A stretch of DNA of 64,000 bases from Candidatus Bathyarchaeota archaeon (GCA_963772455.1 CAVYXJ010000007.1:288001-352000), one strand, 5' to 3'; positions 1 through 64,000 are shown, counted from the first letter of the stretch. The notes: generated by a model not told the origin, from the sequence alone. Made by a program: numbers and translations.

Positions 1-1
1 C

Positions 2-364
2 CAATTAGCTGAAGAATGCGAGTTCTTCCATGTAGTGCCTCAGTTCGTTTATTGTGTGCGAAGCAAAGGTTCCAAAGCACGACGTACCATCGCCCGAATA
101 CATGGATTAGGAAAAATTTGGCAGGGTGTTATGAACCTTCCTCCATCTTACACTATTGAAGTAATTTCAGAGATTTTCGATCGGATGTCTGCGGAAGATA
201 AAGAGAGAACTCTAATTCATGAACTCATGCACATTCCCGGTGGATTCTCAGGTGGTTTCCGCCCACACAAAGGCTATGTTGAAAGAAAAGACGTAGATCT
301 CGTTTACAAGAAATTGCAGAACGATAGGGTAGCAAAAAAGCAAAAAACACTTTTTTTCCATTAA
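2..364 (+). CDS. Predicted archaeal zinc metallopeptidase (5' end truncated by the window edge)
   Basis: HELMH (HExxH) motif; the frame stays open back to the window start (QLAEECEFFHVVPQF...). Confidence 0.7.
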   Translation, partial: QLAEECEFFHVVPQFVYCVRSKGSKARRTIARIHGLGKIWQGVMNLPPSYTIEVISEIFDRMSAEDKERTLIHELMHIPGGFSGGFRPHKGYVERKDVDLVYKKLQNDRVAKKQKTLFFH

Positions 365-503
365 ATCCAAAGTTTTCAATGAGTGTTTTCAAGTTCGATT
401 CTATATTTATGTAAAGTTACTTTTTTTCAGCAACGAAAGCTAAAAAAGGCATGCTTAAGCAATTAGTTGACAAAGAAGATAACTTTGCCTTAAACGGGGT
501 TAA

Positions 504-2141
504 ATGATGAAACACGTTATGAAAAGTCTACAACATAACGGCATTTTCGTGCCACTTTACGATTACAAGGGCTTCAATGTTAAAATTCAAGGAAAAATGA
601 TCAAACTAACCGAAAAAACCGAGCCAATGGCTGTAGCTTGGGAACGCAGAAACCTATCAACCACAATGGCTCCTCCAGACACCGTGTTTAAACGGAACTT
701 TATGAAAGAATTTCTTGGCCGACTCAAACAAGAGAATCCAAAAGAAGCTTTCTTGGAATCGTTCACTTCAAAATACCTAAATAACGTGGATGATCCTTCG
801 GTAAACCAAGAAATTGACTTTACTCAAATCAAAAATTTTATTCTTCAGGAAAAAGCTGCAAAAGAAGCTATAACAAAAGAAGTAAAAAAACACCAAGCAG
901 AAGAACGTAAAGTCAAACGATTAGAATTTAAAGAAAAATATGGCTACGCGCAAGTTGATGGACAAAAATTGGAGCTAGCCAACTGGACTTCTGAACCATC
1001 CTGTCTCTTCGCTGGACGAGGTGACCATCCACAACGTGGAAAATGGAAAGATGGTCCAAAAGAAGAAGACATCATTCTTAATTTGCCACCTGAAGCGCCA
1101 AAGCCTGAGGGTAATTGGAAAGGATTAGTTTGGGAACCAAATAAGATGTACGTAGCTAAGTGGGAAGACAAACTAACTGGCAAAATTAAGTACGTTTGGT
1201 TCTCGGATACAGCATTCCTAAAACAGAACCGTGAAAAAGAAAAATTCCAAAAAGCCGAAATGCTGGGTAAACAAATCGGCGTAATCGAAAAGCACATACT
1301 CAAAAACTTAGACGATAAAGACATCACGAGGCGAAAAGTTGCGACTGTAGCTTGGCTTATTTTGGTTCCTAACATGAGGGTTGGTGACGAAAAAGACCCT
1401 GACGAAGCTGATACTGTAGGCGCTATAACTTTACGTAAAGAACACATCAAAATCATAGGTGACACGCTCCATTTTGACTTTTTAGGCAAAGACAGCGTTC
1501 GGTGGGTAAAAGAGTACAAAGCTCCACTTGAGGTAATAAAAAACATTGAGTACTTCAGCAAAATAAGCAAAGAATATTTATTCGAAGGCATTGACTCCAA
1601 GCACGTTAGCCGTTTTCTCTCTGAGAAAATGCCGAAATTAACAGCAAAAGTGTTTCGTACATGGCGTTGTACAAAAACCGTCAGGGAAGAGTTGGAGAAG
1701 AGTGGCGTAACCAAAGATGATCCAGATTACAAAAAACTTTTTGCCGCAAAAATGGCTAACTTCAAAGTCGCTGAAGTAGCAAACCATAAACGCAAAGTTC
1801 CGCCGACTTTTGACCAACGTGTAATGCAAAAAGAAGAGAACCTCAAAAGCCTTGAAGCTCAACTGAAAACAAAGAAAGCTCTGGGTAAAAAGATCGAGAC
1901 ACTTGAAACCCGAATAGAGAAATCAAAAATGGACATTCAATTAACAAAGCTTACAAAAGAATACAATTTGGGTACTTCACTTAAATCATACATTGACCCT
2001 ACAGTCTATGTTAAGTGGGCTAAAAAAGTCAAATTCGACGTTGAAAAATTCTATCCCCAAACCTTACGCAATAAATTCAATTGGGCACTGCAACAAAGCA
2101 AAACGCAATCATCTTGTAATTCAGAGTGCATTACTCCATGA
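504..2141 (+). CDS. top1: DNA topoisomerase IB, eukaryote-like
   Basis: N-terminal LQHNG and F(A)GRGDHP motifs; catalytic pentad in NMRVG, FLGKDS, KVFRT, ANH and GTSLKSYIDP. Confidence 0.95.
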   Translation: MMKHVMKSLQHNGIFVPLYDYKGFNVKIQGKMIKLTEKTEPMAVAWERRNLSTTMAPPDTVFKRNFMKEFLGRLKQENPKEAFLESFTSKYLNNVDDPSVNQEIDFTQIKNFILQEKAAKEAITKEVKKHQAEERKVKRLEFKEKYGYAQVDGQKLELANWTSEPSCLFAGRGDHPQRGKWKDGPKEEDIILNLPPEAPKPEGNWKGLVWEPNKMYVAKWEDKLTGKIKYVWFSDTAFLKQNREKEKFQKAEMLGKQIGVIEKHILKNLDDKDITRRKVATVAWLILVPNMRVGDEKDPDEADTVGAITLRKEHIKIIGDTLHFDFLGKDSVRWVKEYKAPLEVIKNIEYFSKISKEYLFEGIDSKHVSRFLSEKMPKLTAKVFRTWRCTKTVREELEKSGVTKDDPDYKKLFAAKMANFKVAEVANHKRKVPPTFDQRVMQKEENLKSLEAQLKTKKALGKKIETLETRIEKSKMDIQLTKLTKEYNLGTSLKSYIDPTVYVKWAKKVKFDVEKFYPQTLRNKFNWALQQSKTQSSCNSECITP

Positions 2142-2413
2142 GCATAAGGGAAACCAAAGACGGAGTTTCCATCTCAATTTTTGTAAAACCAAACTCACAA
2201 GAATTCAAAATAGAATTCGATAGCTCCGAAATTGTCGTTTTCTCTACCGAGGAACCAGTTAAAGGAAAAGTAAACAAAGAAATCATAAAAGAATTCACAA
2301 AGCGTTTGCATGCTAAAGTTGAGCTAACTTCAGGATTCACTTCTAAAGAAAAACAGCTTTTCATAAAAGGCATGAGAAAGCAAGAGATTGAACAGCTTCT
2401 AAAAATGATTTAA
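2138..2413 (+). CDS. DUF167/YggU family protein
   Basis: VKPNS...EEPVKGKVNKEII...GFTSKEK pattern; ATGA overlap with the topoisomerase stop. Confidence 0.85.
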   Translation: MSIRETKDGVSISIFVKPNSQEFKIEFDSSEIVVFSTEEPVKGKVNKEIIKEFTKRLHAKVELTSGFTSKEKQLFIKGMRKQEIEQLLKMI

Positions 2414-2478
2414 TGCTCATATATCTAAAAACGAAATACACCTTATATTCTCAGAATGTAAATTAGATATTCAATAAC

Positions 2479-2504
2479 AAAAAAGAGAGAGGGACTAACC
2501 CCTC
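2479..2504 (-). terminator. Hairpin plus U-tract downstream of prf1
   Basis: GAGGG (2489-2493)/CCCTC (2500-2504) stem followed on the minus strand by TCTCTTTTTT. Confidence 0.4.
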
Positions 2505-2597
2505 ACCTTACCCCAATTCTCCTTAAACTATTTTTGCAAGTATGATTCTAAATTCTTGATATAATTTTGAAAATCTGTAAAGTCAACTTTCAGATGC

Positions 2598-3866
2598 TCA
2601 GCTTTGTTGTTTGAATCTAAGGATTGCTGCGATGCCGCCGAAAGCGTTCTTGAGCATTTGTCCTTCTTCAGTTTCGCCAGAAATAACCTCAACATCGGTA
2701 TTTGCAAGTTCTGCAAGTTCAGCAATCTCGTCGACAACGTCTTTTTTGTCAACTATTGTGAACGACGGTGCTTTACAAGCTGCACACGGTTTACCAATTA
2801 AACTCTTCTCGAAGTCAGCTACTTCCTTACCCTTAACAGTGTGCTGTTCCTCGTAGCCGCAGGCTCCACATTTAATGGTAACTCGGACCAAATCCAATTC
2901 CTCAGACAACAACACCGTCCGAACTGCTCCATTTTGAAGCAAACGCCGTACTTCACCTTCTCCATAAGTTATCATGCCAGTGTCGTGACCTACTTCATAT
3001 AGGAATTTTTGCATAACTTCTTTTTCTTCTATATAACGGACTTTACGCATGATTTCAGGCGCTTTGTCAACTATTTCTTTAACGCCTTGTTCCTCTACGT
3101 ATGCAGTATCGATAACATCAAGAATTTTGTTTTTCAATTGATAGTTCAGGTAGTCGCCTTTTTCAAAATCGTATTTTGTTGGTCCTGGTCCACCGAGAAT
3201 AATACCTTTTAAATTTTCAATCGGCAAAAAAGTATCGTTAGCATGTGCCCCTACACGTGTGAAATACTCGTTGAGCTGCATATCCCTTAGCCGTTCATAT
3301 CTTCTTGCTGATTGTCCACCAGCTTTAGTTTTGCCTGCTACACCTGAATGCATCTGTCTTATAATCTGCAAACGTTTCCCCTGCAACGTAGCTATAGTTG
3401 CATTGCTAGCGTCTACGAGCAAAATGCCGTAAGCTTCTTTTTCCCGAAGCATATCCTGTAGATATTCTGTGTGGAAACGTGAATCGCAACGGTATAGGAA
3501 AATTTTGATGGGGTCAGGCGGAACGATAACATAAGCTTCCATTCGCTCAGTTCCTGGAGCATCACCTTCTCCAAGAAGAGCACCAGTAAAAATGACAATC
3601 CCTTTTTCACCGGGATCTTTGAATAGCTTGAGTTTCTGCTGTGCTTTAGTGATAGCGTCAAGAACATTCTTCCGTGTTACGTTTGATTTAATGTTGCTAG
3701 CGGTTCCATATTCGTTGCGAAGAAGGTTTAAGGCATCACTGATTTGTTTGCCAGGTGGAACGTATACAGTGATAAGTTCTGTGTGACTGCCCTCTTTGTT
3801 AGCTAGGGAATTGAGTGTTTTTCTTAGTCTAAACAGTTCAAGAGAGCTTTTTTTTGCTGTACTCAA
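2598..3866 (-). CDS. prf1: Peptide chain release factor aRF1
   Basis: TASNIKS, YRCDSRF and AGGQS motifs; Zn-ribbon insert (CGAC...CAAC) in the C domain. Confidence 0.97.
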   Translation of the reverse strand: MSTAKKSSLELFRLRKTLNSLANKEGSHTELITVYVPPGKQISDALNLLRNEYGTASNIKSNVTRKNVLDAITKAQQKLKLFKDPGEKGIVIFTGALLGEGDAPGTERMEAYVIVPPDPIKIFLYRCDSRFHTEYLQDMLREKEAYGILLVDASNATIATLQGKRLQIIRQMHSGVAGKTKAGGQSARRYERLRDMQLNEYFTRVGAHANDTFLPIENLKGIILGGPGPTKYDFEKGDYLNYQLKNKILDVIDTAYVEEQGVKEIVDKAPEIMRKVRYIEEKEVMQKFLYEVGHDTGMITYGEGEVRRLLQNGAVRTVLLSEELDLVRVTIKCGACGYEEQHTVKGKEVADFEKSLIGKPCAACKAPSFTIVDKKDVVDEIAELAELANTDVEVISGETEEGQMLKNAFGGIAAILRFKQQS

Positions 3867-3948
3867 ATAACTTCACTATTTGTTGGGTAATCAGCATAAC
3901 TTACGTTATAAGCAATCAAATAAAAGTTCCGACGTAAAAAATAAAACC

Positions 3949-4962
3949 TTAGGCTTTTGGCTTAGCTACCGGCTCTGTTGCTGCCTCTGGAGCTGGGGCA
4001 CCAATGGCGTCTCTGAGAAAAGCCTTGAAGGGTCCTAACTTTCCTCCATAGTTGCCTGATGAAATCTTCACAACACCGGGAACCCCGATAGCTGCTATAA
4101 CACCCGCTTTTATGCCTTTTTTTACTGCATCTAAAGTTAAGCCGTTTATTACAATTTCATAAACGCTCTCGACACCTTCTGGAACAACGCTGTCAGGTAC
4201 AATTGTTCTAAGAGTTGGGCAGTAAGGATGGTTTGTTGAAGCCTTCAATTTGTATTTGAGTGAACCAGCTTTGCTCCCTGCACGACAAACTCCCCCTGGA
4301 AAAATCATAATAACATCAGGTGCATTTGCGCGAATTGCTTCTACTGCAGCTTCTGAGGCTTTCAGGCCTTCTTGCTGAGTTTTAGCAAAAATCATAAAGT
4401 TGCCACCTGCAACCGCTTCCATTGCACCAAAGCCATCTTCAACGATGAAATTGCCTTCCATAACTGGGATTTTCCAACATTTTCTCCCGCCCACCATAGC
4501 TTTTTTCTGGAAGCCATCACCGAAGTATCGCAGGCTGCTTCCAACGGTTAAGACGCGTTTTCCAGTTAACCCATTAAATGCTGCAGTTGTAGGACAAGTC
4601 ATGGTGCATTGACCTATGCGTTCCATAAGCTGGTGTTTAAGTTCAAAGCGATCACGATTATAAATTTGAATAAGTACTCCAGGACGTTTGTCAGGTGTCT
4701 GATCTGCTGGAACCGCTCGTTCAATGGATGCCTCAGCAGAAGCAGCAATTACGCTTGTGGCAAAACCTGTTGTTAAACTTGCGGCGATTTGAGCCCATTT
4801 TTCGTTTTGAGCGGTAATTAAAACTCTTCCTGCCCAAAGTGCAAACATTTCTGCAAAAGTATCTTGAACCTTAACTATGCTTCCTGAAGGTGATTTTACA
4901 AGAAACATTTTTTCGCTTTCATCGTATCCTTCGATTTGAACATGAGTAATGTTTGATGACAT
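3949..4962 (-). CDS. ftr: Formylmethanofuran--tetrahydromethanopterin N-formyltransferase
   Basis: DTFAEMF, GFATSVI, TPDKRPG, RIGQCTMTCPTTA, FGDGFQ and GNYGGKLG motifs. Confidence 0.95.
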   Translation of the reverse strand: MSSNITHVQIEGYDESEKMFLVKSPSGSIVKVQDTFAEMFALWAGRVLITAQNEKWAQIAASLTTGFATSVIAASAEASIERAVPADQTPDKRPGVLIQIYNRDRFELKHQLMERIGQCTMTCPTTAAFNGLTGKRVLTVGSSLRYFGDGFQKKAMVGGRKCWKIPVMEGNFIVEDGFGAMEAVAGGNFMIFAKTQQEGLKASEAAVEAIRANAPDVIMIFPGGVCRAGSKAGSLKYKLKASTNHPYCPTLRTIVPDSVVPEGVESVYEIVINGLTLDAVKKGIKAGVIAAIGVPGVVKISSGNYGGKLGPFKAFLRDAIGAPAPEAATEPVAKPKA

Positions 4963-5106
4963 TAATGGGACCTTGCCAATTCTGTTGGGAATTGTATAAT
5001 TTAAGAGTTTTCATGGTTTTGTTGGTTTCAACTTGCTGGTTTTTGAGTAATTTCGGGAGATTTGTTGACTAAGAACATTTTGCCTGCAAGAAATCGCTTT
5101 AAAGAA

Positions 5107-5481
5107 TCAAGGTTTATTGCAAGATTTCGGCTTTATGACCAAGGTTGATTTATCGGTTGTTGCCAATTCGTAGACCAACGAGTTTTTTATAGCTTTTTTT
5201 GGACAAGTTTCAGCGCATTGATAGCAAAAGACGCATTTGGAAAGGTTTAGTTGAGGGCGACGTTTTCCGTCAACTTGGACCATCTCTATTGCTTTCGCCG
5301 GACAATCTCTGCCACATAAACCGCAACCTATGCATGAATCAAAATCAAATATTGGTTGTCCACGATAATTTTTCGATAAGGTGGGTTTCGCATAAGGATA
5401 TTTGTCGGATGCGGGTGGTTTAGTGAATACTTGCTCCAGTGCCTTTTTCGCCATTGAAGGTAGATGTAGCTTTTTCGCCAA
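5107..5481 (-). CDS. 2x[4Fe-4S] ferredoxin-like protein (NuoI/EchF/HycF-like)
   Basis: KYPY...YRG followed by two CxxCxxCxxxCP motifs; start reassigned to the TTG at 5481, which has GGTGG upstream. Confidence 0.8.
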   Translation of the reverse strand: MAKKLHLPSMAKKALEQVFTKPPASDKYPYAKPTLSKNYRGQPIFDFDSCIGCGLCGRDCPAKAIEMVQVDGKRRPQLNLSKCVFCYQCAETCPKKAIKNSLVYELATTDKSTLVIKPKSCNKP

Positions 5482-5753
5482 TTTTAACCACCAATAATAT
5501 TTTAATTGAGTGACCCCAAGAATCTTTGCGGGAAAACAGTCACTGCACATACTAACCATTATGTTCTTATATTAATCCCTTGAAGACCACATTTTTTTTA
5601 GCTACCCTCTACAGGATCTTTTCAAGTTTGGATATTATGATCCAACTTGAGTAATATTTGTAGAATTAATTTATTCATTGAAAAGTTTTCCTTAATTAAG
5701 ACTGTATAGTCTTTATCAACTTGACGTGTAATATAGAAAATGAAGGTTAATCA

Positions 5754-6578
5754 ATGAAAGACCCAGTTGACTGGCAACAAATCCTGCTTGAATGCAAAAC
5801 CAATATCCAAACCAGCATCAAACCATGCCTAAAAACTCTCAAGGGACCTCAACCCAATTTGGGTGTAGGTGCAGGCGGAGATATGATGAAGCCAGTGGAT
5901 TTAGCTGCTGAAACAGCCATAGTCGACACCATGCTACAGCATAAGGTTTCTTTTACTCTTATCAGTGAGGAATCTGGTATCAAAGAATTTGGAGCTACTC
6001 CAGAAAAATGTTATCTGTGTGTTGACCCAATAGATGGCACAACCAACTTGACTCATGGTTTGTCATTTTACGCTTCATCCCTTGCTGTTTCAGATAAACC
6101 TAAACTCACCAATGTTTACGCTGGAATGGTTGTTGACCTCGTCCACGATGAAACCTACATAGCGCTTAAAGACAAAGGTGCATACCGCAACGGCGAACGA
6201 ATTTATACCTCAAAAATCCAGTCACTCAACGAAGCAGTAATAGGCATGGATTTGAATGCCTACAAAGCTAAATTGAACATGAAGACCACAGCCGCATTAA
6301 TCGAAAACATAAGACACACACGACACTTTGGCGCCAACGCCCTCGAAGTCTGCCTAGTTGCCGCTGGATTAACTGATGCCTTTATAGATTTGAGGAATAA
6401 AATTCGCACAACCGACGTCGCTGCAGGATTCCTCATAGTTAAAGAAGCAGGCGGAACCGTAACCGACCAAAAAAACAAACCAATAAATGTAAAGTTGGAT
6501 CCAAAACAAACTTTGAGTTTCGTTGCTTCAGCCAATTCGGATATTCACCAAAAAATTCTCAACCTGGTTAAACCCTAA
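5754..6578 (+). CDS. suhB: Inositol monophosphatase/fructose-1,6-bisphosphatase (IMPase family)
   Basis: GAGGD, ISEE, DPIDGTTN and DVAAG...EAGG motifs. Confidence 0.9.
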   Translation: MKDPVDWQQILLECKTNIQTSIKPCLKTLKGPQPNLGVGAGGDMMKPVDLAAETAIVDTMLQHKVSFTLISEESGIKEFGATPEKCYLCVDPIDGTTNLTHGLSFYASSLAVSDKPKLTNVYAGMVVDLVHDETYIALKDKGAYRNGERIYTSKIQSLNEAVIGMDLNAYKAKLNMKTTAALIENIRHTRHFGANALEVCLVAAGLTDAFIDLRNKIRTTDVAAGFLIVKEAGGTVTDQKNKPINVKLDPKQTLSFVASANSDIHQKILNLVKP

Positions 6579-7420
6579 TGTTAAGTTTGCTTTTTCCAAA
6601 CCCAGCTGCCATTGTAAAAACCTCAAAAACCAAAACTCTCCTTATAGCTGACCCACACCTTGGATGGGAAATGCAGTTACAGGAAAAAGGCATACATGTT
6701 CCAAGCCAAACCCCCAAAATCCTAAACAAACTAACCGGAATTATTACAAAGTACAAGCCAGACAGACTGGTTATTCTAGGGGATGTGAAGTACACTGTTG
6801 TTTCCCATGAATTTGGCGAATGGCAAGATATCCCAGACTTCTTTAACAAACTCTCAGGATGTATAGGAAGTATAGCGGTTGTTCGGGGTAATCATGATGC
6901 CAACCTGGAACCGTTGTTACCCGAGAACGTTGAGTTTTTGCCTGCAACTGGAGCAATAATTGGTGACGTAGGCGTTTTTCATGGACACAAATGGCCTTCC
7001 CCCGCACTTTTGGGCTGCAAAACTTTGATTATGGGTCATCTACATCCTGTTGTGGTTTTCCGTGACCCAACCGGCTGCAAAATCATTAGGCAAGTTTGGA
7101 TGAAGACAAAATGCGACCCCGAAGCTTTCGCGAAAGTTCTTTTGAAGAAAAACAGAGTTAAAATTGAAGGTTCAATAGCTGAAACGTTACAAAATCACTA
7201 TAACATAAAGGCGAAAGTAGAGGAAATTTTTATAATGCCTAGTTTTAACGATTTCCTTGGCGGCAGACCCATAAACGAAACTCGCCCCAGAAAAGAAATT
7301 GGAAACGAAGCCTTGATTGGACCCGTTTTGCGTTCTGAAGCGGTTGATGTGGATGATGCAGAACTATTTCTTTTAGATGGCACATTTCTGGGAACATTAA
7401 ATCAACTCCGTCAACTTTGA
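6578..7420 (+). CDS. Calcineurin-like metallophosphoesterase
   Basis: ADPHLG, LGD, GNHD, HGH and GHLHP motifs. Confidence 0.9.
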   Translation: MLSLLFPNPAAIVKTSKTKTLLIADPHLGWEMQLQEKGIHVPSQTPKILNKLTGIITKYKPDRLVILGDVKYTVVSHEFGEWQDIPDFFNKLSGCIGSIAVVRGNHDANLEPLLPENVEFLPATGAIIGDVGVFHGHKWPSPALLGCKTLIMGHLHPVVVFRDPTGCKIIRQVWMKTKCDPEAFAKVLLKKNRVKIEGSIAETLQNHYNIKAKVEEIFIMPSFNDFLGGRPINETRPRKEIGNEALIGPVLRSEAVDVDDAELFLLDGTFLGTLNQLRQL

Positions 7421-7503
7421 TTTGTCAAGTTTTGACCACGCTAAACTCTTATATTTGCCACATGTTATATGCATGATATAGCTAAAGGGGAGTAAAAAAT
7501 AAA

Positions 7504-7656
7504 ATGAAATTAGTAACTGTCTTATTACCAGAAGCATATTTGGAAGGTTTAGATGAATTAGTTCGAGCTAACATGTATCCAAGCAGAAGCAGTGTCATAA
7601 GGTCTTCGGTACGCGATTTGCTCAAAAAAGAGCTTTGGGAAAATAAACGCAGATAA
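7504..7656 (+). CDS. cdrS: 50-aa ribbon-helix-helix regulator, CdrS/CopG-like (absent from the ORF track)
   Basis: Manual translation MKLVTVLLPEAYLEGLDELVRANMYPSRSSVIRSSVRDLLKKELWENKRR; GGGGAG SD-like motif and CTTATATT TATA-like box upstream. Confidence 0.8.
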   Translation: MKLVTVLLPEAYLEGLDELVRANMYPSRSSVIRSSVRDLLKKELWENKRR

Positions 7657-7664
7657 ACTTTCTT

Positions 7665-8432
7665 TTAAAGCCCTTTTATTGACTCACAAAGTGAGCGTGC
7701 TGCAGCAGTTGGGTTGTTCGAATTGGTAATTTCTCTACCAACAATTAGGTAGTTTGCGCCTGCTTTAATTGCGGTTTCCGCACTGCCACCTTGAGCACCT
7801 ACGCCAGGCGAGTAAATATCAACTTTATCTTGGAGAATCTGTTTTATTTCCGCAATTTTCTGGGGAGCTGTAGCGCCAACTACTACTCCATCAGCATTCC
7901 ATATCAACGCTTTTTTTGCAAAGGAAATATATTGAAGAGTTTTTTCGCCTGTTTTCTCGTCAATGATGGTTTGTCCGTAACCTTCGCTGGCTCCTTTGTG
8001 GCTCATGTAGGTGAGGAGAATTACGCCGCGGTTAAGTTTTTTTGAAACTTCAAAGAGCGGCTTTAAACCTTCATCCCAACCTACAAATGGGTTAGCTATT
8101 ATGGCATCAAACCCGGCTGCAAAATAGTATTCGGCTATTATTTGGTTTGTATTGCCGATATCGTTTACTTTAGCATCCATTATTGCAAGTATGCCCAGAC
8201 TATGAATTTGGTCAACTATTTGTTGCACGCCATCAAAGGTGCCAAGTGGAAGGGTCAAATGATGGTTAATTTTTACCGCGCAAACATAGGGTGAGACAGC
8301 TTTTATGACCTGTTTGGCTTTAATCAAAATATTCTCTTTTTTCTCAGGGACCTCGAATGGAAAATCTAAGGCTAAAATTAGGCGAGAATTTTTGTTTTTT
8401 ACTGCTTCATGCATTTTCGTTTTAAACGACAT
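7665..8432 (-). CDS. pyrF: Orotidine-5'-phosphate decarboxylase
   Basis: LALD, DAKVNDIGNT, SPGVGAQGG and IVGR motifs. Confidence 0.95.
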   Translation of the reverse strand: MSFKTKMHEAVKNKNSRLILALDFPFEVPEKKENILIKAKQVIKAVSPYVCAVKINHHLTLPLGTFDGVQQIVDQIHSLGILAIMDAKVNDIGNTNQIIAEYYFAAGFDAIIANPFVGWDEGLKPLFEVSKKLNRGVILLTYMSHKGASEGYGQTIIDEKTGEKTLQYISFAKKALIWNADGVVVGATAPQKIAEIKQILQDKVDIYSPGVGAQGGSAETAIKAGANYLIVGREITNSNNPTAAARSLCESIKGL

Positions 8433-8654
8433 TGAGATCCTCTTGCAGTATTTGTTTGGTGCTTGACTATTTCATTTTTTCCTTTAAAAACTGTTTAATT
8501 CTTCAATTTACATGAACCGAAATAAAATAGGGGAATCTGTTCAAAAGTCTATTCGCTGCTTTCTTAATCCACAAAAGTTTCTTAATTTTGGTTTTAGACA
8601 ACTAAATTTCTGTTTATGGAAAAGTTACTCAATAAATAATTGAGAAGGAAATTG

Positions 8655-9350
8655 TTAGACAGCCCAAACTGATGATTCAACAAGCGTCCAGGTTATTACT
8701 TCTCTCATTTCTGGGTTGTTGTAGTCAGTTATCCAAATTAGTGTTTCAAGCATGCCTGTTTGTTTGTCGAAGTAAACGAGTGTGGTATCGTAGCGTAGTG
8801 TGCTGTGTGTTGGGTCGGTAGCTAGATAAGATTCTCCGCCTATTGCCATAAAGTTTCTCTCCCTTACACTATCTGCGTAAGTTATTGTGCTCGAGGCATT
8901 CACTGTTACACCATCAAATCCATTTGGACGCAGTAAATCACCAACATTAAGATTGGAAGCATAGATAGCCCAGAACCCATTCGCTTCGGTTTTATTTCCG
9001 TTTGATAAATCGATTGTTTGTGAGCCAGTAATTACAGATGCGTTCTTGAATGTCCACAATGTATTAAGAGAAACCATAGTTCCTTGTACATCTGTTATTG
9101 TGATCTTATAATTGTCAGTTTCATTATAAACCGAGAAACCTGGAGTATCAACAGCCGCTAAACTAGTCAAATTTGATGAACCCAATAAGTGATAAGTGAA
9201 TGTGTCGCCTGTGTGAACGCCTAACGCTACTGGTTTAGTTGATGGGGGCTGGTTTGCAAGAATTACTGCAGCAGATGCTGCTACTAGCACTACTAAGAGA
9301 ATAATTGCTATGTAGGCTTTAGTGTGGGAACCTTTCTTTTTAAATGCCAT
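8655..9350 (-). CDS. Secreted/membrane-anchored hypothetical protein
   Basis: Basic N-terminus plus hydrophobic helix; T/S/N-rich beta-type ectodomain with N-x-S/T sequons. Confidence 0.75.
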   Translation of the reverse strand: MAFKKKGSHTKAYIAIILLVVLVAASAAVILANQPPSTKPVALGVHTGDTFTYHLLGSSNLTSLAAVDTPGFSVYNETDNYKITITDVQGTMVSLNTLWTFKNASVITGSQTIDLSNGNKTEANGFWAIYASNLNVGDLLRPNGFDGVTVNASSTITYADSVRERNFMAIGGESYLATDPTHSTLRYDTTLVYFDKQTGMLETLIWITDYNNPEMREVITWTLVESSVWAV

Positions 9351-9471
9351 AGCTCCTACATTGCCATAGTCAAGTATTTAGTTGTTTTCCCAAAACGCCC
9401 TTAAAATAAGTGGGATTTCACCAAAGCTGAGAAGGATATTTGTTTAATTTAACCAGATATTTTGGGTGTAA

Positions 9472-9843
9472 CTATGAAAATTTTATTTTGCTTTCACTCT
9501 CATTTTTAGAGTCGATCGATTCAGAGGCAGCTTTGACCTTTTCATCTTGTTTCTTGTTTAAGCTGATTACGAGTTTATGGTTTTTCTTAACAAGAACCAC
9601 ATCACTCTCGAGAACGTTATCAACAATAACTTCTCCATTGTACTTCATTCGACTCGTGTATCCCAGTTCCGTTAGCGCCTTCATTAATTGTTCTCGGGAT
9701 GCTCTTAAAAGATCGCCTGATGTTTCGGGTCCACGGTTAAAGCAAAAAGTCAGAACCTTCTTTTCTGAATTATAATTTGCCTTAGTTCCTTTACCAATCT
9801 TCTCTACTTGGCCCCATTCAAGTTTTTCAGTAAGCTCTCTCAA
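9472..9843 (-). CDS. Hypothetical protein
   Basis: 123-aa ORF 11 nt downstream of eif2a on the same strand; no family recognised. Confidence 0.6.
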   Translation of the reverse strand: MRELTEKLEWGQVEKIGKGTKANYNSEKKVLTFCFNRGPETSGDLLRASREQLMKALTELGYTSRMKYNGEVIVDNVLESDVVLVKKNHKLVISLNKKQDEKVKAASESIDSKNESESKIKFS

Positions 9844-9854
9844 ATCTAAACCTT

Positions 9855-10643
9855 CTATTTTTCTCTTTTAAATGAGCCGTGTCCGCCCGATTTGGTTACG
9901 TTGTCAACGACATTTTCGCTGACTTTATCTAGTACTTCTTCGGCGCGCTTCCAATTATCAGCTGTAACTTCAACACTGTATTTTGGAGCAGCAATTACAG
10001 AGAACTCGATTTTTGCATCTTTAGCTTCTTGAGCTTTTTTGGCTCCGCTGAAGGCATCTTGGATGCAACGAACGCCGTTTGGTATCATGCAACGAACTTC
10101 GATTACGCCTCTGACTTTTACTGTTTTAATTTTTATACGTTCTTCAGCAACTTGAGCAATAACTTTGGCGAGGTCTTCGGGAATTTCAAGTTTTGTTAAG
10201 ACCTCCATGCCTTCTTTGACTACTTTTTCGAAGCCGTCGTATAAACCGTATTTTTCTTCAAGAATTACTCCGGCTTTCTGGTAGACTTCATGAATTGGTA
10301 AACCAGTTTTTTCTGCTACTGCATGTAGGAGGGCATCGCCTTTGCGATCTTTTTTCCAAGATTTAATTTTTTCTATACGCTCACGTTTTGTTACACGTCT
10401 GAGTGATAGGTCAATGTGGCCTTTTTCAATGTCAATTCGGAGAACTTTGAGAACCATTTTTTGGTTTTCACGAACAAAGTCTCGGATGTTTCTTATGCGA
10501 GCGCTGGAAATTTCAGATATATGAAGAAAACCTCGTCTACTATACTCGTCAAGGTTAGCGTATGCTCCATAATCCATAACACTTTCTATCGTGGCAATTA
10601 CAAGATCGCCCGATTCAGGCCATTCAGGTTTATGTTCAGACAT
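9855..10643 (-). CDS. eif2a: Translation initiation factor aIF2 alpha subunit
   Basis: S1 domain (YGAYANLDEY, LHISEI, KGHIDLSLRRV); C-terminal AAPKY. Confidence 0.97.
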   Translation of the reverse strand: MSEHKPEWPESGDLVIATIESVMDYGAYANLDEYSRRGFLHISEISSARIRNIRDFVRENQKMVLKVLRIDIEKGHIDLSLRRVTKRERIEKIKSWKKDRKGDALLHAVAEKTGLPIHEVYQKAGVILEEKYGLYDGFEKVVKEGMEVLTKLEIPEDLAKVIAQVAEERIKIKTVKVRGVIEVRCMIPNGVRCIQDAFSGAKKAQEAKDAKIEFSVIAAPKYSVEVTADNWKRAEEVLDKVSENVVDNVTKSGGHGSFKREK

Positions 10644-10972
10644 TAGTTTACATCCTATTCAAGGAAGACCTTTCTTATTTAAAAACTCCTGCAATAAAAC
10701 TTTTCACGTCTAAGATAAGGTTTTCTACGTTAAAAGATTCGCCTTCGACAACTTTAACGTTTTTGGTTATTTTGTAAAAGGTGATATCTGAACCCTTCAA
10801 AGCGGCGAGGTATCACTGGCACAGCAAACTTTTCGACCCACGACCTACCAATGATGTCGCGAACATTTCATTTTTCGCAGGATTGTCATTTGTCTTTTTC
10901 GTGGAAATTATAAAGCGACGGATCTACAAGCAATAAACTTTTAATCCAGTCAAACCAATAAAACCGAAGTAA

Positions 10973-11194
10973 GTGGACAAAATGAACAGAAAACTAAAAA
11001 CTATACTCGAACCTAAAAAGGGAAACCAAACTGTTTTTTCATCTAAAACCTTGCCAGTAATAAAAAGCAAGGGTGGCAATACCAATTATCTATGTGGCAA
11101 TTGTGGAGCAAAATTAGGCGAGACCATTATTGAAGGAAAATTCAAGAACGTCGTGTTAAAGTGCCCAACCTGCAACTCCTATAATGAAGTATAA
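10973..11194 (+). CDS. Small Zn-ribbon protein
   Basis: CGNCG...CPTC(N) cysteine pairs. Confidence 0.7.
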   Translation: MDKMNRKLKTILEPKKGNQTVFSSKTLPVIKSKGGNTNYLCGNCGAKLGETIIEGKFKNVVLKCPTCNSYNEV

Positions 11195-11377
11195 AGTAGA
11201 ATATTCTACTTTACCAACTTGACGCTTTGACCTTTTTTACACCTGAATTTTTAACCGCTACACAAATTTCCGTTTTTAAACTCTGAGTTTCTTTTTTATC
11301 AATCGTTATCTAACTTGATAAGTATCAGAAAACCAGTTAACATTACAAAAGAAGTGGCATATCATTCTTTATTAGAC

Positions 11378-11401
11378 TGGTACAGGGTGGGATTCGAACC
11401 C
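11378..11401 (-). repeat. Degenerate copy of the tRNA-Leu 3' end (att site)
   Basis: TGGTACAGGGTGGGATTCGAACCC versus TGGTGCAGGGGGTGGGATTCGAACCC at 16190-16215 (1 mismatch, 2-nt gap). Confidence 0.75.
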
Positions 11402-11563
11402 TCTGAGAATGGTGAAATCACCCGGGCTTATCCCCTCTTTTTTGAGAAGGAACTCAACAATTAAATTGCCTTACATTTCTTTGTCCAAAAAGGATTGCAA
11501 GCTTTAACAGGTTTTATATAGCCTCTTCCTGCAAGATAATATTGCTCTCTGTCTGGCGATTAA

Positions 11564-12520
11564 ATGGATAAAAAAATCAAAGTTATCCTTGCTTTAGTGC
11601 TTCTCGCTATTACCATTGGTTCTCTTGTTACTGTAGGGTATTTGTTTCAGAAGCCATTCAACCTACATGATGGCATACAATACCCGCATGGCATAATGGA
11701 GATTACGACGGTTGATTGGGACAATACCACTGGGCAAATCAAAGTTACTATGCAAAACTTTGGGCAACCTCAAGCTATAGTCGGAATATCCGTAAATGAA
11801 AAGTTGGATAAGGAAGCCATCATTGTTCCAAGCGGAAATATTGAACATAATCAAACTTGCGAAATTACATTATCAGAAAAATATGCTATTAAGCCACCAG
11901 AGATAACACTCGGAATTAACGCAACCCACAGCTCTACGATGGGTAAAATAACCCTCATCGGACTTAAAATGGAGGCATTGTACTGGAATGAAAACACGCA
12001 TAAAATTCAGGCTTTTATCGCTGACACTTCCAATTTTATCACAGCTAACCATACGATCTCTTTTGGCAAGATTTTCGTTAACGGTGCGGTGGACAAGGGA
12101 GCAGTTATCACAAGAGAGTCTGTTGAATGGGCAAACACTGACAGAGTATACAAAATCTCTTTGTCAGGGATATACACTTCAAAACCCTCAGAGATGCTGT
12201 TGGAATTTACAGCGGACGGTACAAACTTTCATCTGACCTCTCCTTTTCTTGTAGATATGATATTCAATTCCTTTAAATGGGATGAGAAAACAGGTGAAGA
12301 AAGATTTTGGGTTCACAGTGGAAGCTTTGCTTTTGAGAGGACCCAAGGAGTCACTTTTGAGGGAGTATACGTCAATGGAGAATTAGATAAGTCACCGAAA
12401 ATAAACAGACTATACAGCGAAACTTATGAAATCATCTTGTCAACTAAATTTTCTCAAGCTCCAGAATTGTTAGATATCAGGGTTATGACTGACTTTGGAG
12501 CATATGGTAAATATCCCTAA
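11564..12520 (+). CDS. Membrane-anchored surface protein with three internal repeats of about 95 aa
   Basis: N-terminal TM helix; repeated W(D/N)xxT...VN(G/E)xxDK...(Y)xIxLS...P units. Confidence 0.75.
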   Translation: MDKKIKVILALVLLAITIGSLVTVGYLFQKPFNLHDGIQYPHGIMEITTVDWDNTTGQIKVTMQNFGQPQAIVGISVNEKLDKEAIIVPSGNIEHNQTCEITLSEKYAIKPPEITLGINATHSSTMGKITLIGLKMEALYWNENTHKIQAFIADTSNFITANHTISFGKIFVNGAVDKGAVITRESVEWANTDRVYKISLSGIYTSKPSEMLLEFTADGTNFHLTSPFLVDMIFNSFKWDEKTGEERFWVHSGSFAFERTQGVTFEGVYVNGELDKSPKINRLYSETYEIILSTKFSQAPELLDIRVMTDFGAYGKYP

Positions 12521-12593
12521 GGACTCATTTTATAATTGGTTGCGCCCAATGGTTAACGTCTGTATATACTTCATTTGCGGGCTAGTGGAAGAA

Positions 12594-15368
12594 TCATGCG
12601 GGCGTTATCTTGACGTCTATCGATTCCTCTGTGTGTTGTGCGGTGTTGCCTGTTTCGCTTGAAAGCTCAGGAAAGTCCACTTCGTACTTTGCGTCGTGGT
12701 AATGCAGTATGCGTTTTGTCACTTCAATGGTCAGCAACACGATTGCGGAGAGACCTGCTATTAGTATTACTTCGTAGATACCAACTGGAGCTAGACTGAA
12801 GCTTTCACGAAGGAACGGCACGTTGATGATCAGCAGTATCAGCGCGATTTCCCAAAGCAGCGTACCCACGAGCAATTTGTGAGGTCGCGCTTTGATGATG
12901 GTATATTTTAGTGAACGGCAGCTTAATGCCAAGACAAGTTCAAAGAAGATCAACACTAAGAACAGCCTTGTTTGGGCGATTTCGACGCCTAACGGCAGGG
13001 AGCTTATGAAGACCCATAACAGTAGTGGCGTTTCTATGAGGACGGCTCGTATGAGGAACACTTTGACGTCTTTTGTGAATATTGTTTCTTTAGGGTTCCG
13101 GGGCGGCCGCTGCATCACGTCAGGTTCGGGAGGACTCAAACCTAAAGCTATGGCTGGCAAGCCGTCTGTAGCGAGGTTGATATAGAGAATGTGCACCGGC
13201 AGTAGCGGCAGCGGGTAACCAGCTAGCACTGCAAACGAGAGGACGACGATTTCCACTAAATTGGCCTGCAAGAGGTAGGTGAGGTATTTTTTGATGTTGT
13301 CGTATGTCCAGCGGCCCAGCTCCACCGCCTTAACAATAGTTGCAAAGTTGTCGTCGGCAAGCACGAGGTCGGCGGATTCTTTAGTGACTTCTGTTCCTGT
13401 TATGCCCATAGCGACGCCGATGTCGCTTTTCTTAAGCGCGGGAGCATCGTTAACGCCGTCGCCTGTCATGGCTACAACTTCGCCTTTCTTCTTCCAAGCC
13501 TCTACGATTTTCAGCTTATGAAGCGGGGAAACGCGAGCGTAAACGGTTACTTTTCTGACTTTGGCTTCGAACTCTTCCTGCGAAATCCGTTCTAGGTCTT
13601 CGCCGGTTAGGATTTGGTCGCCTTCACGATAGATACCTAATTCCTTGGCAACTGCCAATGCAGTAAGCTTATGGTCTCCAGTAATCATTACGGTCTTGAT
13701 TCCAATTTGTCGGCAAAGCTTCACTGCCTCCATGGCTTCTTTACGAGGTGGATCCATCATGCCGACTAAGCCAAGGAAAACCAGCTCACTTTCAGCGGTT
13801 TCTTCTTTGAAGTTAATTAAATCGCCCGACACTTCTTTGAATGCTATTCCCAAAATGCGCAGTCCGACGCTTGCCATTTCCTCGTTCACATCAAGCACTG
13901 TTTTGAGCCTTTGTTCAGTGAGTTCCTCTGTTTTAGTATCTGCACAAATACGGGAACAATGTCGGAGGATAATTTCGGGGGCTCCTTTCATGAAGATGAG
14001 TTTTTTACTATCAGCTTGCAGTTGTGAGCTATGGACTGTTGTCATGCGTTTTCGGTCCGAGGAGAACGGAAACTCGTCTATGCGTGGGTAAGCGCGACGC
14101 AACTCCTCTATTTGCACGCCTGCTTTTAATGCAGCCACCACAAGGGCACCTTCGGTTGGATCACCCTTAACTACCCATGTGTCACCCTCCTGAACCACGT
14201 TGGCATCGTTGCATAAGACAGCGCCTTTCATAAGTAACGAGAAGCACTCGGTCTCCGTTGTCGCCTTGTTTTTCTCGTCGAAACTCCCCTGAGGCGAGTA
14301 GCCGACGCCGCTAACATTAATGGTTGTGCCTGCCGTGTAGACTTTGCGTACAGTCATTTCGCCTTTGGTCAAGGTGCCTGTTTTGTCAGTGCAGATCACC
14401 GTTGTTGAACCAAGCGTTTCAACCGCAGGCATCTTTCTGATGAGGGCGTTTCTTTTCGCCATCTTATACATGCCGATAGCTAAGCTCCCCGTTACAATAG
14501 CAGGTAACGCTTCTGGAACAGCCGCGACTGCCAATGCGATGCCGAAGAGGAACATATCCAGCAACGGCAGCCCCCGTGCAACACCTAAAACGATTACGGT
14601 TATGCTGACCGCCAATGCTGCTAAGCCAAGCCATTTCCCAACTTCTTTAGTTCTCTTTTCAAGAGGAGTCTCTTTCTTCTCGACAGCGCTAACTTGCTTT
14701 GCAATCTTTCCGAATTCAGTGTTCATAGCCGTCATAACGACTAGGGCTTTAGCTTTTCCGGAGGTAACCGCAGTTCCCGAGAAAACCATGTCTTTTTTAT
14801 CCAAAATCGCAGCATCTTTAGCTACTTTTTCCGTGCTCTTCTCAACAGGAACGGATTCACCTGTCAGAGGAGCTTCGTTAACGTGTAAGTTGTAAGTCTC
14901 TATTAGCCGCGAGTCTGCGGCGATCTTGTCTCCTTCTTTGAGTACCAAGATGTCGCCGGGCACGATGTCTTTTGTGGCAATCTGTACTTCTTTGCCATCC
15001 CGTAAAACCGAAGCAGTTGGCACGAGCATCTTTGTTAAGGCTTCCAATGCTTTTTCTGCGCGATATTCCTGGACAAACCCTAGCGATGCGGAGATTACAA
15101 CGATGATGAGGATGATACTTGCGTCAAATTGGTGTCCAGTCGCAAACGACACTGATGCTGCGGCTATTAGAATTAGTATAAGTATGCTTTTGAATTGGCC
15201 TATGAAAATCTTGAGGGGCGAGGTTTTTTCGCCTGCGGCTAACTGATTAGGACCGTATTTCTTGAGTCTCTCGGCTGCTTCAGTTGAGCTTAACCCTGTT
15301 TTTTCGGTCTTAAGTTTGCTTAACGCTTCCTGCGTTTCAATCGCATGCCAAGATTCTTCAGAACTCAC
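12594..15368 (-). CDS. P-type ATPase, type IIA (Ca2+/cation-transporting)
   Basis: LTGES, AVAAVPEALP, DKTGTLT, KGAPE, MTGDGVNDAPALKK and NLATDGLPA motifs. Confidence 0.95.
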   Translation of the reverse strand: MSSEESWHAIETQEALSKLKTEKTGLSSTEAAERLKKYGPNQLAAGEKTSPLKIFIGQFKSILILILIAAASVSFATGHQFDASIILIIVVISASLGFVQEYRAEKALEALTKMLVPTASVLRDGKEVQIATKDIVPGDILVLKEGDKIAADSRLIETYNLHVNEAPLTGESVPVEKSTEKVAKDAAILDKKDMVFSGTAVTSGKAKALVVMTAMNTEFGKIAKQVSAVEKKETPLEKRTKEVGKWLGLAALAVSITVIVLGVARGLPLLDMFLFGIALAVAAVPEALPAIVTGSLAIGMYKMAKRNALIRKMPAVETLGSTTVICTDKTGTLTKGEMTVRKVYTAGTTINVSGVGYSPQGSFDEKNKATTETECFSLLMKGAVLCNDANVVQEGDTWVVKGDPTEGALVVAALKAGVQIEELRRAYPRIDEFPFSSDRKRMTTVHSSQLQADSKKLIFMKGAPEIILRHCSRICADTKTEELTEQRLKTVLDVNEEMASVGLRILGIAFKEVSGDLINFKEETAESELVFLGLVGMMDPPRKEAMEAVKLCRQIGIKTVMITGDHKLTALAVAKELGIYREGDQILTGEDLERISQEEFEAKVRKVTVYARVSPLHKLKIVEAWKKKGEVVAMTGDGVNDAPALKKSDIGVAMGITGTEVTKESADLVLADDNFATIVKAVELGRWTYDNIKKYLTYLLQANLVEIVVLSFAVLAGYPLPLLPVHILYINLATDGLPAIALGLSPPEPDVMQRPPRNPKETIFTKDVKVFLIRAVLIETPLLLWVFISSLPLGVEIAQTRLFLVLIFFELVLALSCRSLKYTIIKARPHKLLVGTLLWEIALILLIINVPFLRESFSLAPVGIYEVILIAGLSAIVLLTIEVTKRILHYHDAKYEVDFPELSSETGNTAQHTEESIDVKITPA

Positions 15369-15609
15369 AAGCTTCCCCTCGAATCACCTAAAATCTTGCA
15401 AGTTTTAAATAATAAATGTGTCCCCATAAAGATTACAAAAAACAACGATAAAGTAAATACTTGAGGTCGAAACATTTGCTGACTGACAGCTGTCTCCAAT
15501 CTAAATCGCGCGTCCAAATCCCTTTTCCAATCATCAACCCAGTTGCCTTAATTGTAAAGCTTTTAACAATTCAAATTAAATGGCAACCATACATAGTTTT
15601 CTATTTTCT

Positions 15610-16145
15610 GGTATGGTCCCTGTGAGAAGTCTGGCGACTAAAAGGGACGACATAGACTTCGAAAGTAAAGCCGTAAACATTACCCCTGAAAAGAACAGCA
15701 ACCCACGAACAATACGCTTAAGCCTTAAACTGCTCGAAATGCTTCAAAGATTGCCAAAAAAACTATGGCGACAGAGTATTTTCTTTCCCTAACATACCTG
15801 TTGACCATCATGGAGTAAGCTTAGGTCGTCAACGATAACGATTAGCCAACAAACTCAAGAATCCTCGCCTACTAAAAATTCACTTCCACACCTTCCGATA
15901 TTGGAAAGGAACAATGATTTACCATGAAACAAAAGACATGTACTATGTAATGCAGCGATTGGGACACAAGAACATCAAGAATACTTTGCTGTATGTCCAG
16001 CTTGAAGAAGCTCTATTCCAAGGTGAACAAATTACATATCAAAAGTAACCAAGACAGAAAAAGAAATTTGCAGTCTAGTTGAAGCAGGCTTTGAGTACGT
16101 AACAGAGTTTGATGGTGCAAAATCTTTAGAAAACGCAAACTTTAG
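15610..16145 (+). pseudogene. Tyrosine recombinase/integrase C-terminal relic
   Basis: Fragments in shifting frames: DDIDF...PEKNSNPR, NPRLLKIHFHTFRYW, LGHKNIKNTLLY, LVEAGFEYV...FRKRK; N-terminal half missing. Confidence 0.85.
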
Positions 16146-16189
16146 CAGAAACATCCCCTTGACGGACCCCCTATAGTTTTGCTTATATA

Positions 16190-16277
16190 TGGTGCAGGGG
16201 GTGGGATTCGAACCCACGAACGCCTACGCGATAGGGTCCTAAGCCCTACTCCGTTGACCTGGCTTGGAGACCCCTGC
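16190..16277 (-). tRNA. tRNA-Leu(TAG), CCA encoded, no intron
   Basis: GCAGGGG/CCCCTGC acceptor stem, GTAGGG-CTTAGGA-CCCTAT anticodon arm, long variable arm, GGTTCGAATCC. Confidence 0.96.
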
Positions 16278-16352
16278 ACATGTTTTGCGCAGTGTGAAAT
16301 AGGTTAGGTTGCTTTAATATTTATTTGCCACATGATTTCTTTGTTTTCTCTT

Positions 16353-16516
16353 TGTGTGGGTGTGGTGCAAAAAAAATGCACACCACACTTGAAGCCCTGG
16401 AAAAGATTGCTTTTTTGGTTTGGGTTGTTTTTCTTTTGTGGTTTAAGTGTGGGAAGAGTGTGTAGCCCACACCGCCAACATGGATTCAATGTTGAGATGT
16501 GTGGGTGTGGTGTGGG
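16353..16516. repeat. TG-rich direct and inverted repeats between the divergent tRNAs
   Basis: Exact 15-mer TGTGTGGGTGTGGTG at 16353 and 16498; inverted pairs GTGTGGTG/CACCACAC (16360-16388) and GTGTGGG/CCCACAC (16447-16472). Confidence 0.7.
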
Positions 16517-16674
16517 TGTAGAAGATGACAGAGATTCATTTCTACGAGACGTAAGATTTGCTCTATTTTTGGTGTTAAGCTGAATTTTGTTTAATATTTT
16601 TCTTTATTGGCGAAATATAAACCGCAAGCATTTTATTTACTATCGCATGTTGTTTGTGGGAAGAACAAAAAAAT

Positions 16675-16751
16675 GCCTTCGTAGCCTAGTCCGGTGGGGC
16701 GTTACCTTGGTAAGGTAATGGTCGCGGGTCCAAATCCCGCCGAAGGCTCCA
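16675..16751 (+). tRNA. tRNA-Thr(GGT), CCA encoded, no intron
   Basis: GCCTTCG/CGAAGGC acceptor stem; TTACC-TTGGTAA-GGTAA anticodon arm; T-arm GCGGG-TCCAAAT-CCCGC. Confidence 0.92.
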
Positions 16752-16769
16752 ATTTACAAAATTAAACTT

Positions 16770-16994
16770 TTAGTAACCGATTAGCTCAAGAAAATCTTCT
16801 CGTGTTAGTCCTGCTTGTTGAATGATTGAGAGAAGCGTGCCTTTTTTAATGGGGTCATGTCTTGGAACGGTGAGTTTGTGTTTTCCATCCGTTAAGAAAA
16901 TGTGGCTTCCTCTTTGACTCACGACTTTGAACTCTTTCTTGGCGAGAGCCTTGACGATTTTTTGCCAAGAGATAGAAGGAAGTTTCTCAGACAG
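16770..16994 (-). CDS. hicA: HicA family toxin (absent from the ORF track; apparent CTG start)
   Basis: (M)SEKLPSISWQKIVKALAKKEFKVVSQRGSHIFLTDG...TVPRHDPIKKGTLLSIIQQAGL; GSH catalytic motif; overlaps the hicB stop. Confidence 0.9.
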   Translation of the reverse strand: MSEKLPSISWQKIVKALAKKEFKVVSQRGSHIFLTDGKHKLTVPRHDPIKKGTLLSIIQQAGLTREDFLELIGY

Positions 16995-17211
16995 TTATTT
17001 CCACAAGCTCTTTCTTTCGTTTAAGCTGGTCAACTTCTTCAGGGAAAGCTTCTAAGTAACCTTCGATTGCGTCTTTAATGTTGACGAGAGCCTCTTTGCG
17101 GTTTTCCCCTTCGCTTATTGCTCCTGGAAGTTCAAGGCACTGAGCTGAGTATCCTCCTTCGGGTTCCTCTCGGAGGATAACTGTGAATTTTTCTCCCTTG
17201 ATTTTAACCAT
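16987..17211 (-). CDS. hicB: HicB family antitoxin (short form, no DNA-binding domain)
   Basis: EGGYSAQCLELPGAISEGE...EALVNIKDAIEGYL. Confidence 0.92.
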   Translation of the reverse strand: MVKIKGEKFTVILREEPEGGYSAQCLELPGAISEGENRKEALVNIKDAIEGYLEAFPEEVDQLKRKKELVEITV

Positions 17212-17348
17212 TAACTGTCACTCACAATACAGAGCCTTGTTTTGACCATATAAACTTTGATATAAATAATTTTATTACAAAAGCAATGAGGGGTAATGGT
17301 AGGTTAATGGCTTTAATCCAAATCTCGCCGAAGGTTCCTTTTCTAATA

Positions 17349-17368
17349 ATGCATATGTATGCATATGC
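17349..17368. promoter_or_regulatory. Candidate antitoxin operator (tandem ATGCATATG(T/C) repeat containing ATGCAT palindromes)
   Basis: ATGCATATGT ATGCATATGC ending 14 nt before the vapB ATG. Confidence 0.45.
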
Positions 17369-17382
17369 ACATAGAATTCGAC

Positions 17383-17559
17383 ATGACAAAAGTAATCTCG
17401 CTCTCCGAAAAAGCCTATGAAACCCTAAAAGGGATGAAGAAACCAGGAGAATCCTTCTCAGACGTTGTTTTGAGGGTTGCACAACCAAGGAAAAAGAAGT
17501 CACTACTGGAATTTTCAGGCAAATGGCATGGCGATGATATTGACGAAGTATTTGCTTAG
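17383..17559 (+). CDS. vapB: Archaeal VapB-type antitoxin (DUF217/COG1753-like), orphan and possibly truncated
   Basis: MTKVISLSEKAYETLKGMKKPGESFSDVVLR...LLEFSGKW; no vapC follows. Confidence 0.85.
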   Translation: MTKVISLSEKAYETLKGMKKPGESFSDVVLRVAQPRKKKSLLEFSGKWHGDDIDEVFA

Positions 17560-17564
17560 GCAGA

Positions 17565-17629
17565 GCCAGGTAGTAAAGCCGTTGGGCGTTACTGGGTAAA
17601 GTAATGATTACTGCCCGACAAAGGCACCA
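17565..17629 (+). pseudogene. Degenerate tRNA-Thr copy
   Basis: GTAG..GCCGTTGGGCGTTACTGGGTAAAGTAATG...CCCGACAAAGGCACCAATTT aligns with the tRNA-Thr sequence GTAG..CCGGTGGGGCGTTACCTTGGTAAGGTAATG...CCCGCCGAAGGCTCCAATTT; T-arm destroyed. Confidence 0.7.
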
Positions 17630-17889
17630 ATTTTTATTTAGCGCCGATTTAATTCTTTAAGTAAAAATTTGGCCTTCAGAGACCGTATTTAATAGCTCAT
17701 TAGTAAAAAATTAGTCAGTTATACTGCTCAGTAGAATCCAACATTTAGTCCTTTTCAATAGCTTAAATTATGAAAGTTGCGAGACAGTTTTGGAATAACC
17801 TTCTTATTCTTTGATTGTAAGTATTTGAACGAGGGGAAAACGCGATTAACTTCTCGTTTATCAAACGCGAGGTCATAATTTTAGCCATT

Positions 17890-19104
17890 GTGCTTGCTGT
17901 CGCTTTTATAGTTAGGGTTCTCCTGTTTCCCCAGCAAGGATACCCCATAGATACAAACGATTTTATCTCGTGGTTTACCACGGCAGCTAATCATGGTATA
18001 AGACCCTTCTACAATGTTGCAGGGTATTTTGATTATCCACCTTTCAACGTGTACATTTTCTGGGCATTTGGTTCTTTGGCTAATGCATTAAGCATCAGTA
18101 TGGCAAACATGATTAAGTTTGTTCCGAACCTTTTTGATTTGGCAACTGCAGGTTTGATTTATTTTTTTGTTAGAAAACAAGCAACTTTCAAAGTTGCACT
18201 TATTTCAATGGCGCTTTACGCTTTTAACCCAGCGGTAATCTACAATGCAGCTGTATGGGGTCAATTTGATGCGGTTTATACTTTTTTCCTTGTTCTCTCG
18301 CTTATGCTTGCTTTGAAATCTAAACCCGTGCCCTCTGCAGTAATCTTCGCGTTGGGACTTCTAACCAAGCCTCAAGGTATAGCGTTGCTTCCTTTGATTG
18401 TCCTATTGATTTATAAAAAAAATGGTTGGAAACAACTATTATATTCCGTTGGGGCGTTTACCGCAACGATTTTTTTGGTTGTGCTGCCCTTCGAAGGCAT
18501 TGGTAATCCAATTACATTCTTAATCAAAAATTACTCAACTGGCTATCTTTACTATAACGTGACCTCAGTTAACGCTTTCAACCTATGGGGAATGTTTGGC
18601 TTGTGGGTAAATGATGGTTACCTCTTTTATGTAGGGTGGGCATTGTTTGGTTCTGTAGCGGCTTTTACACTATATATGGTCCATAAACGACTTAAAGTCT
18701 CAGGAGATATTATTGCAATTTTTGCTGCTTTTATTTTGCTTTTCGCGTTCTTCATGTTACCTACAAGAATTCATGAACGGTACATGTTTCCAGCCATAAG
18801 TGTTTTGGCCCTAATGTTTCCACTTCTTAAAAAAGCACGAGTGTTCTATGTAGTTTTGACAGCGACATTTCTAGTAAACCAAGCTTACATTCTTTATTGG
18901 CTCAATATTTCCTATCCCAATGCTGCCCCCAATTTAACTGGGGACCCAGTGGTTTTAGCGATAAGCATTATTAATTTAATAATGTTACTTTATGCCTCAG
19001 TGCTCATGTGGGATGAGCTTAAAGGAATAAACTGGCTCAAAAAAGACCAACCAGCGTTAAACAAATCTCAAGAGGGAGAGAAGTCCAAATTAACATCGAA
19101 TTAA
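17890..19104 (+). CDS. GT-C fold multi-TM glycosyltransferase (ALG6/GT87-like); true start possibly the ATT at 17845
   Basis: D..F..W, DYPP, FNP...AVWGQFD, KPQG and HERY motifs; many TM helices. Confidence 0.85.
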   Translation: MLAVAFIVRVLLFPQQGYPIDTNDFISWFTTAANHGIRPFYNVAGYFDYPPFNVYIFWAFGSLANALSISMANMIKFVPNLFDLATAGLIYFFVRKQATFKVALISMALYAFNPAVIYNAAVWGQFDAVYTFFLVLSLMLALKSKPVPSAVIFALGLLTKPQGIALLPLIVLLIYKKNGWKQLLYSVGAFTATIFLVVLPFEGIGNPITFLIKNYSTGYLYYNVTSVNAFNLWGMFGLWVNDGYLFYVGWALFGSVAAFTLYMVHKRLKVSGDIIAIFAAFILLFAFFMLPTRIHERYMFPAISVLALMFPLLKKARVFYVVLTATFLVNQAYILYWLNISYPNAAPNLTGDPVVLAISIINLIMLLYASVLMWDELKGINWLKKDQPALNKSQEGEKSKLTSN

Positions 19105-19136
19105 AAATAACCAAAAAAGACATTATAACAATCGTT

Positions 19137-20951
19137 TTGCTATCAATAATCTTTTTTGGAATAGCTTCTTGGAATTTGGGTACATTTAATGCCCCAGTGA
19201 CGAATTGGGAAAGCACTCAACAGACAAATTTCTATGTGGACTTGGGTTCAAACCAATATGTTGAAAACGTATATTTTTGGGTTAGAAGCGGAAACGCTTC
19301 AGCCTCAGTTTATTCCGGAGTTCCAGGAAACTGGACCTATCAGGGGCAATTCTCAAATGGATTGCAACCCAGAGGAACAGACTACTCAGTCTACCAAAAA
19401 ATAGGCTTAGGTATAAACACCCAATTTCTAGAATTCAACGTTACAGCAGTCAACTATGACTCCCAACCAATGTTTGCCAATTGGGGCATAACAAACCCAT
19501 CAGACCAACCAATCGCACCCTATATTCAAATTACAGAAATAGGAGTAGAAAACCAAACTAACCAACAAATTTCCATTCTTGAAATTACAGCCCTAAACTC
19601 AACCGACCCAACTCTAAGTAACCTCGTCGATGAGCAAAGCAAACTCCAGATTCCGCCAACTTTTATGTCCAAAATGTACTTTGACGAAGTCTACTTTGCA
19701 CGCTCAGCCGAAAACTATGCCAACCATATGATACCCAACGAAAGAACCCATCCACCAATTGGGAAAATTATTCAAGCCATAGGAGTGGCAGTTTTTGGTG
19801 AAACACCATTTGGTTGGCGAATAATTGGAGTAGTATTCGCCACTTTGATGATTCCATTGATGTATCTTTTAGGTAAGAAGTTATTCGGCACATGGATCGG
19901 CGGGTTTTCATCAGCATTCCTTTTAGCGTTTGACTTTATGCATTTCACAATGGCGAGAATAGGCACCGCGGATACGTATGTAGTGTTCTTCTCTTTGTTG
20001 TCACAGTTATTCTTCCTGATTTACTTCATGAATGTAGTTAAGAGCGGGTGGAAAACCTCTGTCTTGCCGCTTTTCTTTGCAGTACTCTTCTTTGCATTAG
20101 GATTCTCAACAAAGTGGTTTACAATCTTTGGGGCTTTAGGGATGCTTGTGTTGCTTGTGACAGTCAGATTCAAAGATTTAGCCAAGCTTAAGGCAAGTTT
20201 AGCTGAAAAATATTTGGCTTTTTTTAACCATCCAGCCCTTATACTATTGGGCTTTGCAGGCATAGCCGTCTTGGTCTACTTTGCAACATATATTCCAGAA
20301 ATGCTGGGGGGCGACTCTTTCCTAACTATTATAAAGTTGCAGTCAGCGATGCTTAATTTCCATTCAGGCAGTGTTGTTGATACTTCGTCAGCCCCTTGGT
20401 GGTCTTGGCCCTTCATGTTTAGACTAGACGGACTAAATGTTCCAAGATGGTTTGACATATCTTACCTCCCAAACAATGTAGTATCAACAATCTCTGTTTT
20501 CGGAAACCCAATGGTTTGGTGGATTGGCTTTGTCTCGATACTGATCCTAACAGAGAGAGCACTTCATGGACGACAGTTAGTGAAAAACTTTTACAGTCGA
20601 ATATCAAAATCACCTTTAAATGAACGCATAAGTATACGCGGGCAAGGTTGGGATTTACCTGCGATATACATTGTCGTGATTTTCTTTTTCACGTGGCTTC
20701 CTTACGTTTTCATAGGCCGAGCAACCTACATCTACCACTTTTACCTTAGCGTACCCCTACTTTGCTTATCAACAACATACTTCATCAATAAGTACTGGAA
20801 TACACCCAAAGGAAAGATTGCTGCAATAGCTATATTTGCAAGCGCAATAGCAATGTTTGTGCTCTTTTATCCAGTAATTTCAGGTGCTCCTGCTACAACA
20901 GAATCGATTAAAAACTTGAAATGGTTCCATAGTTGGGGCTTCTTAGGATGA
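19137..20951 (+). CDS. Dolichyl-phosphate-mannose--protein mannosyltransferase (PMT/GT39) family; true start possibly the ATT at 19089
   Basis: YFDEVYF, HPPIGK, FGWR, ARI...D, KW, S.PWWSWP, GNP..WW and YIYHFY motifs; extracytoplasmic beta domain inserted near the N-terminus. Confidence 0.9.
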   Translation: MLSIIFFGIASWNLGTFNAPVTNWESTQQTNFYVDLGSNQYVENVYFWVRSGNASASVYSGVPGNWTYQGQFSNGLQPRGTDYSVYQKIGLGINTQFLEFNVTAVNYDSQPMFANWGITNPSDQPIAPYIQITEIGVENQTNQQISILEITALNSTDPTLSNLVDEQSKLQIPPTFMSKMYFDEVYFARSAENYANHMIPNERTHPPIGKIIQAIGVAVFGETPFGWRIIGVVFATLMIPLMYLLGKKLFGTWIGGFSSAFLLAFDFMHFTMARIGTADTYVVFFSLLSQLFFLIYFMNVVKSGWKTSVLPLFFAVLFFALGFSTKWFTIFGALGMLVLLVTVRFKDLAKLKASLAEKYLAFFNHPALILLGFAGIAVLVYFATYIPEMLGGDSFLTIIKLQSAMLNFHSGSVVDTSSAPWWSWPFMFRLDGLNVPRWFDISYLPNNVVSTISVFGNPMVWWIGFVSILILTERALHGRQLVKNFYSRISKSPLNERISIRGQGWDLPAIYIVVIFFFTWLPYVFIGRATYIYHFYLSVPLLCLSTTYFINKYWNTPKGKIAAIAIFASAIAMFVLFYPVISGAPATTESIKNLKWFHSWGFLG

Positions 20952-21688
20952 TAAAACCCAACCTAAACGGTACTGTGCAAGTTTCAGTTGTGCTTCCTGC
21001 CTATAATGAAGTCGATTACCTTCAGCTGGCAGTAGAGAAAACCATCCAAGCTCTAAATCAGTTTACACAATCCTATGAAATTATAATAGCTGAAGACGGC
21101 AGCACAGATGGAACTGCTGAACGCGCGGAAGAACTAACTCTGCAAAACCCCAAAGTACGCCACATTCATCGTGAAAAACGGTTAGGCAGAGGAACCGCAC
21201 TCAATAACGCCTTTAAGCAAAGCAACGGCGAAGTGTTGGTTTATATGGATCTGGATTTAGCCACAGATCTAAAATATCTTAAACCTCTAATTGAAACCAT
21301 TACTGTTGAAGGATATGATTTCTCAACTGGATCAAGGATGCTTCGTGAAAGCAAAGCTGAACGTACCTTCAGTAGAAGCATAAGTTCTAAAACCTATAAT
21401 TTTCTCGTCAGACACATGCTTGGCTCAAAACTTCATGATCACCAATGCGGCTTTAAAGCCTTCAAAAAAGAGCCATTAATGCTGATAATAGACAAGGTTG
21501 AAGCGACGCATTGGTTTTGGGACACGGAATTATTGGTGAGAGCCCAAAGAACAGGTTATAAAGTTAAAGAAATCGGTGTTGAATGGAAAAGCGGCAAAGC
21601 CACCAAAGTCAACCTCTTCAAGGATTCGTGGAGCATGTTTCGACAAATAATGGGGCTCTGGTACAACTTAAAAATAAAGAAAAAATAA
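20948..21688 (+). CDS. GT2 dolichyl-phosphate glycosyltransferase (DPM1/ALG5-like)
   Basis: PAYNE, EDGSTDGT, DLDLA, GSR, DHQCGFK and FWDTELL motifs; ATGA overlap with the PMT gene. Confidence 0.9.
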   Translation: MIKPNLNGTVQVSVVLPAYNEVDYLQLAVEKTIQALNQFTQSYEIIIAEDGSTDGTAERAEELTLQNPKVRHIHREKRLGRGTALNNAFKQSNGEVLVYMDLDLATDLKYLKPLIETITVEGYDFSTGSRMLRESKAERTFSRSISSKTYNFLVRHMLGSKLHDHQCGFKAFKKEPLMLIIDKVEATHWFWDTELLVRAQRTGYKVKEIGVEWKSGKATKVNLFKDSWSMFRQIMGLWYNLKIKKK

Positions 21689-21690
21689 AG

Positions 21691-22206
21691 TTACTTTTTA
21701 GCTAAAATAACAATCGCCCTAGCAATTAGGGCTATTCCAAATATGAGAATCATTCCTGCCCAGAAAACAAACCATTCACTGGGAATGGTCATGTTTACTA
21801 GATACGCTATGATAAGGTAGCTTGCACCAAACCAGAAAACAATGTTTTCAATAGTTTCAGCTATACGTATAACGGATGAACGCAAAAGAACTCTTAACGC
21901 TAAAATAATTATCTCCAATACGCCAAGGGCTATACTAAACTGAAAAGCTGCAACGTAGAGATTTCCGAAGTCTGCTGGGGTTGAAGGCGCAGGCAAAGAG
22001 ATACCAGTAGTAGGAACAGGAGCAAGCGTTAGGGTAGTGAAAAAGGTAACCAAACTATCCCACAGGTTGTCAGTCAAATGAATAAAATAAACCAACGCTA
22101 AGATAATGAAAAGGGCACCAATATAGATGGCAGTGAACAAACTTTCTTTTTTCTTATCAGAAAGCGATTGAAGATTTAAAGAGGGCATTAAACTATTTTT
22201 CCCCAT
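21691..22206 (-). CDS. 4-TM membrane protein, paralog of 39894-40401
   Basis: Hydrophobic helices; shared P(S)xP..., ILxLR and IxFW-GA motifs. Confidence 0.75.
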   Translation of the reverse strand: MGKNSLMPSLNLQSLSDKKKESLFTAIYIGALFIILALVYFIHLTDNLWDSLVTFFTTLTLAPVPTTGISLPAPSTPADFGNLYVAAFQFSIALGVLEIIILALRVLLRSSVIRIAETIENIVFWFGASYLIIAYLVNMTIPSEWFVFWAGMILIFGIALIARAIVILAKK

Positions 22207-22306
22207 CCGAGAATACTGTATTTAGCACATATATCTTTCTCTAAATGAGAGTATGTGAACATTTTAAATAGTCAAAGCAGATAAAATAACTATAGGATGA
22301 GAACTT

Positions 22307-22726
22307 ATGTCGTATTGTCCAAAATGTGGCAATAAAGTTGACGAAACAATGATTTTCTGCCCACACTGTGGGGCATCATTAAAAGGTACTTCACCAGGAC
22401 AACCTATGCCTTCTTCCCAGCCTTATCCAAGACGGAATGAGAAATCTGAGAAGAATGAAAAAAATGAGAAACAAGAGAAGAATAATCGTCAAGAAAAAGG
22501 ACAAAACCAAGAGAAAGGCGAAACTGGCTTTATTGGCTACTTAATTGGAGGACTCATACTAATTACTCTGGGTCTTTTCTCTGTTCTGCAGTTAAGCAAT
22601 TATTTCCAAGCGAATTCAGGACAAAGCTGGGCAATAATGCTGCTAATCATCGGTGTAATTATCATAATTGGCGCCATCTATGTTGCTATGACTGCACGAA
22701 AACGTTCTCCACCTCCGCCACCTTAG
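22307..22726 (+). CDS. Zinc-ribbon protein with an xEK-repeat linker and two TM helices
   Basis: YCPKCG...FCPHCG; NEKSEKNEKNEKQEK; two C-terminal hydrophobic helices. Confidence 0.8.
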   Translation: MSYCPKCGNKVDETMIFCPHCGASLKGTSPGQPMPSSQPYPRRNEKSEKNEKNEKQEKNNRQEKGQNQEKGETGFIGYLIGGLILITLGLFSVLQLSNYFQANSGQSWAIMLLIIGVIIIIGAIYVAMTARKRSPPPPP

Positions 22727-23862
22727 ATAATCCAGCTCAAAAACATTCGATATAACCTGTGCTCCAAAAGCGTTGACATATTCTTTCTTCCGAAGACTCG
22801 ATAATAGTTTTTTCCTGCTGCCTCAATTAAATCGCCAATTTCATAACGTGGAAACATACAAGAAGAAAGAATTAAACTGCCCCATTCACCACGTTTGAGG
22901 TCATGCAACATTTTCACCCCTTTCCCCGTGGCTACTTCGAAAAAGTAAGAATCATAGTTTGGGGTAAAGTATGGTAAATCGTCAAGTTGCTGCCCAAATA
23001 CTCCTTCGGTTGCCGTATACATTTCCACAATTGGCACATCACCGAAATAACTTTTGAGAATTGGCCCGTACTTGAAATGGATTTTGGGAACACTTGTGCA
23101 GAATATTGCTTGGGTTTTCCAGATATCAACAGGTTTTTTTCCATACTTACGTTCAACAAATCTGGCGAAAGATAAAATTACAGGAGTGACGCCCATGGCT
23201 GCAGTGACGTTTTGGTTAAGTGCCATCTGATAAGCAAGTTCAAAACGTTTTTCCCAATCAGCCCTACCGACACCGCTGCCTAAAGCATCGATTTCTTCTT
23301 GTCTTGGCAAAAGACTTACCCTGTCAAACATGGGATTAAGCCTTGCGTATGTACCTGAACTGTAACCATAGGTGACTTGTTTGCCATCGACATCCATCGA
23401 GTGAACGTTCGAAGGAAAATTCAAGTTAAGTATAACACCTAAGAAAACTTGATAGTTCTTTTTCTTAACGGCATAGTTTATGAGTCCTCTTGCTCCACAA
23501 CTGTAGATCTGTTTTAGGTGAGTTTGAGTTGCAGGCAAAACTTTGGATTTTCCTGTTGAGCCGCGAGTCATAACCCATGTTTCTGGGCGTTCAGACAAAA
23601 ACACCTTGTAGCTTTGTTCTTTTACTTGTTTAAGATATTGCATGAGTCCTGAATAGTTAATTATTGGAAAATTAGCCTGATAATCCGCTATACCGGTTAC
23701 TTTGGAAGCGTTGTGGTTTGCACCATATTCAGTGGAAGCGTATTTCGCTAATAAATCAACCAGCACTTGTTCTTGCGCTTTCTGAGGATTCTCTATGGAA
23801 TCGTACCATGGCTGAATGTATGGTTGTAGAATAGTGTTAATGCTAACTTCATCAGGCAACAT
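22723..23862 (-). CDS. GH3 family acyl-acid amido synthetase-like protein
   Basis: TRGSTGKSK (P-loop), MYTATEG and RYEIGD motifs; QEQVL..LL...TEYG N-terminus. Confidence 0.85.
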   Translation of the reverse strand: MLPDEVSINTILQPYIQPWYDSIENPQKAQEQVLVDLLAKYASTEYGANHNASKVTGIADYQANFPIINYSGLMQYLKQVKEQSYKVFLSERPETWVMTRGSTGKSKVLPATQTHLKQIYSCGARGLINYAVKKKNYQVFLGVILNLNFPSNVHSMDVDGKQVTYGYSSGTYARLNPMFDRVSLLPRQEEIDALGSGVGRADWEKRFELAYQMALNQNVTAAMGVTPVILSFARFVERKYGKKPVDIWKTQAIFCTSVPKIHFKYGPILKSYFGDVPIVEMYTATEGVFGQQLDDLPYFTPNYDSYFFEVATGKGVKMLHDLKRGEWGSLILSSCMFPRYEIGDLIEAAGKNYYRVFGRKNMSTLLEHRLYRMFLSWII

Positions 23863-23945
23863 AACGTTCACTAAAGAGTTGTTACGAATTTGCTTATATG
23901 CTTCACCACAAATAATTAAAAACAAAGTGTTTGGGTTGAATAATT

Positions 23946-24863
23946 ATGGCAGAAACAATTCGCATAACAGCAGAAAGAATAAAAAAACTCCAAGTTCAAG
24001 GCGCACGAAACGTCGCAATAGCGGCTGTCCAAGCCATCCAAACCCAAGCTGAACAAACAAAAGCGAAAAACAAAATCCAATTTATGAATGAACTCAAAGA
24101 AGCACAAACTATCTTGGTTGCTTCCAGAGAAACTGAACCGCTAATGCGAAATGCAATCCGCTGGATAATTATCCAAGCACAATCCGTTAACACAGAAAAA
24201 ATTGAGACCCTGAGCAAAAACGTAGTTACAAATGCCAACCAATTTCTTAAAGATTTAGAAGATTCAAAAGAACACATAGCTGAAATTGGAGCCAACCGTA
24301 TCCGCGATGGCTCAGTAGTATTTACCCATTGCCACTCATCAACTGTAACTCGCCTTCTTGCCAAAGCCAAAGCAGATGGCAAAAACTTCAAAGTCGTCTG
24401 CACCGAGACACGTCCGGCTTATCAAGGAAGAATAACCGCAAAAGAACTCGTGGGTTTGGGAATTGAAACCACATTTATTGTTGATTCGGCAGCGCGTTCA
24501 TTTATTGGAAATGTTGATGTGGTAATTGTTGGGGCAGACGCCATTACCTCCGAGGGCAATGTTGTTAACAAGATTGGATCAAGCACCATCGCTCTTTTAG
24601 CGCATGAAGCCAGAGTGCCCTTCTATGTAGTTTCGGAACTGCTAAAATTCGACCCAGAAACACTCAAAGGCGAATGCGAAAAAATTGAACAACGCAACCC
24701 CGCTGAAGTCTGGAGCGAAGCACCTCAAAAGCTAATTGTACAAAACCCAGCCTTCGACGTTACCCCAAACCGCTACATACATGGCTTAATCTGCGAAGAC
24801 GGCATAATCGCACCCCAAACAATAGTTGAAGTAATACGCCGAAAATACCCATGGGTTTTCTAA
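23946..24863 (+). CDS. e2b2: Ribose-1,5-bisphosphate isomerase (eIF2B family)
   Basis: VQGA, THCHS, TETRP..QG, VGADAI, NKIG and NPAFDVTP motifs; adjacent to RuBisCO. Confidence 0.9.
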   Translation: MAETIRITAERIKKLQVQGARNVAIAAVQAIQTQAEQTKAKNKIQFMNELKEAQTILVASRETEPLMRNAIRWIIIQAQSVNTEKIETLSKNVVTNANQFLKDLEDSKEHIAEIGANRIRDGSVVFTHCHSSTVTRLLAKAKADGKNFKVVCTETRPAYQGRITAKELVGLGIETTFIVDSAARSFIGNVDVVIVGADAITSEGNVVNKIGSSTIALLAHEARVPFYVVSELLKFDPETLKGECEKIEQRNPAEVWSEAPQKLIVQNPAFDVTPNRYIHGLICEDGIIAPQTIVEVIRRKYPWVF

Positions 24864-24921
24864 AGACGTTCGTTAGAAAATAAAGAATGGAAGTAGCTGC
24901 GAGTACTTGATTTTTTGAGTT

Positions 24922-26151
24922 TTAGTTTTTCCATTTTTTTAGTGCGAGAGCAAGTTCCTTGTGGTTTTTGGCATATTCGTCCAGAGTTTTTTCATATAGA
25001 GTTGCGTCGACTGCTTGACGCATTGCTTTGGCGCCATATACTGTGCCTTCAGGATGACCGTGGATACCACCGCCTGCTTGAATAACGAAATCGTTGCCAA
25101 AAGTCTCCATTAGGGCAGGCACCAATCGTGGATGCAAACCGCCGCTGGCAACGGGCAAAACAGGTCTTAATAAACCCAAATCTGATTTGCAAGCAGATAA
25201 ATTCTCGATTACCTCTTCTTTTGTCTCAGACATTTTACCGACAACCGTACCAACATGAAGTTGGTCTACCCCAATTACTCGTGCAACCGTAGCAATGGGT
25301 TTCATAGCGATTCCGTGCAATGGGTTCTTGGTGAAAGCCGCGTGCCCTGCTCGGTGAGCGTGAATGACCAGTTTGAAGTTTTGTTCTCTTAGTGTTTGTA
25401 GCGCGGACCAACCACAAGTTAGAATATCTATCATAACATATTCTCCACCTTGATCAACGACTGTCTGTGCCCGTTTTAGCATGGTTTGTGTTTCGTCGGT
25501 GATGTTTATCATATAGACTTTGCGTTCATTTGTTTCTTCTTGGGCTTTGTCACGACTCTCCAGCGTTTTAGTTAATCGTTCTTCGAAGGGATTAAAACTT
25601 TGACTACTAAGATTCTCATCATCTTTCACGATATCGCAACCGCCAAACCAAGCATCGTATGCGACTTTGGCGTGATCTTTAGTTTCTAACCCAAGTTTAG
25701 GCTTAATAATTGTGCCAACAAAGGGTCGCTTGGGCACTTTTAGAAGTTTTCGGATTCCAGATATACCAAATGCTGGTCCATTGAAACTGCCTAAGAGGTG
25801 TTCGGAGAATTCTATGTCGAGAAGGCGCAGGTTTTTTAGGGCTTTAAGCCCAAAAACGTTGCCTGCAACGCTGCTCAGAATGTTTGGCATGTTGCCTGGT
25901 TCAAAAAGTTCATCTGAATAGGCGATTTTGATTATGCTTCCGTCTATGTTGAAAACGTGTGCTGCCAGCCTTTTAACGTAGGGCTTCTCAGTCGTCAACT
26001 CTGTCCATGTGCCAACGGAACTTTCCGCTGCTACACCGCCTGCAGCTTCTTTCAAGCTGATGCCTTCAGGCTCAACAAAGAAGGTGCAAATTAAATCTGT
26101 TTCTTTGGGCTTGTAAGCTAAATCTACAAAGTCAAGATATTTCAAGAACAA
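24922..26151 (-). CDS. rbcL: RuBisCO form III large subunit
   Basis: AAESSVGTW, KPKLGL, GCDIVKDDE, HAHRAGH, GKM, SGGLHP and GGGIHGHP motifs. Confidence 0.96.
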   Translation of the reverse strand: MFLKYLDFVDLAYKPKETDLICTFFVEPEGISLKEAAGGVAAESSVGTWTELTTEKPYVKRLAAHVFNIDGSIIKIAYSDELFEPGNMPNILSSVAGNVFGLKALKNLRLLDIEFSEHLLGSFNGPAFGISGIRKLLKVPKRPFVGTIIKPKLGLETKDHAKVAYDAWFGGCDIVKDDENLSSQSFNPFEERLTKTLESRDKAQEETNERKVYMINITDETQTMLKRAQTVVDQGGEYVMIDILTCGWSALQTLREQNFKLVIHAHRAGHAAFTKNPLHGIAMKPIATVARVIGVDQLHVGTVVGKMSETKEEVIENLSACKSDLGLLRPVLPVASGGLHPRLVPALMETFGNDFVIQAGGGIHGHPEGTVYGAKAMRQAVDATLYEKTLDEYAKNHKELALALKKWKN

Positions 26152-26221
26152 TCCTCGCCTGCTAGATTCAGTGGGAATGCCTTAAAATCTTTAACTATTT
26201 CCCAACCCTAAATGTAATTGG

Positions 26222-27775
26222 ATGTCTAAAATGGATTTAACCGTTGAAGTTCTAATGATCACCACGGGCGGAAGCAGAATCGCTCTTCTTAGTGAACAAA
26301 GTGCGAACCTTTTAGGTGTACATAGCTCCGATAGAATAAAAATTTCTTTCAAAAACCAAGAGATGATTGCTATCGCAAATATCGCTGATTATTTCCCTCC
26401 AAATCGTATTGGACTTTACCGAGAAACTATTGCTGCCCTTGGGGTTAAAGAGGCTGATTCGGTTAAGGTTGAGTTGGCGGCACTTCCCGAATCGCTATTC
26501 AATATTCGCGCTAAGTTACATGGGGAACGATTGCTTGAGAAAGATATTGTAGCTATTGTAAAGGACGTGGTTGAGAGGCACTTGAGTACGGTTGAAATCG
26601 CTGCATTCCTTACTGCATTAAGTATTCATGGTTTAAGCACAGGCGAAACTGAAGCTTTGTCTAGAGCAATGATTTCTACAGGCAGAACGATTGATTTTGG
26701 CGAAGGACCTATCCTTGACAAACACAGTGTAGGAGGAATCCCGGGCGACAAAACCAGCATGCTCGTTGTACCTATCGTTGCAGCTGCAGGATTCACCATT
26801 CCGAAAACTTCTTCACGAGCAATAACTTCGCCAGCTGGCACGGCAGACAGAGTTGAGACTCTCTGCCCAGTTAATCTATCTATAAAAGAAATTAAAGAAG
26901 TCGTTGCAAAAACTAACGGATGCCTAGTCTGGGGTGGCTCATTGGAGCTTGCGCCAGCCGACGATCTTTTTATCCAAGTTGAATACCCTCTGGGAATTGA
27001 CCCCATGCTTTTACCCTCAATTCTAAGCAAGAAAAAAGCCATCGGAGCTACACATGTAGTCATAGACATTCCAACTGGAATGGGAGCAAAAATCAAAACT
27101 CGAACAGAAGCTTACACTTTAGCTTCGGACTTTGTAGATTTAGGCAAACGTCTAGGATTAAACATTCAATGCGCCCTTACTTACGGTGAACAACCTCTGG
27201 GCTGCGGTATCGGACCAGCTTTGGAAGCACGGGAAGCTCTGACTACTCTAATGGGTGAAGGTCCTCCTGATTTGCGAGAAAAAGCAGTTAGCCTTGCAAG
27301 CATGCTTTTTGAAATGGTAGGCGTGGAAAATCCGCGTCGAATGGCTGAAGACATGATTGATTCAGGTAAAGCAATGAAAAAAATGCGGGAAATTATTGAG
27401 GCTCAGGGAGGCGATCCAACGATCAAGCCTGAAGATCTACCAGTGGGACCTGAGTCGGTTAAAGTGCGATCTCAACATGCTGGCAAAGTGCTGTGGCTTA
27501 GCACGGATGACATTGTAAGGATTGCTCGTGAAGCTGGAGCACCTAAAGAAAAAGGTGCAGGTGTAGTTTTGCATGCAAAGTTGGGTGGCGACGTTCATAA
27601 AAATGGTGTGTTATTTGAAATTTATGCGGAAAGATCAAGCAAATTGGAATCTGCGTTAGAGCTTGCCGGACAATTGTCGCCAATCGTACTTAGCAAGAAG
27701 CCTGAAGAAAAAATGATTCTAGACAAAGTACCAGAAAAAATAACGCATGAAAAAGCGTTTATGTTAGACAGATAA
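26222..27775 (+). CDS. deoA: AMP phosphorylase
   Basis: DKHSVGGIPGDKT, PKTSSRAITSPAGTAD, GIGPALEA and AGAPKEKGAG motifs. Confidence 0.95.
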   Translation: MSKMDLTVEVLMITTGGSRIALLSEQSANLLGVHSSDRIKISFKNQEMIAIANIADYFPPNRIGLYRETIAALGVKEADSVKVELAALPESLFNIRAKLHGERLLEKDIVAIVKDVVERHLSTVEIAAFLTALSIHGLSTGETEALSRAMISTGRTIDFGEGPILDKHSVGGIPGDKTSMLVVPIVAAAGFTIPKTSSRAITSPAGTADRVETLCPVNLSIKEIKEVVAKTNGCLVWGGSLELAPADDLFIQVEYPLGIDPMLLPSILSKKKAIGATHVVIDIPTGMGAKIKTRTEAYTLASDFVDLGKRLGLNIQCALTYGEQPLGCGIGPALEAREALTTLMGEGPPDLREKAVSLASMLFEMVGVENPRRMAEDMIDSGKAMKKMREIIEAQGGDPTIKPEDLPVGPESVKVRSQHAGKVLWLSTDDIVRIAREAGAPKEKGAGVVLHAKLGGDVHKNGVLFEIYAERSSKLESALELAGQLSPIVLSKKPEEKMILDKVPEKITHEKAFMLDR

Positions 27776-27785
27776 AAGTGGGCAT

Positions 27786-28160
27786 TTACCTTGCAATTGC
27801 CCCACCAATTAAACCGCCAATCGCTGAAATCACTGTGACAAGAACGCCCAAAATAAGAATAATAATTCCAAGAGCTAATCCCGCTAAGCCGCCGAATAGA
27901 ACACCAAGGAAACCATGTACGAGTCCGCCTGCCACTATAAAGCCCAAAAAAGCCAAAATTGCCAATGCAATGGAACTAAAGATGCCAGAGAGCAAACCCG
28001 CAATTGCGCCACCCACTATTCCTCTTGCAATAAGCCCAGCAACTATTCCCCCGATGAAGCCACCAAGAATATAACCGATGCCAGGATAAATTATGCTAAG
28101 AATTACCGTTATAATGAAGCCAACTAGTACACCAAATCCGATGCTACCCAAAGTTTTCAC
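27786..28160 (-). CDS. Gly-rich small membrane protein (DUF5518-like)
   Basis: Glycine-zipper hydrophobic helices. Confidence 0.7.
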   Translation of the reverse strand: MKTLGSIGFGVLVGFIITVILSIIYPGIGYILGGFIGGIVAGLIARGIVGGAIAGLLSGIFSSIALAILAFLGFIVAGGLVHGFLGVLFGGLAGLALGIIILILGVLVTVISAIGGLIGGAIAR

Positions 28161-28200
28161 TTACCCTTGCATAGAAAAAGAAAAAATAAAAAGATTCGCC

Positions 28201-28899
28201 TTATCGTGACCTTGAATTACGCACCTTAGGCTCAAGAAGCGTCCATAACCATTCAGCAAATTCTTGAAGATTCTTTGTTTGGATATAGACATCTCCTGGA
28301 CCAGTGATTTGTGTAACTAATCCTTCGCCGCCAAGCAATGTTTCTTTTAAGCCACCGAACCCCGTGACTTTATAGCTGCACGTTTCGCTGAAGCCAACCA
28401 AGTGAAAATTGTCTACAATTAGAGTTTGACCAGGCTGCAAAGTATGAGTATCGATTGCACCGAAAGTATTGATGAACATTTGTCCGCTTCCATTTGCTCT
28501 AAGCATGAATAATCCTTGTCCGAAGAGTCCTTTTGTGAATCCTTCCCATTTCACATCTAGATCTATTCCCTGTGTTGAAGCTATGTATGCAGATTTCTGT
28601 ATAACATAACCATTCCCAGGCGCAATATCCAATTGCTTTATGTCACCGACTGGAGCAGCTACAAAACCAGCTTCCCCAGCTCCACTAGTGCAAGTATAAT
28701 CGTTTACCCAGAAAGATTGCCCCCCGATAAGGCTTAAACCCAACGTTCCAAGAAGACTCTTTTCTCTTTTGCGAGTATGAACTTCAATGTTTGGAGTCAT
28801 ATAGGTCATAGCGCCTGCTTCAGCTGTGATACTTTCGCCTTGATCAAAATTCACAACCAACAGGGCATACGAGGGTTTATACTTAACATCAAATTTCAT
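28201..28899 (-). CDS. TIGR00266/AIM24 family protein
   Basis: AEAGAM, GGQSFW.N, GQGLF...GSG, VDNFH and GGEGLV...GPG.V..QT motifs. Confidence 0.9.
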   Translation of the reverse strand: MKFDVKYKPSYALLVVNFDQGESITAEAGAMTYMTPNIEVHTRKREKSLLGTLGLSLIGGQSFWVNDYTCTSGAGEAGFVAAPVGDIKQLDIAPGNGYVIQKSAYIASTQGIDLDVKWEGFTKGLFGQGLFMLRANGSGQMFINTFGAIDTHTLQPGQTLIVDNFHLVGFSETCSYKVTGFGGLKETLLGGEGLVTQITGPGDVYIQTKNLQEFAEWLWTLLEPKVRNSRSR

Positions 28900-28995
28900 A
28901 GTTTTTACTTCCTTACTTGCGTTACTTATAAAAGATGGATATGCGAGTTTCTTATAAAACTTAAGTTTAGGGCAATTATAGGCTTGGCAAAAAAA

Positions 28996-29682
28996 ATGGG
29001 CGGTAAAGTTTGGACAATACTAAAGAAAATATTCAGTTTAGCGTTAATCTTCAACGCCCTCATAACTATAGCCGTAGTTGCGGGGATCCTGTATGGTTTT
29101 TACCGGGCTAATTACGCTTGGAAACCATTTGCGCCCTATTTGATCGAAGGTAACTTGTTTTGGTTTGCAATTGCAGCGGGTATGATTAACATTTTTCCCA
29201 GTGCATGCATCGGTCGCGCTTTGCATACAGGGCGATTCTTGTTTCATCACTACGTTTACGGTTCTTTAGTTCTTTTATTCGCATGTTTGTTTGTTGTGTT
29301 TTTTACCCCAGTTTCTTTAATCTACATTTTCCTAATAACTTCAAGTGACTTGGCGATCAATGTCGGGCGCTTCTTTATTTTAGCAGGGTTAACTCTGCTG
29401 TTCGACGATTTGCCTGATGTTTCAGAACGAATTGAATCCATGTTGAACTGGGTAAAAACCAAAGCCTGCCAGGCAAAAAAACCTCTCCATGCACTTCAAT
29501 TAGTAACAGGGTTGGTTTCGCTCTATCTTTTAATTTCCGTTTCAATTACTACAACATTAAACCCTGAACGGATCGTAAACAATATTTTCTTAATCGCCAC
29601 CCTACTTGTAACAGTCATCACATCTCTTGCTCTAGTAAAAAGAAAAGCGTGGCTAAAAATTACACCCCCTAATTGCAATTAA
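28996..29682 (+). CDS. Multi-TM membrane protein
   Basis: About 7 hydrophobic helices and an FHHYVYG motif; start moved to the ATG at 28996 to avoid overlap. Confidence 0.7.
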   Translation: MGGKVWTILKKIFSLALIFNALITIAVVAGILYGFYRANYAWKPFAPYLIEGNLFWFAIAAGMINIFPSACIGRALHTGRFLFHHYVYGSLVLLFACLFVVFFTPVSLIYIFLITSSDLAINVGRFFILAGLTLLFDDLPDVSERIESMLNWVKTKACQAKKPLHALQLVTGLVSLYLLISVSITTTLNPERIVNNIFLIATLLVTVITSLALVKRKAWLKITPPNCN

Positions 29683-30395
29683 TGCTTTTGTCTGATGAGT
29701 TCTTTTCCAATAGTTTCTAATTGTTCACGAGATAAACGTCGAGAACTGCTAAACCCTACGATATGATTGGGCACTTGCGAAAGTTTGAGAATGGGAACTG
29801 TTGGATTGCTAACATGGAGGGTTGAACGATTGTTAGTTAGAACCACTATACCTTCAACCCAGATGCCCAATGATCTCAGATTCTGATTGTTTTCAATTAT
29901 TTGTTTTATTTTTGCAGCGTTTCGTTTAACTTGACGACTTGGGCTTCCTGAAAAATTGCGCTTTCCACCTCGTTCCCACTCGTCGCCTCTACAAGATATA
30001 GTTCCGCTCCAGTTCTTAGTCTCCAAAACAAAAACGCCATTGGGTCCCAAAACGATGTGATCAATGTCTCCTCCACCTTTACCTAGGTACAGATCGTTTA
30101 AGAGGTAATAATCATCGCCCAAACTGTGAGTTAGGAGATCAGAGACTTGTTTTTCGCCAACCCAGCCACCTCTGTAAATTTGGTACTTATGGAGGTAAAA
30201 GTAAAAAGCTACAAATGGAATAATCAAGAAAATTAATCCAACCTCCTCTAAAATGCCTACTTGAAGGTTGGATAAGATTCGATATATTAAAAGAGCAAAA
30301 AAAGCCGCAAACACAATTGCACTGAGCGTTGCTTTGGCAAGGTTTTTCCAAACTTGATTTTTAAGGTAGCTGCTGGAGCCTTTAATTTTTCGCAT
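29679..30395 (-). CDS. NERD-domain nuclease-like protein with two N-terminal TM helices
   Basis: G..GE, DIDHIVLGPNGVFVLETKNWSG and SPSRQ motifs. Confidence 0.88.
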   Translation of the reverse strand: MRKIKGSSSYLKNQVWKNLAKATLSAIVFAAFFALLIYRILSNLQVGILEEVGLIFLIIPFVAFYFYLHKYQIYRGGWVGEKQVSDLLTHSLGDDYYLLNDLYLGKGGGDIDHIVLGPNGVFVLETKNWSGTISCRGDEWERGGKRNFSGSPSRQVKRNAAKIKQIIENNQNLRSLGIWVEGIVVLTNNRSTLHVSNPTVPILKLSQVPNHIVGFSSSRRLSREQLETIGKELIRQKH

Positions 30396-30426
30396 CGATT
30401 TAGATTGCGCTTGAAGCTATATTACA

Positions 30427-31851
30427 CTATTTCTTGTTAGTTAGGTATTCATGCATGGCTTTGGCTGCGCGTTTACCTGCGCCCATTGCACTGATGACAG
30501 TGGCTGCGCCTGTTGCAACGTCTCCTCCTGCGTAAACTCCATCTAAACTGGTCTTTCCGACTTCGTTAACGCATATAGTTCCGCGTTTTGGATCGCTTTG
30601 TAATCCGCCTGTTGTGCTTTGGATGATTGGGTTAGGGGTTTGTCCAATTGCGATTATAACAGTGTCGACATCCATGGTGAATTCGCTGCCTGGAACTTCT
30701 CTAACTCCTCTTCTGCCTTTTGCGTCTGGTTCAGTTAGTTCCATTGCGATAACTTTCATGGCTTTAACCCAACCTTTCTCGTCGCCATAGAACTCCATTG
30801 GTGCAGCAAGGAATTTGCAGACTAAGCCTTCTTCTTCTGCATTTTCAATTTCTTCAAGGCGCGCTGGCAATTCATTTCGTGAACGTCGATAAAGCAAGCA
30901 TACTTCACTGCCCAGTCGCATACTGCTTCTTGCACAGTCCATAGCAACGTTTCCTCCGCCGATAACCACGACTTTTTTGCCTAAACGTATTGGAGTGTCG
31001 TATTCTGGAAAAAGATATGCTTTCATGAGGTTAACGCGGATGAGGAATTCATTGGCACTAAAGATTCCTCCAAGGTTTTCCCCTGGGCATCCTGTGAACT
31101 GAGGTAAGCCTGCACCGCTCCCGATGAATACTGCGTCATAACCATTCTTCATAAGCTCAGGAATAGTATGTATTCTACCAATTAGGTTGCCAAGACGAAG
31201 GTCAACGCCTAGATTCTGGACGTAATTAACTTCACCTTGCACAATTGCCTTTGGTAAACGAAACTCTGGGATACCATAAGAAAGCACTCCGCCGCCAACG
31301 TGCAACGCTTCGAACATCGTTATTTTGTGACCGAGCTTAACAAGGTCAGCTGCAACTGTCAAACCTGCTGGACCTGCACCCACAACTGCTACTTTCTTGC
31401 CTGTATCAGGAGCTTTTGGTGGAAGTTGGGAGCCATTGTTTCTTTCCCAGTCTGCAAGGAAACGCTCTAAACGTCCAATGCTAATTGGGTCACCCATCTT
31501 GCCGATAACGCATTTGCTTTGACACTGCACTTCTTGTGGACAAACACGTCCGCAAACAGCAGGCAATGCATTTTTGGACTTAATAGCAGCTATACCTTCT
31601 GCATATTTCTTTTCTTTTATGCATTTGACAAATGTTGGAATAGGAACTTCTACTGGACAACCAGTTCTACATAGTGGATTGGGGCAGCAAAGACACCTAC
31701 TTGCTTCTTCTTGGGCTTCTGCTTCAGTATAACCTAATGCAACTTCACTGAAATTTTTAGCACGAACTTTAGGCTCTTGCTTAGCCATCTCTACTGCTTT
31801 CTTATTCAACTTTGGTTTAGGCTTTGTTTCTGCCACACTTGCAACCTCCAT
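30427..31851 (-). CDS. nfnB: NfnB/SudA (GltD-like) flavoprotein large subunit
   Basis: EASRCLCC, CGRVCPQE, IGRLERF, GAGPAGL, GGGNVAMD and AGGD motifs. Confidence 0.9.
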   Translation of the reverse strand: MEVASVAETKPKPKLNKKAVEMAKQEPKVRAKNFSEVALGYTEAEAQEEASRCLCCPNPLCRTGCPVEVPIPTFVKCIKEKKYAEGIAAIKSKNALPAVCGRVCPQEVQCQSKCVIGKMGDPISIGRLERFLADWERNNGSQLPPKAPDTGKKVAVVGAGPAGLTVAADLVKLGHKITMFEALHVGGGVLSYGIPEFRLPKAIVQGEVNYVQNLGVDLRLGNLIGRIHTIPELMKNGYDAVFIGSGAGLPQFTGCPGENLGGIFSANEFLIRVNLMKAYLFPEYDTPIRLGKKVVVIGGGNVAMDCARSSMRLGSEVCLLYRRSRNELPARLEEIENAEEEGLVCKFLAAPMEFYGDEKGWVKAMKVIAMELTEPDAKGRRGVREVPGSEFTMDVDTVIIAIGQTPNPIIQSTTGGLQSDPKRGTICVNEVGKTSLDGVYAGGDVATGAATVISAMGAGKRAAKAMHEYLTNKK

Positions 31852-32662
31852 TCATTTCCGACAATACTGAACTTAACCTTTCTTCGGGAAGCATCGTTCG
31901 CTGACGTATGATTAACTCATCAAAATCTGTCTTGTGACCGTCAAATTCTGGACCATCCACGCATCCGAACTTCATTTTGCCATCGACTGTAACTCGACAT
32001 ACTCCGCACATGCCCATGCCATCAATCATAATTGGCGTTAAAGTCACAATTGTTGGGATATTGTAGGGCTTGGTGATTTCGCTGACGTCTTTCATCAGGA
32101 TTACTGGACCCATAACTATGCATCGATCGAACTTTTCGGTCTTTAGCAGTTCTTTGAGAAAATCTAAGCCCTTGTAACCTTTTGTGCCGTCGTCTGTTGC
32201 AATATAGACTTTTTCGCTTAGGGCTTTAGCTTCGTTCTCCATCATGATGAACTCTTTGGTACGTGCCCCGAGAACTGTGGTTACTTTGTTACCTGCTTCT
32301 TTCATGGCTTTAGCCTGCAATAGAAGTGGTGCAATCATTATGCTTCCGCCCACACACAGGACTTTGCCGAAGTTTTTCACTTCAGATGGGTTTCCAAGTG
32401 GACCAGTAACGTTGTCGATGCATTCGCCTTGGTTTAACATTCCTAAGTCTTTGGTGGTTTTGCCGACTTCATGGAAAGCAAATGAAACCGTTCCCTTTGC
32501 TGCGTTGTACCCGGAGATTGTTAAGGGAATGCGTTCGCCAGTTTTCCCGTGTATGACAATTAGGAATTGGCCAGCGTGCGATTGAGCGGCAACATCTGGA
32601 GCATCAACTTCAAACAGTTTAATTTTCGGAACAAGTTCTTTTTTACTTATTATTTTGTACGT
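31817..32662 (-). CDS. nfnA: NfnA/SudB small subunit (FAD, [2Fe-2S]); open frame begins ACG-TAC, 281 codons
   Basis: Frame extends upstream of the ORF-track start through YKIISKKEL...AGQF...GERIPLTI...EVGKTT; DGMGMCGVCRV and CVDGPEFDG motifs. Confidence 0.88.
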   Translation of the reverse strand, partial: TYKIISKKELVPKIKLFEVDAPDVAAQSHAGQFLIVIHGKTGERIPLTISGYNAAKGTVSFAFHEVGKTTKDLGMLNQGECIDNVTGPLGNPSEVKNFGKVLCVGGSIMIAPLLLQAKAMKEAGNKVTTVLGARTKEFIMMENEAKALSEKVYIATDDGTKGYKGLDFLKELLKTEKFDRCIVMGPVILMKDVSEITKPYNIPTIVTLTPIMIDGMGMCGVCRVTVDGKMKFGCVDGPEFDGHKTDFDELIIRQRTMLPEERLSSVLSEMNGGCKCGRNKA

Positions 32663-33873
32663 TTTGCAGTCGCCTCCACAGCTACTTCACGTTTTGGTAA
32701 ATTACATATTTTTTTGTGGAATTCATCGAGTTTTGCCTCGAATTCTCCAGCGCATCTGGGTGATTCCTCATAGAGTTCAAATCGATCGAGCAAACCCAGT
32801 TTCTTTAGTGAAACTTGCAGTGCAGCAACGTTGCGCTCTGCTGCATTTCTTCCTTCTTGAAGCTTGCAATCTTTAGCCGAGCAGACAACGCCCATGACAC
32901 CGTCGAATCCACAGTTTAATGCATTGATAATGTGTACGGGATCGAGTGATTTGAAGCATGGAACTTCAAGTGCTAAGACGTTTTTGCCTTCGAAAGCTTT
33001 GTTCGGGTTATCAAGAGCTGAGAACTCAGACCATTGGCATACAAATGCGAGCACCGCTGGTCCTTTGTTTTTAGCTGTTAACTGTGCAAGTGATTTGCCG
33101 TATCGATCAATTACATCTTCAAACTCGAAGCCTTTCACCTGTATAGCGTGATGTGGACAAACCAGTTGGCATGCGCCACAGCCGGTGCATTTTTCTTCAT
33201 TCACCTTGGGGGTTCCAAAAGATTCGAATTCGAGTGCACCATATGGGCAAATGAAGATGCATTTGTCGCATCCAACACATGCTTGTACGTCATAAACTGC
33301 TTTGCGAGAGAACTTTACAACCTTAACTGTATTCTCATCATAACCTAACTGTTTTAGAACGTTGCGTGCAAGAACCAGTCTTCGAGTGTTAATTTTTGTG
33401 CCTTCTTTATAGCGACAGAAGGGATCTTCACATTGAATCGAAACAATATTTTTAACGCCAGAGTTTAAGGCTTCAAAAACAAAGTCTGTTGGAACACGAC
33501 CTGCACATGGCAAACGCAACGCCATGTATTTTTCAACTTTCAATCCTTGTTCTTTCAGGATGTCTTGGACTTCCCCTGTGGAAGGCGAGTTTCCTCGGCA
33601 CATCAAGACAAGTGTGTCAACATTTTTGGCTTTAACCTGTGCCTTTTCAAGGAATTCTGTGAGGTTATCATAAGTGTAATATTGCATTTTTATGGCTGCA
33701 GATGGGCAAGCGCTATAGCATATGCCGCAAACTTGGCAATCTTGACTGTTAATTTCAACTTTGCCGGTTGAATCTGCTTTTATAGCTTCGTATGGGCAGA
33801 TTGATTTGCAGACATAACATCGACTGCACAAGTCTTGATCGATTTCGACTACAGCGAGACATTTTTCACTCAT
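32650..33873 (-). CDS. Tandem (2x[4Fe-4S] ferredoxin + MvhD/FlpD-like domain)x2 protein
   Basis: Four CxxCxxCxxxCP motifs; two MvhD-like units (LMC...LPCAGRV...QC...C and FVCQW...VPC...GFDGV...C...C). Confidence 0.85.
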   Translation of the reverse strand: MSEKCLAVVEIDQDLCSRCYVCKSICPYEAIKADSTGKVEINSQDCQVCGICYSACPSAAIKMQYYTYDNLTEFLEKAQVKAKNVDTLVLMCRGNSPSTGEVQDILKEQGLKVEKYMALRLPCAGRVPTDFVFEALNSGVKNIVSIQCEDPFCRYKEGTKINTRRLVLARNVLKQLGYDENTVKVVKFSRKAVYDVQACVGCDKCIFICPYGALEFESFGTPKVNEEKCTGCGACQLVCPHHAIQVKGFEFEDVIDRYGKSLAQLTAKNKGPAVLAFVCQWSEFSALDNPNKAFEGKNVLALEVPCFKSLDPVHIINALNCGFDGVMGVVCSAKDCKLQEGRNAAERNVAALQVSLKKLGLLDRFELYEESPRCAGEFEAKLDEFHKKICNLPKREVAVEATAKRTK

Positions 33874-33978
33874 TTTGAAACCTCTTTTTACGCTTTTGCG
33901 CTGTTACCTTAATGCTTTGCTTGATAGCTTAAGCTAATCGGAAGCGAAAAGTGTTAAGAATATTATAATCCTTTCTCT

Positions 33979-34911
33979 TTATTTTTTGTAATACGGTCGT
34001 CTAATGTAACTATAGGCTTCCAACGCGGCAGTGATGCCTTGTCCTACAGCTGTTCCCACTTGCTTGATTGGGTGATTAGTTACATCGCCAGCTGCAAAAA
34101 CTCCCGGAAGATTTGTATGTTGATGAATATCGATTTTGATATAACCGTGCTCGTCCGTTTCGACACCGCTGGCTTTGGCGATTTGACTATTAGGTGCTTC
34201 ACCGACCTGCACAAAAACCGCATCAACTACTAATTCACTTGTTTGCTTGGTAACGTTATCGATTATAGTTACGGTTCTTACTTGTTTATCCCCTTTAATT
34301 TCTTGAATCTCGGAGTTCCAAAGTGTTGTTACATTGCCCTTAGCTGCTATATCAGTCACCAACGATTCTTCTGCCCTGAAAGCTCCCCGTCTATGAATCA
34401 CAGTGACTTGTCCAGCAAGACCTGAAAGATAAAGTGTAGTAATGCAAGCCGAGTTTCCACCACCGACTACAAGCACTTTTTTTCCCTTAAAAAATGGCCC
34501 GTCGCATACACCACAATAGCTCACCCCTCTTCCGCGGAACTCTTTTTCGCCTTTAACCCCAACTTCCTTGTAATGTGAACCCATCGAAAAAATTATTGCA
34601 CTAGCTTCATAGGATGCATTTGAAGTTTTTACAATTTTCTTTTCGCCAGTAAGATCCAATTCGGTAACGGGCTCTAATTCGTGAATGACTGCGCCGACTT
34701 TTTTGCAGTGATTAGTCATTTTTTCTGCAAGCTCTCCACCGCTTATCTCCGCGAACCCAGGGTAATTAACCACAATTGAGGCATCTGAGATTGTGCCGCC
34801 TGGTAATTTTTCATCTAAAATTAATGTTTTTAATCCGCTACGAACTGTATATATTCCAGCTGATAAGCCAGCGGAGCCTGCACCAATAATTATGACATCC
34901 CAGTTCTCCAT
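33979..34911 (-). CDS. trxB: Thioredoxin reductase
   Basis: GAGSAGLSAG, GRGVSYCGVCDG, GGGNSA, HRR and FAAGDV motifs. Confidence 0.95.
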   Translation of the reverse strand: MENWDVIIIGAGSAGLSAGIYTVRSGLKTLILDEKLPGGTISDASIVVNYPGFAEISGGELAEKMTNHCKKVGAVIHELEPVTELDLTGEKKIVKTSNASYEASAIIFSMGSHYKEVGVKGEKEFRGRGVSYCGVCDGPFFKGKKVLVVGGGNSACITTLYLSGLAGQVTVIHRRGAFRAEESLVTDIAAKGNVTTLWNSEIQEIKGDKQVRTVTIIDNVTKQTSELVVDAVFVQVGEAPNSQIAKASGVETDEHGYIKIDIHQHTNLPGVFAAGDVTNHPIKQVGTAVGQGITAALEAYSYIRRPYYKK

Positions 34912-35272
34912 AAATAAGTCATCTCTTTATGGTGAATAGTTGGCGAAGAAGTTTATGAATTGTTCGTCTACTTTGGTCAGTTATTTCAAAATGGCTATAA
35001 TGTTTTCTAGTAAGACCATCTTATTAGAAGTTGCAACTGATCTTTTCCAACTACTTTTCAAAAACTGTGGAAATAACCCCGATTAAAAAAAACCAGCTTA
35101 AATCAACAAAACAAAAGAGTTGTTGTTGCTGCTGTTGCAACTCACTCCCAGCACAGCAGTTGCAACAATCACTCCAACAAAATATTCGAACTTAGATATG
35201 CCTCTTAATTCCAATAAGCTGATAAGCCCGAAATCAATTAAATTTCTAACAAGTATTTTTGAAGGGTTTGTT

Positions 35273-37033
35273 ATGGCGAAATATAGGTGTACGGTTTGCA
35301 ATTGGGTTTATGATGATGCTAAAGAAAAAGTAAAGTTTACTGATTTGCCCAAAGAATGGGTTTGCCCAGTTTGTGGAGCACCCAAATCCGCATTTGTGCT
35401 ATTAGCTGAGGGGCATGAAGAAGAGAAAAAAGCTGATCACACAGTTTCCGACGTGTTGATTAACCAGATTGCTGAGTGGGGGGTACAATACGTTTTCGGC
35501 ATTCCTGGAACCTCTACACTGGGTATTGTAGATGCAATTCGCAAAAGTAATGGCAAAATAAAGTATGTGCAGGTTCGCCATGAAGAAACAGCGGCTTTTA
35601 TGGCGTCAGCTTACGGCAAATTAACTGGGCATGTAGCAGCTTGCCTTGGCATTTCTGGTCCAGGCGCAACTAACCTAGTAACTGGCTTGTATGATGCACA
35701 ACTGGATCATTCACCTGTTTTAGCGTTGACAGGCATGGTTCCCCGCAAACTCATGGGTCAAGGTGCAATACAGGAGATTGACCAACAGGCATTCTTTGAA
35801 CCCTTGACCGTTTATAACAAGACCTTGATGACCGAAGACCAAACCACCTCCTTGGCTACGTTGGCGATTAAGCATGCTCTACTGAATCAGGGTGTAGCGC
35901 ACATTGGAATTCCCAACGACGTACAAAAACTGCCATACGAAACGGAGATTTTACCTTTTGAAGGCAGGATGCCCAACATGGCCTATGGACAAGAAGACGG
36001 AATAATTGAGAAAGCAGCAAAAGTTGTTGATTCCGCCAGCAGACCCGTGATTCTAGCTGGTTTTGGAGCAAGAGGACAAGGCACTAAACTTTTGAAATTG
36101 GCATCGAAGATTGGTGCACCAATTATAGCGACTTTCCGAGCAAAAGGAGTCGTGGACGAAAATGAACCACTTTATGTTGGATGCCACGGTGGAGTTGGTT
36201 CAACGTCTGCAGGAGCCCTTATGGAGGAAGCAGATTTGCTAATAGCAATTGGTTCTTCATTTGCAGATTTATCGCAGATTCCCAAGAAACGCACCGTACA
36301 GATTGACATTAACCCACTTATGATTGCACGTCGGTACCCAGTTGAAGTGAGTTTACTTGGCAACAGCGCCGTGTTGATTCCTAAGTTGACAGAGAAAGTT
36401 CAACAGAAAACAAACGAGAAATATTTGGCTGAAGTTACTCGATTAAAGCAGGAGTGGCAAATTCAACTTGAAAAAGAAGCCGACGCAACAATGAAACCAA
36501 TCAGACCCCAGTACATCATCAAAGTACTTAACGAAAAAATTGCGGATAACGCTGTGATTTCATTGGACGTTGGTGAGAACTGCTGGTGGTTTGGCAGAAA
36601 CTTTAGAATGAAGAAGTCTCAGAAGATGGTTATGAGCGGTACTTTGGCAACTATGGGTTTTGGTTTACCTGGAGCTTTAGCAGCGGCGCTAGCTTATCCT
36701 GAGAGACAGATAGTCTGTTTAACTGGCGACGGCGGCTTAACGATGGTTCTGGGCGATTTCTTAACAGCACTCAAGTACAATTTGCCCGTAAAAGTGTTCG
36801 TCATAAACAACAAGCGACTGGGCATGATCATGCAAGAGCAAAAAGTTGAGGGATACGAGAGCTCACAAACTGATCTCTTCGATTACAGTTTCGCCGACTT
36901 CGCCGAACATGCAGGTGGCGTGGGCATCAAAGTTACTGATCCAAGCCAGCTTGAAGCAGCAGTTGACAAAGCACTCAAAGCCACCAAACCTACAATAGTA
37001 GACATAGACACTGACCCAAGAAGATTCTTCTAA
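35273..37033 (+). CDS. Rubredoxin fused to a TPP-dependent pyruvate oxidase-like enzyme
   Basis: CTVCNWVYD...[10 protein letters not shown] rubredoxin; FGIPG, VRHEE, GPGATN and GDGG...NN TPP motifs; start moved to the ATG at 35273. Confidence 0.88.
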
Positions 37034-37084
37034 ACATGTTACTCTCTTAGGGACATACCCGCACTATTGGAACCTCAAAGAAAG

Positions 37085-37333
37085 TTACTTTATAGTTTTT
37101 AGTGCTTTTTCAGCTGTGGATACGCTAAAGAGTAAATCATCAATGGTTGCGGTGAAGGTAGCAAGTTTACCATCACATTCAATTTGTGTGATTACTCTGT
37201 TGGAAGCCCTTTCTGTTTTAACCTGCAACCCAATCGGGGTTTTGAAGTTGTCAGGTGAAACCGCTTGTGCAATAGCTTTTGCAGTTTTTTCGTCTTTGTA
37301 CTCAAGCGTTATTGTGGCTTGCAAGCTTCTCAC
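37085..37333 (-). CDS. pcc1: KEOPS subunit Pcc1
   Basis: A..I..AVSPDN...P and ATIDDLL motifs; follows rps15-recJ. Confidence 0.85.
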   Translation of the reverse strand: MRSLQATITLEYKDEKTAKAIAQAVSPDNFKTPIGLQVKTERASNRVITQIECDGKLATFTATIDDLLFSVSTAEKALKTIK

Positions 37334-38765
37334 CTTTAAGTTGCCGACCGACTAATTCATCCGCGGTCTTAATGAACGACTCAAGTTTATCTAAAGGCAC
37401 TTGAGCCCCTGCAGCGATGTTGTGTCCTCCGCCCTTACCGCCGTGCTCTTCTGAAGCCAAACGCATAACATCACCAAGGTTGACTCCTTTGCGAAGTGCT
37501 GCTTCAGTGGTTCTTCCAGAAAACTTTGCTGCCTTTTCAGCCTCAATGTTAGCGAATGCTAAAAGCGGTTTTTCGTTATTAACAAGACTCGAAACTACTA
37601 TTGAAGAGACTGTGCCAATGATTTTTTCGTTGATAAAGTCCTCACCATAGATAACATAAATGTTTTTGAATTCTCGCATTCGTTCGGGTTTTTCATTCAC
37701 CCAACTGAGATATTTATTGATACTTTTGCGGTAATCTTCCAAGATTTTGTTGGATTCTTCAAGAGCAGCTTTACGATCGCCCATGCAGATGGCTATTCCC
37801 AAGCTTGGTCTATCCATTCGACCAGCCGAATTCAAAACCACAGCGAATTCGCGTGCATCCCTAAGTGCTGTGTTAGGCTCTTCTTTGGTTAAAATGTAAA
37901 CGTAACCGATAAGGTTCTCAACTTCCAAATGCAACCCCTTCGACAACAAGTAATCAGCTAAAGCAGAGCACAATTTCTTCCGCTCATTGTCATCTAAATC
38001 GCATAAAGCACGTAATCTATCGCCCTGTTTTAGTGGAAAACCCAAATTTGCTACAAAATTCAAAGCATCGGTTTCTTGACCACTTAACCCGGGAATGAAC
38101 GGATTGGTAGTGTTTGCCAACATCTTGTAGATCGGTCGAGTTTCACGACCAAAGAAAGTCAAGTCTTTCTCAACTTTCAACAAACCAGAAGAGACACCAT
38201 CGTTAACTATTATTTCGTTCAAGCTTCGCAGACTTCGCTGTTCATATTTGTCCTGCATGTCACCTAATGCACCAACTAATGCTATAGACGCCAAATCTAT
38301 GTTCGCAGCGTTCACTGCTTTAGCTGCAAAATACGCCACTCCTGAACCACTAACATCGGTTGCTCCATCAATACCAAAAAGGTGAGGGTTAACCTGCACG
38401 AAATTTGGGTTAACTACCTTAGATGTTGTTTGGTGATGGTCGAGAATTACTACTTTTACGTTGGGGATTTTCTCGTTTAACAAGTCAAGATAGCCGCTTC
38501 CAAAATCAGTTAAAATCACTAGTTGAGGTTTATCAGATATAACTTCCCCGATGATTTTGTCATCTACCCACTGCATCACCCGAATACGAAAACGAGCATC
38601 GAGCCGAGTGAGCATCTTACCCATAATGCCTGCGGCTGCAACCCCATCGGCATCTAAATGTGAAAAAACCAAAATAAAACCATCTTTCTTGACAGTTTCT
38701 AGAATTACTTTTGCAGCTTCGTTTTCTGAAGCCAAGAAACCTTCGATGTTTTGGTCTGCAGCCAT
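37302..38765 (-). CDS. recJ: RecJ/Cdc45-like DHH phosphoesterase
   Basis: HLDADG, TDFGSG, LDHH, GALGDMQ and GGGHNIAAGA motifs. Confidence 0.9.
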   Translation of the reverse strand: MAADQNIEGFLASENEAAKVILETVKKDGFILVFSHLDADGVAAAGIMGKMLTRLDARFRIRVMQWVDDKIIGEVISDKPQLVILTDFGSGYLDLLNEKIPNVKVVILDHHQTTSKVVNPNFVQVNPHLFGIDGATDVSGSGVAYFAAKAVNAANIDLASIALVGALGDMQDKYEQRSLRSLNEIIVNDGVSSGLLKVEKDLTFFGRETRPIYKMLANTTNPFIPGLSGQETDALNFVANLGFPLKQGDRLRALCDLDDNERKKLCSALADYLLSKGLHLEVENLIGYVYILTKEEPNTALRDAREFAVVLNSAGRMDRPSLGIAICMGDRKAALEESNKILEDYRKSINKYLSWVNEKPERMREFKNIYVIYGEDFINEKIIGTVSSIVVSSLVNNEKPLLAFANIEAEKAAKFSGRTTEAALRKGVNLGDVMRLASEEHGGKGGGHNIAAGAQVPLDKLESFIKTADELVGRQLKGEKLASHNNA

Positions 38766-38859
38766 ACCCAATCACTTGTTCGGGCTAAAAGGCGCTGATT
38801 AGATTTAAAGCTGGCGCATTAAGAAACAATAAAACTAAAAATTAAAGAAAGAAAAGTAT

Positions 38860-39300
38860 TTAGGTTACTGAAGCGATTTTTGGAACGTACTTCCATTTCT
38901 TGTCCAATACGCCTTCGCGTTTGTAATAGCGGCTGAGCTTGTGGATTTGGGCTTCGATGATTTGCATGTTTCGTTTGTTATGGAGGTCTTTCTTGTTTTT
39001 GTCCATGTGAACGGCTAGGCTTTGAGCTTTTTTCATCAGGTTTCCAAGGTCTTCAGGCAGTGTTGGAGCTAAGTTCGCGGCTTTAAGTGTGTCGCTTATG
39101 CTCTTGCCCGTGATTGGCTTTACTAATGGAATGGCATATTGATCTCTTAGGATAGTGCCTATGGCACTCATTGAATGGCCTTCTTTAGCCAATTTAATTA
39201 TGAATGAATCAACTTCTTCAGGTTGATATTTGCACCAGCTTGGAGGACGCCTGCTAACTGGGCGCATCGAATGTGATTTACCTTTTTCTTGCTTTGGCAT
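38860..39300 (-). CDS. rps15: 30S ribosomal protein S15 (uS15/S13e)
   Basis: GKSHSMRP, IGTILRDQY, PEDL, KDLH and LSRYYK motifs. Confidence 0.97.
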   Translation of the reverse strand: MPKQEKGKSHSMRPVSRRPPSWCKYQPEEVDSFIIKLAKEGHSMSAIGTILRDQYAIPLVKPITGKSISDTLKAANLAPTLPEDLGNLMKKAQSLAVHMDKNKKDLHNKRNMQIIEAQIHKLSRYYKREGVLDKKWKYVPKIASVT

Positions 39301-39421
39301 TGTTACACCTTAAACTGCACCCATAACCACACCCCACGAATATTTAAAAGTAGCTCCAACCGCAGGCAGAACATCTAAGTACAATAAGACCTACCAAGAA
39401 GAAACACAGAGAAGAAAAGGC

Positions 39422-39883
39422 ATGAAAAGAAATAGATCAGAAGCGGACTCTAACAGCGACATTGACGAATTTATTCGTCTTGCTCAAAGATGGAGCAACC
39501 TTCACCAAAGATTACTAAATACACTGATTAGATTACCCGAAGAAGTTTATCAATTTACGTTACAGAAAATTTCTTTCCATGCTGGTCAAAGTCAAACAAT
39601 TCAGATTAAAAAAATGACGAAACCCTTCATGATTATTTTAAAGCGAACAGATTCAGAATCGTTAATTGCTCATGAAATAGCTCACGCCTATCTTAGCTAT
39701 ACACAAAACAGATGGGAAGAACAAGAGGAACAAGCAGATGAGCTACGAAAGAAATGGGGGTTTAAAAAGAAACAACTATGCTCAACTTACCCAAAAGGAT
39801 GCAACAACTGCTATAATCCTCATTGCCCTGAAAGCAAAGCAAGGAAAAACTCAAGTTTTGATTTTCATCTGCAGAAGAAATAA
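39422..39883 (+). CDS. Hypothetical HExxH metallopeptidase-like protein with a Cys-rich tail
   Basis: IAHEIAHAYL...EEQAD...WGF; C..YP.GC..C....C. Confidence 0.65.
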   Translation: MKRNRSEADSNSDIDEFIRLAQRWSNLHQRLLNTLIRLPEEVYQFTLQKISFHAGQSQTIQIKKMTKPFMIILKRTDSESLIAHEIAHAYLSYTQNRWEEQEEQADELRKKWGFKKKQLCSTYPKGCNNCYNPHCPESKARKNSSFDFHLQKK

Positions 39884-39893
39884 TCGTCTTCGT

Positions 39894-40401
39894 TTATCTC
39901 ATTAATGCCTTTTTCAAAAAATAAACGAAGAACCTTGCAACCAGGGATATACCGATAATTATTATTAACGCTGACCAGAACTGGAACCAACCGCTTTGCG
40001 TTCCAGCGTAACAGGAAAATGTTTGCTATAACTGCGGCGCCCAGCCAGAATATCGAGTCGCCAACACTTTGAGCTATCCGATTAATCCTCGAATGCACCG
40101 CCAATCTGAGGACTAAGATTAAGATCTGCAGAACACCAACACCTATTAGAAAATTCATCACAGCTGTATAGAATCCTTGATGGTCGGCTGGATGTGAAGG
40201 AGCAAGAAAACTCACAGTTGAACCTGGATTGCCAAACGGAAACGCTACGGTTGTTAGGTCTGAGAAGAAATTGTTTGTCTGCTGGGATATACCAGGTGTA
40301 ATAGCAAAAACTAAGCCTAATATTATGAAGAATCCACCAATGGATAATGCAGTGATTAAACCCTCATGAAGAGACTTTTCATAAACGGCATTTCTCGTCA
40401 T
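39894..40401 (-). CDS. 4-TM membrane protein (+1 frameshift near 40010), paralog of 21691-22206
   Basis: Shifted frame gives GWFQFWSALIIIIGISLVAR, matching the paralog's EWFVFWAGMILIFGIALIAR. Confidence 0.7.
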
Positions 40402-40473
40402 TTGTTCACTCTTCTCAACAATTCCCCTATAATGGAGATAGCAATATAACATTTTGTTTTAACTCAATTTAAT

Positions 40474-41088
40474 TTAGGTCGGCTTATTCATGTACCATTC
40501 CGCAAATTTCCGAATCGCCATAGCTCTATGCGAATAAAGATTTTTTTCACCGATCGCCATTTCTGCAAATGTTTTTTTGTTTCCATTTGGTTGGAAGATA
40601 GGATCAAACCCGAACCCCGATTTGCCTTGTTCTTTTCGTTCAGCCAATGTTATTTCACCATTTACTACGCCTTCAAAGAATATTGGTTCGCAGATAGTTT
40701 CTTGGTCGCAATAAGCAATGACTGACAGAAACTTTGCATCACGTTCTTTTGAACCATTCATCAATTTCAAGATACCACTATTATGGATTGTTTTGTAAAC
40801 ATACGCTGCGTACGGACCAGGAAAACCACTCAACCCATCAATAAATAAGCCTGCATCCTCAACAAAAATAGGCAACTCACACCGCTTGAACGCGTTGATG
40901 ACACTCTTTTGGGCAATCTCTCTCAGACTATCGCTCTGTATTTCGTCACCTTTTAATTTCAACATACCAACTGAGATGCCGTATTGACGAAGGATGCTGC
41001 GAACCTCGTTGAACTTATTGATGTTGCCAGTTGCAAAAAAGACAACTCTTCCTTTAAATGGAAAGTTATTGTTTTCGTTCCTCGACAT
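40474..41088 (-). CDS. rdgB: XTP/dITP diphosphatase (Ham1/RdgB)
   Basis: ATGNINK, EDAGL, FPGPY, GFGFDPIF and SHR motifs. Confidence 0.95.
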   Translation of the reverse strand: MSRNENNNFPFKGRVVFFATGNINKFNEVRSILRQYGISVGMLKLKGDEIQSDSLREIAQKSVINAFKRCELPIFVEDAGLFIDGLSGFPGPYAAYVYKTIHNSGILKLMNGSKERDAKFLSVIAYCDQETICEPIFFEGVVNGEITLAERKEQGKSGFGFDPIFQPNGNKKTFAEMAIGEKNLYSHRAMAIRKFAEWYMNKPT

Positions 41089-41734
41089 AGCGCCCACGCC
41101 TCTCTATTTCCCTGATTTTCTCATAAACCTTTTCCGCCGCCTCAACACCTAAAACTGAGGTGTAGCCGCATAGAACACTTTGAAAACATTCTTCCCAGAA
41201 CTTGAAGTGTGTGCTCTGGAGAGCACGTTTGAGTAAATGCAAATCCACTCCCTGAGCTTCTATCTCATCATTCTTTTCGCCTAAGCCAAAGTCAATAAAA
41301 ACTACTTTTCCGTCAAGGTTCAAAATCATATTAGATGTTGTTAAGTCGCCATGGACTAAACCATACCTATGCAGCTTCGCCGTGGATTCTCCAATTTGAA
41401 CACAAAGCTCATGACGTTTAGGTTTGCTAGAGATGTTAAGCAACTTCTTGATTTGTTGTCCCTCCACATACTCCATAATAATGGTAGCTTGCGGAACGTT
41501 AACCATGAAAATCAACGGGGTCAACACTCCAGCGACTTTAGCTTCATGTATTAATTGCGGTTCGTGTACAGTGCGATAACTTCTTATTTGCTCATCTAAC
41601 GCTTGAGGACGGTATTTTTTGGGCACACGCACTTTGATTATAACTTTACGGCCTTGCCAATTGGTTAGAAAAAGACTGGCTTCAGCACCCTTCTTGAGAA
41701 GCTTTGTTTCATCAATCTTATCTATTGTATCCAT
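41066..41734 (-). CDS. bud32: KEOPS kinase Bud32
   Basis: GAEA, K.R.PKKYR, HGDLTTSN and IDFGL motifs. Confidence 0.95.
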   Translation of the reverse strand: MDTIDKIDETKLLKKGAEASLFLTNWQGRKVIIKVRVPKKYRPQALDEQIRSYRTVHEPQLIHEAKVAGVLTPLIFMVNVPQATIIMEYVEGQQIKKLLNISSKPKRHELCVQIGESTAKLHRYGLVHGDLTTSNMILNLDGKVVFIDFGLGEKNDEIEAQGVDLHLLKRALQSTHFKFWEECFQSVLCGYTSVLGVEAAEKVYEKIREIERRGRYVEERKQ

Positions 41735-42751
41735 GGTACATCCACCTTGTCTACACGCCATCGCAACTTCACAAAGCTCTCATCTACAGGAGTAACTAAA
41801 CCATGTTTAAAGGCTAAAACACCTGTCCAAGCAATCATAGCACCATTATCAGTTGCAAACTCCAGAGGAACCACATTGAATTTCGCATCATGCTCTTCTG
41901 CGATTATTGAAAGCATGGATTGCAACCTCTTATTCGCAGCAACTCCACCAGTTAAAAGAACCTCTTTTTTCTCGGTATGTGCTAATGCCCTCTCAGTTAC
42001 CTCGGTAACCATAGAAAACGCATGTTCTTGGAGACTATAACAAATATCTTCCAATCGGTGATTACCTTTCTGCAATTCAGTCGTTGCTGCAGTTAACAAA
42101 CCACTAAGTGACAAATCCATCCCTTTCACCACATAAGGCAAACTCACAAACTTTGTGCTTTTAGCTGCCAAATGCTCTATTGCAGCTCCAATTGGCAACC
42201 CCTTTTTACCCTTAAGTCCAGCTTCCCTACCGAAAACATCCAAGCAGTTACCAAGTGCAATATCGAGGGTTTCCCCAAAAACCCTGTATCGTCCTGACTC
42301 AAATGCAGTAACCATGGTGTTCCCTCCTGAAACGTAAAGTGTCACCGGATCTTGGGCACCTGTTTTGAGTTTGCCGATTTCAATGTGAGCGACGGAATGA
42401 TTAATGCCAATAAGAGGAACCTGAAGATATGAGGCTAAAGCTCGAGCAACAGTAGCTCCTGTACGCAAAGACGGTCCTAATCCTGGACCTTGAGAGAAAG
42501 CAATTACTGATAATTCACGCGGTTTCACACCAGCTGCTAAAAGTGCCCCGCTCAATACTTTGTCTGCAACTTCCGCATGATGTCTAGCGGCTTCTCGAGG
42601 ATGAATTCCGCCCTCTAAGGGAATGTAACTGTCTGATTTGTTAGCTAAGATTTCTCCATTAAACGTTGCAATTCCAACGCCGAAAGTCGTCAGCTGAAGA
42701 TTCAATTCCCAAGCAGAAACTGCCCAGATCACCTTTCTTTACCTTTTTCAT
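41722..42751 (-). CDS. kae1: KEOPS t6A synthase Kae1 (+1 frameshift near 42685, probably an artefact)
   Basis: Upstream frame MKKVKKGDLGSFCLGIESSADDF; GGIHPREAA, GPG, NHSVAHIE, VSGGNT and DNGAMIA motifs. Confidence 0.93.
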
Positions 42752-42833
42752 ACCATTCCACATTTAATCAGGGATACATATTTTTATGTGAATCCAACGC
42801 ATATATTACTGTATTATCTTGGAATTGATTTAG

Positions 42834-43280
42834 ATGCCAAAGCGTAATGACCTTGAACAGAAAGCACTCCACTATGTCGTCGGTACAGGCTATCAGGGAG
42901 TTCTTCAATCAGATTTATGGCGTGAACTTGGCGCAAGCAGCCGCGAAGGCTCACGCGTCTCAATAAAACTAGAAGAGAAGGGACTTATCCGTAGAGAAAA
43001 AGAACTTCAAGAAGGCAGATGGACCTACAGACTATACCCAAAAAGGCTACCTGCATCCATTGAAACTATAGTAGATTGCCCATGTCTGCTGTGCCCAGAT
43101 AACTCAAGATGCGACCCTACAACTGCCCTTTCTCCAAAAAGTTGCCCAAAACTAACCGAATGGATTCTTAATTTAGGAAAACCACCAGCACAAACCACCG
43201 CTGTTTCTGAAGATCCAAGCGCACCAGCCGAGCCGAATATGCCAGAGGATGATTCCGTTGCCGAAAGCTTGGTTAAATGA
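42834..43280 (+). CDS. tfeB: TFE-beta (archaeal RPC34/C39 homologue): winged helix plus Fe-S domain
   Basis: GVLQSDLW wHTH; PCLLCP...C...SP..C..L.EW four-Cys motif. Confidence 0.8.
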   Translation: MPKRNDLEQKALHYVVGTGYQGVLQSDLWRELGASSREGSRVSIKLEEKGLIRREKELQEGRWTYRLYPKRLPASIETIVDCPCLLCPDNSRCDPTTALSPKSCPKLTEWILNLGKPPAQTTAVSEDPSAPAEPNMPEDDSVAESLVK

Positions 43281-43890
43281 AAGAAAAAACGAATATTACT
43301 TCAAAAAAGCTAAAGAAGAAAACTACCGCAGTCGATCCACATACAAGTTAGTTCAATCTAACGAAAAATACGGATTTATTCGAAGAAACAACATTGTTGT
43401 TGATCTTGGCGCTGCCCCAGGCGGCTGGATCCAAGCGGCCAGAAAAATGACTGGCAAAAACGGTTTTGTCTTAGGCATTGATTTAAAGCCAATTGAACCT
43501 TTCACACAAGAATACATACGCACAATCATAGCTGATTTTACAGAACCTGGAACAATTGATGTAATCATGTCTTTTTTACCTCGTAAGGCTGATGTAGTTC
43601 TATGTGACGCTGCACCAAACATAACTGGCGTTTGGGAAGTTGATCACGCGAGACAAATTGACTTAGCTGAAAAAGCCTTGGAAATTGCTCAATGTGTGCT
43701 AAGACCATCTGGGAACTTCTTTGTTAAAGTGTTTGAAGGCGAGTTGCTAAATGATTTTATGCAAACGATAAAAATCCTTTTTGATGAAGTTAAGCTAGTG
43801 AAACCTCAGGCTAGCCGACAACAAAGTTCAGAAATGTACCTTTTAGCTTTAGGTTTAAAAGTCGCCCGGGAATTAGAAGAAGAAAGCTAA
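43258..43890 (+). CDS. rlmE: 23S rRNA Um2552 methyltransferase RlmE/FtsJ
   Basis: YRSR..YKL, DLGAAPGGW, DAAP, VKVF and KP.ASR..SSE.Y motifs. Confidence 0.95.
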   Translation: MPKAWLNERKNEYYFKKAKEENYRSRSTYKLVQSNEKYGFIRRNNIVVDLGAAPGGWIQAARKMTGKNGFVLGIDLKPIEPFTQEYIRTIIADFTEPGTIDVIMSFLPRKADVVLCDAAPNITGVWEVDHARQIDLAEKALEIAQCVLRPSGNFFVKVFEGELLNDFMQTIKILFDEVKLVKPQASRQQSSEMYLLALGLKVARELEEES

Positions 43891-43918
43891 TTTTTCAACT
43901 TTAACATAATCATAACAG

Positions 43919-44620
43919 GTGCAAAATAACTTGAAAATTATTTCAGCGGATTCTGCAGCAGCAATACTAGATGAGCAATTTAAACCAATCTTGCATGTAG
44001 CATCTGTTGCGGTTCTAGTTGAACCTCCTTACAGGGAACCGTCTTTTCGGTTATCCGAACCGATTTTCAAAGAAGTTGAAACAGGTTTTGATGTGATTGT
44101 TCATGAGGCTGAACTCTGCCGAAGTTTGCTCGATAAGATTAAGGCTGATGTTGTTCATTTGGACATGTCTTTGGGAGGAGTTACGGTCGAAGACCTATCG
44201 CCAGTTGAACTGGTAAATATGCGCGCATCAAGAACTGGACGACAACAAATTCTAAAGATTCTGCCAAAACTCAGGAAAATTGCTTGTGAAATTAAACGTG
44301 TACATGGAATAGATATGTTGGCTATCGGAAAAGAGAGCATCCCTGTGCGAATTGCTGAGTTGACGGCTGGTGCAGAAGCGATTTTGTTTGCTGCCAAAAA
44401 AGCAATAGACGAAAAAGAGAGTGTTTTATTGGGGTTGCCGTTGATGTGTCAACCAAGATTCTTAGGAAACCGAGTTTACCTTCACTCGCTCATAGCCAAC
44501 GAACATGAAATACGGAGTTTTAGCGTTGATACTTTGGGTGTTTTAACAAAGGTTAAATTGTTAGAAACCTTAAACCCTGTTGCAAGAGGGTTCCGAGCCC
44601 TAACTATTAAACCAAAATAG
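43919..44620 (+). CDS. DUF4152 family protein
   Basis: IISADS..A.LDE.F.P, AVLVEPPY, VHLD and GKES.PVRIAE motifs. Confidence 0.8.
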   Translation: MQNNLKIISADSAAAILDEQFKPILHVASVAVLVEPPYREPSFRLSEPIFKEVETGFDVIVHEAELCRSLLDKIKADVVHLDMSLGGVTVEDLSPVELVNMRASRTGRQQILKILPKLRKIACEIKRVHGIDMLAIGKESIPVRIAELTAGAEAILFAAKKAIDEKESVLLGLPLMCQPRFLGNRVYLHSLIANEHEIRSFSVDTLGVLTKVKLLETLNPVARGFRALTIKPK

Positions 44621-44631
44621 AGAGAAAATAG

Positions 44632-45228
44632 ATGAATATTCCCTTACCATTTTGGAATAACGCTTCTCCTAAACGCAAAAGAATCTACTCAATAATGTTC
44701 ATGTTCATACTAGCTGTTAGCGCAACACTTGTCGGGACGCTAGTTCAACTTAGTCCAACGGACGCTAAAGCAATAAACGACCAAGTAAACAAAATTACCG
44801 CAGACAACCCAACCTATGCGTCACGAGTCGAAGCTATTTTCATAAACAACTTCTTTCTTTGTCTTTTGATGTTTATTCCATTTGTTGGATCATTTATAGG
44901 CTTGTTTGTATTGTTCAGCACAGGCGTTGGAATAAGGGCAATTCTTGACACACAAGCCGCAAGTGGCACGGTTTCAGCGGTTCCCACCTTAACACCAACT
45001 CTTGCAATAATTGGATTAATCGGTGTTGGACTAACATTCTTGCTTGAATATGTTTCGTACTCAATTGGAATCGCTGAGAGTGTATGGCTGTTTCGTAGGA
45101 TAACCCAGTGGAGATCACTACCGTTGAAGTTGGAGTTGAAAAACGTTGGAATCTTAATTGGTATTGTCGCTGCGCTGCTCATTACTGGCGCTTTGGTTGA
45201 AACCTGGGTTATAGGTACAATCGGCTAA
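44632..45228 (+). CDS. SpoIIM-like membrane protein
   Basis: IFINN...FIPFVG, LE..SY and ALVE motifs; multi-TM. Confidence 0.8.
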   Translation: MNIPLPFWNNASPKRKRIYSIMFMFILAVSATLVGTLVQLSPTDAKAINDQVNKITADNPTYASRVEAIFINNFFLCLLMFIPFVGSFIGLFVLFSTGVGIRAILDTQAASGTVSAVPTLTPTLAIIGLIGVGLTFLLEYVSYSIGIAESVWLFRRITQWRSLPLKLELKNVGILIGIVAALLITGALVETWVIGTIG

Positions 45229-45239
45229 AAAACCACTTT

Positions 45240-46095
45240 TTATTTTTTCATTATTTCTAAGCTTATGTCCAATGCTTTGACGCTATGAGTCAATTCGCCC
45301 AAACTTACTATGTCCATTTGGGCACTCGCAAACTCCAATAGATTATCACTTGTAATTCCACCACTCACCTCAAGCAATATGCTGCCAAACCCAGCCTTCC
45401 TAAGCGCTTCTCCTGCATTTTTGGCTTGTTTGGGAGAAAAATTGTCCAGCATAATGATGTCTGCGCCTGCTTTTGCTGCTTTCAAGGCATCTTCAAAACT
45501 GGTTACTTCGATCTCAATTTTCTTGGTAAAAGAAGCATTACTTTTTGCCCTCTTGAGAGCTTCCTCAACGCTTCCGATAATCGCGAGGTGATTGTCTTTA
45601 ATTAGAATCATATCGTCCAAATGTGACCTGTGTGGATCACCACCCCCAATGACGATCGCTTTTTTATCAAAATAGAGTAGCCCCGGTGCAGATTTGCGTG
45701 TTGCCGCAATTTTCGTTTTAGCGTTCGCTTTTTCAAGCTTCTCAATTAGCATTCGTGTTTTGGTTGCGATACCGCTCATTCGTGACAGAAGATTAAGCAT
45801 GGTTCGCTCACCTGAAAGGATAGTTTGGGCGTCGCCTGAAATCTGCATGAGGATTTGTTTGTTTTTTATTGTTTCCCCATCAGCAACTATAGCTCTAACT
45901 TTGAGTCCTAAGTACTCCATAAGAAATGTGGCTTCTTCGATTCCAGCAACTACGCCTTCTTCCTTGGCAATAACTTCTGCCGTTACGATTAAATTCTGTA
46001 GGAATAACTGCTGCCGCCGTTACATCTCCCTGACCGATGTCTTCAGCAAGTATTTGCTTGAGTTTTTCCTCCACGATTCTTCTTGGCACGAACAT
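45240..46095 (-). CDS. nadC: Nicotinate-nucleotide pyrophosphorylase (+1 frameshift near 45992)
   Basis: LAEDIGQGDVT in the first frame; ER..LN, ATRK, GG..HR, IKDNH, EIEV, MLDN and SGGI in the second. Confidence 0.93.
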
Positions 46096-46189
46096 ACTTG
46101 GTAGTGTTAGTGATCTGAGCTTAAATTGCTTGCTTTTTTCTTAAGTTTAGGGATAGTTCAAATATAATCTTGCACTAATCGTAGCTTGT

Positions 46190-47331
46190 ATGAGATTATT
46201 GCTCTGCTGCTCCGAACTCGGATTAGGACACGTTTCACGAATCATTCCTTTAGGCAAACGGTTGGAGAAAAATGGTCATGAAATGTTCTTTTTCTCAGGC
46301 GGCAAAGCCTATGAGATGCTTCAAAAAGAATTCAAAAACGTTTACAAATGCACTCCTGTTTCATGGTATGAAAACGCACACGGCATAATCACTTCAGCAT
46401 CACTCCTAAACCTACTTGTTCCTCTCCCTCTCTTCAACATGGAGACAGAATAGGTTTGAACTAAAAAAATCCAATGCGATGGAAACCATCCATCGATACT
46501 ACGACTTAAGAGAAAAACTCCACGATATTGCACCCGACATACTTATCGCAGATGGGGACATAAACGCGCTTCGGCTTGCTCAAAGGTGGAAAATTCCTTC
46601 AATCTACATTGCTAACATGATAAGACCAAGCTATGGCTTCTCAGCTTTTCTTAGCCCAGGCGAACGCGTGGTTGAACGGTACATTAAACAATGCTCAAAA
46701 ATAATAATTCCAGATAACCCGCCACCCTTCACTGTGTCTGAGTACAGTATTGGCAACTTGGACCAGGTAGGACTGAAGGGAAATATCGAGTACGTGGGAG
46801 CATTCGTTGACACAACACTGGTCAGTGGTTCTCATGAACACGTTTTTGCTCCAATTAGCGGACCAGTTGGAACAAGAGCAAAGCTAACAAAAACAATCAT
46901 TCCAGTACTTCAAAAACTCAAAACAAAATGCATCATAAGTTTAGGAACTCCAGGAAAGAGAGTTTCAACTAAAATCGGTAATTGTGAACTCCACACTTGG
47001 CTTTCACCACAAGAAAGACAGGAAGCAATGAGAAACTCTAAATTCGTGATATTTAGCGGCGGCCATGCGACTTGCTTTGAAACCATTAAGTATGCTAAGC
47101 CAAGCATCTGCATTCCCACTCAACCTGAACAGTTGGGAAACGCAGCTAAACTTAAAGATCTAAACTGCTCTATCACCGTAAAAAACAAAAGCCAACTTGA
47201 AAAAGCAGTCAAGAAAATGGAAAAAGAAAAAGAAACCTATAACAAAAATGTGCAAGCTCTAAACCTTATTCTCGAATAAGTTCAAAGGTTTAGATAGGGC
47301 TGTTTCAATAGTTGAAACATTGCTGGACTAA
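46190..47331 (+). CDS. GT-B glycosyltransferase (GT28/MJ1255-like); two +1 frameshifts near 46446 and 47266
   Basis: GLGHVSR, GGH.T..E and QPEQ..NA motifs; C-terminus FSNKFKGLDRAVSIVE lies in a shifted frame. Confidence 0.8.
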
Positions 47332-47335
47332 CCGT

Positions 47336-47959
47336 TTATTTAGTAAGATTCAGACGTTTGACTTCGCCGTTAGGTGTTATTTCGTCAAAGACTATCGCCT
47401 TGAACTTGTAGATTTTTGCTTCTTTTGTTAGCCAGGTGTCTGGAGGCAAACCCGCCTTCATACAGCATTGACACAAAAATTCTTCTTCACCCCAGCTCAA
47501 TTCCACGGGTACCTGAGGCAAAAGTAATCCTTTGTAGGAACCTCTTTCGACAATTAAACCATCTTGACCAACTTTAATTTTGTTTAAGTATTCTTTAGGA
47601 TTCTTTACATCTACAAGTTCTGGTGGCGTTAACACGCTAACCTCGAAAACAACTTTGTCTAGTTCATCAGGTGTTAATGGTTCAAACCTGGGATCCTGTG
47701 TTGCAGCGTTTATGGCAGAATCGATCATTGCCTCAACAAGTGGACTTGTTGGGTAGGGGTAGCCGATACAACCTCGAAGCTCTTTCTCACCCATAACTGG
47801 GATGCTGATAGTTACAAAAACGCCGCAGCATTCAAAGAGTTTTTTTGGTGTATCTTTTGGCGGTTTTAGAACTTTGTTGGTTTTCAAATACTGTGTTACT
47901 GTTTTACGCGCTAATTGAATTAGAAACTTTCCTTCTTCCTGAGTTAATTCAAACGGCAT
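47336..47959 (-). CDS. AMMECR1/TIGR00296 family protein
   Basis: GVFVT, LRGCIG, DPRF, EVSVLTPP, GLLLPQV and KAGL motifs. Confidence 0.93.
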   Translation of the reverse strand: MPFELTQEEGKFLIQLARKTVTQYLKTNKVLKPPKDTPKKLFECCGVFVTISIPVMGEKELRGCIGYPYPTSPLVEAMIDSAINAATQDPRFEPLTPDELDKVVFEVSVLTPPELVDVKNPKEYLNKIKVGQDGLIVERGSYKGLLLPQVPVELSWGEEEFLCQCCMKAGLPPDTWLTKEAKIYKFKAIVFDEITPNGEVKRLNLTK

Positions 47960-48027
47960 AGTAATTTCCTTCTTAGGCGCTGCTCAACCTCTCAATAAAC
48001 TAAAAAATGTAAAGAAAAATGTTTTTT

Positions 48028-48729
48028 TTAAAACTTTATGGATTCTTCGGTGATGCCTTCCTTGGTTATAATAAGGAAGTCTATTCCATCGCCACTCATG
48101 GAATCTCTGCTAATAGCTGACTTTATTGAACGCGTCACGAGTTCTTTTGCTTCTTGTGCCGTCATTGTTTCATTATAACCTTCTTCAAGAACACCCATGG
48201 CGGTTTCAGTTCCTGAACCCACAACCGCATATTTGTCTGGAATTAAAGAACCTAAAACATCAAGTACATAGAGTGATGAGCCTTCTTCATCTAATCCGCC
48301 TACAATTGTTTGAGTAAACAAGGGTGAGTAACGACGATTGAAAAGTACGTTGGCTAAAAGTTTTGCCGATGAACGCACACTAATTTGTCTTCCGACATCC
48401 ATGCTAAAGAGGCTGGCTTGTGCCTGCATTTCTTTGGCGAGGATCTGCATATCTCCAACTAATCCTGCACAAGCAACACCGATACGATCGGTTACTTTAA
48501 AGACTTTTTTGCCACCTTTGCTCATGATGAAGTTGCCGTAAGTGACTCTTTTTTCAGAAGCTAAAATTACTCCTCCTGCGAAGATTGCACCTACTGTAGT
48601 GGCACCAGGCATCCATCCGCCGCCTTGCTGAGCTTGTTGACCTTGGTTTTGCTGCTGTTGGTCTTGCGGCATCAGTTGGATTTGGGGAATATTCGGTAAC
48701 CCTGGTAATTGTGATCCATAACCTTCCAT
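48028..48729 (-). CDS. psmB: Proteasome beta subunit, probably non-catalytic (G-ATT), with a Gln-rich N-terminus
   Basis: PGATTVG, ASEKR, AGLVGD, GSG and RDSMSGDG motifs. Confidence 0.93.
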   Translation of the reverse strand: MEGYGSQLPGLPNIPQIQLMPQDQQQQNQGQQAQQGGGWMPGATTVGAIFAGGVILASEKRVTYGNFIMSKGGKKVFKVTDRIGVACAGLVGDMQILAKEMQAQASLFSMDVGRQISVRSSAKLLANVLFNRRYSPLFTQTIVGGLDEEGSSLYVLDVLGSLIPDKYAVVGSGTETAMGVLEEGYNETMTAQEAKELVTRSIKSAISRDSMSGDGIDFLIITKEGITEESIKF

Positions 48730-48810
48730 AATTTTCGCCTTTTCTTGATATACACAAGACAAATTATTAAGGTTACTTATAACCATTATAGAATATCGAA
48801 GTGACCCGAT

Positions 48811-48981
48811 ATGGGGGAGTCTAAACCGTTAAGGTGCCATAAATGTGGCAAATCCATTGGTTATATCGAAGTTACAAGTAAAAGTTTTATTGCACCCAAA
48901 TCATCGTTTGACAACGTGAAGTTGGTTGCAACATGCATAGATTGTTCCAACAAAAATACCTTTTACCGCAATAACTTTTAA
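48811..48981 (+). CDS. 56-aa Zn-finger microprotein (absent from the ORF track)
   Basis: MGESKPLRCHKCGKSIGYI...ATCIDCSNK; fills the psmB-ogt gap. Confidence 0.65.
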   Translation: MGESKPLRCHKCGKSIGYIEVTSKSFIAPKSSFDNVKLVATCIDCSNKNTFYRNNF

Positions 48982-49017
48982 CATTCACCATTTACCATCA
49001 AAAGAAAGGCAAACTCA

Positions 49018-49602
49018 ATGATAGAAATCTACGCGCAAAATATCGAGCACACATGGTTTGCAATCGCCTTGAACAAGCAACAAATCATCACCACTTCTTT
49101 TGGCGCAGACTATCAAACAACCCTAAAAAACGTTTTAAGTAACGTGCCCTTCAACATGGCTTTTCAGGTTTTTCACGAACCAGTACCTTCCGTCAAAAAT
49201 ATCTTCACGACTTTGAAAAAAATTTATGATGGAAAAAAATTTGACGCAAACCTTTCTTTAGCAATATCTCATTTACCACCTTACACCAAAAAAGTCCTTA
49301 AAACAACCGAAGCAATTCCAATTGGATACGTGACTTCTTATGGAGCTATCGCCAAAGCTGCTGGAGGAGGCCCAAGAGCAGTAGGAAACATTATGGCATC
49401 TAATCCTTTCGCACCCCTTGTTCCCTGCCATAGGGTTGTTAGATCTAACTTTGCCTTGGGCGGCTACGGTCTTGGTTTAGAAAATAAGATACAATTATTA
49501 TCCAGAGAAAAACGTGGATTTTCTTCCTCGAAAATAATTGAAATAAATGATAAGCTACTTACGGTTTTTCCCGTTGAGTATGTTCTCAAAAATTTTGTTT
49601 AA
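49018..49602 (+). CDS. ogt: Methylated-DNA--protein-cysteine methyltransferase
   Basis: IP.G.V.SYG, RAVG, PCHRV and GGY motifs. Confidence 0.95.
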   Translation: MIEIYAQNIEHTWFAIALNKQQIITTSFGADYQTTLKNVLSNVPFNMAFQVFHEPVPSVKNIFTTLKKIYDGKKFDANLSLAISHLPPYTKKVLKTTEAIPIGYVTSYGAIAKAAGGGPRAVGNIMASNPFAPLVPCHRVVRSNFALGGYGLGLENKIQLLSREKRGFSSSKIIEINDKLLTVFPVEYVLKNFV

Positions 49603-49649
49603 ACGATTTTACGCAAATCATAAATTCATGCGAACCCCACTCAAAGCAA

Positions 49650-50186
49650 GTGAGCACCATGGTTAACCGAGGTCTCTATGTTGGAAGATTTCAGCCTTTT
49701 CATTTAGGACACCTAGACGCCATAAAATATGCCTTAAAACAAGTTGATGAATTGGTTATTGTAATCGGGAGCGCCCAATATAGTCACAATGCCAAAAACC
49801 CCTTTACGGCAGGCGAAAGGCTGGTTATGGTTCGAAAAGCACTATTAGAGGCCGGAGTTGATTACTCTAAATTATGGGTTGTACCGGTACCAGACGTTCA
49901 CCTTCATATGCTTTGGGTCAGCGCTGTTTTAGGATATACACCAAAATTTAATGTATTGATTTCTAATGAGCCCTTAACAAAAAGGCTTTTTATGGAAGCT
50001 GGATACGAAGTCAAAACCATTCCCTTATTTGAGAGAAAACTCTACATGTCAACAATTGTGCGCGAAAAAATGCTTAAAGACGATAGTTGGATTGAGTTGG
50101 TTCCTAAAAGCGTGGCTGACTTCATTTTGGAGATAGATGGTGTTAACAGGCTCAGGGATCTGACCCGAACAGATAGAGTATGCTAA
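49650..50186 (+). CDS. nadM: Nicotinamide-nucleotide adenylyltransferase
   Basis: GRFQPFHLGH, GSAQYSH and NPFTAGER motifs. Confidence 0.95.
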   Translation: MSTMVNRGLYVGRFQPFHLGHLDAIKYALKQVDELVIVIGSAQYSHNAKNPFTAGERLVMVRKALLEAGVDYSKLWVVPVPDVHLHMLWVSAVLGYTPKFNVLISNEPLTKRLFMEAGYEVKTIPLFERKLYMSTIVREKMLKDDSWIELVPKSVADFILEIDGVNRLRDLTRTDRVC

Positions 50187-50749
50187 ACAACCATCTTTTC
50201 CGTTGAAGCCTTATGGTAGAAATTCCAAGCTAAAATGTAAACAATTACTAAAACAATCACTTGTACAAAGACCCCGAGTATGTTTGTTGAGAAAGCAAAA
50301 AAGTTGTTCGTGGCATGAAGAGACACCGCAATCAAGAAGTATGGCAGAGGATTTTTCTTTGAAATTCCATAAGCGGTTATAGTTGCACTTGATGCATGAA
50401 AAATAAGGTGCGGTATACTGCCAATAACGGGTGCACCTAATAAGAAAACATATTCTACGAACTCTGCAGCGCCAAAACCTAATCCGATTAACAGACCCAG
50501 AGTAACAATCGACCGTTCAGTTTCCCCGTGCCTATAAAACAAAGGAAAAACTTTAGCAATTTCCTCGATGGGAGGTGCAAAAACAACAAGGAGTAAAGCT
50601 GCAGAAAACCCTCCTGTCGGAACAAATGATTCGAAGAAAGTCGCAAAGGGAATACTTACCAAAACTCCGGAAGCAAAAAAGAAAATTAGTTCTTTTCGAT
50701 TTGGTTTATGAATAGGAATAACGCATTGATGTGGAGTTTCAGTTTCCAT
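50183..50749 (-). CDS. PrsW family intramembrane protease
   Basis: APPIEEIAK, GLGFG..E and H...N motifs. Confidence 0.85.
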   Translation of the reverse strand: METETPHQCVIPIHKPNRKELIFFFASGVLVSIPFATFFESFVPTGGFSAALLLVVFAPPIEEIAKVFPLFYRHGETERSIVTLGLLIGLGFGAAEFVEYVFLLGAPVIGSIPHLIFHASSATITAYGISKKNPLPYFLIAVSLHATNNFFAFSTNILGVFVQVIVLVIVYILAWNFYHKASTEKMVV

Positions 50750-50814
50750 AAAAGAAGCTTCCTAACAAATAATGAATTAATCACTAGTTTATAAAATGTC
50801 TTTTCGATAACTCG

Positions 50815-52188
50815 TTAAAAACCAGCAGTTATCAAGTCGGAAGGCTTCATTATTTCCCTTAAAATAACTGTGGCGTAAGATCCTCTAAGTAACATAAAAC
50901 TAACCTTTGCCTGAACTCCCTCGCCGGCGGCATTCGACGAAATGCTTTGCAGTCTAAAGTCTCGAATTGGAGCGAGAGCCGCTCTCAAACCACCTTTTCC
51001 TCCTGTCTGTGATAGCACGTTTAAAGGTAGATGGGTAGTTCCTATACCTTCTTGCTCCAAAACATCATGCTCAATTTGCCCCATTACCCCCTTGGAGAGC
51101 TTTTGTTTTACCCCAAAAATGGGAAGAGCCAAACGCAATCTTCCAGCTTTAATTTGAGTGTTAACTTCAGATAGGTTTTCAGTGTCTGCAATTTTCGCAA
51201 CAGAAGTCAGAGGTAATCCAGAACGTTCAACGCCAACAACGTAATCCCCCTCTAAGGCTTCATTCAAAGGCAAATCATGCTTCAGTCGTTCACTTAGAAA
51301 ACGATTGAACAAGTAGGATTGGTGTGCTTGAACAAAAAGCGCTTGAAGCTTTATAGGCAAACATTGAAAAGCCCCAACGAAATCATCAGGCTTATCTGCC
51401 AAATAATTAAGCATTATTCGTTCAAAACGCAATTGTTTTGGGAAATTCTCTTTTGCATGCTTAAAATTTTTTGTTGTCTCCAATTCTTGTCGAGCTTGTC
51501 TTGAAATGGGATGTTCATAAACACTGGGTTTAGCCAGAAAAAGCATCGCCGCCTGCTCAAAATCGCCTTTAATTAGTGCTTTTCCAACCAAATGCGTGAT
51601 AGGGCGAGTTGTTCCGAAGCGTTGATGCCCAAAAAAATTTGGTGCCCCGCCGAAGTCTTCTATTTCTTTTATTATTTTCGTCATATTTTCTTTAACAGAA
51701 GCTTCTGAACCATTGATTGCTTTGATCGTTATGGTGAAATTATTGCCTAAAAGATAGAAAAGTGACAACATATTACGAACATAACCGATAGGGTGAACCG
51801 AAATTTCCTTAATGTCAATTTTTCCTGCATCTTCCATCGAAATGTTTTCTAAAGTAATATGTTGTGCAGTAACTGCTTTTGCGTCCTTGATTCCGGCAAA
51901 CTGAACTCTGGCTTGATCAATCTCTAAGACCTTCGCAATATTCTTCACCGTAATGAATGTATCCCAGTTCCGCTTAACCAAAACGCACAGCAAAAAACGT
52001 TGTTTTTGAAGTGACGAACCTAACACTCTACTTGGAACTTCTCCATTAATACTTGCTTTGGAACCATCCACAAGAACCTCTTCAACCACAAAATCATCAA
52101 CGGACTCCCGAATGACACCCCCAACGCCTTCACTTATGCTGGCATACACATCTATTCCAAGCAACTTTTCAATTTCGGAAATCTGCAA
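50815..52188 (-). CDS. truD: tRNA pseudouridine(13) synthase TruD
   Basis: DFVVEE, AGIKDAKAVTAQ, GNNFTI, PNFFGHQRFG and GSYAT motifs. Confidence 0.95.
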   Translation of the reverse strand: MQISEIEKLLGIDVYASISEGVGGVIRESVDDFVVEEVLVDGSKASINGEVPSRVLGSSLQKQRFLLCVLVKRNWDTFITVKNIAKVLEIDQARVQFAGIKDAKAVTAQHITLENISMEDAGKIDIKEISVHPIGYVRNMLSLFYLLGNNFTITIKAINGSEASVKENMTKIIKEIEDFGGAPNFFGHQRFGTTRPITHLVGKALIKGDFEQAAMLFLAKPSVYEHPISRQARQELETTKNFKHAKENFPKQLRFERIMLNYLADKPDDFVGAFQCLPIKLQALFVQAHQSYLFNRFLSERLKHDLPLNEALEGDYVVGVERSGLPLTSVAKIADTENLSEVNTQIKAGRLRLALPIFGVKQKLSKGVMGQIEHDVLEQEGIGTTHLPLNVLSQTGGKGGLRAALAPIRDFRLQSISSNAAGEGVQAKVSFMLLRGSYATVILREIMKPSDLITAGF

Positions 52189-52197
52189 AAAATCGCC

Positions 52198-52560
52198 TTA
52201 TAACAACTTTAATTTGCCCGTTAACCGATCAATCATTCCCGATGGAGCAGGACCAATACCCAAACAAGTTATTGTCCCTTCAGGAACCTCAGTTAAACCT
52301 CTATCAACAATGAGAGCATGAGGCAAACCTAACTGGTCTGCACCTTCTTCAAGTTCACCAAGTTCTTTTTCATCCGCAACTTTAACTGCAACTTTTTTTT
52401 GTCCCTCAAACATCCATGCCTCCCACCATTTCTTGTGGTGTGTATAGGCATCTTGAGCAGAAGAAACCGCTGCGTGCCCAGCTTGAGCTGCAATCTTACC
52501 TTTACTCATTTGCAAATCTGTCCGAAACACGAGAACTTGCTTGTATTCAAATGCGCTCAT
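52198..52560 (-). CDS. pth2: Peptidyl-tRNA hydrolase Pth2
   Basis: RTDLQMSKGKIAAQAGHA, D.GLTE and GIGP motifs. Confidence 0.97.
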   Translation of the reverse strand: MSAFEYKQVLVFRTDLQMSKGKIAAQAGHAAVSSAQDAYTHHKKWWEAWMFEGQKKVAVKVADEKELGELEEGADQLGLPHALIVDRGLTEVPEGTITCLGIGPAPSGMIDRLTGKLKLL

Positions 52561-52592
52561 TTTATCCCGCTTATAGGTTAATAATCGAGATT

Positions 52593-53831
52593 TTAAGGGT
52601 TTGCAGATAAGTAAAGCAATCCAAAGTAAGTCAAAGCCGCCAACATTGAAGGTTTTCTAACAGCAGTCAAAAGCATTTTGCCTTGGAAATCAATTTCATC
52701 AACATCCCGTAATGCCTTGTCTAAGCCTAACTTTCCACAGACCCGAAGCATTTCATCAAGCCGCTCATCTGAGAGAGAATCTAGAAATCGCCTTATTCTA
52801 AGCATGACAAGGAAATCGAATTTTAGCAGTTTATTACAACGTTTCTGATACGTTTGCAGAAAAGTCGATGATAAATCATCTCGAGCTATTGCTTGACTCG
52901 CGACTTCTGCGGCAACATTGGCAGCTGTTAACCCAAAGATTACTCCGCCGCCTGTTGTTGGTTTAACTTGTGAAGCGCAATCGCCGACAGCTAAGAAACC
53001 ATCAGCATAAGACGTGGTGATGGGTCCGCCTAGAGTAATGGCATGATAGCCTGTCTGTGTTATTTTGGCTTTGCTTAGCTGTTTAGAAGCAACGGGATGC
53101 TTAACCATGAGCCTTTTAAGAAACTGGCGTGGATCGCCATGGTTTGTTGCTAAACCCACTTTGGCTGATCCATCTCGTCTTGGAATTAGCCAACCGTAAA
53201 AGCCTGGAGCATAAGCTTTGCCAAAATATACCTCAACCGCTTCAAGGTCAACATCTTGCACTCTATCAACCTCGACTTCAACTGCATAAACAAGCCCTTT
53301 GGATTTTAGTGCTTTTAATCCGGCTTGTTTTAAAAGTCTTGAGGACACACCTTCAGCATCCAACACGATTTTAGAATGGACTTTCTCCTCAGAGCCATCT
53401 GCTTGCCTAATTTTTATGCCTTTAACGCAGCCATTCATCAACAGTAATGATTGTACATGAGAACCTAAAACTAAGCTTGCTCCAGCATTTTGAGCTTGAT
53501 TAGCAAGAAATTGATCAAACCGAGCCCGATTCAAAGCTAATGTAACTGGACAAGAAAGTTTAACTGAGAACTTGGAACCAAGCGGCGAATGAAAGTTGGC
53601 AGCGCAAAAAGTGTTCTCAACTATGCCTTTTGGAAGCGGATAAAGACCCATGCTTCTTAAGCTTTTGATACTAATGTGACCTGCACAATGAGAAGGAAAA
53701 CCAATTGTTGAGTGTTCTTCAAAAACCGTGGTTTTCACACCAAGTTTAGCCAAGTTTAAAGCCGCGTATGAACCAACTGGACCTCCTCCTACAATTATCG
53801 CATCTGAAGGTTGAATTGTATGTGCCATCAT
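52593..53831 (-). CDS. Geranylgeranyl reductase family flavoprotein
   Basis: GGGPVG, CAG, R..FD, YGWLIP and GD.A...KPTTGGG motifs. Confidence 0.9.
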   Translation of the reverse strand: MMAHTIQPSDAIIVGGGPVGSYAALNLAKLGVKTTVFEEHSTIGFPSHCAGHISIKSLRSMGLYPLPKGIVENTFCAANFHSPLGSKFSVKLSCPVTLALNRARFDQFLANQAQNAGASLVLGSHVQSLLLMNGCVKGIKIRQADGSEEKVHSKIVLDAEGVSSRLLKQAGLKALKSKGLVYAVEVEVDRVQDVDLEAVEVYFGKAYAPGFYGWLIPRRDGSAKVGLATNHGDPRQFLKRLMVKHPVASKQLSKAKITQTGYHAITLGGPITTSYADGFLAVGDCASQVKPTTGGGVIFGLTAANVAAEVASQAIARDDLSSTFLQTYQKRCNKLLKFDFLVMLRIRRFLDSLSDERLDEMLRVCGKLGLDKALRDVDEIDFQGKMLLTAVRKPSMLAALTYFGLLYLSANP

Positions 53832-53942
53832 CGTAAGTTATTGGATTTTTCTTTTATATAAGGGGAGAGGAATCACACCAGGAGTCTATCTTTTCAGAGG
53901 GATTTATTACCCTAAATAAGTCAGATAAATAAAAATAAGTTT

Positions 53943-53967
53943 AAAAAACCTTGATTTATTTCAAGGT
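53943..53967 (-). terminator. Hairpin plus U-tract after the cdc48 operon
   Basis: ACCTTGA (53948-53954)/TCAAGGT (53961-53967) stem followed by a T-run on the minus strand. Confidence 0.4.
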
Positions 53968-54008
53968 AAATAAAACAAGAGAGTTTAATTTCTTGGAAGG
54001 CAGGCAGA

Positions 54009-54245
54009 CTATCGTGGTTGAACTAATTCTATTCGGCGTTTACCCCTTGACATTGATGAAGTGCGAATTCTGCCGCTTACCTCAAGTTTTAGCAATAGCT
54101 CATTGAAGTCTTTGAAACCTAAATCTTCATACTCGTCTTTTAGCTGCTCAAAGAGGTCGTCGTCAGTTAAGTCGCCTTTCTTAGTCAGAACTTCTAGAAG
54201 ATAGAAGTAGGCTGGGCGTGTTTTCCAAGTTTTTATTTGCGGCAT
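54009..54245 (-). CDS. Small winged-helix-like protein downstream of cdc48
   Basis: 78 aa; D.DL...L...FN..L.KLE..G.I pattern. Confidence 0.7.
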   Translation of the reverse strand: MPQIKTWKTRPAYFYLLEVLTKKGDLTDDDLFEQLKDEYEDLGFKDFNELLLKLEVSGRIRTSSMSRGKRRIELVQPR

Positions 54246-54257
54246 AATTGTTCCTTC

Positions 54258-56430
54258 TTATGCAATTGGGGTTTGTGGCTTTTGTACTTGTCGAATTTGC
54301 TGCATGAAGCTCTTGTACCATTTTTCCATGTCAGGTGTTATTGAGGGACCCATTTCTTTCAGTGCTTCTGTGAAATCTTTCATGGTGACTTCAGTTGAGT
54401 TTATGTCTCTTCGTAAAGCGTGCATTGCGGCTTCTCGGCAGAGTGACTCTATGTCTGCTCCAGAATAGTATTTAGTGGCAGTTGTAAGTTGATTTAAGTC
54501 GATATCTTTACAGATTGGCATTCCTTTAGTGTAAATTTTGAAGATTTGCATTCGGCTTTTCTCGTCTGGTTCAGGTACATAGATTAAGCGGTCAAAGCGT
54601 CCTGGACGCATCACAGCAGAGTCAACCATGTCGGGTCGGTTAGTAGCAGCAACAACAACTATGTCCTGCAAAGTTGTAATTCCATCCATTTCTGTTAGCA
54701 GTTGGCTTATAACGCGTTCTGAAACACCGCTGTCAGACATACCCATGCCTCGTTTAGGAGTGAGAGAGTCAATTTCGTCAAGAAATACAACTGCAGGCGC
54801 GGCCATGCGGGCTTTTCGGAAGACTTCACGGATAGCTTTCTCCGATTCTCCAACCCATTTGCTAAATACTTCTGGTCCTTTAATGGATATGAAGTTGGCT
54901 TCGCTTTCAGTTGCTACAGCGCGTGCAAGTAATGTTTTGCCGCAACCAGGTGGACCATAAAGCAATATGCCCTTAGGAGGTCGTATTCCAAGTTTTGTGA
55001 ATATTTCTGGACTCTTTATGGGCCATTCAACAGCTTCTTTGAGACGTTGTTTTACGTCCTCAAGTCCGCCGGCATCGTCCCAGTGAACTGTAGTGACTTC
55101 GATGTAAACTTCTCTCATTGCAGTTGGAGTAACTTCTTTGTATGCACCAAGGAAATCTTCCATTGTAACTTCCATTTTCTCTAAGGACAGCGGGTGGAAT
55201 TCGTTCTTCTTCGAGGTTGATTTGGGGTAAATAGCGTCTTAACGCTTTCATTGCGGTTTCTCTTCCCAGTGCTGATAAGTCGGCGCCTGTGTATCCGTGA
55301 GTCATGGCTGAGAGTCTAAGAAGGTCTACGTCTTCTGCAAGTGGCATTCCACGCGTGTGGATTTGAAGAACTTCGTAACGGCCTTTCTTGTCTGGAACTC
55401 CAATTTCTATTTCTCTATCGAAGCGTCCTGGTCGACGCAAAGCTGGATCAAGTGCGCCGGGACGGTTAGTAGCACCTATAACAATAACGTTTCCTCTGCC
55501 AGACAAACCGTCCATTAATGCAAGAAGTTGAGCCACAACACGCCTTTCTACTTCACCTGTGACTTCTTCACGTTTAGGCGCTATAGCGTCTAGTTCATCG
55601 ACAAATATTATACTTGGTGCGTTTTGCTGAGCTTGTTGGAAAATCTCTCGAAGTCGTGCTTCAGATTCCCCATAAAATTTACTCATAATTTCGGGACCGT
55701 TAATGGAGTAGAAGTTGGCTTCTGATTCGTTAGCAACTGCACGCGCCAAGAGGGTTTTGCCGCAACCAGGTGGACCATGGAGCAATACACCTTTTGGAGG
55801 TTCAATGCCCAGGCGCTGGAAAAGTTCTGGATGACGAAGAGGCAACTCAACCATTTCTCGGACACGTTGCATTTCTGTTTGCAATCCTCCGATGTCTTCG
55901 TAATTTGTTCTAGGCAGACCTTTACCTTCGGGTGCTGGCTCGTTGAGAATGGTTAGTCGTGATTCGGCAGTTACTTTTATGATGCCATGCGGTCTGGTTT
56001 TTGAGACCATGAATGGGATAGCGTGACCAAGCATCATTACTAGGGTGGTGTCGCCTTCGACCAAAGTGCGCTCCATCAGTCGATTTTTAACGAAGTTCGT
56101 GAAGTCCTCATCTACATTTAGACGCATATCCACAGGTGCAAGTGTCATAGCAAGGGCGGTTTTGACTTTAGCAGGGCGTATAACCACATACTCGTTTATG
56201 GCAACACCGCTGTTTTTACGGGTGAAGCCGTCAATTCGTATTATGTCGCGGTTTTGGTCCTCGCTGTATGCAGGCCAAGCGATTGCTGAGGTTGTACGTT
56301 TGTTAACAATTTCGATTACGTCTCCAGCACTAATACCTAGCTTCTGCATGGTTCGTTGGTCAATTCTGGCGATTCCTCTACCAACATCTCTTTGCCGGGC
56401 GTCTCCAACGCGTAGTTGTACTTCACTCAT
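54258..56430 (-). CDS. cdc48: Cdc48/VAT AAA+ ATPase (split by a +1 frameshift near 55183)
   Basis: N-domain [10 protein letters not shown]; two GPPGCGKT Walker A motifs and RPGRFDR; the halves join as PPAVL|EKMEVT. Confidence 0.95.
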
Positions 56431-56575
56431 ATAAAATTCTCCTAAATGATTTTGATTCTAGTTTAGGGATATGGGTTTGAAAAAGCGGTTATCCCTATAT
56501 AAACTTTGAAGTGTAAGCGTAAAGACGTTCTATTCTTGTTAAGGATATGAATTATAGGTTTTAGGATTATAGTTT

Positions 56576-56854
56576 TTAATCGCGGCTTGTTCGGCGTATT
56601 TGAAAGGTTTGTGCTTGGCTTACACCTGGAATTTTTGCTAATTTTTCTTCAAATTCATCTACTAGACCTGATTTGTCTTCAGGGTATTTTATTTGAACAA
56701 GAAGTGCGATGAGCCCAAAAGCCACGGGTTCTTCACCATATCCTTCAATTGATGCAAATTCGGGTAGAACCCCTTTGATTTTTGCTTTGAGGTCATCAAA
56801 ACTTGGAACTATGTCTTCTGGAAAAACCTTGTATGTAACTAATACGCTACCCAT
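56576..56854 (-). CDS. ef1b: Elongation factor 1-beta
   Basis: MGSVLVTYKVFPE...EEPVAFGL. Confidence 0.93.
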   Translation of the reverse strand: MGSVLVTYKVFPEDIVPSFDDLKAKIKGVLPEFASIEGYGEEPVAFGLIALLVQIKYPEDKSGLVDEFEEKLAKIPGVSQAQTFQIRRTSRD

Positions 56855-56867
56855 GAAAATACGCCTT

Positions 56868-57047
56868 TTATGGTCCGCTAAAGCCACATTTTGGGCATTT
56901 ATAAAGTCGGCCAAATTTACGGCATTTTCCGTCTCGTTTAATTTGGATTTCACCGCAGTTTGGGCAAAGGAATTTTGTAGATTCGCTACCAGGCGGGATT
57001 GGTTTTCCGCAGCTTGTGCATGTTACGAGGGATAATTTTTCTGACAT
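56868..57047 (-). CDS. HVO_2753/DUF1610 zinc-finger protein
   Basis: CTSCG...FLCPNCG...CRK...YKCPKCGFSGP; conserved position upstream of ef1b. Confidence 0.92.
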   Translation of the reverse strand: MSEKLSLVTCTSCGKPIPPGSESTKFLCPNCGEIQIKRDGKCRKFGRLYKCPKCGFSGP

Positions 57048-57324
57048 AACTGTGACACTTCTTTGCCGTTCATATTGTAAGGGTTCCTTATATCTGCTAT
57101 GCTTGGAATCAGGGTTTATTGCTACAGAAAAAAATGGTTTCAAAAAATTCTTTAGCTACATTTGTTTATGAGTTAATTAGAGTTCTATTGAAAATCATAG
57201 ACTCGATGATCCATAATTATTCATAGAATTCGACTAGAATGATGATTATTTCACATTTTTAAATTTTAATAGTTTCGTAAATTTATTAAGTTGGGTTCTT
57301 GCCTACTTTATTTGTGGAATCGTT

Positions 57325-58359
57325 TTGGGCGTAAACTTCAAAGACCTAATACCAAAAACCCAGGTAAAACTTGAAGACCTGGGCGGTAAAATCATAGCCA
57401 TTGACGCATACAACGCTATTTACCAGTTTCTAAGCATCATCCGCCAACCCGACGGAACCCCGCTCAAAGACAGCACAGGAAAAATCACAAGCCATCTAAG
57501 TGGCTTATTCTACCGAACAAGCAACCTGGTTGAAATGGGTATAAAACCAATCTATGTTTTCGATGGCACCCCACCCACTCTAAAGTCAGCAGAAATAGAA
57601 CGGCGAAAACAAGTCAAAGTCGAAGCCATCGCCAGCTACGCAAAAGCCGTGGCAAGAGGCGACACGACCAAAATGCGAACCTTTGCTTCAATGGCAACAA
57701 GCATGAAAGATTACATGCGAGACGACAGCAAAAAACTCTTAGACCTAATGGGATTACCTTGGGTGCAAGCTCCAAGTGAAGGCGAAGCGCAAGCGGCGTA
57801 CATGACAAAAAAGGGTGATGCAGATTTTTGTGCAAGCCAAGACTACGATAGTCTTCTTTTTGGAGCACCTAAACTACTTAGAAATGTAACAATCTCAGGC
57901 ACAAGAAAACGTGCAGGCACTAAAACGCGAGTCGAGGTTATTCCTGAAGTAATTGAATTGTCAAAAACTCTTGGACAATGTGAATTGACTCGTGAACAAT
58001 TAATTGATGTCGGAATATTGATTGGTACTGATTTCAACCCTGATGGCATAAAGGGGCTAGGACCAAAAACATCATTGAAATTGATCAAACAATATGGCAC
58101 AATTGAAAATGCTATACCTCATATAAAGAATCCTAGCTTTCCTGTTGAACCGAACTGTATACGGAAAATCTTTCTTCACCCAGAAGTCACTGACAACTAC
58201 AAAATAGAATGGAGAGAACCTGATGAAACAAAATTAATTGATTTTATGTCCAGGGAAAAAGAATTTGGTGAAGATCGAATTAAAAAATCTTTAGACAGAA
58301 TGACTGCTGGTAACAAAAAACAGAAAGGCAAAGTCTCGCTGGAAAAATGGTTCGGATAA
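57325..58359 (+). CDS. fen: Flap endonuclease 1
   Basis: DAYNAIYQFL, ITSHLSG, PSEGEAQAA, SQDYD and GTDFN motifs; C-terminal PIP-like SLEKWF. Confidence 0.97.
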   Translation: MGVNFKDLIPKTQVKLEDLGGKIIAIDAYNAIYQFLSIIRQPDGTPLKDSTGKITSHLSGLFYRTSNLVEMGIKPIYVFDGTPPTLKSAEIERRKQVKVEAIASYAKAVARGDTTKMRTFASMATSMKDYMRDDSKKLLDLMGLPWVQAPSEGEAQAAYMTKKGDADFCASQDYDSLLFGAPKLLRNVTISGTRKRAGTKTRVEVIPEVIELSKTLGQCELTREQLIDVGILIGTDFNPDGIKGLGPKTSLKLIKQYGTIENAIPHIKNPSFPVEPNCIRKIFLHPEVTDNYKIEWREPDETKLIDFMSREKEFGEDRIKKSLDRMTAGNKKQKGKVSLEKWFG

Positions 58360-58376
58360 GAAAAAGAAAATAAAGG

Positions 58377-60207
58377 TTACTTTACAGTGACTGATTTTGC
58401 CAAATTACGAGGCATATCAGGGTTAAAGCCTTTTTCCAAAGACACATAATATGCTAGCAACTGTAAAGGTACGGCAAAAGGAATGGGTGAGAGCACACTT
58501 GGAATACCTTTGGGTACTTCGATGTAATCTTCTGATAAAGACTTGATTTCTTCGTCGCCTTCCTCTATGACGGAAATTATGTGCGCGCCTCGAGCTTTCA
58601 TCTCCATAATGTTCCCGATAACGGTTTTATGCGTGTCGTCTCTAGGGCATATGAATACAACTGGGAAACCATTTTCGATAAGACTAATGGGACCATGTTT
58701 GCTTTCACCTGCGGGAAACGCGATGGATGGAATATAAGCGATTTCCATGAGTTTTAGTCTGCCTTCAAACGCTGTGGCGGTACTTATGCCTCTACCTAAG
58801 AAGAAGAACACTTTACAGGCCGCATATTTCTTGGCAATTTTTTTAATTTTTCCTTCCTGTGTCCGCACAATTGTTTCTACGTCTTCCGGCATCTTTTTGA
58901 GGTTCTCTTCAAGGCAATCCATTTCATCTTGAGATATCTTGCCACGCTTCTTGGATAACTTTCAAAGCGAGCTGGGCTAAAACGGAGAGCTGCGAGGTGA
59001 ATGTTTTAGTGGCGGCGACACCGATTTCTGGACCTGCCTGGGTCCCAATGTAAACTCTGGAAATCCGAGTCATAGTTGAACCAATAACGTTGGTTAAACT
59101 TAGCACAGTTGCTGCACGTTGTTGTGCACAACTTACTGCGGCAATTGTGTCTGCGGTTTCGCCTGATTGACTAACAGCTAAGATGGTGCTGTCGATGCTG
59201 ACAGATTTGCCACATTGCTCTAAAAACTCAGAAGCATAAACTGGATAAGTTGGCAAGAATGCCAATTTGGAAAACATATAGGAAGCCGCAAGGCAAGCAT
59301 GGTAACTTGTTCCGCAGGCAACCAGAAACACTTCGGTAGCTCGGTCTAGAAAAGTGGCAAGTAAATCCAAGTAATGGTCCTGGATACGTAGAGTGTTGCG
59401 TAAGGTTTCGGGTTGTTCATGGATTTCTTTTATCATAAAGTGCGGATAACCCTGCTTAACCGCCATTTCTGCAGTCCACTCAACGGTTATGGGATCACGC
59501 TCTATGGTGCTGTTATCTGAGATTCTTCGGATTTCGTATCCGTCAGAGGTAAGAATGACGAGTTCGCCGTTGTTTATCATAACGGCTTTGTTAGTCACAT
59601 CCAAAAATGCGGGAATATCACTCGCACAGAAGACCCCGTTGTCATTGATTCCTAAGACTAATGGGCTTTCATTTCGAGCACAGATAATACTGTCGGGTTC
59701 ACGTGTCGAGATGATGGCAAATGCGTAGGAGCCTTCGATTCGTTTAAGGCTCTCCGTCACTGCCTGTTGAAGACTAAGTTTGGGGTTTTGTTTGAGTGTT
59801 TCCTCAATTAGATGAGGCATAACTTCGGTGTCTGTTTTTGAAACAAACTCGTGACCGAGGTTTTCCAGTTCACTCTTGAGCTCCATGAAGTTTTCAATGA
59901 TTCCGTTGTGAACAACTGCTATTTCGCCTTTACAATCTGTGTGGGGGTGAGAGTTAATTTTTAAGGGTGCACCATGAGTTGCCCATCGAGTGTGTCCTAT
60001 GCCTATACTGCCGGGCATGTTGTCGAGGTTGACAATTTTGTCTACCTCGTCGATTTTGCCTGCATCTTTTTTTATGAAGATTTTTCCATCCGAGATTGTT
60101 GCTATGCCGACTGAATCGTAGCCTCGATATTCTAAATGTTTTAGAGATGAATGGATGAGGGGTGCAGCGTTTCCTTCTTTTAAAATACAGCCAAATATTC
60201 CACACAT
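58377..60207 (-). CDS. glmS: Glutamine--fructose-6-phosphate aminotransferase (split by a +1 frameshift near 58962)
   Basis: MCGIFG, GHTRWATHG, HNGIIEN, SQSGETAD, KHGP and PRNLAKSVTV motifs. Confidence 0.95.
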
Positions 60208-60292
60208 TTTTTGATGCCTTCGAGCGATTCTTGTATTGAATGTCCTTATGGAGACCGAGTTTTGCTATTAAGCTTTTTTAACATAAGAGTTT

Positions 60293-60320
60293 GACTACTA
60301 AAAAGTTTTTTTTAAGAGTC
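60293..60320. promoter_or_regulatory. Imperfect inverted repeat between glmS and the divergent regulator (candidate operator)
   Basis: GACTacTAAAAA-GTTT-TTTTTAagAGTC; 10 of 12 arm positions pair. Confidence 0.4.
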
Positions 60321-60422
60321 CACCACCCAATTTGAATGCAACGAAGCCTGAAGACAACTTTTTTCACAAGATATTTTGAACCCTTACAAATAAATTTTTT
60401 ATAGTACCTTGGCTTATTCTTA

Positions 60423-61395
60423 GTGAACAAAATGCAAAGAAAACTTCTACTTCAAGACCACGACAACATTCAAGAAGTAAAAGAAATCAGCGTCCTAACC
60501 GACCCCCAAAATCTAAAAACGATCCTCGGAAGCCTTAGCTGGAAAATTCTCACAATACTCTCAAAAAAAGAAATGTACCCTTTAGAAATTGCTAGGCAAC
60601 TGGGCATGCATGAACAAAAAATTTATTATCACATTAGAATACTCGCCAAAGCAAAAGCCATAATGGTTGTGCGTGAAGAAAAAAAGAAGGGGGCAACAGC
60701 GAAATATTACAAAACTGTTTCTCCAGCATTTGGAATCGAATTTCCACAAGGATACAAACCAATCCAAAACATGTGCTCCATAAGCCTTCATGAGCAGTTG
60801 CAAAAGTTCTTCAAAGAATTCATAGACAACGGTATCTTCGACGGAAAAATCGTTGTCGGCAGTCCTCTGCCACACGGACCATTCAAAACTAGCGCTCGAG
60901 ATGGCCATTATGCCGCGCATTTAGCCCTCTTTCTTGGGCAATTCGCCAAGATGCCAACGGAGTTTGCTGTGAAGTTGGACGTCGATGTGAAGGTGGAGAA
61001 GGAAGAAAAAAATAACCTAATTCTAGTTGGCGGACCTGGAACTAACCTATTAACACAGGAAATAAATGACTATTTACCCATCAAATTTATTATGCAATCT
61101 TCTGGGCAAGGTTTTTTGCTTGGCGGTCTATCATCGAAGAAGACTGGGCAAGTTTATACTTCCGACGTTTCTGGGCGTTGTCGCCAAAATTGTGAATCCG
61201 TGGGATGAAACTAAACGCATTGTGGTTTTAGCTGGCAACAAGGCAGTAGGAACTAAAGCGTGCGTGTTGGCTTTGACGAATTTCTGGAAAAAAACTCTAG
61301 AAAAATACGATGGTGAAGACACTTTTGCTGTGGCGATTCAGGGGTTTGATTTGGATGGAGATGGAAAAGTGGATTCAACTGAGGTTAATGAGTAA
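60423..61395 (+). CDS. ArsR-type HTH regulator fused to an S-layer-C-like domain (+1 frameshift near 61175)
   Basis: HTH YPLEIARQLG.HEQKIYYH; NLILVGGPGTN and IVVLAG...GTKA motifs; GFDLDGDGKVD tail. Confidence 0.75.
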
Positions 61396-61397
61396 TC

Positions 61398-61833
61398 TTG
61401 ACCATTAAACAAACAACAGAGGTATTTTGGGCGCTTGGACATGCAAATATTCATGCGGTCCACCCAACGACTTTGATGTTCACTAAGGATATTCATGTTT
61501 CTTTGAAGGGTGATTGCATAGTGGCAATGTCAGCTGACAAATCTGTCGCAGATTTAAGCTGTCCAATTCAAGGAGGAACTTCGTAAGCCAAACGCTAAGT
61601 TGACTATCACAGTCGAAGTGGGAGACCTTAGAGAAGAAATCAAAGCTGTTGGCTCACCTAAGCTTTGTTTGTGTCACCCGACTGACATTGTAATTAGGAA
61701 GAGTGATTATATCTGCAGTAGAACGTTGGCGATTTGGGCTGATAAATCCTCAAGTGATTTATCAAGAGAAATTGTGGAAAAACTCCAGAACCCTAAACAA
61801 AAAGTCAAAATAACGCTTAAAGTAGAGAGTTAA
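61398..61833 (+). CDS. DUF371 family protein (+1 frameshift near 61560)
   Basis: GH.NI.A.HPTT, GDCI and IVIRKS.Y...RTLAI.ADK motifs. Confidence 0.88.
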
Positions 61834-62900
61834 ACGATTTTAGCGTCTAATACCACTTGAGACTCAAACGGTGCGGTTTCGCGAATACTTTTTGCATAAA
61901 GAAAAGACTCAACTTTTCGATTATTCTTTTCAACTAATCTCATGAAGCGTTGTTTGAGGTCTTCTATAGTGTCAGGTGAACGGACAAAGCTGTAGAAATG
62001 AGCTATTCCCCCTTCAGGTTTTATTGCGTTGCAAGCTGCGTCAACAAAGTCGATGGCTGTTTCTGGTAGATTCATAATTACCCGATCTGCGGAACCTTTA
62101 AGCGTGGTTGCAGCGATTTCCCGTGCATCTGCCAATATTGGGTATACGTTATTTTCCACTTTGTTTACTCTCACGTTAACCTTAAGAAAATTAAAAGCAT
62201 CAGGATTAAGATCCACAGCGTAAACTTTCGCAATCGGATTTCGTTTACCAATTAACACTGAGAAGGGTCCAACACCAGCAAATAAATCTGCTATTGTTTC
62301 GCCAACTTGCACAGTCATCGCTACTCGTTCATGCTCATGCGACAGTCGAGGCGAAAAATATGCTTTAGCTATGTCAACATGATATTGACAACCGAATTCT
62401 TTGTGAATAGTTTCAGTTTTTTTTTCTCCTGCGATGTAATCGTAATCGCGAACCCGAAAAATACCACTAATGTCGCTGGCTTTAGCGAGAATTGTTGTTA
62501 CGTTTTTTTGCGTAGCCAGAATTGCCTCGCCGATTAAGCTCTGATATGCTTTAAGCTGAGGAGGGATGTCAATAACAACAATGTCACCAATTATATCGAA
62601 GGCTTGAGGAACTTTAGCAAGCAACTCATTTGGTAGTTTATCCTGGAGGGCTTGAGTTAGGGTTTCTGGAGGAAGTTGTTTTTCGCTGAAAACAGCGAAG
62701 TAAATTGCAAATTTATGTATCTGACTTTCCAAAGTTGTTAATTCGATACCTTCTGGTTCTCTGACCAGAGGAATGCAGAGAGATTCGTTTTCACGTTGAA
62801 TAACCAAAGATTTGTCCGCGAGTCCAAACTTTGTTGCTAACCTAATTGTTTTTTCACCTTGACTTTTCGGAACTTTAATGCAAACAGAGGGTCTGGGCAT
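61830..62900 (-). CDS. trm5: Trm5/Met10+ class I SAM tRNA methyltransferase
   Basis: FDIIGDI, YFSPRLS.E, DLFAGVGPF, D.NP and MNLP motifs. Confidence 0.9.
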   Translation of the reverse strand: MPRPSVCIKVPKSQGEKTIRLATKFGLADKSLVIQRENESLCIPLVREPEGIELTTLESQIHKFAIYFAVFSEKQLPPETLTQALQDKLPNELLAKVPQAFDIIGDIVVIDIPPQLKAYQSLIGEAILATQKNVTTILAKASDISGIFRVRDYDYIAGEKKTETIHKEFGCQYHVDIAKAYFSPRLSHEHERVAMTVQVGETIADLFAGVGPFSVLIGKRNPIAKVYAVDLNPDAFNFLKVNVRVNKVENNVYPILADAREIAATTLKGSADRVIMNLPETAIDFVDAACNAIKPEGGIAHFYSFVRSPDTIEDLKQRFMRLVEKNNRKVESFLYAKSIRETAPFESQVVLDAKIV

Positions 62901-62906
62901 TTTCGG

Positions 62907-63942
62907 TCAGCTTTTTTCTATCCTGTACAAATTGTTTACTTTTTGGATTGTGAATTTAACGTTCAACATTTTTTCCATAAGCCAAATATTAGATTCAATA
63001 TGCTCGGATACTGCTCGAGCAAGAAAAGCTGATTTTCCGCTTGTAAATGCCATGTAAGGAATAAGCATGTCAGCAAGGTATATGTCCACTGTCGGTTTAG
63101 CTTCGAGCTCGGCGCTTAGTCTTTGCGCGACTTCTTTTCCCACGACTTCACTCATTTTTCTGAGTTCTCCAATTGCGTCCGCACCTAAAGTAACACCTGT
63201 GTCGGTTTCAGCCCACAATACAATAGAACTACCCTTCTGAATGTGGTTCGATTGATCGTTTACGACTTTAATATCTGGATTAAAACCATTCTGCATGAGA
63301 TAGTCTTTCGCGGCTTCTGCTTGTCGTTCCGCAACCTTTCTATCAGCTAAGAAAGTGCAAACAGATACACCCTTAATGGAGTTGCAATTTTCCATAATTA
63401 TTCAACTCAATGGGTTTTAATTGATGGTTTGGTTTAACCGTTATTGTTACTTCACCCATGCCTTTAGGATAGTAACCATATTTTTGAATTGTTATTTCAG
63501 ATTCAACGCCCATCTTTTTTAAGGTTGGAAGAAATACAAAACGTAAGTAGTTGATGGTTGGAGCATGAATGGTGTCTGTTCCGCCCTTTGCCACATGCAA
63601 ATGCACTGGATTCTTGGCGAACAAACAAATAGGCAAGGTAGCCAACATCAACATTGGTATGCTTCCTGCGGTTTCAATTAAAGCTTCAATATCGCCACCT
63701 TCAATCTCGTCGGGTGTAAACCATAGTTCGCTTGATCCAAGTTTTGCCCCTTGGATTTTAGCATTGCATAGTTTTCCTGCAGTCAACACGGCCTCTAAAT
63801 GTTGAGGTTTTAAGCCTGGCTGTGGTCGGTTTTGCCTGATATTGGTGATGTGGAGAGGTTGTTTAGTGATGGTTGCCAAGGCTATGGATAGGCGAAGGAT
63901 TGTACCGCTTCCGCTTTTTTGGCTTCCATCGATTTCCATCAT
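62907..63942 (-). CDS. rtcA: RNA 3'-terminal phosphate cyclase (split by a +1 frameshift near 63390)
   Basis: IDGS..SG.G.ILR, RPQPGLKPQH, GGTD, GYYPKGMG and D..LAD.LIPY motifs. Confidence 0.92.
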
Positions 63943-64000
63943 ACAATTTTTTCACTTTGGCTGGTTTGCAAATAATTAATAAGCGGCTGGGATTATTTAG

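Follow-up and report, generated by a model that had tools for sequence, protein, structure and literature searches.

Nfn is regarded as the simplest bifurcating enzyme, with two subunits and three soluble substrates. The locus studied here lies in a window of 64,000 nucleotides (the whole stretch of DNA analysed) from a Candidatus Bathyarchaeota archaeon, and raises the question of whether an NfnAB pair can be equipped with a third, iron-sulfur subunit and to which partner such a subunit would connect it. The initial annotation had placed trxB, a double ferredoxin-MvhD gene, nfnA and nfnB on one strand, and all four are indeed found on the minus strand:

33979..34911, minus strand: trxB, low-molecular-weight thioredoxin reductase of 310 aa (TIGR01292)
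33874..33978, minus strand: trxB-dMvhD spacer of 105 nt, with an A/T-rich 'gattataata' stretch
32650..33873, minus strand: dMvhD, 407 aa, from profile matches a tandem (2x[4Fe-4S] ferredoxin + MvhD [2Fe-2S]) x 2
31817..32662, minus strand: nfnA, 281 aa from ACG; ERIPLT FAD strand and D/Cys3 [2Fe-2S] ligands present, nucleotide motif altered
30427..31851, minus strand: nfnB, 474 aa, with two [4Fe-4S] motifs, Arg201 and Arg333 (P. furiosus numbering) and a YRRSR NADPH motif

It had also seen no hdrA or mvhAG in the window; the FlpD, [NiFe]-hydrogenase and HdrA matches of the genome all lie outside it, with the exception of the 407-aa gene, here called dMvhD.

The nfnB product scores 578.4 bits against TIGR01316 (cut-off 471.75) and the nfnA product 349.5 bits against NF004862 (cut-off 220). 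Both align to solved Nfn, with E-values of 9.4e-164 and 1.3e-75 respectively, and are by eye about 64% (NfnB) and 50% (NfnA) alike to the NfnAB/NfnSL proteins of T. maritima (4YLF) and P. furiosus (NfnI, 5JCA). The NfnB motifs are described as RCx2Cx4Cx3CPV and GRVCPQExQCx3C...Gx2ER (PMC6405883); the window protein carries RCLCCPNPLCRTGCPV and GRVCPQEVQCQSKC...GRLER, the second spacer being of 11 residues, not 13. An extended N-terminus before the first [4Fe-4S] cysteine is a further NfnB criterion (PMC12221290), and that of the window protein starts 11 residues ahead of P. furiosus NfnI-B, its first cysteine being C53 versus Cys42 there. Arg201 and Arg333, beside the bifurcating FAD, are present, PEFRLPK and ELPARLEE aligning with PEFRLPK and EMTAREEE of 5jca_L, and nfnA lies directly upstream of nfnB, another of the NfnB criteria. 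Every bifurcation hallmark checked is kept by NfnB, while NfnA keeps ERIPLT and DGMGMCGVCRV...CVDGP, with the Asp/Cys3 set of [2Fe-2S] ligands. Shared with solved NfnAB are the complete set of Fe-S motifs, the FAD strand ERxPxT, both arginines, the extended N-terminus and the order nfnA-nfnB. The pair differs from classical NfnAB by a third Fe-S subunit gene in the same unit and by GGSIM in place of GGGVG.

The arrangement recurs across Bathyarchaeia. De novo gene clustering of 80 species loci recovered dMvhD in 79, nfnA in 75, trxB in 74 (upstream of dMvhD) and nfnB in 72, the next-best neighbour cluster reaching only 32. The proposed linkage of the double-MvhD protein to nfnAB was thereby borne out, nfnA also following dMvhD in 27 of the 28 full-length loci of a phylum sample. 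Because the arrangement recurs in these 27 loci and the gene order is common to 64 of the 80 species loci, it is far beyond chance. In a distant dMvhD branch, where the order is mvhG-mvhA...mvhD-dMvhD-metV, 48 of 80 loci have metV directly after dMvhD, versus 19 for nfnA, and 26 of 80 have a single mvhD directly ahead of it. This metV pairing makes the dMvhD family a general connector, which counts against the reading favoured below, and its partner in the window cluster can only be proposed.

The conservation of trxB, similar to that of nfnAB, fits the thioredoxin branch of the initial annotation, but TrxB itself looks ordinary. It scores barely above the TIGR01292 cut-off (344.9 versus 343.45 bits) and its translation holds CGVC, which we take to be the redox pair, as well as GGGNSA and HRRGAFRA, presumably motifs of the NADPH type. 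These features, together with the 105-nt spacer, would suit a set of merely co-regulated redox-homeostasis genes, in which Nfn supplies NADPH to thioredoxin reductase and dMvhD is a soluble carrier outside any stable complex. The spacer, read by eye, has an 'agagg' ribosome-binding-like site 8 nt ahead of the dMvhD ATG and may possibly hold a promoter of its own. Nevertheless, we consider such loose co-regulation very unlikely, given the 13-nt dMvhD/nfnA overlap with the nfnA ribosome-binding site inside dMvhD, a complex model that passes its controls and a change in an NfnA motif that follows MvhD linkage, all detailed below.

Downstream of trxB, dMvhD, nfnA and nfnB form a translationally coupled unit. 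Of the two overlaps initially annotated, that of nfnA and nfnB stands at 35 nt, while that of dMvhD and nfnA holds only if nfnA starts at ACG:

32660..32662, minus strand: ACG, where relatives have the nfnA start ATG, GTG or TTG
32673..32677, minus strand: GGAGG, a Shine-Dalgarno-like site for nfnA within the dMvhD frame, 10 nt before ACG

Of 77 species, 37 carry ACG at this position, the GGAGG site is kept at a spacing of 9-10 nt in ACG and ATG lineages alike, and the NF004862-family profile alignment begins at the Tyr directly after ACG. ACG does not belong to the start codons of table 11, and this could mean that NfnA begins otherwise, namely by a -1 frameshift fusion from the dMvhD frame, by initiation at Met83 (at 32440, the first ATG, GTG or TTG in the nfnA frame) or by C-to-U editing of the mRNA. 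Taken together, these readings appear doubtful. In the window, A-AAA before the dMvhD stop would permit tRNA-Lys slippage, but this slippery sequence is not conserved (two other loci, L013 and L093, read ACA GAA TAA and GTA TAA), for which reason frameshifting was rejected as the source of NfnA. Nor were longer fused dMvhD homologues found at E <= 1e-40 among 4574 candidates, a weak point against fusion; an apparent dMvhD-NfnA fusion in one genome (G390, a 720-aa open frame) is an artefact, since a stretch of N bridges the frames of trxB and dMvhD, and dMvhD ends normally. Codons 9-82 of nfnA are under purifying selection (dN/dS 0.09) and contain stops in 0 of 38 sequences, which makes a start at Met83 unlikely. 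As for editing, one metatranscriptome run (5% of sampled words) yielded contigs that come from relatives (0 of 18 pieces at least 99% alike; 24 of 30 bins covered, with no meaning attached to the uncovered ones). Among them, one 308-nt contig of a relative spans the dMvhD/nfnA junction, saying nothing on a single transcript or on expression in this organism, and no change at 32660-32662 is among the 10 of its 11 differences listed, which counts weakly against editing.

What, then, is the protein encoded between trxB and nfnA? Its two ferredoxin domains alternate with MvhD domains:

33676..33849, minus strand: ferredoxin domain 1, residues 9-66, with Cys 16, 19, 22, 26, 46, 49, 52 and 56
33313..33621, minus strand: MvhD-like domain 1, residues 85-187, with Cys 92, 123, 148 and 153
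33124..33300, minus strand: ferredoxin domain 2, residues 192-250, with Cys 199, 202, 205, 209, 229, 232, 235 and 239
33211..33228, minus strand: loop F216-T221 (FESFGT), which separates the two cluster motifs of ferredoxin domain 2; contact loop in the complex model
32698..33060, minus strand: MvhD-like domain 2, residues 272-392, with Cys 279, 306, 331 and 336

Profile searches return two FlpD/MvhD stretches (PF02662, E 3.7e-36; 78.4 and 51.4 bits, cut-off 22.3) and four Fer4 stretches. All 24 cysteines are invariant in 26 sequences and also in 12 distant representatives. In line with the [2Fe-2S] clusters of the initial proposal, the four invariant cysteines of each MvhD-like domain align with cysteines of the solved MvhD chains 5odc_D and 7bkb_F (C92 by eye only), and we assume that they are the [2Fe-2S] ligands. 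On the basis of these motifs, dMvhD could carry four [4Fe-4S] and two [2Fe-2S] clusters. Its AF2 model (pLDDT 82.6, pTM 0.81) finds MvhD chains as best Foldseek matches (5odc_D, 8rvu_F and 7bkb_F). Furthermore, residues 192-394 align to positions 572-773 of the 777 of the HdrA2 profile (E 8.5e-52). The match is restricted to the C-terminal 200 positions, at 176 bits versus a cut-off of 1100, and the HdrA flavoprotein core is absent from dMvhD. The protein thus consists of two copies of the [ferredoxin + MvhD] module found as the C-terminus of HdrA2-type HdrA. Nor is it a polyferredoxin of the MvhB/VhuB type (VhuB NF045874, 48.6 bits versus a cut-off of 600), which would have many tandem ferredoxin domains and no MvhD domain.

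A complex model of the second module with NfnAB, covering this module only, reached an ipSAE of 0.71 (0.70, 0.71 and 0.72 between runs) versus 0.39 for the best control, in agreement with the interaction initially proposed. This value is the model's own confidence; the mark applied is one that 116 of 157 solved complexes and 2 of 215 mismatched pairs attain. Between runs, contact agreement is 73% or more, with a partner pLDDT of at least 74. The control scoring 0.39 is that in which NfnB was swapped out, which fits an interface mostly on NfnA. There, the modelled interface comprises residues 106-108, 132-138, 155-158 and 186-193, the lowest-error contact being made by the FESFGT loop. Ferredoxin domain 2 shares an 'SFG.P' loop with the two Nfn-adjacent HdrA ferredoxin domains, and this loop is found neither in four other ferredoxin-MvhD modules nor in module 1. 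Ferredoxin domain 2 is accordingly modelled as docking on NfnA, over a glycine-rich motif and strands of the nucleotide domain:

32327..32350, minus strand: NfnA residues 105-112, GGSIMIAP, replacing GGGVG(I/V)A of solved NfnA

Within this motif, G106-I108 belong to the modelled interface. In solved NfnI and in the T. maritima protein, the motif is GGGVG(V/I)A. We presume, from the FNR fold, that the contacted surface is the NAD(H) site. The literature places NADH binding at the FAD of NfnA and describes the NAD site of NfnA as poorly conserved (review, PMC6405883). Among 48 NfnA rows, 45 of them different, MvhD-linked NfnA carries M, F or W in place of the third Gly of GGGVG. A ferredoxin-MvhD gene is adjacent in 26 of 26 cases with M, in 0 of 15 with G and in 1 of 7 with F, the other 6 being without. 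The non-Gly residue arose by one change on the NfnA tree, and the dMvhD-linked pairs do not form one clade on the NfnB tree (4 changes). Independent pairs number only three (NfnB tree) and two (NfnA tree), too few for a statistical test of co-variation.

These data bear on a simpler role for dMvhD, that of a dedicated polyferredoxin bound as low-potential carrier at the distal [4Fe-4S] of NfnB, in a classical NADH-dependent Nfn with no Hdr link. The protein consists of ferredoxin and MvhD modules only, its best solved sequence matches include MvhB and FwdF, and NfnB retains all bifurcation hallmarks. Besides, in three genomes (G077, G013 and G061) the only NfnB found is that of the dMvhD cluster, so that an ordinary Nfn role would be expected of it, and module 1 lies outside the complex model. 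However, module 2 is modelled on NfnA, away from the NfnB Fe-S domain (NfnB contacts being confined to residues 280-361), the NfnA nucleotide motif is changed specifically in MvhD-linked pairs, and hdr genes repeatedly adjoin the cluster. The polyferredoxin role is consequently regarded as unlikely.

The hdr genes point to where a chain through dMvhD may end. In two genomes (G141 and G264), the exact place of dMvhD is taken by an HdrA-Fd-MvhD fusion, in the order hdrA'-HdrA-Fd-MvhD-nfnA-nfnB with hdrB, hdrC and hdrA alongside, and a third (G438) has hdrC-hdrB-hdrA'-HdrA-MvhD-gdh-nfnA-nfnB. Among the 80 species loci, 15 have hdrD directly upstream of trxB and 12 a divergent HdrA-MvhD, whose MvhD domain has lost the four cysteines in all 12. 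The genome of the window has no hdrD; its HdrA, with an intact MvhD, is encoded on another contig. The initial suggestion of an adapter to an Hdr-type partner is thus supported by the gene context of sister lineages, the identity of the partner being still a matter of inference. The far end of the wire might instead be the [NiFe] hydrogenase MvhAG, the assembly then being an H2:NADP+ (ferredoxin) oxidoreductase. According to the titles of 5odc and 8rvu, MvhD docks MvhG in solved Mvh-Hdr complexes; the hdrC-hdrB-mvhG-mvhA cluster of this genome lacks an mvhD of its own, MvhD domains being confined to HdrA and dMvhD genome-wide; and the distant branch described above has mvhG, mvhA and mvhD beside dMvhD. 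We nonetheless find a hydrogenase end quite unlikely, since none of the 80 species loci links a hydrogenase gene to the nfnAB-type cluster, apart from one Oxidored_q6 small-subunit-like gene 3 kb downstream in a single locus (L101), and the genes that recur beside nfnAB are hdr.

Taken together, these data give about an even chance that dMvhD serves a distinct NfnAB subfamily as a third subunit with iron-sulfur clusters alone, wiring the FAD of NfnA to an Hdr/Mvh-type module. In such an enzyme, NADPH would give up its electrons at the bifurcating FAD of NfnB, from which the low-potential electron would leave through the two [4Fe-4S] clusters of NfnB to ferredoxin. The high-potential electron would pass from the NfnA [2Fe-2S] to the NfnA FAD and on to the cluster chain of dMvhD, replacing or alongside NAD+. 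The chain would end at an Hdr/Mvh-type module, presumably HdrA-MvhD with HdrBC in this genome and HdrD in other lineages. NADPH would thereby be coupled to a disulfide-reducing branch, possibly also in reverse, and TrxB, an ordinary NADPH-type thioredoxin reductase, would draw on the same NADPH pool. A bolder version is possible, though we hold it with less conviction: the Fe-S wire would replace free NAD+ in the NfnA nucleotide cleft, the bifurcating modules NfnB and HdrA would act in series between NADPH, ferredoxin and disulfide, and about half of the lineages would start nfnA at a conserved ACG. It counts against a wired Nfn that the NfnAB of the dMvhD cluster is the sole Nfn in some genomes, so that loss of NAD(H) use would leave them without a classical one. 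Also against it are the scatter of dMvhD-linked pairs over the NfnB tree, the 6 F-type NfnA that have no MvhD gene next to them, and the lack of hdrD in this genome, whose HdrA retains its own MvhD.

Several known systems share part of this design. Desulfovibrio FlxABCD-HdrABC likewise combines an NfnA/PyrK-like NAD(P)H flavoprotein with an MvhD-like protein, FlxD, there beside HdrABC, but an NfnB-type bifurcating subunit and a double module are lacking. Classical Nfn is a two-subunit enzyme that works with free NAD+ and free ferredoxin, whereas in the window NfnA a ferredoxin domain is modelled on the GGSIM surface. Each dMvhD module matches the C-terminus of M. acetivorans HdrA2 and of other HdrA-ferredoxin-MvhD fusions, and the fold matches MvhD of the Mvh-Hdr complex (5ODC, TMt 0.78); unlike these, dMvhD is devoid of the HdrA flavoprotein core, doubles the module and neighbours NfnAB rather than HdrBC. 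MetFV-HdrABC-MvhD of Moorella thermoacetica (PMC6085437) also places an MvhD-type adaptor between a flavoenzyme module and Hdr, but the window has NfnAB as flavoenzyme and, as adaptor, a double module with its own ferredoxin domains. In class II benzoyl-CoA reductase, BamF is an MvhD homologue joining bifurcating/confurcating and HdrA-like modules; it differs from dMvhD by its partners BamGHI and BamED, a single [2Fe-2S] and additional Rossmann and wHTH parts (bioRxiv 10.64898/2026.04.10.717634). Finally, ANME-1 HdrA9-11 also combine Nfn and Hdr flavoprotein modules with NADPH as proposed carrier, but by an NfnB-like insertion in HdrA within one polypeptide, while the window has a separate NfnAB and an Fe-S adaptor (bioRxiv 10.1101/2021.09.25.461819). 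A literature search found no paper describing the trxB-dMvhD-nfnA-nfnB arrangement; within that search, this enzyme arrangement of Nfn and dMvhD is not yet described.

The gene context and the complex model indicate that dMvhD probably plugs NfnAB into heterodisulfide-reductase-type partners, and the model offers a concrete docking hypothesis, in which a ferredoxin loop would sit within the nucleotide cleft of NfnA. In practice, gene callers will either overlook nfnA or cut it down to 207 aa owing to the ACG start, which, if true, would be a rare natural case for studies of archaeal start-codon selection. A three-subunit Nfn, if true, would mean that larger Hdr/Mvh-type machines can use the core of this enzyme as a plug-in NADPH module. 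Bathyarchaeia are a very abundant uncultured group of sediment and peat, and in some of them the dMvhD-linked form is the only Nfn found; if the proposed wiring is true, the connections between NADPH, ferredoxin and the thiol/disulfide pool would change in metabolic reconstructions of these archaea.

The window (C7:288001-352000, from a 2.45-Mb genome of 24 contigs that is 92% complete) contains, on one strand, the following four genes:

33979-34911, minus strand: trxB; TIGR01292, 344.9 bits, barely over the cut-off of 343.45
32650-33873, minus strand: dMvhD, 407 aa, two ferredoxin-MvhD modules (module 1 N-terminal, module 2 C-terminal); four Fer4 and two FlpD/MvhD stretches in Pfam
start position 32660-32662 (ACG), minus strand: nfnA; NF004862, 349.5 bits
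30427-31851, minus strand: nfnB; TIGR01316, 578.4 bits

The names proposed by the initial annotation are thus borne out by Pfam and NCBIfam matches; in NCBIfam, dMvhD residues 192-394 match best to HdrA2, over the C-terminal 200 positions of that profile (E 8.5e-52). The absence of hdrA and mvhAG from the window was also found to hold: the sole HdrA of this genome is an 821-aa HdrA-Fd-MvhD fusion encoded on contig C13 beside a polyferredoxin-like gene, and an hdrC-hdrB-mvhG-mvhA cluster lies on C7, 200 kb from the window. Three NfnAB pairs are present in the genome, and dMvhD accompanies only that of the window. Among ORFs of 70-260 aa, a single thioredoxin-like frame with a WCGPC motif was found in this genome (G000:C13:38590-38919, minus strand, G000 being the window's own genome), some 4 kb away from the gene for HdrA-MvhD. 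Elsewhere in the window, the gene divergent from trxB (35120-37033, plus strand) encodes a pyruvate-oxidase-like thiamine-diphosphate enzyme that carries a rubredoxin domain at its N-terminus, and a RuBisCO large-subunit homologue (24922-26151, minus strand) forms a divergent pair with a nucleoside/AMP-phosphorylase-like gene of the Glycos_transf_3 family (26222-27775, plus strand), a pair which fits the archaeal AMP-salvage pathway.

The arrangement is recurrent. A word-index search returned 1492 relatives of dMvhD, the best 120 of which measure 401-414 aa at 80-97% identity, and its public relatives are labelled Bathyarchaeia or Bathyarchaeota. Only 49 among 1.84 billion representatives reach E ≤ 1e-30, about 17 of them being full-length double modules of 365-408 aa. 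Within the phylum, full-length dMvhD occurs in 28 of 401 genomes, all of one class, one further genome having a copy split over two contigs; the other 34 matching genomes carry single modules inside HdrA-type frames of 700-1200 aa. In the 1.5-kb flanks of the 28 full-length loci, nfnA was found downstream in 27, nfnB in 26, and trxB upstream in 16. De novo gene clustering of 80 loci from different species with 6-kb flanks (72 labelled by their submitters as Bathyarchaeota/Bathyarchaeia, 4 as Methanomassiliicoccales, 1 as Limnocylindrales and 3 as 'uncultured archaeon') recovered dMvhD in 79, nfnA in 75, trxB in 74 and nfnB in 72, the next commonest cluster being the homologue of the pyruvate-oxidase-like gene (32/80). 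The order trxB-dMvhD-nfnA-nfnB, as described for the window, is confirmed in 64 of these loci; among the remaining 16, nine are interrupted by contig ends and seven are devoid of an upstream trxB. In one metagenome-assembled genome, a second nfnB copy with two in-frame stops (L091:8020-9438) probably represents either a duplicate in decay or a misassembly.

At the level of the protein, 24 cysteines of dMvhD, eight per ferredoxin domain and four per MvhD domain, are invariant in 26 sequences 38-85% identical to that of the window, and also in 12 distant representatives. Those of the MvhD domains align with cysteines of solved MvhD chains, C92 having been matched by eye. In addition, the AlphaFold model of dMvhD (pLDDT 82.6, pTM 0.81) finds its best Foldseek matches in the MvhD subunits of 5ODC, 8RVU and 7BKB (TM-score 0.76-0.80, taken on the target).

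A complex of NfnB, NfnA and module 2 (residues 186-407), modelled with an alignment for each, supports the binding of this module to NfnAB: it scores 0.71 compared to 0.39 for the best control. Of 157 solved complexes, 116 attain the score mark applied, as do 2 of 215 mismatched pairs. The runs show at least 73% contact agreement and a partner pLDDT of at least 74. The two partner-swap controls gave 0.00, and since the value of 0.39 was obtained by replacing NfnB, the modelled interface would lie chiefly on NfnA. The lowest-error contacts are predicted between loop 216-221 of dMvhD (FESFGT), located between both cluster motifs of ferredoxin domain 2, and NfnA residues 106, 133-134, 155-157, 165 and 186-193. 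The SFG.P motif of this loop is common to module 2 and two Nfn-adjacent HdrA ferredoxin domains, and is missing in module 1 and in four other Fd-MvhD modules. Judging from the FNR fold, the contacted NfnA segments presumably line the nucleotide cleft. According to a review (PMC6405883), NADH binds at the FAD of NfnA.

This presumed cleft region also differs in sequence. Solved NfnA proteins contain GGGVG(V/I)A and the paralogues of the window's genome CGGVGTA; in NfnA linked to dMvhD the third glycine is replaced by M, F or W, residues 105-112 of the window's protein being GGSIMIAP. A Fd-MvhD gene adjoins nfnA in 26/26 M-type, 1/7 F-type and 0/15 G-type cases (48 rows, 45 different). The non-Gly state corresponds to one change on the NfnA tree, with too few independent pairs for testing, and is therefore to be read as a subfamily trait rather than as repeated convergence. 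As for NfnB, the window's protein retains the hallmarks named in PMC12221290: its N-terminus is long, Arg201 and Arg333 are kept, and nfnA lies upstream of its gene.

The reading frame of nfnA opens at 32686, and its earliest ATG, GTG or TTG codon is Met83. The NfnA family profile alignment begins at the Tyr right after the ACG at 32660-32662, and a GGAGG lies 10 nt 5' of this ACG within the dMvhD frame, at a Shine-Dalgarno site conserved across the species loci. In the 77 of the 80 species loci (L045-L124) whose junction could be read, the start position is occupied by ACG in 37, ATG in 26, GTG in 5, TTG in 2 and CTG in 2, the register being uncertain in 5; a canonical start is missing at -3 to +5 codons in 33 of the 37 ACG loci. 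In 38 ACG sequences, codons 9-82 show a median dN/dS of 0.09, compared to 0.06 for codons 83-270, and contain no stop; the part upstream of Met83 is therefore translated. A -1 frameshift out of the dMvhD frame does not fit the junctions of loci L013 and L093, and no fused dMvhD-NfnA protein was found among homologues at E ≤ 1e-40. The 712-aa fusion-like frame of locus L026 (G390:C95) is an artefact in which a scaffold N run joins trxB and dMvhD. The best reading, and a rather probable one, is that translation of nfnA starts at the ACG and is coupled to that of dMvhD. Gene callers would shorten nfnA to 207 aa. Literature searches on ACG starts in archaea gave nothing relevant.

Hdr genes are found beside nfnAB in several lineages. 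In two genomes of identical gene order (G141 and G264), a 712-aa HdrA-Fd-MvhD takes the place of dMvhD, its stop overlapping an nfnA whose motif is GGGVMVAP; gdh and a 446-aa hdrA-like gene lie upstream, and nfnB followed by opposite-strand hdrB, hdrC and a second hdrA-mvhD downstream. A third genome, G438, shows the order hdrC-hdrB-hdrA'-HdrA-MvhD-gdh-nfnA(F-type)-nfnB. Furthermore, an hdrD-like gene (Fer4 and two CCG domains) stands immediately 5' of trxB in 15 of the 80 species loci, 12 of which have a divergent HdrA-MvhD (L090, L094, L096-L098, L101, L104, L108-L110, L112 and L119; for instance L098:1122-3497, minus strand). In all 12, the four cysteines of the MvhD domain are lost (to D, T/S, G and R) and the ferredoxin domain retains its eight. 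Glutamate dehydrogenase genes occur in or beside M/F-type nfnAB clusters of three lineages (L155:550-1830, L158:6020-7366, L159:6250-7596), and this enzyme may supply the system with NADPH. In genome G228, an NfnB-like flavoprotein (Fer4_20 and Pyr_redox_2) is fused to a ferredoxin/MvhD module in one protein of 686 aa (L157:5406-7463, minus strand), whose gene adjoins a FrhB-like gene and is divergent from metV-metF.

The observed arrangement is confirmed, and there is computational support for the proposal that the genes encode a possible new multi-subunit electron-bifurcating complex, which may have an Hdr-type partner. NADPH would reduce the bifurcating FAD of NfnB, from which a first electron would pass through the NfnB [4Fe-4S] clusters to ferredoxin; the second would travel via the [2Fe-2S] cluster and the FAD of NfnA to ferredoxin domain 2 of dMvhD, and would then follow the [2Fe-2S] and [4Fe-4S] clusters of this protein as far as a module of the Hdr/Mvh type. 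Of this scheme, the linkage of the genes, the conserved ligands and the fold are established, and the docking on NfnA is modelled; that NAD(H) is no longer used, that such a partner sits at the far end, that electrons flow this way and that bifurcation takes place are inferred. No description of the cluster was found in full-text literature searches on NfnAB/MvhD, Bathyarchaeia Nfn (also with thioredoxin reductase), HdrA-NfnB fusions and MetV-MvhD.

Finally, a survey seeded with sequence P0125, 41% identical to the window's dMvhD, gave 80 metagenome loci (L160-L239) of a distant branch. Directly 3' on the same strand stand metV (48), nfnA (19), hdrA' (1), other genes (4) or the contig end (8); directly 5' are a single mvhD (26), trxB (7), nfnB (2), mvhA (1), other or no recognised genes (32) or the contig end (12). 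The order mvhG-mvhA...mvhD-dMvhD-metV-hypF at L192:105-5723 is one example, and the association with mvhD or mvhG-mvhA and metV suggests a hydrogenase-to-methylene-THF-reductase wire. The double module is therefore a general connector for flavoenzyme modules, of which the window's dMvhD subfamily is the NfnAB-specific branch.
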